Source: Dehalococcoidia bacterium (lineage in GTDB: Bacteria > Chloroflexota > Dehalococcoidia > UBA2979). From it: DNA of 64,000 bases. Both the position numbers and the translations under genes were made by a program. The stretch spans positions 160,001 through 224,000 of the forward strand of contig OZ219871.1 in assembly GCA_964291495.2 (NCBI GenBank). The letters run 5' to 3'. Below the pieces are notes generated by a model that made no database searches, was not told the DNA's origin, and saw nothing but the letters and a program-made list of their open reading frames with translations. Numbering within the stretch: position 1 is the stretch's first letter; each line of letters opens with the position of its first letter. This document shows, piece by piece, positions 1 through 64,000 of this stretch.

Positions 1-339
1 GACGCGGAACAGCCACTCCCAGTCCGCGTCAGTGCTGTCCACGATCGAGGTCTCGACGATCACGCCCGCGTTGCAGCAGAGCAGGTTGACCTCGCCGAAC
101 TCCCCGTAGGCGCGCTCCGCGAGCGCATCCACGGCTGCCCGGTCGGAGACATCCACCTGCACGGCGATCGCCTCGACGCCGCTCGCGCGGGCCGCAGAGG
201 CGACGCGCTCCGCGCTGTCGAGGTCGATGTCGGCGACGACGACGCGCATCCCCGCCTCGACGCAGGCGCCGACGATGCCCTGGCCGATGCCGCTGCCACC
301 GCCGGTGACGACGGCCACCTTGCCCTCGAGTTGCTCCAT
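1..339 (-). CDS. SDR family NAD(P)-dependent oxidoreductase (runs off the window edge; third tandem paralogue)
   Basis: Manual translation from ATG at 339 gives MEQLEGKVAVVTGGGSGIGQG...LLCCNAGV...DWEWLFRV, very similar to 350..1162; absent from the ORF track because it is truncated by the window. Confidence 0.9.
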   Translation of the reverse strand, partial: MEQLEGKVAVVTGGGSGIGQGIVGACVEAGMRVVVADIDLDSAERVASAARASGVEAIAVQVDVSDRAAVDALAERAYGEFGEVNLLCCNAGVIVETSIVDSTDADWEWLFRV

Positions 340-349
340 CGCCGCCGCC

Positions 350-1162
350 TTAGCGCTCGCTGGCCCACTCGTAGGCGGCTCGCAGAGCCTCGTAGCGCTC
401 GTCGATCACCGCGCGGTCGTCGTCCCGCGCGTGCGTGATGATCCAGAAGCGGTCCGCCCGCACGGCGTCGAGCACGCGCCTGCCGACCTCCGCGGGCGCC
501 ATGCCGCCCGCGCCGTCTGTGCGCGTCGCGGGCGTGACCTGGTCCGCGAGGTCCGCCGGCACGTTCCGGTGCCCCTCGAACAGCCGGGTCGTGACCCCGC
601 CCGGGCAGAGCACGGAGACGCCGATACCGGCGTCGGCCACCTCGTGGCGAAGGCGGTCGGTGAGGGCGATAACCGCGTGCTTGCTCGCCGCGTAGGTGCC
701 GACGTCCAGCGGCGGCACGAAGAGGCCCGCGATCGAGCCGGTGTTGACGATGTGCGCCTCGCCCTCCTGCTCGCGCATGCGCGGGGCGAACGCCTGCGCG
801 CCGTGCACCACGCCCATCACGTTCACGCGGAACAGCCACTCCCAGTCGGCGTCAGTGCTGTCCTCGATCGTGGCCTCGATGATCACACCGGCGTTGCAGC
901 AGAGCAGGTTGACCTCGCCGAACTCCTCGTAGGCGCGCTCGGCGAGCGCGTCCATCGCGATCCGGTCGGAGACGTCCACCTCCACGGCGATCGCCTCGGC
1001 GCCGCGCTCGCGGGCCGCCTCGGCGACGCGCTCGGCGCCCTCGAGGTCGATGTCGGCGACGACAACGCGCATCCCGGCCCCCACGCAGGCGTCAATCATC
1101 CCCTCGCCGACGCCGCTGCCGGCGCCCGTGACGACCGCCACCTTGCCCTCGAGCTGCTCCAT
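350..1162 (-). CDS. SDR family NAD(P)-dependent oxidoreductase
   Basis: TGAGSGVG Rossmann motif, CNAG, catalytic YAASK. Confidence 0.95.
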   Translation of the reverse strand: MEQLEGKVAVVTGAGSGVGEGMIDACVGAGMRVVVADIDLEGAERVAEAARERGAEAIAVEVDVSDRIAMDALAERAYEEFGEVNLLCCNAGVIIEATIEDSTDADWEWLFRVNVMGVVHGAQAFAPRMREQEGEAHIVNTGSIAGLFVPPLDVGTYAASKHAVIALTDRLRHEVADAGIGVSVLCPGGVTTRLFEGHRNVPADLADQVTPATRTDGAGGMAPAEVGRRVLDAVRADRFWIITHARDDDRAVIDERYEALRAAYEWASER

Positions 1163-1195
1163 CCCGATCTCCTTCCGTCGGTCCCTGCGCGCCGG

Positions 1196-2014
1196 CTACC
1201 CGGCGCTCGCGGCTGCCTCGTCGAATGCGGCGAGCAGGCGCTGTGCGCGCCGCTCGATCGTGCCGCGGCGCTCCGGGTGCGTGATGATCCAGAAGCGATT
1301 CTCGCGCACGGCCTGCACCACCAGCTCTCCCACCTCGCGCGGTTGCATCCGCTCCACCTCGCGGCGCTCCTGGACCGGCGGCGTGACGCGGCCGCGCAGC
1401 TCCTCGGGCAGGTTGCGATCGGCGGCGAACAGCTGCGTCGCCACCCCGCCGGGGCAGAGGATCGAGACGCCGATGCCGTCGGCCTCGAGCTCGTTGCGCA
1501 GCGTCTCGGAGAGGCCGAGGACGGCGTGCTTCGTCGCGCAGTAGACGCCGACCTCGACCGCGCGGGTGGCCGAGATGCTGGACATCGAGCCGGTGTTGAC
1601 GATGTGCGCCTCGCCGCCCTGCTGGCGCATCCGCGGCACGAACGCCTGGATGCCGTGCACCACGCCGAAGAGGTTGACGCCGAACAGCCACTGCCAGTCG
1701 CCCGGCGTGGTCGAGGCGATCTCGCCCACCGAGATCACGCCGGCGTTGTTGCACAGCAGGTGGACGGCGCCGAAGGCCTCGTACGCGTCGGCGGCGAGCG
1801 CGTCGAGGGCGTCCGGGTCCGTCACGTCCGTCTGCACGGCGATCGCCTCGGCGCCCGTCTCGCGCAGCGCGTTCGCGACGCGCTCGGCCTGGTCTGCCTC
1901 GATGTCCGCGATCACGACGCGCATCCCGGCGTCCGCGCAGGCGGTGGCGATGCCCTCGCCGATGCCGCTGCCGCCGCCGGTGACGACGGCCACCTTGCCT
2001 TCGAGTTGCTCCAC
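1196..2014 (-). CDS. SDR family NAD(P)-dependent oxidoreductase
   Basis: GTG start aligned with the paralogues (VEQLEGKVAVVTGGGSGIG), NNAG, YCATK. Confidence 0.95.
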   Translation of the reverse strand: MEQLEGKVAVVTGGGSGIGEGIATACADAGMRVVIADIEADQAERVANALRETGAEAIAVQTDVTDPDALDALAADAYEAFGAVHLLCNNAGVISVGEIASTTPGDWQWLFGVNLFGVVHGIQAFVPRMRQQGGEAHIVNTGSMSSISATRAVEVGVYCATKHAVLGLSETLRNELEADGIGVSILCPGGVATQLFAADRNLPEELRGRVTPPVQERREVERMQPREVGELVVQAVRENRFWIITHPERRGTIERRAQRLLAAFDEAAASAG

Positions 2015-2103
2015 GAGCGCCTCCCTGCTCCGCGCGCGATGCGCGCCGGGCGGATTGTACGCGGCCATCCTCGATGGAACCCGTGAGGGGGCCGGAGCGG
2101 GAG

Positions 2104-3744
2104 TCAGTTCGCGCCGTAGACCTCGGTGTCGGGGTAGAAGGCGTACCAGCCGAACCAGTAGGCGAGGTGCCCGTTGATGCGCTCGAGGCGTTCGCCGCCG
2201 GGGCCGACGAGCGCCTCCTCGGTCACTCGCCACGCCCCGCCCTCGGCGTCGAGCAGCGCGTCGGGGCCGTCACCGGGCGTGAAGAAGCGGTCGCGCTCGA
2301 AGGCCCGCACCTCGCCGCCGGAGTCGTAGACGACCGGGCCGATGCGCTCGTTGGTGCCCTCGGTCTGGACCTCGCCCCGCGCGGCGACGAGGACGACGGG
2401 TTGATCGCCGACGGCGTCGTTGACGACGCGCTCCTTCGCGATCGCGGTCAGCCGGTAGGCCTTGCGATCGCCCCCGATGCGGAGGCCGTAGACGAAGTTC
2501 TTGAGGGACAGCTCGTTGCTCTCGATCCAGACCGGGAACATCGTGGTGCTCTCGGCGAAGTACTCGCCGTAGGCCGCGCCGGCCTCGTAGGGGCGGTAGT
2601 AGCCGGTGTTGATGTCGATCACGTCGGTCTCGGGATGCTGGGCGAGCCAGTCCTCCCAGGTGGTGAGCACGACCGGGAGCAGGTTGAGCTGGAGCGGATT
2701 TCCGTCGGTGTCCGTGGCGCCGACGAGCTCGCCGAGCACGGGCTTTCCGGTGAACTGGTTCCAGAGCGTGGCCGTGAGGCGATCGTACATCAGCTTGTTG
2801 CTGCGGTAGAGGAAGCCCGAGGTGCCGAACGTGTACATCTCGCCGTTCGGCGCGCGGCCGTCGTAGGCGATGCCCGCGCCGCAGAGCGTGCAGTAGGCGA
2901 GCGAGAAGGGCACGCCTCCGACGATGTCGTTCGTCATCTCGTGCCAGTCCATGATGCGTAGCGGGTAGGCGCGCGCCTCGCCGTTGATGAAGATCCCGAA
3001 CACCGCCTCCTGCGGACCGAGCCAGTCCGCCTCCGCGGGCGCGATCGTGCGCGGCAGGTCGAGCGGCGGGATGCCGTCGACGCGCACTCCGCCCCAGACG
3101 ATTTCCTCGACGCGGATCGCCGAGGCGTGCTGATCGTCCAGGAAGTCCCGGAAGCGCTCGTCGATGTTCGCGTACAGACGGCCCTTCCAGCCCAGATAGC
3201 CCGGCGGCGGAGCCAGCTCGGTCGCGCCGTACCACCTCAGCCAGCTGAAGTAGTCGTAACCGATCGTCTCGCCGGTGAGCAGGTCGAGGGCGTCTCCGTA
3301 CTCGAAGCGATCGGGCCCCACCGAGATCAGGCGGGCGAGGCGCGCGAACAGCATGTCGACCAGCACGGCGACGAAGCGCTGGTCCTCGGCGGCCACGATG
3401 CGCCACAGCGCCTCGCGGGGCGGCCCGTCCACCGGTGAGTGAATGAAGGCGTTCATCAGGTTGGCCGCCTCGCTGTCGGAGATCGGCCCGGCGTCGACGC
3501 CGGGAGGCACCTCGAAGGCGGGCCTGGGCGTGGGCGTCGGCCTGGGTGTGCGCGTGGGCGTCGCGACCTCCGCGGTCGGCGTTGCCGTCGCGACCGACGG
3601 GCCGGCGGTGGGCGTCGCCGCCGGCGTTCCCGGCGCTGCGGTCGCCGTCGCGGGTGCGCCGTCGTCGCGCTCGTCGCCACAGGCAACGAGGCAGGCCGCG
3701 GCGAAGAGGGCGAGCGCGGAGAGCAGAGCCTGACGACGCTGCAT
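2104..3744 (-). CDS. DUF3179 domain-containing lipoprotein
   Basis: Lipobox LVAC, Pro/Thr linker, [38 protein letters not shown]-terminal [12 protein letters not shown]. Confidence 0.85.
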
Positions 3745-3824
3745 CGGGTGCACCTCGATCGCGTGAACGTTGCCCAACCAGCGTATGAGCGCGCGCAGGC
3801 GGCGCGCCAGCGCGGCCGCGGCTG

Positions 3825-4685
3825 CTACGCGCCGTCGAGGACCTCAAGCGCCTCGCGCACCATCGCCTCCACCCACTCGGGGCGCTCCAGCGGCGCGAAG
3901 TGCCCGCTGCCCTCGGCCACCCACTCGTAGGCGCGCCGCGGCTGCGAGGCGGCCTCGGGGTCCGTCGTCGAGTGGAGGCCACGCGAGCCGGCGCCGCGGC
4001 CGATCCAGACGGGGCAGTCGAGCTCCGGCAGGGCTGACCACAGCTCGGCCGTGCCGCCTCCGGTGAACACGGCCGCCTCGGTCTCGCGTGCGCAGGCGAG
4101 CTGCACCGTCCCGTCGTTGCCGACCGCACGCAGGCCGGAGTCGACGAACCCCGCGAAGACCTCGGGGTGCCAGGCGTCGTAGGGGGAGCGGGCGCGCAGA
4201 TGCTCGGCGGCGGCCGTGCGGCTGGGCCATTCGTAGCGGCGGCGCAGCGCGACCTCGACCATCTGGTTCGCGTTCCCGCCGCTCGGCCCGCTCGGCGGCT
4301 TCAACGGCGCCTCGATCAGCAGGAGCGCGTCGACGAGGTCCGGACGCTCCAGCGCGAGCAGGGCGCCGACGCCCCCGCCGAGCGAGTGCCCGGCGATCAC
4401 GAGCCCGGACCAGCCCTCGAGGCCCGCGAGCCGCTCGACGTCGTCCGCCATCTCGGCCCAGCGCGCGACCGGGAGGTCGCAGCGCGAGGCGCCGTGGCCG
4501 CGCAGGTCGAGCGCGATCGGGCGGCAGGCATCGGTCAGGGCGGCGGCGGTGGGCCGCCAGACGCCGCGCGTGAAGCCGGTGGCGTGCAGGAACAGCACCG
4601 GACGCAGGCGCTCGCCCTCCCACTCGTCGAGGACGAGCACGGCCTCGCCGAGGTCCACCTCGCGCGTGCGATAGGTCGCGCTCAC
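3825..4685 (-). CDS. alpha/beta fold hydrolase
   Basis: HATGF oxyanion region, DLRGHG, GHSLGG nucleophile elbow, C-terminal GH. Confidence 0.9.
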
Positions 4686-4700
4686 GACGTCACCGGCGGC

Positions 4701-4922
4701 TCATCCGGACCGCGCGGCGGGGCGGCCGATTCGCAGCGAGTGAAGCAGCTGGTGCGTCGCGGCGGCGACCTGGTCGACGGCGGTGTCGAAGGCCTCGGCG
4801 TTGTGCGCGGCGGGCTGGCGGAAGCCACTCACCTTGCGCACGAACTGCAGTGCGGCGGCTTCGATCTCCTCGTCGCCGGCGAGTTGGGCGCCCTCGCGAA
4901 GGGTCTTGATGCTCCTGCACAT
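4701..4922 (-). CDS. DUF2277 family small protein
   Basis: MCRSIKTLR...EIEAAALQFVRKVSGF signature. Confidence 0.85.
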   Translation of the reverse strand: MCRSIKTLREGAQLAGDEEIEAAALQFVRKVSGFRQPAAHNAEAFDTAVDQVAAATHQLLHSLRIGRPAARSG

Positions 4923-4959
4923 GCGCGGAGGGTAGCAGGCGCGGGGCGACCGTCCAGCC

Positions 4960-6186
4960 TCAGGCGGCGGCGTCCTCGGGGGGCGCGAGCTCGCGGTCGC
5001 CGGCGCGGCGCCAGAGCAGCCAGGAGACGACGGCGACGGCGAGCAGCAAGGTGCTGGCTCCGGCGAGCGCGTGGCCGAGGGCGATGCGGGAGACGAGGGC
5101 GCTGAGCGAGAGCATGAGGAAGATCGTCGTGAACTGCGCTGCGAACTGCTGGAGCGAGAGCGCCGTGGCCCGCTCGCTGTCCGGCACGCGCCGCGAGATG
5201 TAGACGGTGCTGATGGGGTGCAGCGCGTTCTGCGCGAAGGGCGCGAGCCCGAACAGCGGCACGAACCAGAGCATGCCCCCGCTGCCGCCGAGCAGGGAGA
5301 GCGCCCCGACGACGGGCAGCACCAGCAACGCCCACCCGACCCCGAGCTGCCGCGAGAACCAGTTCGCGCTCCACCCGCCGGTCGCCGCGACCAGCATCAT
5401 CGCCGCCGCTACCCAGCCGAACGCGCCCACCGGCACCTCGTAGCCGATCAGCACCGGCTGCCACACGGTGAACGCGGCGAATCCGGCCACCCAGGGGAGC
5501 GCGCCCAGCGTCGCCGCCCAGCGCAGCGAGGGCGCGCGCAGCACGCGGCGCGCGGCGGAGAGTCCAGTGCCGAGGAAGGACGCGGCCGGGCCGCCCGGCT
5601 CCCGCGGAGGCTCATCGAGGCGCCACGCGAGGCCGGCGGCCGTAAGCGAGAGGACGCCGCTGGCGGCGATCGGCCAGGACAGCGGCGTGACCGTCGCCAT
5701 CAGGCCTCCGATGATCGTGAAGCCCGCAACCGCGAGCGTCATCATCGCGTTGAGCCGGCCGGCCACCGCCGGGAACTCGCGCACGCGGCCTACCGCGCGC
5801 AGCGCGTCGAACAGGTAGGCGTCGTCCGCGCCGCTCATCAGCGCGGCGCCGATGCCGAAGAGCACGTAGGCGGCAAGCAGGACCGGTAGCCAATCGGCAA
5901 GGGCGAAGACGATGAACCCGGCCGAGATCAGGAATGACCCCGAGAGCATGCTGATCCGCCGACCGTAGCGATCGGCGACGACGCCCGTGGGCACCTCGGA
6001 CAGCAGCAGGCTCGTGAAGAAGACGGCGTCGAAGAGCAGTGCGTGCGCGACCGTCAGGCCGCGCGTCTCGACCAGGTAGACGAACCAGATCGCCTCGCCG
6101 AGCCAGGCCCAGCGCAACACCCACCAGTACGGCAGCAGCCGCAGGCTGCGCTCCATGCGCGCGTCGGTGGGTGGAGACTCCTGCAT
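4960..6186 (-). CDS. MFS transporter
   Basis: About 12 hydrophobic segments; EVPTGVVADRYGRR motif A. Confidence 0.9.
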   Translation of the reverse strand: MQESPPTDARMERSLRLLPYWWVLRWAWLGEAIWFVYLVETRGLTVAHALLFDAVFFTSLLLSEVPTGVVADRYGRRISMLSGSFLISAGFIVFALADWLPVLLAAYVLFGIGAALMSGADDAYLFDALRAVGRVREFPAVAGRLNAMMTLAVAGFTIIGGLMATVTPLSWPIAASGVLSLTAAGLAWRLDEPPREPGGPAASFLGTGLSAARRVLRAPSLRWAATLGALPWVAGFAAFTVWQPVLIGYEVPVGAFGWVAAAMMLVAATGGWSANWFSRQLGVGWALLVLPVVGALSLLGGSGGMLWFVPLFGLAPFAQNALHPISTVYISRRVPDSERATALSLQQFAAQFTTIFLMLSLSALVSRIALGHALAGASTLLLAVAVVSWLLWRRAGDRELAPPEDAAA

Positions 6187-6210
6187 CGGGCGACCGCGCG
6201 CCCGGGCGCG

Positions 6211-6678
6211 CTACTCGCAGCAGGCCGGGTCGTCGCAGACCCCGGGCACGCCGGAGGTCGGGACGATCTCGATCATCGCCGGCTCGTCGTCGGTCACGGT
6301 GTAGACCTCCCAGGCGAGGCCGTCCGGGTCGCTGACCCAGACCTTGTCCTGCTCGGCGTGGCAGCAGACGACGCCGTCCTCGACGCGCGTCTCGAGGCCG
6401 GCCGCGCCGAGCCGTCGCGTCTCCGCGATGACGCGCTCCGTGCTGAACACCTCGACGCCGATGTGGTTGAGGGCCTCGCCGCCCGCCTGCTCGATCAGCA
6501 CCAGCTTGAGCGGCGGATCGGCGACCTCGAAGTTCGCGTAGCCGGGCCGCAGCTTGTGCGGCTCGGTGCGGAACAGCTCCGCGTAGAACGCGACCGCGGC
6601 GTCGAGGTCGGAGACGTTGAGCGCCAGCTGTACGCGGGATTCCGGGGCGACGGAGCTGGTCTCGTGGGTGGTCGTCAT
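6211..6678 (-). CDS. ArsI/CadI-family VOC (glyoxalase-fold) heavy-metal resistance enzyme
   Basis: RVQLALNVSDL, PGYANF..DPPLKLVLIE, LNHIGVEV, CCHAEQDKVWVSDPDG..WE, C-terminal CC. Confidence 0.88.
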   Translation of the reverse strand: MTTTHETSSVAPESRVQLALNVSDLDAAVAFYAELFRTEPHKLRPGYANFEVADPPLKLVLIEQAGGEALNHIGVEVFSTERVIAETRRLGAAGLETRVEDGVVCCHAEQDKVWVSDPDGLAWEVYTVTDDEPAMIEIVPTSGVPGVCDDPACCE

Positions 6679-6770
6679 GATCGCCTCCCTTGGTGGCGGG
6701 TGCGCGCGATGTCTCGATCGATGATCGCCCAATCGCCGCCGGGATGCGAGCGCCTTGCAGCGGGAGACGG

Positions 6771-7928
6771 CTACGGCGCCTCGCGGCCGAGCAGGACCAC
6801 GTCGGTGAAGAGCGCGCCCGCGCCGCCGTTGGTGCACATTGCGACCTCGGCGCCCTCGACCTGGCGGTTGCCCGCCTCGCCGCGCAGTTGCTTGGTGCCG
6901 GAGATCACTTTCTGCAGCAGCTGGGCCGTGCCGGGGTGGGCGAACGACATCGTGCCGCCGTCGGTGCAGACCGGGAACTCGCCGCCGACGCGGATGCGGC
7001 CGTCCATCACGAACGGGCCGCCCTCGCCGGGACCGCAGAAGCCATAGGTCTCGAACTGGCGGATGATCTCGAACGAGAACGGGTCGTAGAACTCGCACAC
7101 GTCGATGTCGGACGGCCCGAGGCCGCAGGCCTCGAACGCCTGCCTCGATGAGTACGACCCGACATCGCCCGTGACGTGCCAGAGCGGCCCGGCCACGTAG
7201 GCCTGCCCGCGCGAGTCGAGCCCGCCGCCGAGGATGTGGATCGGCGTGACGTCGAGGTCGCGCGCGCGCTCGGCGGTGGTGAGCACCATCGCGGCGCCGC
7301 CCTCGCTGGTCATCGCGCAGTCGAGCAGGTGGAACGGGTCGGCGATCATCGCCGAGTTGAGCACGTCGTCGGGCGTGATCACGCGTCCCGTGTAGACCGC
7401 GTCCGGGTTCATCCCGCCGTGCGTGCGGATCGCCGAGGCGACCTCGGCGAGGTGTTCGGGCTTCGTGTCGTACATGTGCATGTGGCGCTGGGCGATCAGC
7501 GCGAACTCGGCGGCGGTGTAGAGGCCGAAGCACTCGACGAACTCGTTCGATGGCCGCGTCCAGGGCGCGGTCGAAGCGCGCTCCGTGTAGGCGCCGGCCT
7601 GGCCGTTGCCGACGACGACGGTGTTGGCGTACCCGGCGGCGATGGCGGCGGCCGCCTGCAGTACCGCGGGGATGCCCATGTTCGCGACGCCCACCCACGT
7701 CGCCCGCCCGCCGAGCTGGTGCACCCACTGGCGCTGCCCGCCGCCACCGCCGGTGCCGGTGCTGACGTTGACGCCGTCGATGTCGGAGACCTGGAGGCCG
7801 GCGTCGGCGATCGCGCCCTTCACCGCGTCGAGGGTGATCGAGAAGGAGCTGTGCTCGTTGAGGTAACGCGACTGCACCGTGTTGTACGCGCCGACGATCA
7901 CGACGTCATGCAGATCCTTGCGCGGCAT
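6771..7928 (-). CDS. thiolase-family protein, SCP-x/lipid-transfer (non-canonical) type
   Basis: IADPFHLLDCAMTSEGGAA, FYDPFS, TDGGTMSFAHPG, QLRGEAGNRQV; no canonical CxSG nucleophile. Confidence 0.88.
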   Translation of the reverse strand: MPRKDLHDVVIVGAYNTVQSRYLNEHSSFSITLDAVKGAIADAGLQVSDIDGVNVSTGTGGGGGQRQWVHQLGGRATWVGVANMGIPAVLQAAAAIAAGYANTVVVGNGQAGAYTERASTAPWTRPSNEFVECFGLYTAAEFALIAQRHMHMYDTKPEHLAEVASAIRTHGGMNPDAVYTGRVITPDDVLNSAMIADPFHLLDCAMTSEGGAAMVLTTAERARDLDVTPIHILGGGLDSRGQAYVAGPLWHVTGDVGSYSSRQAFEACGLGPSDIDVCEFYDPFSFEIIRQFETYGFCGPGEGGPFVMDGRIRVGGEFPVCTDGGTMSFAHPGTAQLLQKVISGTKQLRGEAGNRQVEGAEVAMCTNGGAGALFTDVVLLGREAP

Positions 7929-8055
7929 AGCGGCTCCGTCATCAACTCGGCGGCGGGTTCGTGGCCGTCATGCTAGCCGTACCAGCGCGCAGCATCGAGC
8001 CGGGCGCGCTGGCGGCATGCACGCACCAGCGGGACAATGACCCGCGGGAGGCGAG

Positions 8056-8487
8056 ATGAGCGACCGCGACACCGACCTGCAACGCAACGCCGAGGCGACC
8101 GCACGCCTGCGCAACCTCGTCGAGCGCCTCGATGCTGCCGACCTCGATCGGTCGCTGGGTGGGGGCTGGACGGTGGCGTTCGCCCTCGTGCACCTCGCCT
8201 TCTGGGACGCCCGCCATGACGCCGCGCTGCAGGTCTACGTGGGCGGCGAGGCGTTCCCGGGTGACGACGAGGCAACCAACGCGACACTGGAATCGATCGT
8301 TGGCCTGTTCGACCCCAACGCCGCCGGCCCCACCGCCGTCGAGGCAGCCGAGCGACTCGACGCGACCTCGAGGGGCCTCTCGGTCGAGCAGCGCTCCGCG
8401 CTGCGCGATGCGGGACAGGAGTACGCGTTCCGCCGCTGGCCCCACCGCGAGGAGCACGTCGCCCAAATCGAGGCGGTGCTCCCGTAG
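8056..8487 (+). CDS. DinB / maleylpyruvate isomerase N-terminal-like protein
   Basis: GWTV...LVHLAFWD and H..EH..QI metal-binding histidines; GGGAGG RBS. Confidence 0.75.
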   Translation: MSDRDTDLQRNAEATARLRNLVERLDAADLDRSLGGGWTVAFALVHLAFWDARHDAALQVYVGGEAFPGDDEATNATLESIVGLFDPNAAGPTAVEAAERLDATSRGLSVEQRSALRDAGQEYAFRRWPHREEHVAQIEAVLP

Positions 8488-8732
8488 GAGACCTTTCGAA
8501 ACCCTCTCCTCAAGGCAGCGAGCGCATCCCTTCCGGTCCCCTCTCCCCGAGGGAGAGCCAGTGCTTTGTGGGGGGAGTCCCCCCACGCCCCCCTGGGTGA
8601 GGGGGGGTCCGCCCTCCGGAATTGCGTTGCACCATCGGGGCTCGGAGGCGCGCGGGAGTCCTCCCCTCACCCCCGCCCTCTCCCCAGGGAGAGGGAGCCG
8701 GATCGGGCTTGTGGAAGTTTCGCAACGGTCTC
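8488..8732. mobile_element. putative non-autonomous MITE (245 bp) containing REP-like palindromes
   Basis: Left end GAGACCTTTCGAAAC; right end GTTTCGCAACGGTCTC (reverse complement GAGACCGTTGCGAAAC); CGTAG repeated directly on both flanks (8483-8487, 8733-8737). Confidence 0.65.
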
Positions 8733-8755
8733 CGTAGGGAGCCGCACGGCGCGGA

Positions 8756-9103
8756 TCAGGCCGGTGCGAGCGAGAGCCGGTAGCCGACCTGGCGGACCGT
8801 CTGCAGGTAGCGCGCAGCCGGGCCGATCTTCGAGCGGATGCGCGAGACGAGGACCGCGAGGCGGGCCCGGTGGTCGTCCTCGGCGGCGCCCCACAGCGCC
8901 TCGGCGATCTGGTCGTAGGCGACCACGCGGCCACCGCCCTCGGCGATGACGTAGAGCGTCTCGAACTCCATGTAGGTGAGTGGGGCGGGATCGTCGGCGA
9001 CGGTGACCCGGAAGCGCTCACGGTCCACGACCAGGTCACCGACCGTGATCCGCGCCTCGGGAGCGCCGTCTGCTGGTGGACTGCCGATGAGATTGCTGGT
9101 CAT
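8756..9103 (-). CDS. stand-alone OmpR/PhoB-type winged-helix DNA-binding protein, GlnR-like, no receiver domain
   Basis: GDLVVD...LTYMEFE.L......GRV....I...LWG...VSRIRSKIG....TVRQVGYR. Confidence 0.8.
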   Translation of the reverse strand: MTSNLIGSPPADGAPEARITVGDLVVDRERFRVTVADDPAPLTYMEFETLYVIAEGGGRVVAYDQIAEALWGAAEDDHRARLAVLVSRIRSKIGPAARYLQTVRQVGYRLSLAPA

Positions 9104-9125
9104 CGTCTCGCCTGGGTCCGTTGCC

Positions 9126-9176
9126 GCCGGGCCCCGGAGGCGCCTCCCGCGAGGGGAGGACGCCTCCAGGGCCGGC
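9126..9176. other. long GC-rich hairpin between glnK and the wHTH gene (terminator or RNA-stability element)
   Basis: GGAGGCG-CCTCCC / GGGAGG-A-CGCCTCC arms, extended by GCCGG/CCGGC; no U-tract. Confidence 0.45.
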
Positions 9177-9214
9177 GTCAGACCGCTGCGCTCCACGCCA
9201 GGAACAGGAGGTTC

Positions 9215-9553
9215 CTAGAGCGCAGCCTCGTCCGCTTCTCCGGTACGGATCCGCACCGCCCTGGCGACCGGGCTGACGAAGATCTTGCCGTCCCCGACCT
9301 GCCCGGTGCGGGCCGCGTCCACGATGCGCTCGACGATCGCATCCACGTCCTCATCCTTGACGACGAGCTCGATCTTCACCTTCGTCAGGTACTCGACCGC
9401 GAAAGTGCGGCCTCGCCACTGCTCGGTCACGCCGCGCTGGGTGCCGTGGCCGCGCACTTCCGTCAGCGTCATGCCGGCGTGGTCGAGGTCCTCGAGCGCC
9501 GTCTTGACCACGTCCAGCTTCTCGGGGCGAATGATCGCCTCAACTCTCTGCAT
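9215..9553 (-). CDS. glnK: P-II nitrogen regulatory protein
   Basis: EAIIRPEKL, T-loop region, ARTGQVGDGKIFV..V...VRIRTGE; 112 aa; overlaps the 3' end of amtB. Confidence 0.95.
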   Translation of the reverse strand: MQRVEAIIRPEKLDVVKTALEDLDHAGMTLTEVRGHGTQRGVTEQWRGRTFAVEYLTKVKIELVVKDEDVDAIVERIVDAARTGQVGDGKIFVSPVARAVRIRTGEADEAAL

Positions 9554-11039
9554 GAGTCGCCTCCTCGTCTGCCTCGGGCGCGCCGCCCGCGATCGGAGCG
9601 CCGGAGCTGCTGGACAGGGCCGCAGCGCCGAAGTGCGGTCCGAACGGGTCCCTGCCGCCGGTGAACTCGGGGTAGGCCTCCATCGCGTGCTCGGCGACGT
9701 CCAGGCCGCTCTCCTCCTCGGCCTCGGAAACGCGCAGGCCGACGGTGTACTTGATGGCCGTGAACAGGATCACCGAGGTCACCACGGTCCAGACGCCCAC
9801 GGCGAGGACGCCGAGTGCCTGGATCAGGAGCTGCTCGATGCCTCCACCGACCAGCAGCCCGTAGCTGCTCGAATCACCATAGTTCGGCGCGAGATTCGCC
9901 TGCGTGGTGAAGAGACCGACCGCCAGCGTGCCCCAGATGCCGTTGAAGAGGTGCACCGGCACCGCTCCCACCGGGTCGTCGATCTTCAGGTTGTCGAGCA
10001 GCTCGACGCCGAAGACGATCACCGCGCCGGCGACGATGCCGATCACGACCGCAGCCCACGGCTCGACCGTGGCGCAGCCGGCCGTGATGCCGACCAGACC
10101 GCCCAGCACGCCGTTGAGCGTCAGCGAGAGGTCCGACTTGCCGGTGCGGAGCCTCGAGATGACCATCGCCGTCACGGCCCCGGCCCCGGCGGCCAGCGTC
10201 GTCGTCACGGCGACCCGCGCGGCGAGGTCGGCGAAGCCGCCGCTCAGCCCGAGGGTGGAACCGGCATTGAAGCCGTACCAGCCGATCCAGAGGATCATCA
10301 CGCCGAGGAAGCCGAGCGGCATCGAGTGACCGGGCAGCGGATTGACGCTGCCGTCGGCGTTGTACTTGCCGCGGCGCGCTCCGACCATGATCGCGCCCAC
10401 CAGCGCCGCCCAGCCGCCGACCGAGTGGACGACGGTTGAGCCGGCGAAGTCGATCATCCCGTTGTCGCCGAACTGGATGTCCGAGGCGTACGCGCTCAGG
10501 AAGCCGTCACCCCACGCCCAGTGCGTGACCACGGGGTAGATCACGGCCGTGATCACCACCGTGTAGACCAGGTACGCCGCGAACTTGGTGCGCTCGGCGA
10601 CGGCGCCCGACACGATCGTCGCGGCCGTGGCCGCGAAGGCGAACTGGAAGAAGAATCCGGCGTAGTCGGCATCTTCTCCACCGTAGAAGAAGCTGCCGCC
10701 GCCAAAGAACTTGATGTCGATGAACTCGGTGGTGCCGTACGCGAGGCCCCAGCCGACCGCCCAGTAGGCGATCGCGCCGAACGAGAGGTCGAGCGCGTTC
10801 TTCATCAGGATGTTGGTGACGTTCTTCGAGCGGATGAACCCCGACTCGACCAGGCCGAAGCCGGCCTGCATGAACAGCACCAGGATGCCGGCGATCAGCA
10901 GCCACGCGATGTCAATCGCGGACGTCAGATCGTCGATCGCGTCCCCTACCTCCTGGGCATTCGCGAACCCGGTTCCGGCGGCAAACGCCGCTATTGCTCC
11001 GACCGCCGCGGCGACGACCGTTCGATGGCGCATCCTCAT
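9540..11039 (-). CDS. amtB: ammonium transporter
   Basis: FMQAGF..VESG, FFQFAFA, SGAVAER, DFAGSTVVH, WIGWYGFNAGS, DDPVGAVPVH. Confidence 0.97.
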   Translation of the reverse strand: MRMRHRTVVAAAVGAIAAFAAGTGFANAQEVGDAIDDLTSAIDIAWLLIAGILVLFMQAGFGLVESGFIRSKNVTNILMKNALDLSFGAIAYWAVGWGLAYGTTEFIDIKFFGGGSFFYGGEDADYAGFFFQFAFAATAATIVSGAVAERTKFAAYLVYTVVITAVIYPVVTHWAWGDGFLSAYASDIQFGDNGMIDFAGSTVVHSVGGWAALVGAIMVGARRGKYNADGSVNPLPGHSMPLGFLGVMILWIGWYGFNAGSTLGLSGGFADLAARVAVTTTLAAGAGAVTAMVISRLRTGKSDLSLTLNGVLGGLVGITAGCATVEPWAAVVIGIVAGAVIVFGVELLDNLKIDDPVGAVPVHLFNGIWGTLAVGLFTTQANLAPNYGDSSSYGLLVGGGIEQLLIQALGVLAVGVWTVVTSVILFTAIKYTVGLRVSEAEEESGLDVAEHAMEAYPEFTGGRDPFGPHFGAAALSSSSGAPIAGGAPEADEEATHAES

Positions 11040-11089
11040 AGACGCCCCCCTTCCCTCCGAGGAAGGTAGGAGGGCGCCGTTTCGTGGCA

Positions 11090-11149
11090 GTGTCACCACT
11101 GTGAAATGTGGATAACGGGATGGTTTCTCGCGGGTTACGGACCGGTTAC
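11090..11149 (-). promoter_or_regulatory. GlnR-box-like tandem array upstream of amtB
   Basis: Minus strand reads GTAAC-n6-GTAAC-n6-GAAAC-n6-GTTAT-n6-TTCAC-n6-GACAC with an exact 11-bp period. Confidence 0.7.
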
Positions 11150-11184
11150 GCGCCGGAGCCGGCCTCGCCCCGCGTCGGACCTCG

Positions 11185-12399
11185 CTACGCCGGGTGCGCC
11201 GCCTCGAGCATGTGGCCGTGGCGGCCGAGGTACTCGCGCACCGCAAGCAGCGCCGCGATGCCGTCGCCGGTCGCCGATCCGAGCTGCTTGGTCGAGCCGG
11301 CCCGCACGTCGCCGGCGACGTAGACGCCCTCGAGCGAGGTCGCGAAGCCCTCGCTGGCGACGAAGCCCCACTCGTCCAGTTCCACCGCCCCTCGCAGGAA
11401 CTCCGTGTTCGGCGTCAGCCCGATGAAGACGAAGACCCCTGCCGGGCTCCATGAGAGGTCCTCGCCGCTCTCGCTGTCGTGCGCGCGGACCTCCTGCAGG
11501 CGACCGCCCCGCCCGAGGAGCTCGACCACCTCGGTGCTCGTGTGGACCTCGATCGCCGGATGGCCGCGCACCTTGTCCCGCAGCAGCTGCGAGCCCTTGA
11601 GCTCCGGGTTGCGCTCCAGGATGCGCACGCGCTCGGCGAAGTTCGTGAGGAACAGCCCTTCCTCGAGGCCGGAGTTGCCGCCGCCGATCACCAGCAGTTC
11701 CTCCGAGCCGCGGTAGAACGGCCCGTCGCAGGTCGCGCAGAAGTGCACGCCCGCGCCGATCAGCCCGTCCTCGCCGGGAACCTCCAGGCGCCGGTAGGAG
11801 GAGCCCGTGGCGATCAAGGCCGCGTGGGCGCTGATCTCCTGCCCGGAGCTGAGCGTCAGCGAGACGTCGCCCTCCTGTTCGTCGGCGCGCAGTGCGGTGA
11901 CGGACACCGCCTCCAGCATCTCGACGCCGTAGCGCCGGGCCTGCCGCACGAAGCGGTCGGCCAGCTCGCCGCCCTCGATGCCGTCAGGGAAGCCCGGGTA
12001 GTTGTCGACGCGCTCGGTCACGCCGGCCTGCCCGCCGAGCGAGCCGCCGTCGACGATGATCGCGTCGATGCCCTCGCGCGCCGCGTAGATGCCGGCCGCG
12101 AGTCCGGCCGGACCGCCCCCGATGATCGCGAGGTCGTAGAAGGCGCGCTCGGCCTCGATGTTGAGGCCGAGCTTGCGCGCCAGCTCCTCGTTCGAGGGCT
12201 CCAGCAGGGAGCTGCCGTCCGGGAAGATGATCGTCGGGATCGTGCGGCCGCCGTTCTGCAGCTCCTCGACGAAGCGCAAGCCCTCGGCGTCCGTGTCGAT
12301 GTCGATCCAGTCGTACTCGACGCGGTGCTCGCCGAGGAACTTCTTGGAGCGCCGGCAATCCGGGCACCACGGGGCTCCGTAGACCTGTATCTCCGCCAT
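11185..12399 (-). CDS. trxB: thioredoxin reductase with fused N-terminal glutaredoxin/NrdH-like domain
   Basis: N-terminal WCPDC and TIP motifs; then GGGPAG, NYPGF, CATCDG, GGGNSG, AGDV. Confidence 0.9.
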   Translation of the reverse strand: MAEIQVYGAPWCPDCRRSKKFLGEHRVEYDWIDIDTDAEGLRFVEELQNGGRTIPTIIFPDGSSLLEPSNEELARKLGLNIEAERAFYDLAIIGGGPAGLAAGIYAAREGIDAIIVDGGSLGGQAGVTERVDNYPGFPDGIEGGELADRFVRQARRYGVEMLEAVSVTALRADEQEGDVSLTLSSGQEISAHAALIATGSSYRRLEVPGEDGLIGAGVHFCATCDGPFYRGSEELLVIGGGNSGLEEGLFLTNFAERVRILERNPELKGSQLLRDKVRGHPAIEVHTSTEVVELLGRGGRLQEVRAHDSESGEDLSWSPAGVFVFIGLTPNTEFLRGAVELDEWGFVASEGFATSLEGVYVAGDVRAGSTKQLGSATGDGIAALLAVREYLGRHGHMLEAAHPA

Positions 12400-12522
12400 G
12401 GCGCTCTCCTTTCGGACATCGTCCGCACCGGCCGCGAAGGCCTCGATAGAATGATCCCAGAAGCGCGGCGCTCGCGCCCCCGCATCGGGGAGCCTGTCGC
12501 AGCAGCGCGTGCGGGAGGTCGC

Positions 12523-13122
12523 ATGGCGCAGCCCCAGCGCAGCGAGGGAACAGCGCGGCTCCTCGCGCTCTGCGGCGCGCTGCTGGCGCTGCTGCTCCTC
12601 GCCTGCACCACCCCGACCGAGGAGCCGGCCGAGGCGACCGCGACGCCGTCGGACGCCGGCTCCGGCGTCACGACCGCCACGCCGCCACGGACCGCCTCCC
12701 CAACCCCCGACGAGCTGACCGCCGAGGAGGCGGTGGCGGCGTGGGGCCGCCAGGTCTGCGCCGCAGCCAGCGCCTTCACCGTCGACTTCCTTCGCAGCGG
12801 CGACTCGCAGGATCCGAGCGAGCTGGGTCTGGAGGCGCGCAAGGAGCGCGCTGCGGCGATGTTCCCCGTGCAGTACGACGCCGTGCGCAGGGCCGCGAAC
12901 ATCCTCGAGGCAATCGATCCGCCGCAGCGCACATCCGAGCTGCACCGCCTGCTGCTGACGACCTACCGCGATCTTGAGGCGGCGCTGCGGGAGCAGGAAG
13001 AGATCATCGCCGAGGCGACCACCGGCGAGGAGATCGCCGACAGCAACCTTCCGGTAGACGAGCTGATCAGCCTCGCCTTCCGCCAGGCCTCGCTGCTCGC
13101 CGACGGCGGCTACTGCGAGTAG
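12523..13122 (+). CDS. hypothetical lipoprotein
   Basis: GGAGG RBS, signal peptide with LLAC lipobox, Pro/Thr linker, helical domain. Confidence 0.7.
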   Translation: MAQPQRSEGTARLLALCGALLALLLLACTTPTEEPAEATATPSDAGSGVTTATPPRTASPTPDELTAEEAVAAWGRQVCAAASAFTVDFLRSGDSQDPSELGLEARKERAAAMFPVQYDAVRRAANILEAIDPPQRTSELHRLLLTTYRDLEAALREQEEIIAEATTGEEIADSNLPVDELISLAFRQASLLADGGYCE

Positions 13123-13158
13123 CGCGCGCCTGACCGCCAGCACCCGGCCCGCAACGCA

Positions 13159-13210
13159 TTGCATCGGCAGGGCGACGCGTGTACCATACTTTGCATTACA
13201 AACTAGTTTG
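13159..13210 (+). promoter_or_regulatory. sigma70-type promoter with adjacent palindromic operator
   Basis: TTGCAT(13159)-17 bp-TACCAT(13182); then ACTTTG-n5-CAAACT and the perfect palindrome CAAACTAGTTTG (13199-13210). Confidence 0.6.
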
Positions 13211-13239
13211 CACAGCAGTAGCGAGGTGGGGGCACCAAC

Positions 13240-13872
13240 ATGGAGCGAACGGGCGACGAGGCACGACTCAGCCCCGAGGACGGCTGGCGCGCGATCCAGA
13301 AGACGGTGGACGAGACGCACAGTGCGATGTACGTCGCCGGCACGGCGACGATCCTGCTGCTCTGGGGCGTGATCGTCTCGCTCGGCTACCTCGCGGAGTA
13401 CGCGCTCGACACCGCAGCCACCGACTTCCGCGACGACAACCCCTGGATCAGCGCGCCGCTCTGGTTCGGCCTCGTGGGGGCGGGGATGGCGGGAAGCGCG
13501 ATCGTCGGGAGCCGTGCGGGAAGGGTGCACGCCGCCGGTGATGCGATGCGCAGCGCCGGCATCCGCGTCTTCCTCTTCTGGCTCGCGGTGGCGCTTGCCG
13601 CGTTCCTCGTCCCGGCGGCAGCAGGCCTGTGGACCGCCGACGAAGACCCGGCGAACATCGTGCGCGCCGCGATCGGCATCGTGGCGCTCGGTCACGTGCT
13701 GTTCGGCATCATGCACCGCCCGCTGATCGCGGCGGTGGGCGTGGGCATCGCCACCGCGTTCTACGTCCCGAGCTACCTCGCGGGCGACGCCGCGCTGGCG
13801 GTGGCGGCAGCGTCCACGCTCCTCGTCGTCGCGGGCGCCTACGCGTGGATCCGCCGCAGCGGGGTGCTGTGA
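13240..13872 (+). CDS. hypothetical membrane protein (about 7 TM)
   Basis: Multiple hydrophobic segments; GTGA-coupled to the downstream wHTH regulator. Confidence 0.75.
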   Translation: MERTGDEARLSPEDGWRAIQKTVDETHSAMYVAGTATILLLWGVIVSLGYLAEYALDTAATDFRDDNPWISAPLWFGLVGAGMAGSAIVGSRAGRVHAAGDAMRSAGIRVFLFWLAVALAAFLVPAAAGLWTADEDPANIVRAAIGIVALGHVLFGIMHRPLIAAVGVGIATAFYVPSYLAGDAALAVAAASTLLVVAGAYAWIRRSGVL

Positions 13873-14192
13873 CCAACGAGGCGGTCGAGGACGCGATCGT
13901 CCTCGACGAGACGATCCATCAGTCGACGCGACTGCGGATCATGACCATGCTGGTCTCCGTGCCCGAAGCGGATCGCCTCGTCTACGGGTTCATCCAGCAG
14001 ACGCTCGCCCTCACGGGCGGCAACCTCACCACCCACCTGCGACGACTCGAGGAGGCGGGGTACCTGGAGACCTCGAAGGAGTTCGTCGACGCGAAGCCGC
14101 GCACTTGGGTGCACGCCACGCCCGAGGGCCGCCGCGCGTTCGCCGACTACCTCGCCAACCTGCAGCGCGCCCTCAACTGGCAGCCCGCCTGA
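13869..14192 (+). CDS. winged-helix transcriptional regulator (HTH_34 / MarR-ArsR-like)
   Basis: LDETIHQSTRLRIM...LTGGNLTTHLRRLEEAGY...K.F...KPRTW...T.EGR.AF..Y. Confidence 0.88.
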   Translation: MTNEAVEDAIVLDETIHQSTRLRIMTMLVSVPEADRLVYGFIQQTLALTGGNLTTHLRRLEEAGYLETSKEFVDAKPRTWVHATPEGRRAFADYLANLQRALNWQPA

Positions 14193-14202
14193 GCGCCCAC
14201 TC

Positions 14203-15078
14203 CTACCCGAGCAGGTCGGCGGGGTTCTCCCGCACCATCCGCCCCACGTCCGAGGCGGGGTAGCCGGCGTCGAGGAAGTGCTCGATCCAGCGGCCGAAGC
14301 CGACGGGCGGCTCGGGGTTCCGGGCTTGGCCGAAGTCGGTCGAGAGGATGACGCGCTCCGGGCCGACGGCGCGGACCTGCGACTCGATCAGCTCCCACTG
14401 CACCTGGCCGTCCTCGTGGCTCGTCGCCGTCGCCACCTGCTCCACGTAGGCCCCGAGGCCTGCCAGCTCCTGTTGCACCTCGAGCTCGATGTAGAAGGAG
14501 CCATGCGTCACGACCGTGCGGATCCCGCGGCGGCGTGACTCGCGCCCGAGGACGGCGGTCTCGGGCGACGAGAGGTGGCCGGTCGCGAGCACCGCGTCGT
14601 ACTCGCCGATCAGGTCGAGGATCGCCATCACCTCGTGACGGAGGTCGCCCATCTCGTCGAGGATGGTGATGCCGGGGCCGGGGCTGTGGCGGCCGCCGGG
14701 GCGCTCGTCGCGCCAGGCCTGCGCGTCGAAGGTGGGCATCCACACCACCGTCGTGCCGATGCGCATCGCAACGCTGACGGCCTCCATGTTGAGCCCGCCG
14801 ACGCAGTGGTCGAGCGCGATGCCGCCGTAGACGCGGATGCTCTCGTTCTGCCGGTCGAGCAGCCAGGCGAGCGGCTGGGTGTTGTACTCGTGGCTCTTGA
14901 GCACGATGCCGCCCATGCCCGCCTCGACGGCGCGTTCGACGAGCGCGGCGGCGTCCATCCGCCGGTCCGCGTACGGATCGGGCGAGGCATGCACGTGCAC
15001 GTCGATCGCGCCTCGCAGCAGCTCGCGCGCGTCGTCGCGTACATCGGCGAGCGTGGCGTCGGGGTTGAACATCGCCAT
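14203..15078 (-). CDS. DUF6282-family amidohydrolase-fold protein
   Basis: GAIDVHVHASPD, VLKSH, VWMPT, LATGHLS, VTH, LSTDFGQ. Confidence 0.8.
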   Translation of the reverse strand: MAMFNPDATLADVRDDARELLRGAIDVHVHASPDPYADRRMDAAALVERAVEAGMGGIVLKSHEYNTQPLAWLLDRQNESIRVYGGIALDHCVGGLNMEAVSVAMRIGTTVVWMPTFDAQAWRDERPGGRHSPGPGITILDEMGDLRHEVMAILDLIGEYDAVLATGHLSSPETAVLGRESRRRGIRTVVTHGSFYIELEVQQELAGLGAYVEQVATATSHEDGQVQWELIESQVRAVGPERVILSTDFGQARNPEPPVGFGRWIEHFLDAGYPASDVGRMVRENPADLLG

Positions 15079-15110
15079 GCGGCCGCTCCTTCCCTCCGTG
15101 GAGAGTCCGG

Positions 15111-15596
15111 CTAGTCCGCGAGCAGCTTGGTGTGGTCCCAGGAGGAGACCTTGCCCGGCCGGATGCGCACGGCGATGCGCTTCGGCACGGCGCGGCGGCG
15201 GTCGGGGCTCGCCTGCGCGCCCGCGCGTGCGGTGTCGCCGCCCGGTCCCTCGTTGTAGTACTTCGCTCCGATCAGCCGCATCACGCTGCGCGTCACCTCG
15301 ACATCGTCGAGGAGCTCCGCCTCGCCCTCGATCATCACGCCGCGCAGCTCGTCGTAGACGGTGCCGTCCTCGATCAGCATCGTGACGCGCGGGTCGCGCT
15401 CGAGGTTGCGGACCTTCTGCGAGGAGCGGTAGGTCGTGAAGACGACGCAGCCCTCTTCGTCGACGCAGAACCACATCGGCACCAGGTGCGGGCGGCCGTC
15501 CGGGCCGACGCTCGCGACCTGCAGCGTGTGGGCCGTCTCGAGGAACTCGTGCAGCTCCCCATCGCTCATGCGGATGCGATCGCGCAGGTTCGGCAC
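15111..15596 (-). CDS. PPOX-class (pyridoxamine 5'-phosphate oxidase-like) probable F420-dependent oxidoreductase
   Basis: R..IRMS..E...FL, GRPHLVPMWF, SQKVRNLERDPR, G..YDELRGV, SWDHTKL. Confidence 0.88.
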   Translation of the reverse strand: MPNLRDRIRMSDGELHEFLETAHTLQVASVGPDGRPHLVPMWFCVDEEGCVVFTTYRSSQKVRNLERDPRVTMLIEDGTVYDELRGVMIEGEAELLDDVEVTRSVMRLIGAKYYNEGPGGDTARAGAQASPDRRRAVPKRIAVRIRPGKVSSWDHTKLLAD

Positions 15597-15721
15597 CGGC
15601 GCCTCCCTTCGACGTGCGGGAGCCGCATCATAGCGCCTCGCCCGGGCCGGGCTCCGCCATGCGAACTCCGGCGCGCCGCTCCTGCGGTAGGCTTGTGACG
15701 CGAGGTCGGAGGAGGCCGCGC

Positions 15722-16375
15722 ATGGAGTTGCGCCTGTTCCCGCTGCACACAGTGCTCTTCCCGGGCATGCCGCTCCCGCTCAACGTCTTCGAGCCGCGCT
15801 ACCTGCAACTGGTGCAGGAGTGCCTGGAGCAGGAGGAGCCGTTCGGGGTCGCGCTGATCCGCGAAGGCCCCGAGGTCGGCGGCTTCGCGGACCCGTTCAT
15901 GGTCGGTGCGACGGCACGCATCGAGCAGGTCGCACAGGGCGTGCTGAACGCGATCCAGTTGCTCGCCCGCGGCGAGCGCCGCGTGCGCATCCTGGAGCTG
16001 CACCACGACCGCCCCTACCTCTGGGCCGATGTCGAGGAGATCGAGGACCAACCGGGCGAGGCGCCGCAGGAGCTGCTGGAGCGCGGGCAGGAGCTGCTCG
16101 ACGAGTTCGAGCGGCTGCGCTTCAGCTCGCAGGGCGGCTACGTGCGTCCGCGCTCCTCGGAGCCCGTCTCGAAGCCGCCCGGCGTGCTCGCCGACGCGAT
16201 CGGAGCGACCGGGGCGGGCAGCCCCGCGGAGCGGCAGGAGTTGCTGGAGTTGCTCGACCCCGGCGTCCGGCTGGAGCGCGCGGTGGCGATGTTCGCGCCG
16301 CTGATCGAGCAGATGAGCCAGCGCTCGGAGGACAGCGTGCTGCGCCGCTGGAGCGAACCGGGCGCGCTCAACTAA
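15722..16375 (+). CDS. LON peptidase N-terminal (substrate-binding) domain protein
   Basis: LFPL.TVLFPG.PLPL.VFEPRY, FGVALI.EG.EVG, RQELLE. Confidence 0.88.
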   Translation: MELRLFPLHTVLFPGMPLPLNVFEPRYLQLVQECLEQEEPFGVALIREGPEVGGFADPFMVGATARIEQVAQGVLNAIQLLARGERRVRILELHHDRPYLWADVEEIEDQPGEAPQELLERGQELLDEFERLRFSSQGGYVRPRSSEPVSKPPGVLADAIGATGAGSPAERQELLELLDPGVRLERAVAMFAPLIEQMSQRSEDSVLRRWSEPGALN

Positions 16376-16431
16376 CCCCGCAAGCCACATCCACCTCGCA
16401 GGGCTCGCGCGCCGTGGGCGGGCTGCGCCCG

Positions 16432-16640
16432 CCTCCCCCTCACCCCCACCCTCTCCCGCCAGGGGAGAGGGAGCCGGAGGCGGAGGCGTCGAGGGCGAGT
16501 CCGGTCCCCTCTCCCCGAGGGAGAGGGTCAGGGTGAGGGAGGGTCCGACCTCTGGAGTTTCGTTGCGCCATCGGGGCTTTCGGAGGTGAGCGGGAGTCCT
16601 CCCCTCACCCCCGCCCTCTCCCCAGGGAGAGGGTGCCGGA
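16432..16640. repeat. cluster of three REP-like palindromic units (CCCTCACCCC..CCCTCTCCC-n-GGGAGAGGG..CCGGA) in alternating orientation
   Basis: 16500-16639 closely resembles 8532-8702; lies between convergent genes. Confidence 0.8.
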
Positions 16641-16658
16641 GGCAGGCTTCGAGGGCGA

Positions 16659-17780
16659 TCAGCCGCGGAGATCCTCGACGCTGCCGACGGGGCGGCCGAA
16701 GCGATCGGCGATCACTGTCGTGACCGGCTGCGTCCGCTGCCCGAAGGTCGGCAGCCACGAGGAGTGCTTGCCGGGCCCACCGGCGACGAACAAGTGCAGC
16801 CGCTCCGGCTCGTTGACGATCGGCAGCAGTGCGTCCGGCGGGAACGGCTCAATCCCCGTCTCCGGCTCGATGCGCACGTTGACGGACTCGAGGAACTCGG
16901 GCGAGAGCTTCGCCGCGGGGTAACGGGCGTGCTCGAAGACGTACTGCTGGACGCCCTCGCGGGTCCAGCCCTCGTCGGCGATCGTCGCGGCGTGCTCGGG
17001 GCCGAGCGCTAGCAGCGGCTCGCCGCGGCTGAGGATATTGTTGCTTCCCGCCTGCCCGAGGGCGCCGGCGACGGTCTGGAGGACGCCGAGCGCGGTGTTG
17101 CTGCCGTGCTCCTGGATGTTGTGCGGGCCCTCGCTGGCCGCGACGGTGACCGCGCTGTCTTCCGGCTCGAAGCCGCGCGTGGTGTGGAACGGCGGCCAGG
17201 GGCTGGCCTCCTCGTTCTCGGCGAGGCAGAGCGCGAACTTTGCCGGCGTGCCCTGCGTGGCGCGGTCGCCGTGGCCGGGCGAGGCGCCGGCGATGTTGAG
17301 CAGCAGCAGCCGGATCGCGCGCCCGATCGTCGCGTTCGCGCGGAAGCCCGGGCCGTAGCAGCCCGGCCCGCCGTGCACCCCCAGCTCACGGCCGATCGGC
17401 CCGTTCACGAGCACCAGCACCGCGCAGGGGTGCGTGGTCGCGTTGATGCCGCTGAGGTTGAACTGCGGCTGCGCGATGCCCTGCACCGCCGCGAGCAGCA
17501 CGGGCAGCGCGCGCGGCTCGCAGCCCGCGAGGACGGCGTTGATCGCGACCGCCTCGACGGTCGCCACGCCACGCCGCGGCGGCAGCACGCCCAGCACTTC
17601 GCGCCGGTCGCGGTCGGTGTAGGCGAGCATCGCCTCGACGCGCTCCTCGGTGGGCGGGATGACGGGCAGGCCGTCCGACCAGCCGCGTTCGGCGAACGCG
17701 TCGTGCAGCTCGCCGGGATCGGCGGGCAGATCGACCAGCGCCGCGGCGTCGCCGAAGCGGGCGGAGCCGCCCGACGTCAT
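16659..17780 (-). CDS. conserved uncharacterised partner of UGSC-family proteins
   Basis: GWSDGLPVIPPTEERVEAML, ATVE.VAINAV.AGC, NGPI, RANATIGRAIRL, G.P.KF..C.AENEE.SPW; ATGA-coupled to the upstream gene. Confidence 0.75.
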   Translation of the reverse strand: MTSGGSARFGDAAALVDLPADPGELHDAFAERGWSDGLPVIPPTEERVEAMLAYTDRDRREVLGVLPPRRGVATVEAVAINAVLAGCEPRALPVLLAAVQGIAQPQFNLSGINATTHPCAVLVLVNGPIGRELGVHGGPGCYGPGFRANATIGRAIRLLLLNIAGASPGHGDRATQGTPAKFALCLAENEEASPWPPFHTTRGFEPEDSAVTVAASEGPHNIQEHGSNTALGVLQTVAGALGQAGSNNILSRGEPLLALGPEHAATIADEGWTREGVQQYVFEHARYPAAKLSPEFLESVNVRIEPETGIEPFPPDALLPIVNEPERLHLFVAGGPGKHSSWLPTFGQRTQPVTTVIADRFGRPVGSVEDLRG

Positions 17781-18334
17781 CGGTCGCCGCCGGCGATCGG
17801 CACGGGCTCGGCCGCGAGCGACGCCAGCAGGTCCGGGATGGAGTCGCGGGCCTTCTCGGCGACGGCGTCTTCCCGGATGCCGCCGATCGGGTGCGGGACC
17901 ACGATGTAGCGCAGGTCCGGCATGCCGCGCTGCTCGGCCTCGAGCTTGAACAGGCTGACGAATGCCTCGGTGGTGATGTTGACGGTGGGGATGCCCTGCC
18001 GCTCGAAGAGGATGGAGGCGTGGACACTCCACGCCGTGCAGGAGCCTCAGTCGCTCGATCCGACCAGGGCGAAGTCGGCTCCCTCCACGAGCTTGCGCTC
18101 GTTGCTCTTCGTCGGCGGGCCGGCGCTCGGCTTGCCGATCGTCGTCAGCTCGCCGAGCTCGAAGTGCTCGCGCAAGCCCTCGATCATCTGCCGCATCAGC
18201 AGCCCGGCGTTGGCCTTGCGGTTCTCGACGATGCCGGGCCGCATGCCGTCGAGCGAGGCGGGCAGCGGCGCGAGCGGGTACTGCTCGACGGGCGCGTGGC
18301 CGGTGGGGTCGTAGACCCGGATGGTGTCGCTCAT
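17777..18334 (-). CDS. UGSC-family selenoprotein (Sec at UGA 18047-18049; about 185 aa with readthrough)
   Basis: ...ALVGSSD-UGA-GSCTAWSVHASILFERQGIPTV...TEAF...VVPHPIGG...; the frame stays open to a stop overlapping the next ATG; SECIS-like hairpin downstream. Confidence 0.92.
18017..18035 (-). promoter_or_regulatory. bacterial SECIS-like hairpin of the UGSC gene
   Basis: mRNA UGA-11 nt-GGCGUGGA-GUG-UCCACGCC, a perfect 8-bp stem with G first in the loop. Confidence 0.8.
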
Positions 18335-18363
18335 GGCGGTCCTCCGTAGGCGCGCGTTCGGGA

Positions 18364-18615
18364 TCAGACGCGCGAGTAGATCAGCTCCTTGAGTTCCTCG
18401 ATCTCCGGGAAGCGCCCGCTCTGCATCTTGCTGAAGACCAGTTCGCCGTTCACGGACCACTCGAAGCAGCCGCCGTCGCCGGTGCGCATCTCCAGCTTTC
18501 GGACATCGTCCTGGATGTCGTACATGATCTCGCCGATCATCCACTGCGCGCGGGCGAGGTAGCTGCAGGGCACGCAGTACTCGACCGTGATCTCGACTCC
18601 CTGCTCATCGCTCAT
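18364..18615 (-). CDS. Rdx (SelT/SelW/SelH-like) family protein, CxxC form
   Basis: ITVEYCVPCSY..RA, G.GG.FE..VNGELVFSK...GRFPE; TAGAAT and GGAGG upstream. Confidence 0.9.
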   Translation of the reverse strand: MSDEQGVEITVEYCVPCSYLARAQWMIGEIMYDIQDDVRKLEMRTGDGGCFEWSVNGELVFSKMQSGRFPEIEELKELIYSRV

Positions 18616-18842
18616 TGGGCCGCCTCCCTCGGTTCCCGATTCTAGCGCCGCCACCCCGCCGGATCGCACCCGCGCCAGCCGATTCCAGCGTCGGCCCGGT
18701 TTTTTGGCCGTTATGTAGCGTTGGAGTGAAGTCAAGGGTTCGCTCGCCTGCTCGCGGACTGCTAGATTCGTTGAAGACGCGCGTCACGATGCCCATACGT
18801 CGTGTTCGCGAGCCTGCCACACCCGAGCGGGAGGAGTTGCCG

Positions 18843-20009
18843 ATGAGCCTGCGCGGAGCGGCCTCAATCATCGGAATCGGCGAATTGAAGCCGGAACGGC
18901 GCAAGCCCGGACGCACCGGCCCCGGCCTGGCGCAGGAGGCGGCTCGCCTCTGCATCGAGGACTCCGGCCTGCTCAAGGAGCAGGTGGACGGGCTGATCAC
19001 GGAGATCCCGTTCCTCAATACCTGTGAGTTCGCCGAGACACTCGGCATCCAGCCGACCTGGGCGCACGGAGTGAACATGATGGGCTCGTCCGGCCCCACG
19101 TCGGTCGCCATCGCGGCGATGGCGGTCAGAGCCGGGCTCGCCAACAACATCCTCTGCCTGGTCACCTCCGGCGAGGTCGGGGGCTTCGGAGGCGGCGGTG
19201 GCGGCGCCATCGGCGGCCAGTTCCCGCAGTTCGCCGGCCCGTTCGGGCCGGGCCCCGGCGCGAACTTCTGGTACGCGCTGGTCGCCAACCGCTACAAGCA
19301 CGAGTTCGGACTCACCGACGAGGAGCGCGTCGCGATCGCGGTGCAGCAGCGCGAGAACGCGCAGGCCAACCCGGATGCGGCTTTCTACGGCACCCCGGCG
19401 ACCACCGACGACGTGCTGAACTCGCGCATGGTCGCGAACCCGCTGACCCTGCTTGAGTGCGTGATGCCCACGCTCGGCGCGGCGGCCCTGATGGTGAGCC
19501 GCCCCGAGGCCGTCGAGTCCTCCCCGCACGACCCGGTCTACATCCTCGGCGTCGGTCACTCGATGGACCGCGGTGTGCCGGGCATCACCTACGTGGACCG
19601 CATGACGAAGTCCCCGGTCGAGGTCTCCGCCCGCGCGGCCTACAAGATGGCCGGCGTCGGTCCGCAGGACATGGACATGGCCTCGCTCTACGACTGCTAC
19701 ACGATCACGGTGATCATCGAGTTCGAGGACGCCGGCTTCGCCCCGAAGGGCGAGGGCGGCACCTACTTCGCGAACGAGGACGTCACCTACAAGAGCAAGG
19801 GCATTGCCGTGAACACGCACGGCGGCCAGCTCTCCTTCGGCCAGCCCGGCACCGCCGGCGGCATGTCGCACGCCACCGAGGCGGTGCGCCAGCTGATGGG
19901 CCGCGGCGAGGCGCGCCAGAAGGAGCAGATGGACTACTGCTTCGTCAACGGCTGAGGCGGCGGACTGAGCGTGATGTGCTCACTGGTCCTCGGGAAGGAC
20001 CAAGGCTAG
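18843..20009 (+). CDS. SCP-x/Ltp2-type thiolase-family protein with in-frame UGA at 19953-19955 (candidate selenoprotein)
   Basis: A.IIGIGE, SRMVANPL.LLEC, LYDCYT, NTHGGQLSFGQPG, EAVRQLMG...RQ; after NG-UGA the frame continues GGGLSVMCSLVLGKDQG-TAG, matching the family's terminal beta strand. Family call is high confidence; the Sec call is moderate. Confidence 0.8.
19962..19989 (+). promoter_or_regulatory. SECIS-like hairpin downstream of the thiolase UGA
   Basis: UGA-ggcggc-GGAC-UGAGCG-ugaug-UGCUCA-cug-GUCC; apical loop starts 17 nt after UGA with G second. Confidence 0.6.
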
Positions 20010-20085
20010 CCACCTCGAACCGAAGCACCGGAGCCCGCTGCCTCGCGGCAGTGGGCGACGGGAGCAGCAGAGGGGGATGGGAACG

Positions 20086-20508
20086 ATGGCCGACGAAGGC
20101 CCAAAGCGGCCCGTACCGCAGGCGAACGCACTGACCGAGCCCTTCTGGGAGGCGACGAGGGAGGAGCGGCTCACGGTCCAGCGCTGCAACGCCTGCAGCC
20201 GGCTGTTCTGGTACCCGCGCGAGTTCTGCCCGCTCCCGCACTGCTTCTCCAACGACTACGAGTGGGTGGAGGTGAGCGGCAAGGGACGGCTGCACACCTT
20301 CACGATCATCGCCCAGGCCCAGGACGCCTGGTTCCAGGAGCGCGTGCCCTACATCTTCGGCGTGATCCAGCTCGACGAGGGCCTGCGCATGATGGGCAAC
20401 GTCGACATCCCGGTCGAAGAGGCCGTCTGCGACCTGCCCGTCGAGGTCTACTTCGAGAAGATCGACGACGAGTGGACGCTGCCGCAGTGGAGGCCGATCG
20501 CCTCGTAG
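20086..20508 (+). CDS. Zn-ribbon/OB-fold (DUF35, ChsH2-like) acyl-CoA-binding partner of thiolase
   Basis: PFWEA....L..QRCNAC....YPR..CPLPHC, W...SGKG.L.TFT, PY....IQLDEG.RM. Confidence 0.92.
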   Translation: MADEGPKRPVPQANALTEPFWEATREERLTVQRCNACSRLFWYPREFCPLPHCFSNDYEWVEVSGKGRLHTFTIIAQAQDAWFQERVPYIFGVIQLDEGLRMMGNVDIPVEEAVCDLPVEVYFEKIDDEWTLPQWRPIAS

Positions 20509-20532
20509 CCCCGGCGACAGCGCGGCACAGCC

Positions 20533-20559
20533 AGCGGGCGCGCTTCGGGCGCGCCCGCT
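20533..20559 (+). terminator. GC-rich hairpin after the thiolase-DUF35 pair
   Basis: AGCGGGCGCGC-TTCGG-GCGCGCCCGCT, 11-bp perfect stem, weak U-tract. Confidence 0.55.
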
Positions 20560-20644
20560 TCGCGTCCGGCGCCCGCCGCGCCAGCGAGCGCCGTGCGCGG
20601 TACCCTGACCAACGCGCAAGAGCGACTGCGGACGGAGCGGCAGC

Positions 20645-21688
20645 GTGGCGATCACCCTCGGCGTCCTCGACCAGTCGCCTATCCGCCAGGGCGGCACCCC
20701 CGCCGAGGCGATCGAGGAGACGCTGCAGCTCGCCCAGGCGACCGAGCGGCTCGGCTACACGCGCTACTGGCTGGCGGAGCACCACAACAGCAGCGGACTC
20801 GCCTGCGCCGCCCCGGAGATCCTGATCCCGCGCGTCGCCTCGGTGACCTCGCGCATCCGCGTCGGCTCCGGCGGCGTGATGCTGCCGCACTACTCGTCAC
20901 TCAAGGTGGCCGAGCAGTTTCGCATGCTCGAGACGATGTTCCCGGGCCGCATCGACCTCGGGCTGGGCCGCGCGCCGGGGACGGACGGCCGCACCTCGGC
21001 GGCGCTCGCGCAGGGGCCGGGCATGCGCAACGTCGAGCACTACCCGCGCCAGGTCGCCGACCTGATGCGGCTGCTCCGCGACGAGCTGCCCGAGGGCCAC
21101 CCGCTGACCGGCATCCACGCCCAGCCGCGAGGCGAGAGCGTGCCGACCCCGTGGCTGCTGGGCTCCTCGCTGGACAGCGCCAGCACGGCGGCGGAGCAGG
21201 GGCTGCCCTTCTCCTTCGCGCACTTCATCCACGCCGAGTGGGCCGGCGAGGCGATCACGCTCTACCGGCGCCTCTTCCGCCCCTCGCAGTGGCTCGACGA
21301 GCCGCTCGTCAATGCCGGCGTCTCCGCGCTCTGCGCCGAGACGGACGAGGAGGCCGAGCGGCTGGCGATGAGCCGCTGGCTGTGGCGCCTCCGCAACCGC
21401 CAGGGCCTGCGCATCGGCGTGCCACCCCCCGACGACCCCGAGGCCGAGCGCCTCTCCCAGCCGGAACGCGACTTCATCGAGTACCAGAAGCAGACCAGCC
21501 TCGTCGGCGGACCGCAGCGCCTGCGCGATCGCCTCGAGGCGCTCGCCCTGGAGCTCGAGGTCGACGAGTTCGTGGTCGTGACGATCACCTACAGCTACAA
21601 GGACCGGCTGCGCTCCTACGAGCTGCTGGCCGAGGAGTTCGGACTGAGCGGAACGAACGGCGCGGGAAAGGACGATGGCGATGCGTGA
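20645..21688 (+). CDS. LLM-class flavin-dependent oxidoreductase (YhbW-like group)
   Basis: LGVLDQSP, YWLAEHHN, IRVGSGGVMLPHYS.LKVAEQF, PGRIDLGLGRAPG. Confidence 0.93.
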   Translation: MAITLGVLDQSPIRQGGTPAEAIEETLQLAQATERLGYTRYWLAEHHNSSGLACAAPEILIPRVASVTSRIRVGSGGVMLPHYSSLKVAEQFRMLETMFPGRIDLGLGRAPGTDGRTSAALAQGPGMRNVEHYPRQVADLMRLLRDELPEGHPLTGIHAQPRGESVPTPWLLGSSLDSASTAAEQGLPFSFAHFIHAEWAGEAITLYRRLFRPSQWLDEPLVNAGVSALCAETDEEAERLAMSRWLWRLRNRQGLRIGVPPPDDPEAERLSQPERDFIEYQKQTSLVGGPQRLRDRLEALALELEVDEFVVVTITYSYKDRLRSYELLAEEFGLSGTNGAGKDDGDA

Positions 21689-22550
21689 CCTCGGAGGCCG
21701 CGTGGCGGTGGTGACGGGTGGCGGCAGCGGGATCGGGCGCGGCATCTGCCTCGCCGCGGCGGAGCAGGGCATGCACGTCGTCGTTACGGACATCGAGGGC
21801 GACGCCGCCGAGGAGACGGCGGCGCTCGTGCGGGACCACGGCGTGCAGAGCCTCGGCGTCGCCGCCGACGTCTCCAACCCCGCCTCGGTCGAGGCGCTGG
21901 CCGACGCGGCCTACGGCGAGTTCGGGGCCGTCGACGTGCTGTTCAACAACGCCGGCGTGCTCGTCTTCGGGCCGACCGCGGAGATGCCGGCGAGCGACCT
22001 CGACTGGATGCTCGCCGTGAACCTCTACGGCGTGCTCAACGGCATCCAGGTGTTCGTGCCGCGCATGCGGGAGCAGGAGCCGGACGAGGACGGCACGCGC
22101 GCCCAGATCGTCAACACCTCCTCGATGTCCGGGCTCGTGGCGGGGCGCGGCGGCGGCAACCTCGGCGGCTACGTCGCCTCCAAGTTCGCCGTCGTCGGCA
22201 TGACCGAATCGCTGCGGCTGGAGCTGGCGCCCGAGGGAATCGACGTGACGCTGTTCTGCCCCGGCGCGACGCACACGCGCATCGGCGAGGCGCAGCGCAA
22301 CCGCCAGGAGGCGTATGGCCCGGCTCGCGAGATTCCCGAGCCGATCATCGCGCAGCGCGCGGCCCCGCGCGATCCGAGCCGATCGCCGGACGCGCGGCGC
22401 GACCCGCTGGTCGTCGGCCGCGCGGTCCTCGAGGGCGTGCGCGAGCGTCGTGCCTACATCCTGACCCACACGGAGACGCGACCCGTCGTCGCGAGGCGCT
22501 TCGAGCACATCGCCGAGGGCTACGACCAGGCCGAGCGCTCCGCCGGGTAG
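21681..22550 (+). CDS. SDR family oxidoreductase
   Basis: TGGGSGIG, NNAG, YVASK. Confidence 0.93.
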   Translation: MRDLGGRVAVVTGGGSGIGRGICLAAAEQGMHVVVTDIEGDAAEETAALVRDHGVQSLGVAADVSNPASVEALADAAYGEFGAVDVLFNNAGVLVFGPTAEMPASDLDWMLAVNLYGVLNGIQVFVPRMREQEPDEDGTRAQIVNTSSMSGLVAGRGGGNLGGYVASKFAVVGMTESLRLELAPEGIDVTLFCPGATHTRIGEAQRNRQEAYGPAREIPEPIIAQRAAPRDPSRSPDARRDPLVVGRAVLEGVRERRAYILTHTETRPVVARRFEHIAEGYDQAERSAG

Positions 22551-22575
22551 CCCCGCGCCGCCCTCGCGGAGCGGG

Positions 22576-23511
22576 CTAGAGCACCGCGATCGGGTTGACC
22601 GGCGAGCCGGTGCCGCGCGGCACGACAAGCGGTGCGACCACCAGCATGAACTCCCAGCGCCCCGCCTCCGCGCAGGCCTCGGCGATGTCCTCGAGCTGCG
22701 CGTTGTCCAGCAGCGGCATGCCGAGGTAGGGGATCGTGAGGCGGTGCAGCGGCGCGCCCATCAGCACCGAGCCGTCCTCGTTATGCATCGGCGCGTCCAT
22801 CAGGTCCCAGACCAGCAGCGAGGCGTCCGTGGCGTGGAAGAACTCGAGGCACGAGGCGTGCACACCCGGGCGCGAGGGGTCGTCGTAGCCCGTCGGGAAG
22901 CCGGGGTGGGCAGCGTAGAACGGGCCCGCGCCGGAGCGGATGACGACGGCGTCCCCTGCTCGCGGCTCGATGCCCGCAGCCGCGGCGGCGTCGGCCAGCT
23001 CCCAGCCCTGCACCGGCTCCTTGCGCGTCACGAAGTCGACGCCGCGCAGGCGAGGGATGTCGTAGAGCACCCCGCGCGTCACGATGCCCTCGCGCCAGTG
23101 GTCGACGGAGAGCGTGGTCGCGCCCTCGGGGGTGATGTGCTCGGCGGACGAGTGGCCGCCGAACAGCTCGCCGCCGGCGCGCGTGTAGACGTGGCAGAGC
23201 GCGTCGAGGTGGGTGTTCGCGCGCCCGTGGTAGGCGATGCCGATGAAGTCCGAGCAGTGGTCGGCGTCGAGCCGCATCTCGTGCTGGACCGGCTCGGGAT
23301 TCTCCGGCCCGGCCTCCATCGCCAGCGGATAGGAGAGCGAGACCGAGCGCCCCTCACGCACGGTGGCGGCGGCCGCCGCGCGCGCCTCGGGGGTGATCAG
23401 GTTGAGCGCGCCGAACTGGTCGTCCTCGCCCCAGCGGCCCCAGTTGCTGAAGCGCTCGCGGTAGGCGCGAAACTCGTCGGCTGTCGGCGGCGTCCGGTCT
23501 GCGAGGGACAT
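22576..23511 (-). CDS. cyclase family (kynurenine formamidase-like) protein
   Basis: NWGRWG.DDQ.G.LN.IT, HG..NTHLDALCH, GIVTRGVLYDIP, GTGSPVNPIA. Confidence 0.9.
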   Translation of the reverse strand: MSLADRTPPTADEFRAYRERFSNWGRWGEDDQFGALNLITPEARAAAAATVREGRSVSLSYPLAMEAGPENPEPVQHEMRLDADHCSDFIGIAYHGRANTHLDALCHVYTRAGGELFGGHSSAEHITPEGATTLSVDHWREGIVTRGVLYDIPRLRGVDFVTRKEPVQGWELADAAAAAGIEPRAGDAVVIRSGAGPFYAAHPGFPTGYDDPSRPGVHASCLEFFHATDASLLVWDLMDAPMHNEDGSVLMGAPLHRLTIPYLGMPLLDNAQLEDIAEACAEAGRWEFMLVVAPLVVPRGTGSPVNPIAVL

Positions 23512-23555
23512 CGAGGGCTCCTCTCCGCTCGGCGCGGGCTGGTCGCGCGGGGAGC

Positions 23556-24437
23556 TTAGCCGACCTCGAGCGGCAGCGACGGATCGGCGGCGTATTCGGA
23601 CATCGAGGCGTCGTAGACCGCGACGTTCTCGTAGCCGAGCAGCGCGAGCACGAAGGCGTCGTTGGAGGCGGCGATGCCGCCGCCGCAGTACGTGACCACG
23701 CGCTGCGTCCGGTCCGCACCCGCCTGCTCGAAGAGCGACGCCAGCTCCTCGGCCGGCCGGTAGCGGCCGGTCTCGGGATCGAGCAGCTGCCCCGCCGGCA
23801 CGTTGGTCGCGCCGGGGATGTGCCCGGGACGCCCGTAGACCCCTCCGCCGTCGGCGCCGGAGTGCTGGTCCGGCCCCAGCGCGTTGATCAGGCAGCTCCC
23901 GCCCGCGCCGCCCGCATCGAGGAACGCCCGGACCTCGGCGAGGTCGGCGAAGCGCGCCGGATCGGTGGTCGGCGTGAACGTCGAGGGCTCGTACGTCGCC
24001 GGCTCCGTGGAGACGGCGCGGCCCTCGGCGGTCCAGCGGCGCCAGCCGCCGTCCAGCACCGCCGCGCCCTCGCAGCCCATCGAGCGGAACATCCACCACA
24101 GCCGCGCCGCCCACGCCGACCCCGCGCGGTCGTAGAGGACCAGCCTCGACGACTCCGAGATGCCGTGCCGCCCGGCCGCCTCGGCGAACGCCTCGGCCGA
24201 GGGCATCATGAAGCGCAGCTGCTGATCGTTGTCGGAGAAGTCCGCTTGCAGGTCGAGGAAGCCCGCGCCGGGTATGTGCCCCGACTCGTACTCGCCCCGG
24301 CCAGACTCGACGTGGTACCCACCGCCCTCGCGGAGCCGCAGGAAGACGGTCGCCTCGAAGACGCGCACATCGTCATCGTCGCGGTGCTCCGCCAACCAAT
24401 CGGTCGTCACGAGGAACTCCGGATGCGCGAACGCCAT
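23556..24437 (-). CDS. tandem-rhodanese sulfurtransferase (SseA-like)
   Basis: LV..DWL, GHIPGA twice, AARLWW, LDGG, active site YCGGGIAA, VYDASMSEY. Confidence 0.93.
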   Translation of the reverse strand: MAFAHPEFLVTTDWLAEHRDDDDVRVFEATVFLRLREGGGYHVESGRGEYESGHIPGAGFLDLQADFSDNDQQLRFMMPSAEAFAEAAGRHGISESSRLVLYDRAGSAWAARLWWMFRSMGCEGAAVLDGGWRRWTAEGRAVSTEPATYEPSTFTPTTDPARFADLAEVRAFLDAGGAGGSCLINALGPDQHSGADGGGVYGRPGHIPGATNVPAGQLLDPETGRYRPAEELASLFEQAGADRTQRVVTYCGGGIAASNDAFVLALLGYENVAVYDASMSEYAADPSLPLEVG

Positions 24438-24469
24438 GACCAACCCCCAAACACGGCCCCGACGGGCCG

Positions 24470-24898
24470 CTACCCGTCGCCCGTCTCTCCTGCCTCCTCG
24501 GCCTCGCCGGCGATTTCGGCGAGCCGCTGGCCGATAGCGACGCTCGCGGTGTCGACAGCGGTGAGCTGGATCCAGCGCTCGAACGCCTCGCGCACGCGCG
24601 TGTAGGCCGCCTCGACACGCTCGCCGAGCTCCGTGTCGGCCCCGCTCTCGACCGCCCCGCGCGCCATCGCGAGGTCGTTGAGCAGCGTCTCAAGGCGTGG
24701 CTCGAGCGACTCCTGGAGATCGTGCAGCTCCTCGTCGCCCTCGGCGTGGCCGCGGTCGCGCATGATCGCGAGCGCGCCCATCACCCAGGCGATCGCGCCG
24801 AGCAGCGTGCCCACGCCCTCCGCGTGCAGCTGCAGCGCGTACTGCCGCTCGGGCGGCGGTTCCGAGGGCAGGCCGGGCGGCGGAGGCTGCTGGGTCAT
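24470..24898 (-). CDS. hypothetical helical protein
   Basis: ATGA-coupled to the ROK gene; typical high-GC codon usage. Confidence 0.65.
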   Translation of the reverse strand: MTQQPPPPGLPSEPPPERQYALQLHAEGVGTLLGAIAWVMGALAIMRDRGHAEGDEELHDLQESLEPRLETLLNDLAMARGAVESGADTELGERVEAAYTRVREAFERWIQLTAVDTASVAIGQRLAEIAGEAEEAGETGDG

Positions 24899-25710
24899 GG
24901 CTTGCGTTCTCCCTCGTAGGCCAGCGTCGTCGCCATGCGCAGCGCGCCGGCCAGCGCCGCGCCCTCGCCAAGCCCCGAGGCGACGACGCGCGGGCCGGGC
25001 GCCACCTCGTCGAGGACGCGCTGCAGCAGCGGAATCAGGCGGCTGCGATGGTGCTCCTCGCCCTCGATCAGCACCGCGTCGGGGTCGAGCAGCGCGCTCG
25101 CGTCGGCGAGCAGGCCGGATGCGGTCTCGAGCTCCTCGTCGCTGATCGGCTGTCCCGGCGTGAGCTCGGGCATCGCCGGCAGCTGGCCGGCAGCGAAGCG
25201 CGTGCCGCGCACGGGCCGCCCGCCGGCGACCGCCGCGGCGGCGGGCACGCCGCGCAGCGAGACGTAGAGCACGTCGTCGAGGGCCTGCGCGGCGCCGTGC
25301 CAGCGCTCGCCCTGCAGCGCGGCCAGCGTGCGGCCCTCGCACGCGATCGGCGCGTCGAAGTGCCGCCGCAGCGCCTCGACGATCGAGAGGCCTACCCACC
25401 CCGGCTGCCCCGCCGAGTCCACGAGGCGCCCGCTCAGGGGGTCGACGACGCCTGGCGCGGCGACGGCGATCGCGAGCGCGGAGCGGCGCTCGCCATTGGC
25501 GGCGAACAGGGTCGCGATGCGCCCGCCCACCTCCCACGACCAGGCCTGCTCGTCGGCGAGCGGCGGCAGCGGCCAATCGCCGCGCTCGACGGGTGTGCCC
25601 TGCAGGTCGCTGAACAGCACGCGCAGTTCGTTGGCGGTGAAGTCCACTGCCACCAGCACCGGATCGCCCTCGGGAGCGGGCGCGCCGTCGTCTGTCGTTT
25701 CGTCAGCCAT
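24895..25710 (-). CDS. ROK family protein (degenerate motifs)
   Basis: LVAVD......R....DL.G, IAVAAPG.VD...G, PGW, AL.GE.W.GAA, LLDPD.V.I.G, S.LGE.AALAGA. Confidence 0.8.
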   Translation of the reverse strand: MADETTDDGAPAPEGDPVLVAVDFTANELRVLFSDLQGTPVERGDWPLPPLADEQAWSWEVGGRIATLFAANGERRSALAIAVAAPGVVDPLSGRLVDSAGQPGWVGLSIVEALRRHFDAPIACEGRTLAALQGERWHGAAQALDDVLYVSLRGVPAAAAVAGGRPVRGTRFAAGQLPAMPELTPGQPISDEELETASGLLADASALLDPDAVLIEGEEHHRSRLIPLLQRVLDEVAPGPRVVASGLGEGAALAGALRMATTLAYEGERKP

Positions 25711-25827
25711 CCCGGCGACTCTACGACGCAGCGAGGCGCTGCGACAGCCCGCGGCGCCCCGTAGCCGGGGCCGCGCGTAGACTCGCAGCGCAGCGGGAGA
25801 AACGTCCCGCACCGGGGAGGATGCCGC

Positions 25828-26667
25828 GTGCTGCTCCAGCTCGGCGAGCACCGCATCGACACGAGCGAGCGCGCCGCGATCATGGCGATCCTCAACGTCT
25901 CCCGCGACTCGCCAATCGCCGCCTCCGTCGTCGACCCCTCGAAGGCGCTCGCACGGGCGCTGGAGCTGCGCGAGCAGGGCGCCGCGATCATCGACGTCGG
26001 CGCGCACTCGACCTCATCCAGAGCCGCGGAGATCGCGGCGCAGGAGGAGATCGAGCGCCTCGCGCCGGTGATCGAGGCACTGAGCGGCGAGGGCGTCCCC
26101 GTCTCGGTCGACACCTGGACGCCCTCGGTCGCCCGCGCCGCCGCCGAGGCAGGCGCGCACCTGCTCAACGACGTCACGGGCTTCCGCGACCCGGAGATGG
26201 TCGCCGTGGCCGCCGAGCACGGCCTGCCGGGCGTCGTCATGCACATGCGCGGCCGTCCGCACGGCCACTACGAGGTGGACCAGACCTACGACGACATCGC
26301 CGGCGAGGTGCGCGGCTTCCTGCTGGAGCGCGCGAGCGCCCTCGAGGCCGCCGGCGCGCCGCGCCCGTGGCTCGACCCCGGCTTCGAGTTCGCGAAGTCG
26401 CTCGACGACAACTTGCGGCTGCTCGGCGACCTGCCGGCGCTCGCCGCGGAGGGCTACCCGCTGCTCGTCTCCGCCTCGCGCAAGGGGTTCCTCGCGGAGG
26501 CGCTGGGGCACACCAAGCGTCAGGACGCGCCCGGCCTGCTGGAGGCCACGCTCGCCTTCCACACGCTGGCCGCCGCCCTCGGCGCCCACGTCATCCGCGC
26601 CCACGACGTCGAGGCACACGCCCACGCCCTGCGGCTCGTGGGTGCCGCGCGGCCGTTTCTTGGGTGA
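25828..26667 (+). CDS. folP: dihydropteroate synthase
   Basis: IMAILNVS.DS, GA.IIDVGA.ST, SVDT, LNDVTG, VVMHM.G.P, LDPGF.FAK, SRKGF, IRAHDV. Confidence 0.92.
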   Translation: MLLQLGEHRIDTSERAAIMAILNVSRDSPIAASVVDPSKALARALELREQGAAIIDVGAHSTSSRAAEIAAQEEIERLAPVIEALSGEGVPVSVDTWTPSVARAAAEAGAHLLNDVTGFRDPEMVAVAAEHGLPGVVMHMRGRPHGHYEVDQTYDDIAGEVRGFLLERASALEAAGAPRPWLDPGFEFAKSLDDNLRLLGDLPALAAEGYPLLVSASRKGFLAEALGHTKRQDAPGLLEATLAFHTLAAALGAHVIRAHDVEAHAHALRLVGAARPFLG

Positions 26668-26687
26668 GGCGGGGCGGTAGGGCTGCG
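26663..26687 (+). repeat. 25-bp direct repeat, left copy (folP stop region)
   Basis: GGTGAGGCGGGGCGGTAGGGCTGCG, identical to 27526-27550. Confidence 0.9.
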
Positions 26688-26790
26688 GTTGCGGAAGGTC
26701 GCGTGATTCGATCCCCGGGAGGCCGCCTCCTCCAGATCGAGTCTCGGCTATGCTCGGAACCAACTCTGGCTGAGCGCTCTAGGGGGCCAC

Positions 26791-27492
26791 ATGGCACTAG
26801 GCAGCTTCTCCTCAGGTGAAGTCATTACCTACTTGGAAATGTGCACGGAGGAGAACACAAGCCTTCAGCGTGGGATGAACTTCCGGCTGCATCCCCAATA
26901 CAGCGTCGTCCTAATGAGCCAGCGGCCCGGGGCTCCGTACGCTGACCGGGTGGAAGACGGCGGAGCCACGCTGATTTACGAAGGACACGACGCCCCTCAA
27001 TCACGGGACGGTGCGGACCCGAAACGCATTGATCAGCCCTTAGGCACTGCCTCCGGGAGACCGACTCAGAACGCGCACTTCAGGAGCGCCGCTCGTGCAT
27101 TTCAGGACGGGCGCGGCGAACCTGAGCTGGTGAAGGTGTACGAGAAGGTGCGCCAAGGCATCTGGGTCTTCAACGGCTTCTTCCGTCTGACTGACTCTTG
27201 GGAAGAGGACAGTGGCGGGCGCTCGGTCTTCAAATTCCGTTTGGAGCTTACGCGGGACTCTGCGTCACCCGGCCCTCAGTTAGAGCAGAACCGCACGCGG
27301 ATCATTCCGTCGGCGGTCAAGCAAGAAGTGTGGAAGCGCGATGCGGGGCAATGTGTCGAGTGTGGAGCGACCGACGAACTCCACTTCGACCACGTCATCC
27401 CGTATTCCGCCGGAGGATCCTCCACAACGACAGAGAACGTGCAACTGCTGTGTGCGCGACACAACCTAGCGAAGCGCGACCGGATTCAGTAA
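26791..27492 (+). CDS. HNH endonuclease with SRA/YDG-like N-terminal domain (candidate restriction/defence nuclease)
   Basis: C-terminal R.IP..VK.EVW.RD.G.CVEC....LHFDHVIP.S.GG.....NVQLLC..HN..K; N-terminal Y.D......LIYEGHD...FNG.F.L.D.W.E.S..R.VFKFRL; visibly more A/T-ending codons. Confidence 0.85.
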   Translation: MALGSFSSGEVITYLEMCTEENTSLQRGMNFRLHPQYSVVLMSQRPGAPYADRVEDGGATLIYEGHDAPQSRDGADPKRIDQPLGTASGRPTQNAHFRSAARAFQDGRGEPELVKVYEKVRQGIWVFNGFFRLTDSWEEDSGGRSVFKFRLELTRDSASPGPQLEQNRTRIIPSAVKQEVWKRDAGQCVECGATDELHFDHVIPYSAGGSSTTTENVQLLCARHNLAKRDRIQ

Positions 27493-27525
27493 CTCAGTCT
27501 GCGAGTAGCCGTGCGGCCGCATCTC

Positions 27526-27550
27526 GGTGAGGCGGGGCGGTAGGGCTGCG
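27526..27550 (+). repeat. 25-bp direct repeat, right copy
   Basis: Identical to 26663-26687; weaker similarity extends about 18 bp upstream. Confidence 0.9.
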
Positions 27551-27617
27551 CGCGGGGGCGCGGGATTGGGTAGCATGGGGGCGGGCCGTGGCGCGGCCCC
27601 ACGCGGGAGGACGAAGC

Positions 27618-28897
27618 ATGTTCATCGGCTACTTCACGGAGCGCCCCTATCAGGACCGCGAGTCCGGCTTCTTCGGCATCACGGGCCGCTCCAACACCGA
27701 CCTCAACATCTCCAACGGCGCCTACAACCCGAAGCTCGGCGCCGAGCTCTACAACCGCTACCTCGATGAGAAGGTCTACGCCGAGGAGATGGGCTTCGAC
27801 GGCGTGATGCTCAACGAGCACCACTCCACCCCGTTCTGCATGGGCAGCGTGCTCAACGTCGAGGCCGCCATCCTCGCGAGGATCACGAAGAAGGTGAAGA
27901 TCGTCCTCGCCGGCAACGTCCTGCCACTCTGGGACGACCCGCTCTTCCTCGCCGAGAGCCTTTCCGAGATCGACATGATCTCGCGAGGGCGTCTGGTCAC
28001 CGGCTGGGTCCGCGGCGGCGGCCGCGAGAGCGTCTCGCACAACGCCCAGCCGCCCTTCAACTGGGAGCGCTTCCAGGAGGCGCACGACTTCGTGGTGGCG
28101 GCGTGGACGCGGCCGGCCCCTTCCGCTGGGAGGGCGAGCACTTCAACTACCGCTACGTGAACCCGTTCGTCCGCCCCTACCAGAAGCCGCACCCGCAGAT
28201 GTGGATCCCCGGCGTCGTCAGCCGCAACACCGTCGAGTGGGCCGCGCGGCACCGCTACCCCTACATCATGCTCGCAACCCAGTTGGAGCCGACCAAGCAG
28301 TCCTTCGCCTACTACCACGAGGTTGCCGAGCGCGAGGGCTACGAGTCCGGCACGCAGAACATCGGCTACCTCTTCAAGGTCCACGTCGACGAGACCGAGG
28401 AGCTGGCCTACGAGACGGCCCGCAAGTTCATCGAGGGTCCGCCCAACCCGTTCCTCGAGGGCAACACGGGGAACGTGAACCCCTACATCCAGAACCTGCC
28501 CGGCCTCACCTCGCGCACGAACCTGCTGCCCACGGGCGGCGCGCAGCCGGCCGGCAGGCAGGTCGCGGGCGCGGTCGCGCCGCGCGTGCGCGGCAACCAG
28601 GGCCGCAGCTACGAGGACCAGGTCGAGACGAAGACGATCATCACGGGCACACCGAAGTCGGTCATCCCGAAGATCCGCGAGGTCCTCCAGGAGCTGCGGC
28701 CGGGCTCGATCTTCCTCTGGGACGGCGACGGCGCGATGACGCACGAGGATGCGATGCGCAGCCTGACACTGATGGGCGAGGAGGTGATCCCGGCGATCCG
28801 CGAGATGGGCGAGGAGCTGGAGCTGTTCAGCCCCTTCGAGCGCGACACCGCCACGGGCGAGCCGATCGGCGAGGCCGCAGCGGCTTCAGCGGGGTAG
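27618..28897 (+). pseudogene. LLM-class flavin-dependent oxidoreductase, frameshifted near 28110-28120 (pseudogene or sequence error)
   Basis: First frame AEEMGFDGVMLNEHH...IDMISRGRL..G.VRG...AAWTRP; second frame GPFRWEGEHF.YRYVNP..RPYQKPHP..WIPG; adding one base restores WTRPGPFRWEG. Confidence 0.85.
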
Positions 28898-29029
28898 CTC
28901 CCCGCCGCAACGGGCAACGAGGCGAGGGCGGCCGTGGGGCCGCCCTCGTTGCGTGTCCGGTGCCTCGCGGATGTCGGATGAGCGCGCTGCGCCCGGCTCA
29001 GCCCACCCACCCGCCCCCGGAGTTTCATT

Positions 29030-29397
29030 CTGCGGGGGGCTGCGCCCCGCACGCCCCCTCGTGGGGGCGCCACCCCCACACCCCCGTCGGATCGCGGCGG
29101 CGCAACGAACCTTCCGAGGGCGGTCCGGTCCCTCTCCCCGCGGGAGAGGGCGGAGGGTGAGGGAGGCGCACTCCCCCCGAGGCTCAGAGGGCGCATCGCA
29201 GCCATCGGAGGGCAGCTGGTCACGCGGGCCAACGGGCGTGGCACGCGTCCTCGGAAGTCTGGCGTGCCCCCTTCACCCAACCCTCTCCCCCAGGAGAGGG
29301 GGCCGGACTCAGGGCGCCTCGGGACTGTCGGAGGGTGCCCCCTCCGATCCCCTCGCCCCCGGCGGGAGAGGGGGCCGGAGCGGCGCAACGGACCTTC
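29030..29397. repeat. cluster of REP-like palindromes, same family as those at 8.5 kb and 16.5 kb
   Basis: TCCGGTCCCTCTCCCCGCGGGAGAGGG..GGGTGAGGG (29124-29163), inverted copies at about 29267-29308 and 29339-29379; between convergent genes. Confidence 0.7.
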
Positions 29398-29440
29398 GAT
29401 GCTGGAGCGACGACTGACGTGAGCTGTGGGCAGGCGGTGG

Positions 29441-31156
29441 TCAGTGGCCTCGGTACCTCGAGGCGAGGGGGTAGCGGCGGTCGCGGCCGAAGGCGCGGGG
29501 GGTGATCTTGATGCCGGGTGGGGACTGGCGGCGCTTGTATTCGTTGCGGTTGATCAGGTCGATCACGCGGCGCACCGTCGCCTCCTCGTAGCCGCGCGAG
29601 ACGATCGTCTCGAACGAGTCGTCGGCCTCCACGTAGGCCTCGATGATCGGGTCGAGCACCTCGTAGGGCGGGAGTGAGTCGGTGTCGAGCTGGTCCGGAC
29701 GCAGCTCGGCGGAGGGCGGCTTGTCGATCACGGCCTGCGGGATCACCTCGCTCACGCTGTTGCGGTAGCGCGCCAGGGCATAGACGAGGGTCTTCGGCAC
29801 GTCCTTGATCACCGCGTAGCCGCCCGCCATGTCGCCGTAGAGCGTGGCGTAGCCGCAGGCGTACTCGGACTTGTTGCCCGTGGTGAGCACGATCGCGCCC
29901 GTCTTGTTGGAGAGCGCCATCACGAGAAGCCCGCGCAGCCGCGACTGCACGTTCTCCTCGGCCGCGCCCGCCTCGCTGCCCTCGAACTCGCGGGCGAGCG
30001 CGTCGATCGCGGCCTGGTGCAGCGGCTCGATCGGGATCGCCGCGAGCTGGATGCCGAGCCGCTCGGCGAGGTCCTGCGCGTCCGCGATCGAGCCTTCCGA
30101 GGAGTAGCGAGATGGCAGCGAGATGCCGCGCACGTGCTCCGGCCCCAGCGCGTCGACGGCGATCGCCGCCACCAGCGAGGAGTCGATGCCGCCCGAGAGC
30201 GCGATGATCGCGTCCTCGAAGCCGGTCTTGCGCAGGTAGTCGCGCGTGCCCGTGACCAGCGCGCGGTACGTCTCTTCGAGGTCGTCCGGCGGCTCCGGCA
30301 GCGCGGCCTCGAGCGGCGCTCGATCGCCCTCGCGGGCGGGCGTAACGGCGAGGGCCGGCGGCGCGGCGGCGGGCCGCTCGCGGCGCAGCCGCGACTCGTG
30401 CATGCGCGCCTGCACGATCTCGTCGACGGGGATGTCCACGACGACGAGGTCCTCGAGGAAGGAAGCGCCGCGCGCGAGCACGGCGCCGTCCGCGCCGATG
30501 ACGATCGAGTTGCCGTCGAGGACGATCTCGTCCTGCCCGCCCACCTGGTTCACGTAGGCGATCGCGACGTGATTGTCGACGGCGCGCGTGGACAGCATCC
30601 GCTCGCGCTCGCGGCGCTTGCCGGCGTGGAAGGGCGAGTGGTTGATGTTGACTACGACCAGCGCCCCGGCGAGGGCGGCCTCGCGGGCGGGGCCGTCCGG
30701 ATACCAGACGTCCTCGCAGACGCTCGCCGCCACCTCGACGCCGCCGATGACGAAGCGCGGCGTCTCGACGCCGGGCTGGAAGTAGCGCTCGTCGTCGAAG
30801 ACGCCATAGTTGGGCAGGTGCTGCTTGCGGTGCCCGCCGACGATTTGCCCGTCGTGCAGCACGAACGCGGTGTTGTAGAGCGCGACATCGAACTCAGGCG
30901 CGCCGACGATCAGCGGCGGCAGCCCCCGCGACTCCTCGAGCAGCCGCGCGAGCGAGCGCCCGGCCTCGTCGATGAACGGCGCGCGCAGGAGCAGGTCCTC
31001 CGGCGGGAAGCCGGTGATGGCGAGCTCCGGAAAGGCGACGAGGTCGGCGTCGAGCGCGGCGGCCTCGCGCGCGGCCTCGAGGATGCGCGCGCGGTTGCCG
31101 TCGAAGTCGCCGACGGTGGTGTTGATCTGCGCCAGCGCCACTCGCAGCGGTCGCAT
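29441..31156 (-). CDS. nadE: glutamine-dependent NAD+ synthetase
   Basis: Nitrilase domain (FPEL..TG.PPEDLL, K.HLPNYGVFD..RYF, CEDVW) plus SGGIDS, ENVQSR.RG, TGNKSE, PSAELRPDQ.D, EYKRRQ. Confidence 0.96.
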   Translation of the reverse strand: MRPLRVALAQINTTVGDFDGNRARILEAAREAAALDADLVAFPELAITGFPPEDLLLRAPFIDEAGRSLARLLEESRGLPPLIVGAPEFDVALYNTAFVLHDGQIVGGHRKQHLPNYGVFDDERYFQPGVETPRFVIGGVEVAASVCEDVWYPDGPAREAALAGALVVVNINHSPFHAGKRRERERMLSTRAVDNHVAIAYVNQVGGQDEIVLDGNSIVIGADGAVLARGASFLEDLVVVDIPVDEIVQARMHESRLRRERPAAAPPALAVTPAREGDRAPLEAALPEPPDDLEETYRALVTGTRDYLRKTGFEDAIIALSGGIDSSLVAAIAVDALGPEHVRGISLPSRYSSEGSIADAQDLAERLGIQLAAIPIEPLHQAAIDALAREFEGSEAGAAEENVQSRLRGLLVMALSNKTGAIVLTTGNKSEYACGYATLYGDMAGGYAVIKDVPKTLVYALARYRNSVSEVIPQAVIDKPPSAELRPDQLDTDSLPPYEVLDPIIEAYVEADDSFETIVSRGYEEATVRRVIDLINRNEYKRRQSPPGIKITPRAFGRDRRYPLASRYRGH

Positions 31157-31269
31157 TCGGCTTCCTCGTCCCTCCGGATGGCTGTTCGTGTATCCGGTAC
31201 ACGAACTCGCCGGCTCCGATCGTACGAGCGCGACGGGAGCACGGTCAATCGCGGGCCGGGATGGCGCGG

Positions 31270-31296
31270 CTGGATTCCGGCTTTCGCCGGAATGAC
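31270..31296. repeat. single REP-like palindrome (GTCATTCCGGCGAAAGCCGGAATCCAG on the minus strand)
   Basis: ATTCCGGC-TTTC-GCCGGAAT hairpin in the nadE/ctaG divergent intergenic region. Confidence 0.6.
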
Positions 31297-31382
31297 GGGG
31301 GAGGGGTTGCTGCGCCCTGCCGCGCGGCGGGGCACACTGTCGGGGAGGCGAGCCGCCTGTGCGGCGTCGGCGGAGGGCTCCG

Positions 31383-32318
31383 GTGCAGGTCGATCTGATC
31401 ACGCGGCTCGGACAGGCGGCGGGCGCGGCGCACGAGGGCGTACACGCCGGCCAGCAGTGGTGGGAGCGCTGGAACTTCGACCCGGAGCTGATCATCCCGG
31501 TCGCCCTCGTGACGGGGCTGTACCTGCGGGGCCTCTACGTCTGGCGCAATCGCAGCCGCCCGCATCCGCGCTGGCGCACCGCCTGCTACCTGCTCGGGGT
31601 CGCTCTCCTCGTGGCGGCGATCGAGACGCCGCTCGACGCGGTGGCCGAGCACCACTTCTTCGTGCACATGATTCAGCACGACCTCCTGATGATGTACGCG
31701 GCGCCGCTGATCCTGCTCGGCGCGCCGACCACGCCGGTGCTGCGCGGGATGCCTCGCAGGGTGCGCCGCGTGCTGGTGCGGCCGGTGCTGCGCCGCCCGG
31801 AGGCGCGCTCGCTCTACCGCCTTGTGACGCACCCGCTGATGGCGATCGTGGTGCACACCGGGGTGCTCTGGGCCTGGCACCTCGCGCCCGGCTGGTACGA
31901 CGCCGCCGTCACGGACGACGTCGTGCACGACCTGCAGCACTTCAGCATGACGGCGGCCGGGATGCTGGTCTGGTGGAACGTGATCGACCCCGCCCCGCTG
32001 CGCTCGAGGCTCGGCTACGTCTGGCGCATGGGGCTGCTCATCGCGGTCGGGACGCCGAAGGCGTTCCTCGGCGCGATGATCACCTTCAGCGAGTCGCTGC
32101 TCTACGACTTCTACGACAACGTGGAGCCGATCATCGCCATCGAGCCGATCCGCGACCAGGAGATCGGCGGGCTGATCATGTGGGTGCCCGGCCAGATGAT
32201 GTTCCTGATCGCCGCCGGCATCGTGTTCGCCGTCTGGGCGCACAAGGCGGAGCAGCGACAGCAGGCCGAGGAGGCCGAGCGGCTGGCCGCCGCGCAGGCG
32301 GGCGCGACCTCGTCCTGA
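31383..32318 (+). CDS. ctaG: cytochrome c oxidase assembly protein, caa3-type CtaG
   Basis: PLD..AE..FFVHMIQH.LL...A.PLILLG.P, WAWH.....YD, HDLQH, DQ..GGLIMWVPG. Confidence 0.9.
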   Translation: MQVDLITRLGQAAGAAHEGVHAGQQWWERWNFDPELIIPVALVTGLYLRGLYVWRNRSRPHPRWRTACYLLGVALLVAAIETPLDAVAEHHFFVHMIQHDLLMMYAAPLILLGAPTTPVLRGMPRRVRRVLVRPVLRRPEARSLYRLVTHPLMAIVVHTGVLWAWHLAPGWYDAAVTDDVVHDLQHFSMTAAGMLVWWNVIDPAPLRSRLGYVWRMGLLIAVGTPKAFLGAMITFSESLLYDFYDNVEPIIAIEPIRDQEIGGLIMWVPGQMMFLIAAGIVFAVWAHKAEQRQQAEEAERLAAAQAGATSS

Positions 32319-32344
32319 CCTCGAGAGCACCGAGGCTCAACGAG

Positions 32345-32371
32345 AACGGCCCCGCGGTCGGCGGGGCCGTT
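32345..32371. terminator. probable bidirectional terminator between ctaG and the cox operon
   Basis: AACGGCCCCGC-GGTCG-GCGGGGCCGTT perfect 11-bp stem. Confidence 0.7.
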
Positions 32372-32396
32372 GGTTTGCGTGCGCGGGCGTTTCGCG

Positions 32397-32732
32397 TCAG
32401 ACGCCGTTGAGCAGGTCCGTGATGTCGGTCCAGAAGAGCGCGAGCAGGGCGATCATCACCCCAGCCGCGAGGACGAACGATCCGACGAACACGCGCGTCA
32501 GCAACTGCGGCTCGAAGTAGAGGTGCATGAAGAAGGCGACGACCGCGACGAACTTGACCGCGGACAGCACGATCAGGATCGGGATCAGCAGGTCGCCCAG
32601 GTCCACCCAGAGCGACGCGCCCAACTCGACGATGGTGATGACCGTGAGCGCCAGGCCGAGGCCGATGTACTGCCTCGGGGTGAGGCCGTGCTGCTCCCCG
32701 GCGTGTGGTGCGTGGGATCCGCCGTGGCTCAT
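32397..32732 (-). CDS. ctaF: cytochrome c oxidase subunit IV
   Basis: Y......L.VIT.VE, LS..KF..VV.FFMHL; last gene of the cox operon. Confidence 0.88.
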   Translation of the reverse strand: MSHGGSHAPHAGEQHGLTPRQYIGLGLALTVITIVELGASLWVDLGDLLIPILIVLSAVKFVAVVAFFMHLYFEPQLLTRVFVGSFVLAAGVMIALLALFWTDITDLLNGV

Positions 32733-32769
32733 CGCGTGCTCCGCTCCTCCCTGATCGGGTCCGCCGCGA

Positions 32770-33489
<720 letters not shown>

Positions 33490-33502
33490 GTGTCGTCCTC
33501 GC

Positions 33503-35302
33503 CTACTCCGTGGGTTCCAGGACCCAGCCCCAGATCGCGTAGATGATCACCGGCACGCCCAGCGCCGTCACCGCGAGGTGCGAGAGCGGGCCGATGCCGA
33601 GCATCAGCACGCCGAGCGCCAGGACCAGCGGGTAGTAGGACGGCGGCGGCATGTGGATGTGCTCGTCCGGGTCGGCCTCGGGCTGGCTCAGGCCGTGGTC
33701 GCGGTCGTACCACAGCGGGTCGCGGGCGCGGACCTCGGGGATCGCGTCGAAGTCGTGCTCCGGCGGCGGCGAGCTCGTGGCCCACTCGAGGGTGGATCCA
33801 TCCCAGGGGTTGTCGTCGGCGGTCTTCGGCTGGCGCATGGTGCGCGCGACGTTGATGACGAAGATCAGCACCCCAAGCGCCAGGATGAAGGCGCCGACCG
33901 AGGCGAACATGTTCCAGAACTCCCAGCCGAGGCCCTCGTCGTAGGTGTAGATGCGCCGCGGCATCCCCGAGACGCCGAGGAAGTGCATCGGGAAGAAGGT
34001 CATGTTCAGGCCGATGAACATCAGCCAGAAGTTCCACTTCCCGAGTGTCTCGGAGAGGAAGCGCCCGGTCATCTTCGGCCACCAGTAGTAGAGCCCGGAG
34101 AAGAGGCCGACGATCGCGCCGCCGACGAGCACGTAGTGGAGGTGCGCGACGATGAAATAGGTGTCCTGCTGCTGCTGGTCGACCGGCGGCGAGGCGTGCA
34201 TCACGCCGGAGATACCGCCGATGGTGAACAGCGCGATGAAGGAGACGGAGAAGTACATGGCCGTCGTGAAGCGGATGCTGCCGCCCCACATCGTGCTCAG
34301 CCAGTTGAAGATCTTGATGCCCGTCGGCACCCCGATGATCATCGTGCTGGTTGCAAAGACCACGCGCGGGACGGCGCCGAGGCCGGTCGTGAACATGTGG
34401 TGGCTCCACACGGCCCAGCCGAGGAAGCCGATGGCGACGCCGGCGAAGACCATTGCCGCGTAGCCGAAGAGCGGCTTGCGGGAGAAGGTGGGGAGCACCT
34501 CGGAGACGATGCCCATCGCCGGGAGGATCAGGATGTAGACCTCCGGGTGCCCGAAGATCCAGAACAGGTGCTGCCAGAGGATCGGGTCCCCGCCGCCACT
34601 CGGCAGGAAGAAGCTCGTCGTGTACTGGCGGTCGAAGAGCAACTGGACCAGCGCGACGGTCAGCACCGGCAGCGCGAGGATCAGCAGGAAGGCCACGATC
34701 AGGGTCATCCAGACGAAGATCGGCATCCGCATCATCGTCAGGCCCGGCGCTCGCATGTTGATGATCGTGACGGCGAAGTTCAGCGCCGCCGCCAGCGAGG
34801 ACAGACCAAGGATCAGCAGGCCGATCACGTAGTAGTCCATGCCGCTGCCGGAGTACGTGCCCCCGCTGATCGGCGCGTAGGCGAACCAGCCGGTGTCCGG
34901 GGCGCCGCCGAGGAAGAAGCTGCTGGTCAGCACCAGCCCGCCGCCGAGGAAGATCCAGTAGGAAAGCGCGTTCAGCCGCGGGAACGCGACATCGCGCGCG
35001 CCGATCATCAACGGAATCATGAAGTTGAAGAACGCCGCCCCGAGCGGCATCACCGCGAGGAAGATCATCGTCAGCGCGTGCATCGTGAAAAGCTGGTTGT
35101 AGAGCTCCGGATCGATGACGCCGCCGTTCGGCACGGCGAGCTGAGCGCGGATCAGCAGCGCTTCGATCCCGCCGATGATGAAGAAGATGAAGGCGGACAC
35201 TCCGTAGAGGATGCCGATGCGCTTGTGGTCGACGGTCGTCAGCCAGGACCAGACCACGCCCTCGGCAGTCGGTGCGGCCATCGTGCCGGCAACGGTTGCC
35301 AT
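33503..35302 (-). CDS. ctaD: cytochrome c oxidase subunit I, A1 type
   Basis: DHKRIG, FTMH, FGHPEVY, WSHHMF, AHLHY, GMPRR. Confidence 0.98.
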   Translation of the reverse strand: MATVAGTMAAPTAEGVVWSWLTTVDHKRIGILYGVSAFIFFIIGGIEALLIRAQLAVPNGGVIDPELYNQLFTMHALTMIFLAVMPLGAAFFNFMIPLMIGARDVAFPRLNALSYWIFLGGGLVLTSSFFLGGAPDTGWFAYAPISGGTYSGSGMDYYVIGLLILGLSSLAAALNFAVTIINMRAPGLTMMRMPIFVWMTLIVAFLLILALPVLTVALVQLLFDRQYTTSFFLPSGGGDPILWQHLFWIFGHPEVYILILPAMGIVSEVLPTFSRKPLFGYAAMVFAGVAIGFLGWAVWSHHMFTTGLGAVPRVVFATSTMIIGVPTGIKIFNWLSTMWGGSIRFTTAMYFSVSFIALFTIGGISGVMHASPPVDQQQQDTYFIVAHLHYVLVGGAIVGLFSGLYYWWPKMTGRFLSETLGKWNFWLMFIGLNMTFFPMHFLGVSGMPRRIYTYDEGLGWEFWNMFASVGAFILALGVLIFVINVARTMRQPKTADDNPWDGSTLEWATSSPPPEHDFDAIPEVRARDPLWYDRDHGLSQPEADPDEHIHMPPPSYYPLVLALGVLMLGIGPLSHLAVTALGVPVIIYAIWGWVLEPTE

Positions 35303-35341
35303 CGTCGTGCTCCTCCCCAGGCTCCGCGCGCCCGCCGCTAC

Positions 35342-36445
35342 CTACTGTAGCCCAAGCAGGTAGACGGCGATCGCCTCGATCTGCTCGCGTGTCAGGACCG
35401 TCTCGAAGGCGGGCATGAACCGCGCCGTGTCGTCGTTGTAGTCCGCGCCGGGCTTCTCCCGATCGGGGTTGCTGATCCAGGCCACCAGGTTCTCGAAGTT
35501 CGTGTCGAGGATGCCCGCGGCGATCGTGCTGCGCGACCCGACGTGGGTCAGGTTCGGGCCGATCTTGCCCACCGCGCCGGGGGCGCCGGCCACGGTGTGG
35601 CATCCGGTGCAGCCGAGGATTCCGCCACCACCGCCGGGGAGGGTCCAGACCGGGGTCAGGAACAGCTCCTGTCCCAGCTGCGCCAGCTCGTCCGCAGGCT
35701 CCACGCCGTTCGCCTGCTCGTTGGCCACCCAGGCGTCGAAGCCCTCGGGCGTGTCGACGAAGACGCGGAAGCGCATGTTGGCGTGCGCGGTGCCGCAGAA
35801 CTCGGCGCACTGGCCGAGGTAGGCCTCGGCGCGGGCGGCGTCCTCGTGAGGCGTGAACCAGAGGTCGTTCGCGTGGCCGGGCACCATGTCCACCTTGCCA
35901 GCCAGCTGCGGTACCCAGAAGGAGTGAATCACGTCGTTGGAGAGGAGGTTGAAGGTAACGGCGCGGCCAGCCGGGATGTGCAGCTCGTTCGCCGTGACGA
36001 GGTCGTCGTACTCGCCGTCATTGTCGAGGTCGTACTGGAACTCGAACCACCACTGGTGGCCAATGGCGTTGACCCGCAGCGCGTCGTCGGGTGCCGGCTT
36101 GCTGCTGTCCGCGATGACCTGCCAGGTGGGCACCGCCATGATCACGACGAGCACGACGGGGATCAGCGTCCACACGATCTCGAGGCGCGTGTTGCCGTGG
36201 ATCTGCTTCGCGACGCGGCCCGGCCGCTCGCGGTACCAGAAGGCAAGGCCGACGGTGAGCGCGAGGATGCCGATGAAGACGGCCATGCCCAGCCAGAACG
36301 TCAGCAGATAGACGAACTGGATGTCGTCGGCGAAGTTCGACTTGGGATCGACGGTCGTCTGGGGGTCGCTGCACGCCGCCAGCGCGAGGGCGAAGGCGAG
36401 CAGGGCAACCGGGGCGAGGCGCCGGAGGCTGCGGGAACTGCGCAC
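35342..36445 (-). CDS. ctaC: cytochrome c oxidase subunit II with fused cytochrome c (caa3 type), lipoprotein
   Basis: LAAC lipobox, HGNT.LE..WT, CuA ligands HSFW...CAEFCGTAHANM, C-terminal CTGCH...MPAF. Confidence 0.96.
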   Translation of the reverse strand: MRSSRSLRRLAPVALLAFALALAACSDPQTTVDPKSNFADDIQFVYLLTFWLGMAVFIGILALTVGLAFWYRERPGRVAKQIHGNTRLEIVWTLIPVVLVVIMAVPTWQVIADSSKPAPDDALRVNAIGHQWWFEFQYDLDNDGEYDDLVTANELHIPAGRAVTFNLLSNDVIHSFWVPQLAGKVDMVPGHANDLWFTPHEDAARAEAYLGQCAEFCGTAHANMRFRVFVDTPEGFDAWVANEQANGVEPADELAQLGQELFLTPVWTLPGGGGGILGCTGCHTVAGAPGAVGKIGPNLTHVGSRSTIAAGILDTNFENLVAWISNPDREKPGADYNDDTARFMPAFETVLTREQIEAIAVYLLGLQ

Positions 36446-36680
36446 CGGGGCTCCCTCCGTCAATCGCGCGCGCTCAGCGAGCACAATGCGCGCGATCCCC
36501 CAACGCGAGGCTATGGCTATCATTGGGCCGTGTCGGGGTCAAGCGCGAAGCGGGTCGGCAAGCGTCCCGGCGCAGCCCTCGCGGGGCCCTCCGTCGACGC
36601 TCAGGAGCCGTTTCGGACGGCGCCGGCGAGCCGATCTCGCCCGCTGAAATGCCGCGCCGAAGCGCCCCGGCGAAGCAGGT

Positions 36681-37274
36681 GTGACGATGATCATCGCGGC
36701 CGCGCGGACCTTCGCACGCTCGCTGCACGGCCGGCTGCTCGTGGTCGGCGTCGGCTCCGCCGCGCTCGCGCTGATCGCGGTGCTGGCGATCGCCTCGCTG
36801 CGCGATGTCGGGCAGGACCCGCTCGGCGCGGTCGATCCCGGCATCGAGCGGGCGGCCGAGTTCAGCCTCCCCGCGCTCGGCGGCGGCGAGGTCGCGATCG
36901 CTGACTACGCCGACGGGCCGATCTTTCTCTACTTCTGGGCCTCCTGGTGCGCCCCGTGCGAGCGCGAGGCGCCCCTGATCGAGCAACTCTGGAGCGAGTA
37001 CGAGGCTCGCGGCTACGCCTTTCTTGGGATCAATATCCTCGACAGCGAGCGCGAGGCGCGGCGCTTTGTCGAGCGCCACGGCCTGACGTTCCCCTCGCTG
37101 GTGGACGCCGACGGCGAGGTCTACCTGGAGTTCGGCGTGAACGGCGTGCCGGAGGCGTACTTCCTCTCGCCGGGCCTGCAGGTGCGGCACAAGTTCCTGG
37201 GGGAACTGCGCGAAAGCGAGTTCCGCGAGATGCTGGAAGCGATCATGACGGCCGGCGGCGGTTCCGAGTCATGA
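36681..37274 (+). CDS. TlpA/ResA/CcmG-like thiol-disulfide oxidoreductase
   Basis: N-terminal TM, FWASWCAPC..EAP, GV.GVPE. Confidence 0.92.
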   Translation: MTMIIAAARTFARSLHGRLLVVGVGSAALALIAVLAIASLRDVGQDPLGAVDPGIERAAEFSLPALGGGEVAIADYADGPIFLYFWASWCAPCEREAPLIEQLWSEYEARGYAFLGINILDSEREARRFVERHGLTFPSLVDADGEVYLEFGVNGVPEAYFLSPGLQVRHKFLGELRESEFREMLEAIMTAGGGSES

Positions 37275-37317
37275 CCCGGGAGCGACCGACGGCCGAGGGC
37301 GCAGTGAAGCGAGTGCG

Positions 37318-37761
37318 ATGAGCGGTCTCCGCAACCTCGTCAGCCGCGGCCCCCTCGCCAGCCAGCGAGGGCGCCTGATCGCGATCCTCGTGATCGCGAC
37401 CGCCGCGATCACGGCGATGGCGGTGCAGGCCTTCGACGGCGCCTACTACGCCACGCCCGAGGAGTTCGCCCAGGAGCTCGACGCCGAGGGCCGCCGCTGG
37501 CGCGTCGGCGGCCGCGTCGTCGACGGCACGATCGTCGAGCAGAACGGCCGCCCCGTGAGCTGGCTGATCGAGGGCGAAGAGGGCGAGACGATGCGCATCG
37601 AGTACGACGGCGCGGTGCCGGGGCTGTTCGGCCCTCGCGCCTTCGTGGTCGTCGAGGGCGTCGCCGCCGGCGAGGGGCTGCTGCAGGCGACGAGCGTGAT
37701 CATCCGCCACGAGCCGGAGTTCGTGACCGACGCCGAAGACGCCTCGATCGCGGCGCCCTGA
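37318..37761 (+). CDS. ccmE: cytochrome c maturation heme chaperone (HxxxF variant)
   Basis: TM, YY.TP.E, RVGG.V..G.I, Y.G.VP.LF.....VVVEG, A..V..RHEPEF; lies upstream of ccmF. Confidence 0.85.
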   Translation: MSGLRNLVSRGPLASQRGRLIAILVIATAAITAMAVQAFDGAYYATPEEFAQELDAEGRRWRVGGRVVDGTIVEQNGRPVSWLIEGEEGETMRIEYDGAVPGLFGPRAFVVVEGVAAGEGLLQATSVIIRHEPEFVTDAEDASIAAP

Positions 37762-37785
37762 CGAGGCGAGCGCGAGGCCGCCCGC

Positions 37786-39798
37786 ATGAACCTCACCGCC
37801 ACCATCGGAGCCGCCGCCGTGCTGACCGCGCTCGCGGCGGCGCTGTTCGCCGTCGGCGCGGCGCTGGCGGCCCTGCGCGGTCGGCCCGAGCTGCTGCTCG
37901 CAGCGCGGCGGGCGCTGCCGGTCGCCGCCGGCTTCACGACGCTCGCGCTCGCCACGCTCGCCTACGCGCTGCTCAACGACGACTTCTCGCTCTCGCACGT
38001 CGCCCAGGTCTCCTCGAGCGAGATGCTGCCGCACATGAAGTGGGCCGCGCTCTACAGCGGGCAGCCGGGCTCGCTGCTGTTCTGGACCTGGCTGCTCTCG
38101 CTGTTCCTCGCCGCATTCGCGCTGATCACCGTGCCGCGCATCCCCTGGGGCTCGGCGGCGGCCGTGGCGATCAGCGGCGGTATCCTCGCCGCCTTCCTGC
38201 TCCCCGTCGCCTTCCTCGCCTCGCCCTTCGAAGTCAGCCCCGTCACGCCCGAGGACGGCGTCGGCCTCAACCCCCTGCTCGTCGACCGCTCGATGCTGGT
38301 CCACCCGCCATTCATGCTCGCCGGGCTGGTCAGCACCTCGGTCCCGTTCGCCCTCGGGGCGGCGGCGCTGCTGTCCGGGCGGATCGACGGGCGCTGGCTG
38401 CGCAGCGTGCGGCACTGGGCGCTGCTCTCCTGGCTGCTGCTCAGCATCGGCAACCTGCTCGGGGCGTTCTGGGCCTACACCACGCTCGGCTGGGGCGGCT
38501 ACTGGGGCTGGGACCCGGTCGAGAACTCGGCGCTCCTTCCGCTGCTCCCGATGACCGCGTTCGTGCACTCGATGATGGTCCAGGAGCGGCGCGGGATGCT
38601 GAAGCTGTGGAACCTCGCGCTGGTCCTCGCGGCCTTCGCGCTCGCCGTCTTCGGAACCTTCAACGTGCGCAGCGGGCTGGTCGCCTCCGTGCACTCGTTC
38701 GCCGTCTCCGACGTGGGACCGTACTTCCTCGCGCTGCTCGGGCTGACCCTGCTCGGCTCGGTCGTGCTGCTGGCGCTGCGCAGCGGGCGGCTGCAGGCCG
38801 AGCACGACTTCGAGTCGCTGGCCTCGCGGGAGAGCTCGCTGATCGTGAACAACTACCTGTTCACGGTGATCGCGCTGATCGTGCTCGGCGGGACGCTCTT
38901 CCCCGTCTTCTCCGAGTTGCTGCAGGACGCGCGCATCACCGTCTCCGCGCCGTTCTACAACGACGTCGTCGGCCCGCTGCTCGTCGTGCTGCTGGTGCTG
39001 ATGGCGATCGGCACGGTGCTGCCCTGGCGCCGCGCCTCGCGCGTCACGCTGCTGCGCCGCTTCCGAGGGCCGGTGGCTGTGGCGCTGCTGAGCCTCGCGC
39101 TGCTTGTCACGCTCGGGGTGCGCGACCGCTACGCCCTCGCCGGACTGATCGCAGCCGCGGTGCTGCTCTACGTCACGCTGCGCGAGTTCGCGCTCGGGGC
39201 GCGCGCGCTGCGGGCGGCGAGCGGGCGGCACTGGCCCGCCGCCGTGCTCGCGCTGTTCGAGCGCGACCGGCGTCGCTACGGAGGCTACCTGGTGCACCTC
39301 GGGCTGGCCGTGATGGCGATCGCCGCCGTCTCCTCCAGCGTCTACCAGGAGCAGACACGCGCGCTGGTCGCGCCCGGCGAGTCGTTCGAGATCGGGCGCT
39401 ACAGCCTCGAGTACATCGGCCTGCGCGAGCGCACGGACCTGGCGAACGGCATCGAGTCCGAGGTGGTGTCGCTGCTGCGCGTGCAGGACGGCGGCGAGTT
39501 CGTTGCCGTGCTCGAGCCGGGGCGGCGCTTCTTCCCCAACTTCCCCGGCCAGCCGCTCACGAAGGTGGACATCGAGACGGGCCTGCGCGAGGACCTCTAC
39601 GTCTTCCTCCAGGGCTGGGACTCCGAGGGCGTCGCGGAAATCAGCGCCTTTGTGAACCCGCTGATGATCTGGCTGTGGATCGGGGCCGGCGTCTACGTCG
39701 CGGGCGGCCTCGTGGTCTTCGCACCCGTGCAGGCGCCCGCGACGCAGCGGCGCGAGCTGCCCGCCTCCGGCGCGGCTGGACCGGTTTCGGAGGCCTGA
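37786..39798 (+). CDS. ccmF: cytochrome c heme lyase
   Basis: GLNPLL, HPP, WAY..LGWGGYWGWDPVENS, RSG...SVHSFA, GGYLVHLG, VNPL..WLW.G. Confidence 0.96.
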   Translation: MNLTATIGAAAVLTALAAALFAVGAALAALRGRPELLLAARRALPVAAGFTTLALATLAYALLNDDFSLSHVAQVSSSEMLPHMKWAALYSGQPGSLLFWTWLLSLFLAAFALITVPRIPWGSAAAVAISGGILAAFLLPVAFLASPFEVSPVTPEDGVGLNPLLVDRSMLVHPPFMLAGLVSTSVPFALGAAALLSGRIDGRWLRSVRHWALLSWLLLSIGNLLGAFWAYTTLGWGGYWGWDPVENSALLPLLPMTAFVHSMMVQERRGMLKLWNLALVLAAFALAVFGTFNVRSGLVASVHSFAVSDVGPYFLALLGLTLLGSVVLLALRSGRLQAEHDFESLASRESSLIVNNYLFTVIALIVLGGTLFPVFSELLQDARITVSAPFYNDVVGPLLVVLLVLMAIGTVLPWRRASRVTLLRRFRGPVAVALLSLALLVTLGVRDRYALAGLIAAAVLLYVTLREFALGARALRAASGRHWPAAVLALFERDRRRYGGYLVHLGLAVMAIAAVSSSVYQEQTRALVAPGESFEIGRYSLEYIGLRERTDLANGIESEVVSLLRVQDGGEFVAVLEPGRRFFPNFPGQPLTKVDIETGLREDLYVFLQGWDSEGVAEISAFVNPLMIWLWIGAGVYVAGGLVVFAPVQAPATQRRELPASGAAGPVSEA

Positions 39799-39799
39799 G

Positions 39800-40321
39800 A
39801 TGAGCCCGGCAGTGCGGCGGCGGATCGGGATCGGCGCGGCGGCGGTCGCCGCCGTAGCCATCGTCGCGCTGGCGGCGCTGCTGGCGCTCGCCCCGCCCGG
39901 CGGGGAGGCGAGCGCGCCGGACCCCGAGGCGCAGGCGCTGCAACTCGAACGCCAGCTGCTCTGCCCGAAGTGCACGAACCTGCGCCTCGACCAGTGCGAG
40001 CTGCAGGTCTGCCACGACATGCGCCGCGAGATCCGCGACCAACTCGCAGCGGGGGCGAACAACGACGACGTGCTGCTCTTCTTCTCCAGCCGCTTCGGCG
40101 ACCGCGTGCTGGCCGATCTGCCGCGCTCCGGCTTCAACCTCGTGCTCTTCGGCTGGGTCGGCGGCTCGATCGTGCTCGTCGCCCTCGGAGGCGGCGTGAC
40201 GCTGTGGCGGCTGCGGCGCAGCGCCCGGCCGCTCGCCGCCGCCGGAGCGCCCTCCGAGGTCGACGAGCGCTGGCTCGACGAGCAGCTCGACGCGGGCGGC
40301 GAGGGAGAGGTCGGCGCCTGA
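39800..40321 (+). CDS. ccmH: cytochrome c biogenesis protein CcmH
   Basis: LLCPKC, MRREIRDQL..G, F..RFGD.VL..P. Confidence 0.85.
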   Translation: MSPAVRRRIGIGAAAVAAVAIVALAALLALAPPGGEASAPDPEAQALQLERQLLCPKCTNLRLDQCELQVCHDMRREIRDQLAAGANNDDVLLFFSSRFGDRVLADLPRSGFNLVLFGWVGGSIVLVALGGGVTLWRLRRSARPLAAAGAPSEVDERWLDEQLDAGGEGEVGA

Positions 40322-40608
40322 TGGAGTGGCTGGTCCTGCTGCTGTTCGCCGCGCTGGCAGCGCTGCTGATCGGCCTGCCGCTGCGCCGAGCGCCCGCCGG
40401 GCCGGCCCCCGAGGCGCCCTCGCTGGAGGCGCTGCGCGAGGAGCACGCCCGGCTGCTCGCGGAGCTGCGCGAGCTGGACGACGACGCGGCGAGCGGCCGC
40501 ATCGCCGGCGCTGAGCGGCTCTCGGGGCGGCGCGCGCTCGGGCCCCGCCTGCGCGAGCTGACCGAGATGCTGCGCGCGGAGGGCGACGACGTGCGCGGAC
40601 GGGCGTGA
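40321..40608 (+). CDS. small membrane protein resembling the CcmI N-terminus
   Basis: N-terminal TM ending PL, then L.ELRELD.D..SGRI; coupled to both neighbours. Confidence 0.65.
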   Translation: MEWLVLLLFAALAALLIGLPLRRAPAGPAPEAPSLEALREEHARLLAELRELDDDAASGRIAGAERLSGRRALGPRLRELTEMLRAEGDDVRGRA

Positions 40609-41624
40609 TCCGCGCCATCCCGCTGCTGCTCGCGCTCGCCCTCGGCGGCGCGCTGGCGGGCGCTGCAGCGCCCGCCACGGGGCAGACACCCGACGGCGAG
40701 ATCCGCGGCCGCATCGTGCAGGCCAGCGCGGACGCCCCCGCTCCCGAGGGCATCCCCGTGGAGCTGATCATCCTCGGCGGCGCGAGCGGGCTGGAGACGG
40801 TGAGGACGGTGAGTGGCGAGGGCGGGGCGTTCCTGTTCGAGGCGCCCGCCGATCCGCAACGCACCTACGTCGTGCGCGTCGAGCATCAGGGCGTGCAGTA
40901 CCTCTCGCCGCCGCTGCTGCTCTCCCGCGAGCTGCCCTCGATTGACACCGAGATCACGATCTACGAGGCGACACGGGAGCGCCCCGGCCTGCGCATCGAG
41001 TCGACCCTCGTGACGTTGCTCGCACTCGACCGCGCCGCCGCGCAGCTGACGATCGAGCGCACCGACGAGGTGCTGAACCCCGGTGACCGCATCTACCTGG
41101 GCGACGAGGAGGGCGTGACGCTGCGGCTGCCGCTGCCGGACAACGTTGCGGGGGCGTCCGGCGCGGGCACGGACAGCGGCTTCGTCCTCGAAGGCGGCGT
41201 CCTCGCCGCGACGATCACGCTGCGGCCCGGCGTCACCTCGGTCGTCACGCGCTACGTGGTCGGCTACGATCGCGCCGAGGACGCCTACACCCTGCGTGTC
41301 ACCGCGCCGCTCCCGACAGCGCGCATGGAGATCGAAGTGCCCGCCCGTTTCGTCCAGGACCTCGACCCGCTCGGTGAGAGCGATCGCGCGGACGCGCGCG
41401 AGGTCGCCGGCGAGCGCGTCGAGGTGATCGCACGCGCGGCGGCGCGGCCGGGCGAGAGCGTCAGCGTACGCCTCGAGGGGCTGGCCGGGCGCAACGCCGC
41501 GAACCCGCTGACCGGCCGGGGCGGCGCGCTGATCGGCGTGCTGCTCGCGCTCGTGGTGAGCGGCGGCGGGGCGCTGCTGCTGCGCGCCGGCCTGCGACGC
41601 GCGGGCGTTGGAGCGGACGGGTGA
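40605..41624 (+). CDS. exported protein with carboxypeptidase-regulatory-like (Ig-fold) N-domain and C-terminal TM
   Basis: Signal peptide, GEIRGRIV, G.F.F, Y.VRVEHQGVQY; embedded in the ccm operon. Confidence 0.65.
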   Translation: MIRAIPLLLALALGGALAGAAAPATGQTPDGEIRGRIVQASADAPAPEGIPVELIILGGASGLETVRTVSGEGGAFLFEAPADPQRTYVVRVEHQGVQYLSPPLLLSRELPSIDTEITIYEATRERPGLRIESTLVTLLALDRAAAQLTIERTDEVLNPGDRIYLGDEEGVTLRLPLPDNVAGASGAGTDSGFVLEGGVLAATITLRPGVTSVVTRYVVGYDRAEDAYTLRVTAPLPTARMEIEVPARFVQDLDPLGESDRADAREVAGERVEVIARAAARPGESVSVRLEGLAGRNAANPLTGRGGALIGVLLALVVSGGGALLLRAGLRRAGVGADG

Positions 41625-42295
41625 TCGAGGCGCGCGGGCTGACGAAGCGCTTCGGGAGCGCATTCGCCGTCGACCACGTCTCGTTCGAGGTCGCCGAGGG
41701 CGCGAAGGTCGCGCTACTCGGGGCCAACGGCGCGGGCAAGACGACGCTGCTCGCGCTGCTCTCCACGCTGCTCTCGCCAAGCGAGGGCGAGGCCACCGTG
41801 GCCGGGCACGACCTCGCCTCGGGTGGCTCGGCGCTGCGCGCCTCGATCGGGGTGCTGACGCACCGGCCGATGCTCTACGAGGAGCTGACGCCGGAGGAGA
41901 ACCTGCGCTTCTTCGCGCGCCTCTACTCCGTCGCCGACGCCGACGAGCGCATCGAGGAGCTGCTGCGCGCGGTGGGGCTGTGGCTGCGCCGCGACGAGCC
42001 CACGGCCGTGCTCTCGCGCGGCTACCACCAGCGGCTCGCGATCGCCCGCGCGCTGCTGCACCGCCCGCCCGTGCTGCTGCTCGACGAGCCGGAGACCGGC
42101 CTCGACCGCGAGGCGCTCGATGTGCTGGACCGGCTGGTGCTGCACGCGCCGGGTCTGACGGTGCTCGCCGCCACGCACCTGCGCGATCGCGTCGCCTCCT
42201 GGGCTGACGGCGTGCTGGAGCTGGAGCGCGGGCGGCTGCTCGATGGCGGCGAGGTCACGGAGGCGTCGGGCCTCGCGGCGGGAGCGGCGCGATGA
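41621..42295 (+). CDS. ccmA: heme ABC exporter ATPase
   Basis: GANGAGKTT, LY.ELT.EENL.F, LSRG..QRLA.AR, LLDEP.TGLD. Confidence 0.93.
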   Translation: MIEARGLTKRFGSAFAVDHVSFEVAEGAKVALLGANGAGKTTLLALLSTLLSPSEGEATVAGHDLASGGSALRASIGVLTHRPMLYEELTPEENLRFFARLYSVADADERIEELLRAVGLWLRRDEPTAVLSRGYHQRLAIARALLHRPPVLLLDEPETGLDREALDVLDRLVLHAPGLTVLAATHLRDRVASWADGVLELERGRLLDGGEVTEASGLAAGAAR

Positions 42296-42948
42296 ACGCG
42301 ACCACGGCCGTGCTGCTCAAGGATCTGCGGCTGCTCTGGCGGCAGCGATCGGGCTGGCTCTCCGCAGCGACCTTCGCCGCGATCAGCGTCCTCACCTACT
42401 CGTTCGCGCTCGACCTCGCGACCGGCGAGGTGAAGCCGCTGCTGCCGGGCGTGCTCTGGGTGACGTTCCTCTTCGCCGGGATCATCGCCAGCGGGCGCTC
42501 GTTCGCGGCCGAGGCGGAGCAGGGCACCCTCGACGCGCTGCTCGTCGCCCCGGCGCCGCGATCGGCGATCTACGGCGCGAAGCTGATCAGCAACCTGATC
42601 GCGCTGCTGCTGATCGAGGTGGCCGTACTGGTGATGGCGACTATCCTCTTCAACACCGCCCTGCTCAGCGTGGAGCTGATTGCGATCATGGTGCTCGGCA
42701 CGCTCGGCTACGTCAGCCTGACCACGCTGCTCTCGACCCTCGGGAGCCGCGTGCGCTCGCGCGAGGTGCTGATCCCCGTGCTCGCGCTGCCGCTGCTTAC
42801 GCCGCTGCTGATCGCCGCCGTGCGCGCAACGGGCGGCGCGCTCGATCTGCCGACCGGCGGCGAGCCCTGGCTGCTGCTGCTCGCCGTCGCCACCGCCTGG
42901 TTGGCCCTCGGCAGCGTCCTGCTGTTCCCATTCGTGGCGGAGCAATGA
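42292..42948 (+). CDS. ccmB: heme exporter permease
   Basis: KDLRL, PGVLWV, RSF..E.EQGTLD.L, YGAK, REVL.PVL.LPL..P. Confidence 0.93.
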   Translation: MNATTAVLLKDLRLLWRQRSGWLSAATFAAISVLTYSFALDLATGEVKPLLPGVLWVTFLFAGIIASGRSFAAEAEQGTLDALLVAPAPRSAIYGAKLISNLIALLLIEVAVLVMATILFNTALLSVELIAIMVLGTLGYVSLTTLLSTLGSRVRSREVLIPVLALPLLTPLLIAAVRATGGALDLPTGGEPWLLLLAVATAWLALGSVLLFPFVAEQ

Positions 42949-43745
42949 GCACGCAGTCGCCACCCGCCGCCGCCGCATCGAGGGGCACGGCTGCCCGCTG
43001 GGCGCTGACCGCCCTGCGCCCCATAGTCGCCGTCTACGACGCGCGCTGGACGCTGCTGCCACCGCTCACGGGCGCGGCGATGCTCGCGATGCTCGTCGGC
43101 GCGGTGATCGTCGCGCCGCGCGAGGCGATCGAGGGCGAGGTGCAGCGCCTCTTCTACATCCACGTGCCCTCGGCGATTGCCGCCTACCTCTGCTTCTCGG
43201 TCGTCTTCGCCGCCTCGGTCGCGCTGCTCTGGACGCGCAACCTGCGCTTCGATGCGGTCGCGCGCGCGGCGGCGGGCGTGGGCGTGCTGTTCACGGCGCT
43301 GACGCTGGCCACCGGCGCGATCTGGGGCAAGCCGATCTGGGGCGTGTGGTGGGCCTGGGACGTGAGGCTCACGAGCACCCTCGTGCTGCTGCTGATCTAC
43401 GCCGGCTATCTGTTGGCTCGCAGCCTCTCCGAGCGCACCGACGTGCAAGCCGCCCGCTACGCCGCGGTCTTCGCGATCATCGGCTTCGTCGACATCCCGA
43501 TCATCAACCGCTCCGTGAACTGGTGGCGCACGCTGCACCCCGACCCGATCGTGACACGCATGCCGGGCGACCTGGGGCTGCCGAACTCGATGCTGGCCGT
43601 ATTGATGCTCGGCATGGTGGCGATCACGCTGCTCGCGCTGTGGCTGATGGCGCTGCGCTCCGAGGTCGAGCAGATCGGCGTGCGCAGCGACGACCTGCGA
43701 GGCGAGATCGACCGCCGCGAGGCGCAACGGAGCGGGGCTGCCTGA
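42945..43745 (+). CDS. ccmC: heme exporter / WWD protein
   Basis: FYIHVP.A, TGAIWGKPIWGVWWAWDVRLT, SV.WWRTLHP. Confidence 0.95.
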   Translation: MSTQSPPAAAASRGTAARWALTALRPIVAVYDARWTLLPPLTGAAMLAMLVGAVIVAPREAIEGEVQRLFYIHVPSAIAAYLCFSVVFAASVALLWTRNLRFDAVARAAAGVGVLFTALTLATGAIWGKPIWGVWWAWDVRLTSTLVLLLIYAGYLLARSLSERTDVQAARYAAVFAIIGFVDIPIINRSVNWWRTLHPDPIVTRMPGDLGLPNSMLAVLMLGMVAITLLALWLMALRSEVEQIGVRSDDLRGEIDRREAQRSGAA

Positions 43746-43918
43746 TGGACTACCTGGAGTTCCTGTTCGCCGGCTTCGCGGTGTTCTGGGCCGGGCTCTT
43801 CGTTTACCTGCTCTGGTTGCAGGCGCGGCTGCGCACCGTGCAGCGCGAGCTCAAGCGCCTCGAGGAGCGCCTCGCCGAGAGCGAGCGCGAGGAGGCGGAG
43901 GAGGACGAGGCGCGGTGA
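43745..43918 (+). CDS. ccmD: CcmD family protein
   Basis: 57 aa: MDYLEFLFAGFAVFW..LF.YL then a coiled/charged tail; directly after ccmC. Confidence 0.8.
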   Translation: MDYLEFLFAGFAVFWAGLFVYLLWLQARLRTVQRELKRLEERLAESEREEAEEDEAR

Positions 43919-44865
43919 CGCGCTACCAGTGGCTGCTCGCCGTCACCGTCGGCGCGACGCTGGTGCTGATCGCGATCGGCGCGATCGTGCGCACCACCGG
44001 CTCCGGCCTCGGCTGCCCGGACTGGCCGCTCTGCCACGGCCAGCTCATCCCGCCCGCGGAGCGGACCGCGATCATCGAGTACACGCACCGCACGGCCGCG
44101 GCGATCGTCGGCGCGCTCATCGTCGCGACGGCCGTGGTCACGCTGCGCTACCACCGCTCGGACCGCGCGCTGCGCAACCTCGCGATCGCCTCACTCCCGC
44201 TGCTGGCGCTGCAGGCCTGGCTCGGCAAGGAGACGGTCGAGCGCGAGCTGCCGCCGGAGATCGTGACGCTGCACCTCAGCGGTGCGCTGCTGCTGCTGGC
44301 CGTGCTCGCGCTGATGGCGGCCTTTGCCTTCCTCGGGCCGCGCCGCCGCCGCATCGAGGAGCCACAGCGCGCCGTCTACCTGCGGGTCTCGATCTCGGCC
44401 GCGGTGATGATCGCCGTCGCGCTGATCGCCGGCTCCTACGTCGTCGGGGCCGACGCGACGGAGGCATGCACGGGCTGGCCGCACTGCCCGGAGGCGCCCG
44501 CCCCCTTCATCGACGGCTTGCGCGCGCAGCACATCCACTGGATGCACCGCCTGCTCGCGGCCGCCGCCTTCATCGCCGTGCTGCGCCTGATCTGGCACGC
44601 GCAGGACCTGCCGGAGGCGGACGGGGCGCTGCGCCACGCGGCGTGGGGCCTCGGCGCGCTCTACGGCTCGCAGATTCTGCTTGGCGCCGCGAACATCTGG
44701 ACCGACTTCTCGGCAGGCGTGCGCGCGGCACACCTCGCCGGCGGGGCGGCGACCTGGGGGTTGTGCGTGCTGATCGTGGCGGCCGCGCTGTACTACCCCG
44801 GCCGCAGCGCCGGCGCGCGCTCGCCCGCTACGCTGGCGAGCGGTCGAGACGCCGCCCGTGCGTAG
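43915..44865 (+). CDS. ctaA: heme A synthase (COX15/CtaA)
   Basis: G..VR.TGSGLGCPDWPLC.G, EYTHR, LH, CTGWPHC, HWMHR, AH. Confidence 0.93.
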   Translation: MTRYQWLLAVTVGATLVLIAIGAIVRTTGSGLGCPDWPLCHGQLIPPAERTAIIEYTHRTAAAIVGALIVATAVVTLRYHRSDRALRNLAIASLPLLALQAWLGKETVERELPPEIVTLHLSGALLLLAVLALMAAFAFLGPRRRRIEEPQRAVYLRVSISAAVMIAVALIAGSYVVGADATEACTGWPHCPEAPAPFIDGLRAQHIHWMHRLLAAAAFIAVLRLIWHAQDLPEADGALRHAAWGLGALYGSQILLGAANIWTDFSAGVRAAHLAGGAATWGLCVLIVAAALYYPGRSAGARSPATLASGRDAARA

Positions 44866-45784
44866 CGAGGCATCCGCACAACCCGCCGAGGCAGCCCGGC
44901 GCTCGATGCGGCAGACCGTGCGCGACACGGTGCGCGCCTACGTCGCCCTCGCCAAGCCGCGCATCATCTGGCTGCTGCTGGTCACGACCGTGCCCGCGAT
45001 GGTGCTGGCCGAGCGCGGCTGGCCCTCGACCTGGCTGATCGTCGCCACGCTGATCGGCGGCACGCTCGCCGCCGGAGGCGCCAACGCGATCAACCAGGTG
45101 GCCGACCGCGACATCGACGAGTTGATGCGCCGCACCAGCGCCCGCCCGCTGCCGAGGGGCAACGTGACGCCCTCGCGTGCGCTCGCCTTCGGGCTCGCGC
45201 TCGGGGCGGTCTCGGCGATCTGGCTGAGCCTGACGGTGAACCTGCTCGCGGCCGGACTCGCGATCGGGGCGCTCGGCTTCTACGTGCTCGTCTACAGCTA
45301 CTACCTGAAGCGCAGCACCACGCAGAACATCGTGCTCGGCGGAGCGGCCGGCGCGGCCCCGCCGGTCATCGGCTGGGCGGCCGTGACGGGTCAGGTCGGG
45401 ATCGAGCCGCTGTTCCTGTTCCTGATCGTCTTCTACTGGACGCCCCCGCACTTCTGGGCGCTCGCCCTCGTCTTCTCGGACGACTACGAGCGGGCGGGCG
45501 TGCCGATGCTGCCCGTCGTGCGCGGCGAGGCGGAGACGAAGCGCCAGATCGTCCTCTACACGCTGATGCTGGTCGGCCTCACGCTCGCCTTCACCCTTGT
45601 CGGCGGCCTCTCGCTGATCTACTTCCTGACCGCCGTCGGCGGGGGCGCGGCCTTCCTCTACCTCGCCGTGCGGCTCGCGCGCAGCGAGGGCATCGCGGAC
45701 GCGATGCCGCTCTTCCACTACTCGATCGCCTACCTGGTGCTGCTCTTCGCCTCGGTCGCGGTCGACGAGCTGGTGCTCGGCTAG
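44858..45784 (+). CDS. ctaB: protoheme IX farnesyltransferase (heme O synthase)
   Basis: KPRII.LL, N...DRDID..MRRT..RPLP, LKR.T.QNIV.GG.AG, WTPPHFWAL, DY..AGVPMLP. Confidence 0.96.
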   Translation: MRSEASAQPAEAARRSMRQTVRDTVRAYVALAKPRIIWLLLVTTVPAMVLAERGWPSTWLIVATLIGGTLAAGGANAINQVADRDIDELMRRTSARPLPRGNVTPSRALAFGLALGAVSAIWLSLTVNLLAAGLAIGALGFYVLVYSYYLKRSTTQNIVLGGAAGAAPPVIGWAAVTGQVGIEPLFLFLIVFYWTPPHFWALALVFSDDYERAGVPMLPVVRGEAETKRQIVLYTLMLVGLTLAFTLVGGLSLIYFLTAVGGGAAFLYLAVRLARSEGIADAMPLFHYSIAYLVLLFASVAVDELVLG

Positions 45785-46494
45785 TCCGTCCGTCCCTCGG
45801 CGCGCTCGACCTCATCGACCCAGGCGGGGTGGTGCTCGCGGGCCCAGTCGCGGCGCACGCGCCCGAGCACCATGCCGCGCAGGGACTCGCGCGTGGCGGG
45901 GTGCAGCAGCGCGAGGTAGAGGTGCGCGAGCAGCGGCGGGATCGCCAGTAGCCCGAGCGCCGTGTGCCACGGGAAGACGCTCTCGACGAAGCCGACATCG
46001 AATACCGACTTCGTCATGTAGTTCACGCCGAGCACCGCCCCACTGGCCGCCAGCCCGAGGCTGAGCGTAAGCGAGGCGAGCGCGTTGAGCTTCTGCCCGG
46101 CGTTGAACTTGCCGACGCGCGGCGGCGTCGAGGGCGCTCGCAGCGCTCGCAGCGCGAGGTGCTGGAGCCACAGGTAGTCGTCGAGGCCGGCGCGAGTCAG
46201 CGCGCGCAGGTCGCCCCGCAGCGCGTGCCCGGCGGGCGTGGGCGCGAGCAACGGGCCAAGCACGGCCGCGAGGCCGGCTACGAAGGCCCAGCCGAGCACG
46301 ACGTGCAGCCAGGCGAAGACCCGCACATCGGCGACCTGCAGCGCCTTCGCCTCCGGCCAGAAGTTGGTGACGCCGCTCAGCAGCAGCAGCACGTAGAGCA
46401 CGCCGAGCGTCCAGTGGATGCGCCGCGAGGGCGACTCGAAGCGCTCGATGAAGCGCCCGTCATCGTCGCCGGGCGCGCTCAGGCCTCGATCCAT
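45781..46494 (-). CDS. cytochrome b/b6-domain membrane protein (FdnI-like)
   Basis: ERF....R.IHW, LH, GKFNAGQK, WH, HLYLA; four His on TM helices. Confidence 0.85.
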   Translation of the reverse strand: MDRGLSAPGDDDGRFIERFESPSRRIHWTLGVLYVLLLLSGVTNFWPEAKALQVADVRVFAWLHVVLGWAFVAGLAAVLGPLLAPTPAGHALRGDLRALTRAGLDDYLWLQHLALRALRAPSTPPRVGKFNAGQKLNALASLTLSLGLAASGAVLGVNYMTKSVFDVGFVESVFPWHTALGLLAIPPLLAHLYLALLHPATRESLRGMVLGRVRRDWAREHHPAWVDEVERAEGRTD

Positions 46495-47147
46495 GCGTCG
46501 ACGCGCCAGCCGCGCTCCTCCCAGTAGCCGATGTCGCGGCGGTCGCGGAACTCGATGCGGGTGAGCCACTTCGGGCCCTTGTAGCCGTACATGCGCGGCA
46601 TGATCAGCCGCGCGGGCGGGCCGTGGTCGGCTGGCAGCTCCGCCCCGTTCATGCGGTAGGCCACCAGCACGTCCGGCAGCAGCGCCTGCTCCAGCGTCAG
46701 CGAGTCGCGGTAGATCTCGCCGAGCGAGTGGAAGGTGACAAAGCCCGCCTCCGGCCCGGGCCGCACGAGGTCAACGATCGTCTGCAGCGAGACGCCGTCC
46801 CACTGCACGTCATCGACGCCCCAGCCCTCGACGCAGTGGAAGTCGCTGACCTGCCGCACGGCGGGCAGCGCCAGCAGCTCGCCGTAGCTGAGCGTGAGGG
46901 GCTGCTCGACGAGGCCGTCGATGGTGAGCCGGTAGGCGGTGGCGTCGAACTGCGGCCGGGGCTGCTCAACGGTGTTGATGCGCCAGCCGCCGGTCAGCGA
47001 GCCCAGCGCCTTCACCGCGGCCCAGCCCGCCACGGCGCCGCCGGCGAGCAGCGCGAGGAAGCGCCCTCGGGAGAGCACGCGGCCGGCGAGGGCGGCCGCG
47101 CCTTGATCGCCGGTCCGGCGCGTTGTTCCGGAGGTTCGCTCACTCAT
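46479..47147 (-). CDS. sulfite-oxidase-family molybdopterin oxidoreductase (MsrP/YuiH-like)
   Basis: L.IDGLV..P, DFHCVEGW, W.GV, HG.P.RL..P..YGYK..KW, GYWEERG. Confidence 0.92.
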   Translation of the reverse strand: MSERTSGTTRRTGDQGAAALAGRVLSRGRFLALLAGGAVAGWAAVKALGSLTGGWRINTVEQPRPQFDATAYRLTIDGLVEQPLTLSYGELLALPAVRQVSDFHCVEGWGVDDVQWDGVSLQTIVDLVRPGPEAGFVTFHSLGEIYRDSLTLEQALLPDVLVAYRMNGAELPADHGPPARLIMPRMYGYKGPKWLTRIEFRDRRDIGYWEERGWRVDAWIEA

Positions 47148-47214
47148 CAGCCGTGGCCTGCCCGTCCGCCGTCACAACCAGCGTATCAGCGCGGGGCCAC
47201 CCGGCGGGCGGCGG

Positions 47215-48285
47215 CTACCCGCCGCGGATGCGCTCGAGCAGCAGTTCCTCGAGCGAGAAGTCGAGTTCCTCGGCGAGTGTCTTGTCGAGGCCCTCGTTCA
47301 TGAACCACTCGAAGGTGTGCTCGACGGCGGAGCGGAAGTTGTACTCCGGCTCCCAGTCGATCTCCTTCATCAGGCGGTCGATCGAGAAGATGACGTTCTG
47401 GTTCCAGGGGTGGATGTTGGGCGCGGAGCGCTGCACCAGCTGCGAGACGCGCGTCAGCCAGGCCCCGCCTCCGGCGCCGCGCCGGTCGACGAGCGGCCCG
47501 CCGCCGAGCGGGAGCTTGTCCGCCCAGAGGTCGTCCATGAGCGAGGCGGGGACGGAGATCTTCTCCGGCGTCACGCCGACCACGTCCGCGATCGTGTCGA
47601 TGTAGCCCTCGTCGGTGAAGTAGTCCTTGCCCGTGAGGTTGTAGCGCTTCCCGAAGGTGTTGGGGTTGAGCATCATCATGCGCAACGCCTTCGCCTCGTC
47701 GTCGACGTGGCCGATCTGGCCGAGCGTGGTGCCATCCCCGGGCACCAGCGCGGGCCGCCCCTGCAGCAGGCGCACGAACATCCGCTGCTCGCGGTCCTTG
47801 ATCATGTTGTGCGGCCCGAACACCGAGGCGAACGGAACCATCGAGGCGGGGAAGCCGTGATCCCAGTAGGCGCGGGTGAGGTACTGCTCGCAGATGATCT
47901 TGTTGCGCCCGTACTCGATCTGGTTCTCCGAGAGGTCCACCGGGTGGGTCTCGCGGATCGGGAGGATCTTCGCGTGGGCGTAGATCGCGGTGGAGCTGGC
48001 GAAGATGTAGTGCCCGGTCCGGCCATGGAAGATCTCGTCCATGCTGCGCACATCGTCGAGGGTGTAGGCGCTCATGTCCTGGATGCAGTCGAACTCCTCG
48101 CCGGCGAAGACCTCGCGCATCCCGTCGTGGTCGGTGCGATCGCCGTGGAGGCGGCGCACGCCGGGCGGCAGCACGGCCTGCGTGATGCCGCGATTGAAGG
48201 TCGTGACCTCGTGTCCGTGTTTCACGAGCTCCTGGACGAGGTGGAGCCCGTTGAATCGCGTGCCGCCCATCACCAGAACTCTCAC
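47215..48285 (-). CDS. NAD-dependent epimerase/dehydratase family protein
   Basis: GGAGG then GTG; VLVMGGTRFNG, FNRG, GDR, SS..IY, YGRNK. Confidence 0.9.
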   Translation of the reverse strand: MRVLVMGGTRFNGLHLVQELVKHGHEVTTFNRGITQAVLPPGVRRLHGDRTDHDGMREVFAGEEFDCIQDMSAYTLDDVRSMDEIFHGRTGHYIFASSTAIYAHAKILPIRETHPVDLSENQIEYGRNKIICEQYLTRAYWDHGFPASMVPFASVFGPHNMIKDREQRMFVRLLQGRPALVPGDGTTLGQIGHVDDEAKALRMMMLNPNTFGKRYNLTGKDYFTDEGYIDTIADVVGVTPEKISVPASLMDDLWADKLPLGGGPLVDRRGAGGGAWLTRVSQLVQRSAPNIHPWNQNVIFSIDRLMKEIDWEPEYNFRSAVEHTFEWFMNEGLDKTLAEELDFSLEELLLERIRGG

Positions 48286-48356
48286 AAGGAACCTCCGCAT
48301 CACGCGCATCATCGGCGCGCGCGCATTCTACGCTGCCGGAAGGCACGTGAAGGCTG

Positions 48357-48617
48357 CTAGTCCAGTGGTGCAATCCTGCCGAGCGGCTCCTGGCGCTGGG
48401 CTCGTTCCCAGGCGTCCCTCAGCTCCTCCTGCCTCAGCGAGGCCCACTCGACGACGAGCCCTTGCGCGCGGGGAGGGAGGCGGCCATGCAGCACGGCGAG
48501 CGTCTCGATGCCCACCAGCGCCTCATCTCCTCCGTACCGTGCGTGGAAGTGCGGCGGCCCGTGATCAGCGAAGTACATTCGGATAGTGATGCCGTAGAAG
48601 CGGCAGAGTTCAGGCAT
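48357..48617 (-). CDS. DUF4160 protein (putative type II toxin)
   Basis: MPELCRFYGI.I.MY..DH.PPHFHA.Y, G.LP......V.EW...Q.EL...W......I.PL. Confidence 0.9.
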   Translation of the reverse strand: MPELCRFYGITIRMYFADHGPPHFHARYGGDEALVGIETLAVLHGRLPPRAQGLVVEWASLRQEELRDAWERAQRQEPLGRIAPLD

Positions 48618-48894
48618 GTTCCGCCGGAAGCATGGCCCCCGGCATCACCTCCGCGACAGGCTTTCCCGTGAGCCTCATGTAGAGGGCGTCCGGGCAAAGT
48701 TCGATGTCCTGCCCCCAGGCAATAGCCCGGTGAGAGGTGATGCAGACGCTCTCAAAGCAGGAACGGTCGTTCCAAGCCGTGAACACTCCGCGGCCAGCGA
48801 GGTCTGAGAGGTCGACTTCCCCGGCCGCGCCGTCCGAGTACCGGAGCCAGACCCGGTACCCCTCCCGCGGCTCTACCTCAGCTGGCTGGATCAT
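48610..48894 (-). CDS. DUF2442 protein (putative antitoxin)
   Basis: V....GY...L.YSDG..G.VDL, G.GVF, F..V.......I.W...IELCPDALY. Confidence 0.88.
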   Translation of the reverse strand: MIQPAEVEPREGYRVWLRYSDGAAGEVDLSDLAGRGVFTAWNDRSCFESVCITSHRAIAWGQDIELCPDALYMRLTGKPVAEVMPGAMLPAEHA

Positions 48895-48924
48895 CGCTGC
48901 CCTCCCGGAGGGGTCGGCCGCCTG

Positions 48925-49758
48925 CTAGCCCTCCACCTCGAGGACGCGCAGGCGCAGCTGGCCCGCGGGGGCCTCGACCAGCACCTCGTCGCCGGGGCCC
49001 TGGTTGATGACGGCGAGGCCTACGGGGGACTCGACCGAGATCTTGCCGCTGGCGGGGTTGACCTCGCTGGGGCTGACGAGCTGGAAGGTCTGCTCGCGGT
49101 CGAGGTTGAGATTCAGCACCTTCACGGTGGAGCCGACGTTGGCGCGGCCTCGCTTCGTCTCCGGATCGATGATCACGGCATGGCGCAGCTGGTCCTCGAT
49201 CACGCGGATGCGCGCCTCGAGGTGCGCCTGCGCGTCGCGCGCGGCGTCGAGCGGGGCGTTCTCGCGAAAGTCCTTGTCCGCCATCGCCGCGCGCAGCGAC
49301 TCGGCGATCTCGGGACGGCGCGCCTTCAGCTCCTCGAGCTCCTGCTCGAGCGATTCGAGGCCCTCGATTGTGACGTAGTAGGCGCCGCCCAGCTCGGCGG
49401 CCGCGCCTGCGCCGCCGCGCGCCCCGCCGCCGCCCTCGCGCAGCCGCAGGGCGGGGACGAGGTTCTCCTCCGTGAAGGCGAGCCGCGAGGCGTAGGCGAG
49501 GAGGGCGCGCAGCGGCTCCAGCAGCGTGCTCATCTCGTCGTCGAGCTCCGCCGGATCGTCGTCGGTCGCGAACGCCTCGGGAAAGCGCTCGCGCAGGTAC
49601 TCGCCGATCTGGTCGGCCGTGAGATCGCCCATCAGGTGGTCGGCGCCGAGCCACTCGACGAAGCGATCGATCTCGGCGCGCTCCTCGCGCGCCTTCTCGG
49701 CCTCGAGCGCGTTGAGGAAGTGTGCGCCAGCATCGCCCACGCTGATAGCCTCGGCCAT
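48925..49758 (-). CDS. greA: transcription elongation factor GreA with about 110-aa N-terminal extra domain
   Basis: C-terminal T.EG...L..EL..LK, DFRENA..DAAR, GSTV, LV...E.NP..GKIS.ESPVG.A. Confidence 0.88.
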   Translation of the reverse strand: MAEAISVGDAGAHFLNALEAEKAREERAEIDRFVEWLGADHLMGDLTADQIGEYLRERFPEAFATDDDPAELDDEMSTLLEPLRALLAYASRLAFTEENLVPALRLREGGGGARGGAGAAAELGGAYYVTIEGLESLEQELEELKARRPEIAESLRAAMADKDFRENAPLDAARDAQAHLEARIRVIEDQLRHAVIIDPETKRGRANVGSTVKVLNLNLDREQTFQLVSPSEVNPASGKISVESPVGLAVINQGPGDEVLVEAPAGQLRLRVLEVEG

Positions 49759-49864
49759 GGCCGGCTCCTCCTACTCGTTCGGTGTGAGGGCGCTCCGGGC
49801 GACCCGCCGTTCCGGATACACGGTCGTGCCCGGCCCAAGCAGTGTAGAAGATCGGCGAGCGCGC

Positions 49865-50611
49865 ATGTCAACAATGGAACACCTCGAGCCGCTCCGCTCG
49901 GAGCTGTCCCGCCTCGGCCTCGAACCGGGCGCCGAGACCCTGGCGCGCTTCGGGCGCTACCTCGCGCTGATCGAGGAGTGGCGCGTGCGTGCGGGCGTGA
50001 CCGCGATCCGCGACGCCCCCACCATCCAGCGGCGGCTGCTCGGCGAATCGCTCGCGCTGCTCGTGGCCCTGCGCGAGGCCGGCATCATCGAGGCGGGCGA
50101 GAGCCGTGCAGTCGTCGACATCGGGAGCGGCGCGGGGATCCCGGGCATCCCGATGGGGCTCGCCGATCCCGCGCTGGCGCTGACGCTGATCGAGTCGCAC
50201 GGACGGCGTTGCGAGTTCCTCGAGACCGTCGTCGCCGAGCTGGCGCTCGACGGGGTCGCCGTGCGGCGGATGCGCGCCGAGGAGGCAGGCCGCGACGCCG
50301 AATTGCGCGAGGGCTTCGACCTGGCCGTCGCGCGCGCCGTCGCGCCGCTGCCGGTGCTGGTCGAGTACGCGCTGCCGCTGCTGCGGCCGGGCGGCATCCT
50401 CGCGGCCCCGAAGGGCAGCCGCGCACGCGACGAGCTACGGGAAGCGGAGGCGGCGATCGAGGCGCTCGGCGGCCACGTCCTCGAGCCGCTCCCGCTCTCG
50501 CTGCCGGAGGACGCCGTGCCGCAGCTGGTGGTCCTGGTGCAGCGCGACGGCCCGCTGTCCGAGCGCTATCCGCGGCGCCCGGGCATCCCGAGCAAGCGCC
50601 CGCTGGGCTGA
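49865..50611 (+). CDS. rsmG: 16S rRNA m7G527 methyltransferase
   Basis: TAI, ESL, DIGSGAGIPG.P, RAEE, FD..VARAVA.L..L.EY.LPLL, PKG, YPRRPG.P.K.PL. Confidence 0.95.
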   Translation: MSTMEHLEPLRSELSRLGLEPGAETLARFGRYLALIEEWRVRAGVTAIRDAPTIQRRLLGESLALLVALREAGIIEAGESRAVVDIGSGAGIPGIPMGLADPALALTLIESHGRRCEFLETVVAELALDGVAVRRMRAEEAGRDAELREGFDLAVARAVAPLPVLVEYALPLLRPGGILAAPKGSRARDELREAEAAIEALGGHVLEPLPLSLPEDAVPQLVVLVQRDGPLSERYPRRPGIPSKRPLG

Positions 50612-50621
50612 CGGCCTGCGC

Positions 50622-51140
50622 TCAGGCCGAGAGCTCGCCAAGCACTGACTCGTAGACCTCGCGCGTGGCCGCGTCGAAGCAGACGAACGTCACTGTCTCC
50701 GGCAACTCGTTGCCAGCGAGGAAGGCGCGCGTCTCGGCGATGGCGATGCGCGTGGCGTGCTCCAGCGGGAAGCCGTAGGCGCCGGTGCTAATCGCCGGAA
50801 AGGCGACGCTGGCCGCCTCATGGTCGCGGGCGAGTTCGAGGCTGTTGCGGTAGGCGTCGGCGAGCAGGTCGGGCTCGCCCTGCCGGCCGCCGGACCAGAT
50901 CGGCCCGACGGTGTGGATCACGTAGGTGGCGGGCAGGTTGTAGCCGTAGGTGATGCGCGCCTCGCCGGTGGGGCAGCCGCCGATCTCGCGGCAGGCCTCG
51001 AGCAGTTCCGGACCGGCGGCGCGGTGGATCGCGCCGTCCACGCCACCCCCGCCGAGCAGCGAGCTATTCGCCGCGTTGACGATGGCGTCGACCTGTTGCT
51101 GCGTGATGTCGCCCTGCTCGACGCGGATGCGCTCGTGCAT
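50622..51140 (-). CDS. macro-domain O-acetyl-ADP-ribose deacetylase (YmdB-like)
   Basis: GDIT...[45 protein letters not shown]. Confidence 0.95.
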
Positions 51141-51238
51141 CGTTGGCCCTCGCCTCCCGCGTGGTTCTCGAGGGCATTCTAGGGGCGGGGGATCTGCCTC
51201 GCGCGCCTGTCGCGGGTTCGCGCTAGACTTGGTGCGGC

Positions 51239-51314
51239 GGGCCTGTAGCTCAGCTGGGAGAGCGCCACACTGGCAGTGTGGAGGTCAGGGGTTCGAGCCC
51301 CCTCAGGTCCACCA
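51239..51314 (+). tRNA. tRNA-Ala (GGC)
   Basis: 76-nt cloverleaf: GGGCCTG/CAGGTCC acceptor stem with G3:U70, TAGCTCAG D-arm, GGC anticodon, GTTCGA T-loop, encoded CCA. Confidence 0.97.
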
Positions 51315-51364
51315 GTACCCAGCAAACAAGGCGTGGCATCGTGTGTCCGAAGGGTGGGCGCCGA

Positions 51365-51526
51365 GTGAGTCAGCCTACGTACCTCGGTGTAGGCATCGCC
51401 GTCGGAGCCGGAGCGGGTGTAGGCATAGGAGCGCTGATCGGCAACATCGGCGTCGGCGTGGCAATCGGAGTTGCCGTGGGGGTCGCGCTCGGCGCCGCCT
51501 GGGACCGTCGTCATCACGACGGCTAA
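51365..51526 (+). CDS. small glycine-zipper membrane protein (53 aa)
   Basis: SQPTYLGVGIAVGAGAGVGIGALIGNIGVGVAIGVAVGVALGAAW, repeated GxxxG. Confidence 0.6.
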   Translation: MSQPTYLGVGIAVGAGAGVGIGALIGNIGVGVAIGVAVGVALGAAWDRRHHDG

Positions 51527-51665
51527 CGGCCGCACCCTGTGGTCCACGGCGCTCTCACCGCGTCGACAGCACCTCGAAGGTGGTACGCCGCCGACCGCCT
51601 CTCGCGACCGACACCCAGCAGCAGCCGAATGATGCGAAGAGGCTGTCGCCGACGGAAACCCGCGC

Positions 51666-52382
51666 TCACATGCCCAGAGCGCTGTAGTCGCCATCCAGGA
51701 TCAGGCGGGCGGAGACGTACAGCCCCAGCATCGGGATCAGCACCCAGATGGCGTTCGGACTGAAGATGTACACGTAGAACTCTCGAGTCGTGATCCGGGT
51801 TTGCTTCCGTCCCACGAGGAAACTCACCACGTAGAGCGAGGACGCGTACACCCACTGCCAGAAGAGCATCATCCCGAGAATGCCGGCGGCGACGGCCGGC
51901 AGAAGCCCGCCGGTATAGGTCACATAGAGGATCAACGTCGGTGCAGGTGTGAAGAACCCGTTCGCGATGTCGATGTTGAACCCGTACGTATTGCGATCTG
52001 CATAGGCCGAATCAAACATCGAGTACGTCGCCCAGACGTCCGCCCAGACCGTCGGAGAGAGGATCCGGTTGAGCGGCACGCTGGTCGTGAGGAACTCCAC
52101 GGCGGGGGTCTTGCCGGTGTCGTCCCACCGTCTGCGCCAGGATTCCGCACGCTCCTCGATGTAGTCCCTTCGGAAGAACAGGCACATCTCCCAGTAGCAG
52201 ACCACGAGGTTGATCGAGAAGAACAGGGTGAGCAGGCCCTGGAAGACGTCGAGGTCACCGTGGAGGAGGTAGCGCACGCCAACGCCAGGCAACGCCAGGA
52301 GTCCGACCGCCACGACGGCGATCACACCGGCCGGCGCCCCCCACCGGCGCGTTCGCCCGCCACCGACATCCGACTCTGCCAC
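51666..52382 (-). CDS. membrane protein, EXPERA/emopamil-binding-protein-like
   Basis: About 5 TM; W..Y...D..Y (VWATYSMFDSAY) and N.IW..IP (NAIWVLIP). Confidence 0.55.
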   Translation of the reverse strand: MAESDVGGGRTRRWGAPAGVIAVVAVGLLALPGVGVRYLLHGDLDVFQGLLTLFFSINLVVCYWEMCLFFRRDYIEERAESWRRRWDDTGKTPAVEFLTTSVPLNRILSPTVWADVWATYSMFDSAYADRNTYGFNIDIANGFFTPAPTLILYVTYTGGLLPAVAAGILGMMLFWQWVYASSLYVVSFLVGRKQTRITTREFYVYIFSPNAIWVLIPMLGLYVSARLILDGDYSALGM

Positions 52383-52533
52383 CAGGGCTGTATCTTACGG
52401 GCGGTTGGCCGACTACAGACTGAACAGCACCTCGAAGGCGGTACCGTCTACCTTCAAGTTGGCCCACCAGCCTCGAGGTTCGCACTCTGCCCGACCAATG
52501 CGGCCGCGGCACCCGCGGATCGGAGTGAATGCT

Positions 52534-52992
52534 ATGGCCGGCAAGACATCGAGGGGATCCGCGAAGGCCTCGGAGTGGGTCGCTCCCGAGAACCCGAGGC
52601 TCCTCTCGGGCGGCAACCCGCAGATCCCGAAGGGGGACGGCGACGCCCCCGTACAGGCCTACATCGCGGCCATGCCTGAGTGGAAGCGCGAGGTCGGATG
52701 TCGCCTCGACGGCCTCATCGAGCGCACCGTGCCGGATGTGCGGAAGGCCGTGAGATGGAACTCGCCCTGGTACGGCGTCGAGGGCCAGGGCTGGTTCGTG
52801 AGCTACCACGTCTTCACCCGCTACGTGAAGGTGACTTTCCTGCAGGGCGCGTCGCTGAGTCCCGTCCCACCCGGCTCCGGCAAGGACCCGGACTCGCGCT
52901 GGATCGACATCCACGAGGGCGAACTCGACGAGGAGCAGCTGGCCGAGTGGGTCCGGCAGGCTGCCGCGATCCCCGGCTGGGACGGCTTCTGA
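52534..52992 (+). CDS. DUF1801 (YdhG-like) protein
   Basis: LLSGGNPQI.KGDGDAPVQAYIAAMP.WK, KAV.WNSP.YG, KVTF..G.SL.P.PP. Confidence 0.88.
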   Translation: MAGKTSRGSAKASEWVAPENPRLLSGGNPQIPKGDGDAPVQAYIAAMPEWKREVGCRLDGLIERTVPDVRKAVRWNSPWYGVEGQGWFVSYHVFTRYVKVTFLQGASLSPVPPGSGKDPDSRWIDIHEGELDEEQLAEWVRQAAAIPGWDGF

Positions 52993-53016
52993 GGGCCTTT
53001 GCGCTGGAGTCACTCC

Positions 53017-53733
53017 ATGAATCGGCCACGGGCACTCTTCCTCGATCTCGACGAAACAATAGTCGATCGCCTTGATCCCGAGGTGATCATCCGGACGTGC
53101 GCGGAGATCGCCACGCTGCACCCGGATCTGGACGCAACTCGCCTTGCCGCGGCCAACCGCGAGGTGTGGGACGACTACTGGCCCCACGTCGAGGAGGAGT
53201 GGACTCTCGGGGCGCTCGACGGCGCCTCGGTGAGTCTCGAGGCGTGGCGTCGCGCACTGCGGAAGTGCGGATGCGCCGACGAGTCGGTCGCCGAACGCAC
53301 AGCCCGGATCTTCCGGCAGCAGGCCGGCGCGGCCTATCGCCTGTTCGATGACGTCCATGACCTCGTGGCAGCAGCGCAGAGGGCCCGTATCCCGCTCGCG
53401 CTCATCACGAATGGAGCTGCCGACACCCAGCGCGACAAGCTGACGGCCCTCGACATCGGTCGTTGGTTCGAGACAATCGTCATCTCCGGGGAGGTTGGGC
53501 TGGCCAAGCCCGATCCGCGCATCTTCGAGGTCGCTCTGGAATCACTCGCCGTAGAGCGGGACGCTGTGTGGCACGTCGGCGACGGTCTGGCAACCGACAT
53601 CGCGGGCGCGAGGGCTACCGGGCTCACCGCAGTGTGGCTCAACAGAGGCGGTCTCGCGCGGACGGAAGACGATCCTGAGCCCGAGATCGAGATCCGTTCA
53701 CTGTCGGAAGTGACGCTCGCGCTGTCGCTATAG
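53017..53733 (+). CDS. HAD-family hydrolase
   Basis: FLDLDET, LITNG, KPDPRIF, HVGD....DI.GA...G. Confidence 0.92.
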   Translation: MNRPRALFLDLDETIVDRLDPEVIIRTCAEIATLHPDLDATRLAAANREVWDDYWPHVEEEWTLGALDGASVSLEAWRRALRKCGCADESVAERTARIFRQQAGAAYRLFDDVHDLVAAAQRARIPLALITNGAADTQRDKLTALDIGRWFETIVISGEVGLAKPDPRIFEVALESLAVERDAVWHVGDGLATDIAGARATGLTAVWLNRGGLARTEDDPEPEIEIRSLSEVTLALSL

Positions 53734-53766
53734 ACTCGCGCGCGCGGAGGCCTGCCCGGGAGGCGC

Positions 53767-55044
53767 ATGAGATCGATCATTCCCGCCGGGATGGTGTACG
53801 CGGTGTCGCCGACCACCGCGGTGATCATGGGCGACTCGCTCATGTACATCGTGCTGCCCGTGGCGGCAGTCGAGTTCGGGGTGGCCGGGCAGCTCGGCCT
53901 GAGCGCGTCCTTCTGGATCGGGCTTGCGCTCAGCATCAACCGCTTCATTCGCCTCGTCAGCAACGCGTTCGCCCCCTCCGTCTTCCAGCGCTTCGGGGTG
54001 CGTTGGCCCTTCGTCGCTTCGATTGCCGTCGGTTCCCTGACGACGCTCGCGTACGGGCTGGGGAGCAGCCTCGCGCTGCTGCTGCTGGCCCGCGCCGCGT
54101 GGGGAGTCTCGTACTCCCACATGCGGCTCGCCGCTCAGCTGACGGCGTTCGGCGTCGGTACCTCCGCGATGCGAGGCAGGCTGATGGGGTTCTTCAACTC
54201 CGGGCAACGGCTCGGCAGCCTGATCGCGGTCACCGCGGGCGCGCTGCTGTTCCAACTCACCTCGAGGGAGGTGACGTTCGCGGCCCTCGCTGGCGTCGGG
54301 CTGCTCGGCATGATCATCGCCACCCGGGTGCCGAACCTCCGGCCCGAGCGCGCCCGACCCTCCCGTGGGGGGCTGCGAGAGCGGCTCAGCCCCTGGAACC
54401 TCGCCGTGTCGCGGCTGCCGGGCTACGGGCGCAAGCTCCGGCTCCGCCTGCTCTCGATCAGCCTGCTGCGGTTCGCCACGGCGTTCGCGGCGAACGGTCT
54501 GGCGATCGCGACCGTGGCTCCCTACCTCGCCGGGTTCGCCGACGAGGACGAGCGAGTGCTTGGTGGATCACTCGCCGTGGTCACACTCGCGGGACTGCTG
54601 GTCGGCTTCCGGTGGCTGTCCGACCTCGGCCTCGGCGTGCCGCTGGGGCACCTCTCGGACCGCGTCGGCAGGCGGGTGTCCATCACCAGTGGGTTGGCGG
54701 TGATGGTTGCGTCGCTGGTCCTGGTGGCTGGGCTTGACTCCGTGATCGCGACGGTCGTCGCGATGCCGCTGCTGTTCATCGCCGGCGTGGGTGTGAACGC
54801 GGCATTGGATGCCGCCATCGGCGAGACATCGCCCGCCGCAACGCGCGCCGCCGTGCTGGGCAGGTACTCGACCTGGCTGGACCTCGGGGCGGCGTTGGGC
54901 CCGTTCGCGGGATTCCTGATTGCCGACCTGATCGGCTTCCAGGGAGGGTTCCTCGTTGCGGCCGGGCTGCTGGCGGGCACCTGGGCGCTGTACGCGGCAG
55001 CCACGAGGAGGCCGCTGCGGCGCCGAGCCGCCGCCGGCTGGTGA
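53767..55044 (+). CDS. MFS transporter
   Basis: GDSLMYIVLP, LSINRFIRL, G.LSDRVGRR; about 12 TM. Confidence 0.88.
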   Translation: MRSIIPAGMVYAVSPTTAVIMGDSLMYIVLPVAAVEFGVAGQLGLSASFWIGLALSINRFIRLVSNAFAPSVFQRFGVRWPFVASIAVGSLTTLAYGLGSSLALLLLARAAWGVSYSHMRLAAQLTAFGVGTSAMRGRLMGFFNSGQRLGSLIAVTAGALLFQLTSREVTFAALAGVGLLGMIIATRVPNLRPERARPSRGGLRERLSPWNLAVSRLPGYGRKLRLRLLSISLLRFATAFAANGLAIATVAPYLAGFADEDERVLGGSLAVVTLAGLLVGFRWLSDLGLGVPLGHLSDRVGRRVSITSGLAVMVASLVLVAGLDSVIATVVAMPLLFIAGVGVNAALDAAIGETSPAATRAAVLGRYSTWLDLGAALGPFAGFLIADLIGFQGGFLVAAGLLAGTWALYAAATRRPLRRRAAAGW

Positions 55045-55068
55045 CCGGCACGGGCCCGCGAGGCTCGA

Positions 55069-56244
55069 CTACCAGCGGCTGGACTCCTCGGCGTGCGCGT
55101 GGTCGGGCAATGAGTAAGTGATGCCGCCCTCGTCGTACCCCGAGGCATCCAGCAGGGATGTGAACCTGCTGAAGCTGCTCTCCTGCACGCGTCGCGGAAA
55201 GAGCCTGAACAGGACGCGGTGGTAGCGCTCCTGCAGCCGGAACCAGGCCAGCACGCCGAACGTCGTGCTGGAGGGGTAGTGGAGCTGGTCCGCGAGTTCC
55301 TTACCGATCAGGGCGCGCGAGATCGTGAACACGTACTTCGAGAGTCGCTGGCGCTCGCTCGGCTCGTCGATGCCGATGATTAGCGGGGCGGAGTTGACGA
55401 GCGAGCTCGCCATCGCGATCGCCTCGATGTTCGGTTCCGGCTCGCAGACCGTGCCGATCTCGAAGAGCCTGAGAGCCTCCTCCTCGTCGCGGAAGAGGAT
55501 CGTCTCCGGGATGCCCATCAGGTGACCGGAGTAGCGCCAGACCTGCATGAAGCTCGCGCGCTCTTCTTCGTCAAAAACGGCGCCAAGGCTCCGCAAGTGC
55601 TTCAGCAGTCTCGCCGAGAACGCGGTGATCGCGTAGCCGACGTGTGCCGCACTGATCGGCCTGCCCCACGCCTCGTGGTCCCAGTCCTCGGCGGTGTCGA
55701 GCAGGCGCCTGACGCGCGAGTGCACGAGGCGGATCCGGACGGACAGCTTCCAGCCGTCGCCGCCGCGATCCATCCCGCCGGGCAGGAAGATCTCGATCAT
55801 GTGGCGGTTGTTCTGGCGCAGCCGCCGCACGCCCTGGTCGCGCAGCCGCCCGGTCACGAAGAACGACTTGCTGATGTTGGTGGAGAACCCCTCGACGAGC
55901 GTGCCGCCCACCATCGCGCCCAGGATCAGCCTCGAGTTCCTGTGGAACATGCGGATGCCGGGAGTAAAGGCGGACTGGTCGACCCAGTCCGGGGGGACCG
56001 CGATCTCCTCGAAGAAGTCGCGCACCACCGGCGGCAGCTCGCGAAGGTCGCGCGGATCCTCGGCGTCCATCGCCGCCTGGAGGATCCGCCTCGACTCCTC
56101 CGGTCCGAGGTCCGCGAGCGCGTCGGTCAGTTGATCGGCAGCAGGATCGCCGACCGTCGTGTGGGCGAGGTAGCGCGACGCGATCTCCGGATCAATGGCG
56201 CCGGCCTTCGCGTACCCTGCCTCGTAGTCCGACGGCACATTCAT
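55069..56244 (-). CDS. oxygenase MpaB/Lcp-like (DUF2236) family protein
   Basis: GDP.AD, P.WVD, TGRL.....RR, RIRLVHSRVR, WG.PI, WRYSG.LMGI. Confidence 0.85.
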   Translation of the reverse strand: MNVPSDYEAGYAKAGAIDPEIASRYLAHTTVGDPAADQLTDALADLGPEESRRILQAAMDAEDPRDLRELPPVVRDFFEEIAVPPDWVDQSAFTPGIRMFHRNSRLILGAMVGGTLVEGFSTNISKSFFVTGRLRDQGVRRLRQNNRHMIEIFLPGGMDRGGDGWKLSVRIRLVHSRVRRLLDTAEDWDHEAWGRPISAAHVGYAITAFSARLLKHLRSLGAVFDEEERASFMQVWRYSGHLMGIPETILFRDEEEALRLFEIGTVCEPEPNIEAIAMASSLVNSAPLIIGIDEPSERQRLSKYVFTISRALIGKELADQLHYPSSTTFGVLAWFRLQERYHRVLFRLFPRRVQESSFSRFTSLLDASGYDEGGITYSLPDHAHAEESSRW

Positions 56245-56438
56245 GCGGGCCTCTGGGCCTCCATCGCGCTTCTATGGTACGGCGCGCCGGGTCGCTGAGC
56301 CTAGCACCAACAGTTCCGTGGAGTGGAACGGTACCCGGGATCGTGATGTCGCCGATTGGCGCCAGCCGCGAGCGACCAGCTCGCCGGCGACCGCTACAAT
56401 CGCGCCGGTCCAACTCCGCAGCGCGAGAGGAGCGAACG

Positions 56439-57521
56439 ATGAAGGCCGCGATCATGCACGGCGTGCACCAGCCGCTGACCATCGAGCAGGTCGAGATCGA
56501 CGAACCGGGGGACCGCGAGATCCTCGTCCGCACCTCGGCCTCCGGCGTCTGCCACTCCGACCTGCACTACATCGAGGATCTCATGCCGATGCGGACGCCG
56601 GCGATCCTCGGGCACGAGGCCGCCGGCGTCGTCGAGGCCGTCGGCTCGAAGGTCACCTACGTGCAGCCGGGCGATCACGTGATCGCCTGCGGCTCCGCCT
56701 TCTGCGGCGAGTGCGAGGAGTGCCTGACCGGCCACCCCAACCGCTGCATCGACAAGCCCTTCCGCACGCTCGACGACCCGCCGCGGATCACGCTCAACGG
56801 CGAGCGCGTCCACAACTCCGTCTCCAACATCGCCAGCTTCGCCGAGTGGATGCTGCTCAGCGAGCGCGGCGTCGTGAAGGTGCGCGACGACATGCCGCTC
56901 GACGTCGCTTCGCTCGTCGGTTGCGGCGTGATCACGGGCGTCGGCGCGGTGCTCAACGCCGCGCAGGTGAAGCCCGGCTCGAGCGTCGCCGTCTTCGGCG
57001 TCGGCGGCGTGGGGCTCTCCGCCGTGCAGGGCGCCTACATCTCCGGCGCGCGCCAGATCATCGCTGTCGACCTGCTGGAGTCGAAGCTGGGCACGGCCCG
57101 CGAGTTTGGCGCGACCCACGGCGTGAACGCCTCCGAGGAGGACCCCGTCGCCGCCGTGCGGCGGCTCAGCGGCGGCGGCGTCGACTACTCCTTCGAGGCG
57201 ATCGGCAACGCCACCGTCGCGCTGCAGTGCGTGCAGTCGCTCGGCCTGGGCGGGCTGGCGACGATCATCGGCGTGGTCCCGGCCAATGAGACGATCGCGC
57301 TCGGCGGGCGGATGCTCGGCGGCGAGAAGTCGATCCGCGCCACCACGATGGGCTCGAACAAGTTCCGCGTCGACATGCCGAAGCTGATCGAGCTCTACAT
57401 ACAGGGCCGCCTCAAGCTCGACGAGATGATCACGCGCCGCGGGGAGCTCGAGGAGGTCAACGACATGTTCGAGGCGATGAACCAGGGCGAGGTCGCCCGC
57501 CAGGTGATCGTCTTCGAGTAG
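56439..57521 (+). CDS. Zn-dependent alcohol dehydrogenase (class III-like MDR)
   Basis: GVCHSDL, LGHE.AGVV, CGEC.EC..G.PNRC, GCGV.TG, G.GGVG. Confidence 0.95.
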   Translation: MKAAIMHGVHQPLTIEQVEIDEPGDREILVRTSASGVCHSDLHYIEDLMPMRTPAILGHEAAGVVEAVGSKVTYVQPGDHVIACGSAFCGECEECLTGHPNRCIDKPFRTLDDPPRITLNGERVHNSVSNIASFAEWMLLSERGVVKVRDDMPLDVASLVGCGVITGVGAVLNAAQVKPGSSVAVFGVGGVGLSAVQGAYISGARQIIAVDLLESKLGTAREFGATHGVNASEEDPVAAVRRLSGGGVDYSFEAIGNATVALQCVQSLGLGGLATIIGVVPANETIALGGRMLGGEKSIRATTMGSNKFRVDMPKLIELYIQGRLKLDEMITRRGELEEVNDMFEAMNQGEVARQVIVFE

Positions 57522-57554
57522 CCACCGCACACTCGGAGCGCCTCGAAGCTGCCG

Positions 57555-58940
57555 ATGACGCGCCGCGCGCTCGGCGCAGCCCTGATCGCGACGGCCCTCG
57601 CGGCGCTGCTCGTTGCCTGCGAGGACGAGAGCGGCGGCACGCCCTCGGTCGTCTCGACTCCGCCGCCGGTCGCGACCGCCGCGCCGTCACCCGCGGCTAC
57701 CGCAACGCCGACGGCCGCCCTCGCGGTGACGGCAACGCCGCCCGCCGCCACGCCCTCGCCGGCCGCTTCGCCATCCCCGATGGCGTCGCCGTCTCCAACC
57801 TCCACGCCCACTCCCGCGACCGTGCCCGCGGCGCCCGAACCAGCAGCCGTCAGCCTCGTTCCCGCGTTCGGCGGGCGGGAGTTCGAGCGGCCCGTGGAGC
57901 TCGGGGCGTACCCGGCCGGGCCGGACCCGGCGGGGAGCGTCTTCGTCGCCGAGCAGGACGGGCGCGTCTACGTCCTCCACGCGAGCGGCGAGGCGCTGCT
58001 GGTGGACCTGAGCCCGCAGGTCAGCCGCGCCAGCAACGAGGAAGGCCTGCTCAGCGTCGCCGTCGATCCGCAGTTCGCCTCGAACCGCTGGCTGTGGCTC
58101 TACTACTCGGTCGACCGCTCGGCGAACCCCGGCCCGCGCCGCACGCGACTCTCGCGCTTCACGGTCGACGCGACCGACGCGCTCGCCGTGGACGCGGACT
58201 CCGAGCTCGTGGTCCTCGAGCTGGAGCAGCCGTTCCCGAACCACAACGGGGGCGCGATCCGCTTCGGGCCGGACGGGATGCTCTACCTCGGCCTCGGCGA
58301 CGGCGGCTCGGCGGGTGACCCGCGCGCGAACGGGCAGAACCTCGGCACGCTGCTCGGCAGCATCGTCCGCATCGACGTGCGCGAGGCATCCGAGGCCGAG
58401 CCGTACCGTGTCCCGCCCGACAACCCGTTCGTCGGGACGCCGGGCGCGCGCGCCGAGATCTGGGCCTACGGTCTGCGCAACCCCTGGCGCATGGCCTTCG
58501 ACGGCGCCGGTCGCCTCTGGGCGGCCGACGTCGGCCAGAACGCGCTCGAGGAGATCGACGTGATCGAGCGCGGCGGCAACTACGGCTGGGACCGCCTCGA
58601 GGGCACCCGCTGCTTCGAGCCGCGCAGCGGCTGCGACCGCGAGGGCACGACGCCGCCGATCGCCGAGTACGGGCGCAGCCTCGGCTGCTCCGTCACCGGC
58701 GGGGTGGTCTACGAGGGCGACGACATGCCGGCGCTGGCGGGCAGCTACCTCTTCGCCGACTTCTGCAGCGGGCGCCTCTGGGCGCTCGATCCCGAGGGCG
58801 GCAGCGTCGCCGAGGTCGCGCGCAGCGAGCGGCAGGTCGCCTCCATCGGGACGGATGCGCGGGGCGAGGTGTACCTGCTGACGTTCCGCGGGGCGATCCT
58901 GCGGATCGCGCCACAGAGCGGAACGGGGAACGGCCGCTAG
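57555..58940 (+). CDS. PQQ-dependent sugar dehydrogenase (GSDH beta-propeller) lipoprotein
   Basis: LVAC lipobox, P/T linker, EEGLL, NHNGG.I.FGPDG.LY..GDGG, YGLRNPWR, GGNYGW. Confidence 0.92.
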   Translation: MTRRALGAALIATALAALLVACEDESGGTPSVVSTPPPVATAAPSPAATATPTAALAVTATPPAATPSPAASPSPMASPSPTSTPTPATVPAAPEPAAVSLVPAFGGREFERPVELGAYPAGPDPAGSVFVAEQDGRVYVLHASGEALLVDLSPQVSRASNEEGLLSVAVDPQFASNRWLWLYYSVDRSANPGPRRTRLSRFTVDATDALAVDADSELVVLELEQPFPNHNGGAIRFGPDGMLYLGLGDGGSAGDPRANGQNLGTLLGSIVRIDVREASEAEPYRVPPDNPFVGTPGARAEIWAYGLRNPWRMAFDGAGRLWAADVGQNALEEIDVIERGGNYGWDRLEGTRCFEPRSGCDREGTTPPIAEYGRSLGCSVTGGVVYEGDDMPALAGSYLFADFCSGRLWALDPEGGSVAEVARSERQVASIGTDARGEVYLLTFRGAILRIAPQSGTGNGR

Positions 58941-58965
58941 CGAGGCGCCCGGCTACACTCGCGCC

Positions 58966-59142
58966 ATGGCCGTTCCAATCCTCGCGGCGCTGTTCGCCTG
59001 CTACGTGCTGGTCACGCTCTGGCAGTTCCGCCGCGCCCTCGGGGCCTCCGAGCCGGAGGCGCGCCTGCGCGAGTCACGGCGCGCGCTGATCCTCGTCTCG
59101 CTCGGCGTGCCGCTGCTGGCGGCGCTGATCCTCGCGGCGTGA
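58966..59142 (+). CDS. small two-TM membrane protein (58 aa)
   Basis: MAVPILAALFACYVLVTLWQFRRALGASEPEARLRESRRALILVSLGVPLLAALILAA; below the ORF-track cutoff; TACACT ends 6 nt before the ATG. Confidence 0.7.
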   Translation: MAVPILAALFACYVLVTLWQFRRALGASEPEARLRESRRALILVSLGVPLLAALILAA

Positions 59143-59155
59143 CGAGGTCGCGCGG

Positions 59156-59183
59156 TTGACGGTGCATCCCTCGCTCGTACGAT
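59156..59183 (+). promoter_or_regulatory. sigma70-type promoter of leuS (probably leaderless)
   Basis: TTGACG-16 bp-TACGAT-6 nt-GTG start. Confidence 0.65.
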
Positions 59184-59189
59184 GAACGG

Positions 59190-61670
59190 GTGACGAGCAC
59201 CACCGAGCAGCAGCCGCAGACCGAGCGCTACGAGCCGGGCGCGATCGAGCAGCGCTGGCGACAGCGCTGGGAGGACAGCGGCCTCTACCGCACCGAGGAC
59301 CACGTCGAGGGGCGCGACAACTGGTACGCGCTCACAATGCTGCCCTACACCTCCGGCGACCTCCACGTCGGCCACTGGTTCGCGATGGCGCCCTCGGACG
59401 CCCTCGCCCGCTTCCGCCGCATGCGCGGCTACAACGTGCTCTTCCCGATCGGCTTCGACGCCTTCGGCCTGCCCGCGGAGAACGCCGCCATCGCCGGTGG
59501 CGCGCACCCCAAGGACTGGACCGACGGCAACATCGTCCACATGCGCGAGCAGCTCAAGCGCATGGGCACGATGTTCGACTGGACACGCGAGGTCGACACC
59601 AGCTCGCCGGACTACTACCGCTGGACGCAGTGGTGGTTCCTCCAGCTCTATCGCCAGGGGCTGGCCTACCGCGCCGACGCCCCCGTCAACTGGTGCCCGT
59701 CCTGCAACACCGTGCTCGCCAACGAGCAGGTCGTCGACGGCGCCTGCGAGCGCTGCCACAGCGAGGTCGAGCAGCGTGCGATGGAACAGTGGTTCTTCCG
59801 CATCACCAACTACGCCGAGGAGCTGCTGGCCAACGAGGACCTCGAATGGCCTGATTACGTCAAGTTGATGCAGCGTAACTGGATCGGCCGCTCCGAGGGC
59901 TCCGAGGCGTCCTTCGCCCTCGAGACGCCCGCGCCGGACGGCACGGACGAGATCCGCGTCTTCACCACCCGCCCCGACACGCTGCACGGCGTGACGTTCA
60001 TGGTGCTGGCGCCGGAGCATCCTCTCGTCCGGCAGATCACCACCGACGATCAGCGCGACGAGGTCGACGCCTACGTGCGCGCGGCGGGGCTCGCCTCCGA
60101 GCTCGAGCGGCAGGCGACGGACCGCGAGAAGACCGGCGTCTTCACCGGCGCCTGGTGCGTCAACCACCTCACGGGCGACCGCGTCCCGATCTGGATCGCC
60201 GACTACGCCCTCGCGACGTACGGCACGGGCGCGGTGATGGCCGTGCCCGCGCACGACCAGCGCGACTTCGAGTTCGCGGAGAAGTTCGGGCTGCCCATCC
60301 AGGTGGTGATCGCGCCGCCGGAGTGGGACGGCGGGCCGCTCGCCGAGGCGTTCGTCGAGGCGGGCACGATGGTCAACTCCGGCAGCTTCGACGGGCTGCC
60401 GTCGGAGGAGGGCAAGGCCGCGGTCACCGCGCACCTGGAGGCGCAGGGCTGGGGCGGACCGAAGATCCAGTACCGCCTGCGCGACTGGCTGATCTCGCGC
60501 CAGCGCTACTGGGGCGCGCCGATCCCGATGGTCTACTGCGCGGGCCAGTGCGGCATCGTCCCCGTGCCCGAGGACCAGCTTCCGGTCGAGCTGCCCTACG
60601 ACGTCGAGTTCCTCCCGACCGGTCAGTCGCCGCTCGCGCTCTCCCAGGACTTCGTGCGTACCACCTGCCCGGAGTGCGAGGGGCCGGCGCGGCGTGAGAC
60701 GGACACGATGGACACCTTCATGTGTTCCTCGTGGTACTACATGCGCTACGCCGACGCCGTGAACGACGACGCGGCAATCGCGCCCGATCCCGCCACCGCC
60801 TGGCTCCCGGTGGACCAGTACACGGGCGGCGCCGAGCACGCCACGATGCACCTGCTCTACGCGCGCTTCTTCTACAAGGCGGCGCGCGACGCCGGCACCG
60901 TGCCCGGCGACGAGCCGTTCACGCGCTACTTTGCGCAGGGCCAGATCCTCGGGCCGGACGGGCGGCGCATGTCCAAGTCGCGCGGCAACGTCGTCCCGCC
61001 CGACGACCAGGTCGACCAGTGGGGCGCCGACACCTTTCGCGCCTACCTGATGTTCCTCGGGCCCTGGGACCAGGGCGGCCCCTACGACGTCGAGGGCATC
61101 GTCGGCGTCGCCCGCTGGCTGCGGCGGGTCTGGGGCCTCGCCGCCGATGCGCCCGCGTACGGCGGCGCGGCAGGCGGCGCCTCCAGCGAGGCGCTGCGCG
61201 AGGCGCACCGCACGCTCGAGCGCGTCACCGAGGACTACGACGGCTTCCACCTCAACACCGCCGTCGCCGCGCTGATGGAGCTGACCAACACGCTCGTCCG
61301 CGCGCGCGAGGCCGGGCCCGTCGACGAGGCCGACTGGAACGAGTCGCTGCGGCTGCTGCTGCTGATGCTCGCTCCGGTCTGCCCGCACATCGCCGAGGAG
61401 CTCTGGGAGCGCATCGGGCAGTCCTACTCGGTGCACGAGCAGGATTGGCCTGCGGTCGATGCGGCGCTCAGCGCCCTCGAGACGGTGGAGCTGCCCGTGC
61501 AGATCAACGGCCGCCTGCGCGACCGCATCGACGTCTCGCCGACGGCCACGGAGGCAGAGGTGCGGGCGCAGGCCGAGGCGCGGCCGCGAGTCGCCGAGCT
61601 GCTCGACGGCCGCGAACCGGCGCGAGTCATCTACGTGCCCGGCCGGATGCTCAACCTCGTAGTCCGGTAG
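59190..61670 (+). CDS. leuS: leucine--tRNA ligase
   Basis: MLPYTSG.LHVGH, GFDAFGLPAENAAI, TVLANEQV, FTTRPDT, RLRDW.ISRQRYWG.PIP, RMSKSRGN. Confidence 0.98.
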   Translation: MTSTTEQQPQTERYEPGAIEQRWRQRWEDSGLYRTEDHVEGRDNWYALTMLPYTSGDLHVGHWFAMAPSDALARFRRMRGYNVLFPIGFDAFGLPAENAAIAGGAHPKDWTDGNIVHMREQLKRMGTMFDWTREVDTSSPDYYRWTQWWFLQLYRQGLAYRADAPVNWCPSCNTVLANEQVVDGACERCHSEVEQRAMEQWFFRITNYAEELLANEDLEWPDYVKLMQRNWIGRSEGSEASFALETPAPDGTDEIRVFTTRPDTLHGVTFMVLAPEHPLVRQITTDDQRDEVDAYVRAAGLASELERQATDREKTGVFTGAWCVNHLTGDRVPIWIADYALATYGTGAVMAVPAHDQRDFEFAEKFGLPIQVVIAPPEWDGGPLAEAFVEAGTMVNSGSFDGLPSEEGKAAVTAHLEAQGWGGPKIQYRLRDWLISRQRYWGAPIPMVYCAGQCGIVPVPEDQLPVELPYDVEFLPTGQSPLALSQDFVRTTCPECEGPARRETDTMDTFMCSSWYYMRYADAVNDDAAIAPDPATAWLPVDQYTGGAEHATMHLLYARFFYKAARDAGTVPGDEPFTRYFAQGQILGPDGRRMSKSRGNVVPPDDQVDQWGADTFRAYLMFLGPWDQGGPYDVEGIVGVARWLRRVWGLAADAPAYGGAAGGASSEALREAHRTLERVTEDYDGFHLNTAVAALMELTNTLVRAREAGPVDEADWNESLRLLLLMLAPVCPHIAEELWERIGQSYSVHEQDWPAVDAALSALETVELPVQINGRLRDRIDVSPTATEAEVRAQAEARPRVAELLDGREPARVIYVPGRMLNLVVR

Positions 61671-61675
61671 ACGCC

Positions 61676-62467
61676 GTGGCTGCTCAGCACCGGCCGCCTT
61701 CACAGCGGCTGCCCACCCCGGCGCAGCCAGCCCCGCCGCTGCCCGGCCTGCGGCTGGCGAGCGCGCTGTTGCTCGCGTGCGCGGCGCTGCTCGCCGCCTG
61801 TCGCCCGCAGGGCGACGAGGATCCGGAGCCGCAACCCGCCGCGGGCGCCTCGATGGAGGCGATCCGCACGGAAGACGGCCTCAGCCTCGACGCGCGGCTC
61901 TTCGAGGCGGACCCGGAGCGGGTGGTGATCCTGCTCCACATGTTCCCGGCCGATCAGACGGCGTGGTACCCCTTCGCGCGCCGGCTGCAGCAGCGCGGGA
62001 TTAGCGCGCTGACCCTGGACTTCCGCGGCTACGGCGCGTCCGAGGGCGAACAGGATCCCGGCCAGATCGACCGCGACGTGCGCGCCGCAATCGCCTTCGC
62101 GCGCGAGCGTGGCTTCGACGGAGTCGTGCTCGCCGGAGCCTCGATGGGCGGTACCGCGGCGATCGTCGTGGCGGCGGAGGAGTCCGTCGATGGCGTCGCG
62201 GTGCTCTCGGCGCCGTCGCGAATGCGCGGCCTCGACGCAAAGAGCACGATCGCCGGGGTGACCTGCCCCCTGACGCTGATCGCGGCGGAGGGCGACCTGG
62301 CCGCGATGAACGCGCTCGAAAGCTTCGAGGACCGCGCCGGGCTGGACGCCGGCGCGAGCCTCGTCGTTCCCGGCGTCGCGCACGGCACCGACCTGCTCGG
62401 CTCGCCGCACGGCGACGCCGTGCGCGCCCGGCTATTCGAATTCCTCGAGGAGGTGTGGGAGGGCTAG
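61676..62467 (+). CDS. alpha/beta hydrolase lipoprotein
   Basis: LAAC lipobox, LLHM, DFRGYG.S, GASMGG, HGT. Confidence 0.85.
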   Translation: MAAQHRPPSQRLPTPAQPAPPLPGLRLASALLLACAALLAACRPQGDEDPEPQPAAGASMEAIRTEDGLSLDARLFEADPERVVILLHMFPADQTAWYPFARRLQQRGISALTLDFRGYGASEGEQDPGQIDRDVRAAIAFARERGFDGVVLAGASMGGTAAIVVAAEESVDGVAVLSAPSRMRGLDAKSTIAGVTCPLTLIAAEGDLAAMNALESFEDRAGLDAGASLVVPGVAHGTDLLGSPHGDAVRARLFEFLEEVWEG

Positions 62468-62479
62468 ACCCTCCCGCGC

Positions 62480-63307
62480 TCAGAAGTCCAGGCGGGGCTG
62501 CTCCGGCCCGTCCTCGGACTGCTCGTCGCGGAGCTCCGGCGGGAGCTCGGCGGCAGCGCCCGGCTGGTCGTCCAGGGGCGGCATCGCGAAGTCGTCGATC
62601 ACGGCCTGCTCGGCCTCGGGCGGCTCGCCATCGGCCGCCGCCTCGGCGTCTGGCTCCATCAGCGCGCCGAGGGCCGAGCGCGAGCGCTGCGGGCCCGGCT
62701 CGTGCATCCTGGTGTGGCCGTTGCCATTGCCGTTACCGCCGCCCGGCGCGACCGGCGACCCGGCGCGCGCCGGCGTGGCCGGAGGGCCGGGCGCGGCCGC
62801 GGGCGCCTCGAGTTGATCGAGGCCGGAGCGCACGGACTGCCGGAAGGCTTCGAGCTGCTGCTCGAGCCGGGCAAGCAGCTCCTGGGCGTAGCGATCCGCG
62901 GCGGCCATCTGCTGCTCACTGAAGCGGCGGGACTCGCTGATGCGGCCCGCGATCTCCGCGTTCACCTCGGCGAGGCGCTCCTCGGCGCGCAGTTCGGCCT
63001 CCTGCGCGATCTCCTCCGCGCGCACGTGCGCGGCGCGGACGATCTCGTGCTGCGTGGTGAGCTTGGTGACGTGCTCCTCCGCGCGCGCCACCAGCAGCTG
63101 CGCCTCCTCCTCGGCGTCGCGAAGCAGCGCCTCGCGCTCCTCGATCACCTTCTGCGCCTCGTGGACCTCGTTGGGGACGGACGTCCGGATCTGGTCCACG
63201 AGGTCGAGCAGCCGCTGGCGATCGACGATCGCGCGGCCGCCGATCGGCATCCGCTGGGCGTTGGCCACGAGTTCCTCGATCTGGTCGACGTGATGCAACA
63301 GATCCAT
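62480..63307 (-). CDS. coiled-coil protein downstream of coaD (DivIVA/SepIVA-like)
   Basis: L..IEELV..A..MP..G...VD...LL.L.D.IR...P.E...A; long coiled coil; conserved position after coaD. Confidence 0.7.
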   Translation of the reverse strand: MDLLHHVDQIEELVANAQRMPIGGRAIVDRQRLLDLVDQIRTSVPNEVHEAQKVIEEREALLRDAEEEAQLLVARAEEHVTKLTTQHEIVRAAHVRAEEIAQEAELRAEERLAEVNAEIAGRISESRRFSEQQMAAADRYAQELLARLEQQLEAFRQSVRSGLDQLEAPAAAPGPPATPARAGSPVAPGGGNGNGNGHTRMHEPGPQRSRSALGALMEPDAEAAADGEPPEAEQAVIDDFAMPPLDDQPGAAAELPPELRDEQSEDGPEQPRLDF

Positions 63308-63382
63308 CGGTTCGCCTCCCCGTCAGTCGCTGTGGCCGCGGCTCCGGCAGCGCCGGACCGCGGCCACCACCCAATCACCCCG

Positions 63383-63859
63383 CTACTCTTCGCCAAACTT
63401 CTCCCGCAGCGCCGCCGCCACGCCGGGCGGCACCAGGTCGCTCACGTCGAGGCCGAAGCTCGCCAGCTCGCGCACTCGCGAGGCGCTCAGTACCAGGTAC
63501 TCGATCGAGGTCATCAGGAACGCCGAATCCACGTCCGGCGCCAGCTTGCGGTTCATGATCGCCATGTCGAACTCGTAGAGATAATCCTCGATCGAGCGCA
63601 GGCCCTTGACGAGGACCGTCGCGCCCTCGGCTCGGGCGCAGTCGACGGTGAGGCCGTAGTTCGCGATCACCCGCGCGTTCGGGATGTCCGCGACCGCATC
63701 GCTGAAGAGCACAACCCGATCGTCCGTGCTGAACAGGGCGGAGCGGCTGTGCGTGACGGCGACGACGAGCTCCTCGTAGAGACTCGCTGCGCGACGCACG
63801 ATGTCCACATGGCCGAGGGTGACGGGGTCGAAGGTGCCCGGATACATCGCCGTCGTCAC
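63383..63859 (-). CDS. coaD: pantetheine-phosphate adenylyltransferase
   Basis: YPGTFDPVTLGH.DI..RA, LFS...R, GL.VD, KGLR...DY.YE..MA.MNR.L, S.S.VRE. Confidence 0.96.
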   Translation of the reverse strand: MTTAMYPGTFDPVTLGHVDIVRRAASLYEELVVAVTHSRSALFSTDDRVVLFSDAVADIPNARVIANYGLTVDCARAEGATVLVKGLRSIEDYLYEFDMAIMNRKLAPDVDSAFLMTSIEYLVLSASRVRELASFGLDVSDLVPPGVAAALREKFGEE

Positions 63860-64000
63860 GGTCGCCGCCCTTCCGCTGCCGCCTTGCGCGGGGCGAGGCA
63901 GCGATACGCCGCAATCGCGCCGTCTCCCTGGCGCCGGCGGCGCCAGACCGCGCAGCCGCCGAGCATGGCCGGCGCCTGGCTGCGCGCCGCGTGTTCGACC

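What the first reader, a model, noticed from the sequence alone, without database searches (positions are those of the whole stretch)
18843..20009. Candidate new selenoprotein: non-canonical thiolase with an in-frame UGA in its C-terminal active-site loop and a SECIS-like hairpin
Seen: the ORF track ends this SCP-x/Ltp2-type thiolase at ...MDYCFVNG, but the stop is TGA (19953-19955) and the same frame continues GGGLSVMCSLVLGKDQG-TAG. The paralogue at 6771-7928 ends similarly (AMCTNGGAGALFTDVVLLGREAP), so stopping at UGA would delete the last conserved strand. A hairpin follows the UGA (GGAC-UGAGCG-ugaug-UGCUCA-cug-GUCC, loop at +17, G second in the loop), and its 3' arm uses TCA for Ser, which is unusual in this high-GC gene. 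The protein lacks the canonical N-terminal nucleophile (MMGSSG rather than CxSG) and has YDCYT and GQP variants. Established: bacterial SECIS elements sit just 3' of the UGA; the C-terminal CxGGG loop carries the second catalytic Cys of classical thiolases; the UGSC gene less than 1 kb away indicates that the host decodes Sec. Inference: Sec sits in that loop (NG-U-GGG) of a thiolase/aldolase-fold acyl-CoA enzyme. I do not know thiolases as an established selenoprotein family. Caveat: many homologues have N, T or W at this position rather than C, so a TGG>TGA nonsense change or a sequencing error is a real alternative.
Basis: partly seen in the sequence, partly recalled or inferred. Interest (0 to 1): 0.9.

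Follow-up and report, generated by a model that had tools for sequence, protein, structure and literature searches.

The report
Selenocysteine in a thiolase-fold aldolase-like enzyme
A gene that public gene calls cut short as a "thiolase family protein" most likely reads its in-frame UGA as selenocysteine at an active-site position, which would add a selenoprotein family in an enzyme class I could not find described as using selenium.

Summary
The ORF at 18843 meets TGA at 19953-19955 and the frame continues GGGLSVMCSLVLGKDQG to TAG at 20007-20009.

The TGA is not an error or a nonsense mutation. It sits in the same alignment column in 31 gene copies from 22 Dehalococcoidia genomes (12 genera, 4 families), down to 42% protein identity. 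The 13 codons after it vary mainly at third positions, as coding sequence does.

A hairpin starting 10-12 nt after the UGA is conserved with compensatory changes. Its spacing matches the hairpins after the UGAs of the genome's own UGSC and selD genes. The genome has selA, selB, selD and one tRNA with anticodon UCA, tRNA-Sec.

The protein is not a classical thiolase. Its closest solved relative is the steroid side-chain aldolase CtSal (9MYR). It keeps CtSal's catalytic Tyr and Cys (YDCY), has Gly at the nucleophile site, and is followed by a DUF35 gene.

Sec371 is the first residue of U-G-G. That motif corresponds to the NGG motif of thiolase-like proteins and the CxG motif (catalytic base Cys378) of true thiolases.

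Close homologues carry Asn here, never Cys. Some relatives also have Sec in place of the YDCY cysteine.

I found no description of such a family. Selenium incorporation is not shown.

The parts
18843..19952 (+). Codons 1-370 of the thiolase-fold (Sal-type) gene. Gly81 is at the thiolase nucleophile site, Tyr283-Asp-Cys285-Tyr is the YDCY motif, and Gln329/Gln334 lie in GGQLSFGQPG. A Gly-rich loop at residues 113-122 is modelled with low confidence.
   Evidence: Alignment to 9myr_A: E 5.9e-76. Foldseek TMq 0.92. AF2 mean pLDDT 93.2. Motif table.
19953..19955 (+). In-frame UGA, read here as Sec371, the first residue of U-G-G.
   Evidence: Same column is TGA in 31 of 47 aligned gene copies from loci L018-L058. 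It is one of 3 such genes among 31 thiolase-like hits in this genome.
19956..20009 (+). Seventeen further codons (GGGLSVMCSLVLGKDQG) forming the last beta-strand, then TAG at 20007-20009.
   Evidence: Pfam match reaches the profile end. DSSP strands 365-372 and 377-384. Codon-position entropy 0.49/0.44/1.19 over the 13 codons after the TGA in 18 distinct sequences.
19962..19989 (+). SECIS-like hairpin. In this genus the core stem is 19966-19971 with 19977-19982 and the loop is UGAUG at 19972-19976, flanked by GGAC/GUCC. The family-wide register is 19968-19973 with 19979-19984.
19984..20002 (+). Second 7-bp hairpin over the LVLGKD codons. It is present in different forms in other subfamilies. 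Its role is unknown and it was not tested.
   Evidence: MFE fold; inspection of alignment A1.
20077..20508 (+). DUF35 partner gene (zinc ribbon plus OB fold), 67 nt downstream.
   Evidence: Pfam zf-ChsH2 1.2e-12 and OB_ChsH2_C 1.8e-18. A DUF35 homologue was found in 41 of the 50 loci searched, mostly right beside the thiolase-like gene; in L045-L047, L052 and L054 it lies upstream.

Best explanation
The gene at 18843-20009 encodes a 388-residue selenoprotein of the thiolase superfamily.

Decoding. UGA 19953-55 is decoded as selenocysteine by the genome's SelA/SelB/SelD/tRNA-Sec system. A hairpin beginning 10-12 nt downstream directs this. I infer it from conservation, covariation and spacing; it has not been shown biochemically.

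What the protein is. It is a Sal/SLP-type, aldolase-like enzyme that works with a DUF35 partner encoded just downstream. It has the catalytic Tyr and Cys of the steroid aldolase CtSal (YDCY), Gly instead of the thiolase nucleophile Cys, and Gln instead of the GHP histidine.

Where the Sec sits. Sec371 opens the motif U-G-G. This corresponds to the NGG motif of thiolase-like proteins and to CxG of true thiolases, where Cys378 is the catalytic base and the Gly amide forms the oxyanion hole.

Most likely role (inferred, about 40%). The selenol(ate) sits beside Cys285 at the substrate's alpha-carbon. It takes part in proton transfer to and from the acyl-CoA enolate during C-C bond cleavage of a beta-hydroxyacyl-CoA or related acyl-CoA, alone or as a Se/S dyad that can also close to a selenenylsulfide.

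The substrate is unknown. Neighbouring genes (luciferase-like monooxygenase, SDR, cyclase) and 31 thiolase-like paralogues point to catabolism of complex alicyclic or branched acyl-CoAs.

The confidence given (0.85) is for the claim that this is a genuine Sec-decoding gene of the Sal-type thiolase fold; the catalytic role of the Sec is less certain, as stated.
For: Conservation of the TGA.
- TGA is at the same column in 31 gene copies from 22 of 61 genomes searched, covering 12 genera and 4 families at 42-100% identity. No other internal stop was reported in these matches.
- Two more TGA copies occur in G041.
- The sequence after the TGA is coding: entropy 0.49/0.44/1.19 at codon positions 1/2/3, with GGxxSxMxxLVLG conserved.

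Hairpin.
- 88.9% of cells pair, against 16-51% when the partner is slid. 0 of 500 shuffles reach the observed pairing or covariation score.
- Three of 6 pairs show double changes: UA 8/AU 6; GC 9/CG 6/AU 1; CG 11/UA 2.
- TGA forms average 4.95 of 6 pairs (n=20 distinct). Sense-codon homologues average 2.78 (n=23).
- The stem starts 10 nt after the UGA here and 11 nt after it in this genome's UGSC and selD genes.

Sec machinery.
- tRNA-Sec 77 bits, selB 301.7 bits, selA 523.6 bits, and selD 368.3 bits with its own TGA.
- Only 1 of 56 tRNAs has anticodon UCA, and it is tRNA-SeC; tRNA-Trp is CCA.
- 21 of the 22 TGA genomes have selA. The exception, G052 (71% complete), has selB at 312.8 bits and tRNA-Sec at 67.2 bits.
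- G020, G035 and G051 lack selA and a selB above cut-off. Their best homologues carry S, N and N.

Active-site placement.
- Sec371 aligns with CtSal Thr389, two residues before the oxyanion-hole Gly391 (PMC12329534, sections 9 and 11 read).
- NGG equals CxG 378-380 in a structure-based alignment (PMC3406046, passages).

A second Sec site.
- Three copies (two in G059, one in G041) have a second TGA replacing the YDCY cysteine (YDUYT), each followed by a hairpin.
- That cysteine is essential in CtSal: C304A, C304S and C304H are inactive.

Public gene calls.
- 46 of the 119 closest proteins tabulated end exactly at ...VNG.
Against: - There is no direct evidence of selenium incorporation or of the full-length protein.
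- Cys is almost absent at this column: 0 of 72 full-length close homologues (N 69, S 2, K 1) and 2 of 122 distant representatives. Sec/Cys pairs are the rule for selenoproteins (my recollection).
- The window's own hairpin is not exceptional by energy (z = 0.06). It also breaks 2 of 6 pairs of the family register and uses a shifted one.
- 7 of 23 sense-codon homologues also form at least 4 of the 6 pairs, so part of the pairing comes with the codons of the conserved peptide.
- Rfam gave no SECIS match.
- I could not obtain model coordinates, so the proximity of Sec371 to Cys285 is inferred from homology.
- A global hhalign run aligned Cys366, not residue 371, with thiolase Cys378, at low confidence.
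Confidence: 0.85

Rival explanations
1. UGA is read through without selenocysteine, for example by near-cognate Trp or Cys tRNA. The conserved hairpin would act only to stimulate readthrough.
For: No Cys homologues at the position among close relatives. The column is highly variable in the wider superfamily, including 3 Trp. Hairpins can stimulate readthrough (general knowledge).
Against: The genome has no suppressor tRNA other than tRNA-Sec, and tRNA-Trp has anticodon CCA. All 22 TGA genomes show Sec machinery. Relatives lacking it carry sense codons. The hairpin spacing equals that of the genome's UGSC and selD elements. A second TGA replaces a proven catalytic Cys in some copies. No Trp codon appears at this column in any close homologue.
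Confidence: 0.06
2. UGA terminates translation, as public annotation assumes. That would give a 370-residue protein, with the downstream 17 codons conserved for another reason such as an RNA element. Alternatively, termination and Sec insertion compete as a selenium-dependent switch.
For: 46 of 119 database entries are called this way. Two hairpins lie in the 54 nt after the UGA. Sec decoding generally competes with termination (general knowledge).
Against: The region varies at third codon positions and keeps the peptide GGxxSxMxxLVLG, which matches the end of the Pfam profile and the last beta-strand of the fold. Truncation would remove the oxyanion-hole glycine and a core strand.
Confidence: 0.05
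3. Artefact or decay: a sequencing or assembly error, or a pseudogene with a recent nonsense mutation.
For: The source is a metagenome-assembled genome.
Against: The same TGA occurs in 31 copies from 22 independently assembled genomes with otherwise intact frames.
Confidence: 0.01

Closest known systems
CtSal, steroid side-chain aldolase of Comamonas testosteroni (PDB 9MYR; PMC12329534)
   Same: Best sequence match (E 5.9e-76) and best fold match (TMq 0.92). Shares the YDCY motif with catalytic Tyr and Cys, Gly at the nucleophile site, the two Gln of GGQLSFGQ, and a DUF35 partner.
   Different: CtSal has Thr389 where this protein has Sec. Its oxyanion-hole Gln161 is Ala140 here. Its DUF35 is the C-terminal domain of the hydratase Shy, whereas here it is a separate 143-residue protein. 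The substrate here is unknown.
TcLtp2-ChsH2(DUF35) aldolase (PDB 6OK1)
   Same: Thiolase-fold aldolase with a DUF35 partner; E 2.2e-42.
   Different: Ltp2 uses YDHF plus Tyr344. Here the motif is YDCY, and the Tyr344 position is not conserved.
Thiolase-like proteins MsTLP1 and TbSLP
   Same: YSCF/YDCF in place of NEAF, and NGG in place of CxG (PMC3406046 passages; PMC12329534). Non-Sec relatives of this gene have NGG.
   Different: Those proteins carry Asn at the position and have no Sec.
Classical thiolases (CxS, NEAF, GHP, CxGGGxG)
   Same: Same fold. A chalcogen residue sits at the CxG position, followed by Gly-Gly.
   Different: Nucleophile Cys, NEAF Asn and GHP His are all absent, so ordinary thiolytic chemistry is not expected.
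Known bacterial selenoproteins, for example the UGSC and SelD proteins of the same genome
   Same: In-frame UGA, a hairpin 10-11 nt downstream, and dependence on selABCD.
   Different: The known families named in the GOS paper (passages seen) are mostly thiol oxidoreductase-like and have Cys homologues. This one is a C-C lyase-type fold whose close homologues carry Asn.

Membership tests
Bacterial selenoprotein | In-frame UGA conserved among orthologues, with homologous coding sequence continuing after it | tested here: met
Bacterial selenoprotein | Stem-loop immediately 3' of the UGA at SECIS-like spacing | tested here: met
   Covariation; control; same spacing as UGSC and selD of this genome. 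The energy z-score alone is not significant, and Rfam gave no hit.
Bacterial selenoprotein | selA, selB, selC and selD in the genome | tested here: met
Bacterial selenoprotein | Cys-containing homologues at the Sec position | tested here: not met
   Position 371: 0 Cys in 72 full-length close homologues and 2 in 122 distant ones. The second Sec site (YDUYT) in relatives does pair with Cys.
Bacterial selenoprotein | Selenium shown in the protein | not testable with these tools
   Needs 75Se labelling or mass spectrometry.
Sal-type thiolase-fold aldolase | Catalytic Tyr and Cys of the YDCY motif | tested here: met
   Tyr283 and Cys285 align with CtSal Tyr302 and Cys304.
Sal-type thiolase-fold aldolase | Gly at the thiolase nucleophile position | tested here: met
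   Gly81; the paper's statement is.
Sal-type thiolase-fold aldolase | Oxyanion hole formed by Gln161 and backbone Gly391 | tested here: inconclusive
   The Gly is kept (Gly373), but Gln161 aligns with Ala140.
Sal-type thiolase-fold aldolase | DUF35 partner | tested here: met
   The gene at 20077-20508. A DUF35 homologue was found in 41 of 50 related loci searched. Physical binding was not tested.
Sal-type thiolase-fold aldolase | Retro-aldol activity on a beta-hydroxyacyl-CoA | not testable with these tools
   Needs an enzyme assay.
Classical thiolase | CxS nucleophile Cys, NEAF Asn and GHP His | tested here: not met
   Gly81, YDCY and GQP in the hhalign comparison with a classical thiolase of the same genome.

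The most novel reading that the evidence does not exclude
Sec371 is not an accessory residue. It re-creates covalent or base catalysis at the ancestral thiolase CxG site in a scaffold that had lost all thiolase cysteines. One form of this would be Sec acting as the nucleophile, with an acyl-selenoester intermediate and Cys285 (or Sec285) as the acid/base. That would be a selenium-dependent C-C bond-cleaving or C-C bond-forming acyl-CoA enzyme that arose from Asn rather than Cys and for which Cys cannot substitute.
Probability: 0.2. Interest if true: 0.9.

Novelty: new variant of a known kind. Interest (0 to 1): 0.8.

Why it matters
- It would add the thiolase superfamily, and C-C lyase chemistry on acyl-CoAs, to the enzymes that use selenocysteine.
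- The Sec position has Asn, not Cys, in close relatives. Searches that rely on Sec/Cys pairs would be expected to miss such families (my inference), so selenoproteomes may be undercounted.
- These genes are called in truncated form in public gene calls: 46 of the 119 closest entries end at the UGA. The few that carry a source name are called thiolase family protein or acetyl-CoA acetyltransferase. Each genome can carry several copies; this one has three.
- The group is marine and sponge-associated Dehalococcoidia with large families of catabolic paralogues. A selenium requirement in their carbon catabolism would link selenium supply to the turnover of organic matter.
- The variants with Sec at the proven catalytic Cys of Sal-type aldolases give a natural experiment on Sec versus Cys in acid-base catalysis.

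Tried and rejected
- Energy of the hairpin as evidence: rejected as uninformative (z = 0.06).
- Rfam scan of 17500-20300 at E up to 10: no SECIS family, only five weak unrelated matches.
- Local hhalign to a classical thiolase stopped at residue 357. Global and low-mact runs reached the C-terminus at low confidence and paired Cys366 with Cys378. I preferred the register given by CtSal Gly391 and by the published structure-based NGG = CxG alignment.
- Link to the neighbouring UGSC and Rdx genes: they are adjacent in only 4 of the 50 loci searched, all close relatives, so I treat the adjacency as not conserved.
- Phylum-wide sample (401 genomes): only 9 genomes had a match at E <= 1e-75. TGA forms were seen only in G000 and G041, so I saw no spread outside the class in that sample.
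- Genome-contig scan: returned only 10 close loci, all Dehalococcoidia or Chloroflexi MAGs.
- Literature: searches listed no thiolase-family selenoprotein. The word 'thiolase' occurs 0 times in the main text of PMC13188914, PMC12013277 and PMC2398784. In PMC5109826 the selenocysteine passages name other proteins. Supplementary tables were closed and could list such a family.
- The FastTree tree was midpoint-rooted. The near-identical rows L019-L023 and L025-L027 were dropped. The MRCA node of the Sec clade returned no support value after rooting.
Full report
**1. What is in the sequence**

The ORF starts at ATG 18843, preceded by GGGAGGAG, and meets TGA at 19953-19955. The same frame then reads GGGLSVMCSLVLGKDQG and stops at TAG 20007-20009.

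With the TGA read through, Pfam Thiolase_C_1 aligns from residue 251 to 385 and reaches the last profile position, 144/144 (E 2.1e-40). NCBIfam gives only generic thiolase and lipid-transfer families, all below their cut-offs. None is a selenoprotein model.

A DUF35 gene (zinc ribbon plus OB fold) follows at 20077-20508. Upstream on the other strand lie an Rdx/SelW-like gene with CVPC and a UGSC-family gene with its own in-frame TGA at 18047-18049.

**2. The TGA is conserved, not accidental**

I searched 61 genomes (the window's own plus 60 relatives) with the read-through protein. Stops are read through and counted in that search.

- Matches with exactly one internal TGA appeared at 92-100% identity and also at 72-74%, 63%, 53-56% and 42-49%.
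- I located the column in the fetched loci by tblastn. Of 47 aligned gene copies, 31 have TGA at the codon aligned with residue 371. They come from 22 genomes, 12 genera and 4 families.
- The other 16 copies have AAC (7), ACN (4), TCY (2), GTC (2), GCC (1) or CCG (1).
- Two further TGA copies were found in G041.
- The window's own genome has 31 thiolase-like hits. Three of them carry the TGA at this column: C5:178843 (this gene), C5:687274 and C5:1035229.
- Over the 13 codons after the TGA, in 18 distinct sequences, mean column entropy is 0.49, 0.44 and 1.19 at codon positions 1, 2 and 3. The peptide GGxxSxMxxLVLG is kept. The ribosome therefore reads on.

**3. The hairpin**

In the alignment of 18 distinct TGA forms (A1), a 6-bp stem occupies columns 19-24 and 30-35. 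It starts 12 nt after the UGA, and its 5-nt loop starts 18 nt after the UGA.

- 88.9% of cells pair, against 15.7-50.9% when the 3' partner is slid by 1-3 columns.
- 0 of 500 shuffles reach the observed pairing or covariation score.
- Three pairs show changes on both sides: UA 8/AU 6; GC 9/CG 6/AU 1; CG 11/UA 2.
- These changes alter the encoded residues (V/E/I/D with C/T/V/S and S/T). That is expected if the RNA fold is under selection.

The window's own clade breaks two of these pairs (C-A and U-U).

As a control I scored the same six positions in homologues with a sense codon. They average 2.78 pairs of 6 (23 distinct), against 4.95 for TGA forms (20 distinct). However, 7 of those 23 reach 4 or more pairs, so part of the pairing comes with the peptide's codons. 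The serine codon at the 5' arm is AGY in 19 of 20 TGA forms and in 7 of 23 sense forms.

In the same genome the MFE folds place a stem 11 nt after the UGA of the UGSC gene, 11 nt after the UGA of selD, and 10 nt after the UGA of this gene.

The energy of the window's hairpin is no better than shuffles, and Rfam finds nothing.

**4. Decoding machinery**

The own genome (93.7% complete) has:

- tRNA-Sec at 77 bits;
- selB at 301.7 bits;
- selA at 523.6 bits;
- selD at 368.3 bits, itself with one TGA.

ARAGORN finds 56 tRNAs. Only one has anticodon UCA, tRNA-SeC. tRNA-Trp is CCA, so there is no sign of a reassigned UGA.

Among the 61 genomes, selA is over its cut-off in 50. Of the 22 genomes with the TGA form, 21 have it. 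The exception, G052, is 71% complete and has selB (312.8 bits) and tRNA-Sec (67.2 bits).

G020, G035 and G051 have neither selA nor a selB over cut-off. Their closest homologues carry Ser, Asn and Asn. Because most relatives have selA and kin are not independent, this agreement is consistent with Sec decoding rather than strong evidence for it.

**5. What kind of protein it is**

The best solved relative is 9myr_A (E 5.9e-76; Foldseek E 4.3e-45, TMq 0.92). The comparison used an AF2 model of mean pLDDT 93.2.

9MYR is CtSal, the bile-acid side-chain aldolase bound to the DUF35 domain of Shy (PMC12329534; abstract and sections 9 and 11 read). In CtSal:

- Tyr302 and Cys304 of YDCY are the catalytic base and acid, and C304A, C304S and C304H are inactive;
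- Gly replaces the thiolase nucleophile;
- Gln347 and Gln352 flank the Cys;
- Gln161 and the backbone amide of Gly391 form the oxyanion hole.

The window's protein has Tyr283-Asp-Cys285-Tyr, Gly81, Gln329 and Gln334 (GGQLSFGQPG) and Gly373. It has Ala140 where CtSal has Gln161. It is therefore a Sal/SLP-type aldolase-like protein, not a thiolase that has merely lost its nucleophile.

The low-confidence Gly-rich loop at residues 113-122 falls where the paper describes a disordered beta4-alpha4 loop that shapes the substrate pocket. I made that comparison by position and did not test it.

**6. Where the Sec sits**

Sec371 aligns with CtSal Thr389, two residues before Gly391 (I derived residue numbers from the chain index minus 24, using Tyr302 as the anchor).

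A structure-based alignment of the thiolase-like protein MsTLP1 with Zoogloea thiolase equates its NGG motif with CXG 378-380, whose Cys is the catalytic base (PMC3406046, passages). Non-Sec relatives of this gene read N-G-G at exactly this place. So U-G-G corresponds to C-x-G.

In the model the residue ends strand 365-372, before the GGG turn. In SCP2-type thiolases the catalytic Cys is said to be supplied by the HDCF motif instead of CxG (PMC7682436, passages).

That the two side chains, 285 and 371, converge on the same spot by the substrate's alpha-carbon is my inference. I could not measure it.

**7. Pattern of residues**

- Among the 119 closest database proteins tabulated, 46 end exactly at ...VNG (the UGA called as stop). 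Another 69 have Asn, 2 Ser and 1 Lys; 1 does not cover the site; none has Cys.
- Among 150 distant representatives, 122 cover the site: N 25, T 15, L 10, S 9, Q 9, V 7, F 7, A 6, Y 6, I 5, E 5, H 3, W 3, gap 3, C 2, M 2, G 2, P 1, R 1, D 1.
- All 46 truncated entries have Cys five residues before the end (CxVNG). Only one Asn form has it.
- In the loci, all Sec forms have Met at 378, where most Asn forms have Gln or Glu. The strand pairing that puts Met378 opposite Sec371 is my reading of the beta-hairpin, not a measured contact.
- Three copies (two tandem in G059, one in G041) have a second TGA giving YDUYT. That puts Sec at the proven catalytic Cys, and each is followed by a hairpin whose loop starts about 17 nt after the UGA.

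**8. Evolution**

In a FastTree LG+gamma tree of 42 sequences, midpoint-rooted, all 19 Sec371 tips fall in one clade of 22 tips. The other three tips have Asn371.

- Each Asn371 tip is sister to Sec forms with SH-like support of 0.98-1.0.
- Two of the three have also lost Cys285 (Ala or Pro).
- The outgroup clades are C285/N371 and S285/S371.

This fits one gain of Sec within a YDCY/NGG background followed by several reversions to Asn. It also suggests that positions 285 and 371 are functionally coupled. Rooting and direction were not tested.

**9. Mechanism and rivals**

Shown by the analysis:

- a conserved in-frame UGA;
- translation continuing beyond it, judged by codon-position signature;
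- a covarying hairpin at SECIS spacing;
- complete Sec machinery;
- a Sal-type active-site architecture.

Inferred:

- Sec insertion itself;
- Sec371 lying next to Cys285 at the enolate alpha-carbon;
- its role in proton transfer, or as a Se/S redox or catalytic dyad;
- retro-aldol type chemistry on an unknown acyl-CoA.

Rival readings are non-Sec readthrough, termination, and artefact. They are weighed in their own sections. Together I give them about 0.12.

**10. Novelty**

Seven literature searches listed no thiolase-family selenoprotein. Three selenoproteome papers do not mention thiolases in their main text.

Prior description therefore cannot be fully excluded.

I rate it a new variant of a known kind: ordinary bacterial Sec decoding, applied to a new enzyme class, with an unusual Sec/Asn rather than Sec/Cys relationship.

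Noticed in passing
window 17780-18340 (-), TGA at 18047-18049: UGSC-family selenoprotein gene reading ...VGSSD-U-GSC.... A 7-8 bp hairpin starts 11 nt after the UGA. Table-11 ORF calls cut it at the UGA.
   Followed up: partly
window 18364-18735 (-): Rdx/SelT-SelW-SelH family gene with CVPC, the Cys form of the CxxU motif. It is adjacent to the UGSC gene. The pair lies beside the thiolase-like gene in only 4 close relatives.
   Followed up: partly
L037 (G059:C107, two tandem copies) and L080 (G041:C6:336594-337739): Double-Sec paralogues: a second in-frame TGA replaces the catalytic Cys of YDCY (YDUYT), in addition to NG-U-GG. Each TGA is followed by its own hairpin.
   Followed up: partly
L078/L080 (G041:C6:336594-339498): A double-Sec copy lies in tandem with a copy that has neither residue (Ala285, Asn371). 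This might be a catalytic plus non-catalytic subunit pair; thiolase-fold proteins are dimers.
   Followed up: no
window 19984-20002 (+): Second 7-bp hairpin over the LVLGKD codons, just before the stop. Other subfamilies have hairpins in the same area with different sequences, for example L032 and L033. It could extend the SECIS or couple translation to the DUF35 gene.
   Followed up: no
G001, G004, G011, G012, G014, G017 (for example L022, L024-L028): A second Sec-containing copy (72-74% identical) with its own DUF35 gene lies about 1.9 kb upstream of the orthologue. The window's genome lacks it, and G009 keeps only a fragment (L019 residues 233-315).
   Followed up: partly
G000 genome-wide; window 6771-7928 (-): 31 thiolase-like hits in a 3.08 Mb genome, with very varied residues at the YDxY and NGG positions. 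The window's other paralogue (YDPFSF, Gly at the Sec column) is only about 31% identical.
   Followed up: partly
window 11185-13716 (-): An 843-residue protein with a glutaredoxin domain fused to a pyridine nucleotide-disulphide oxidoreductase, near the UGSC/Rdx genes. Together with DUF6282 at 14203-15474 this looks like a redox cluster.
   Followed up: no
L059 (G000:C5:1608812-1609747, -): selD of this genome is itself a selenoprotein (CGG-U-AGK), with a hairpin 11 nt after the UGA.
   Followed up: partly
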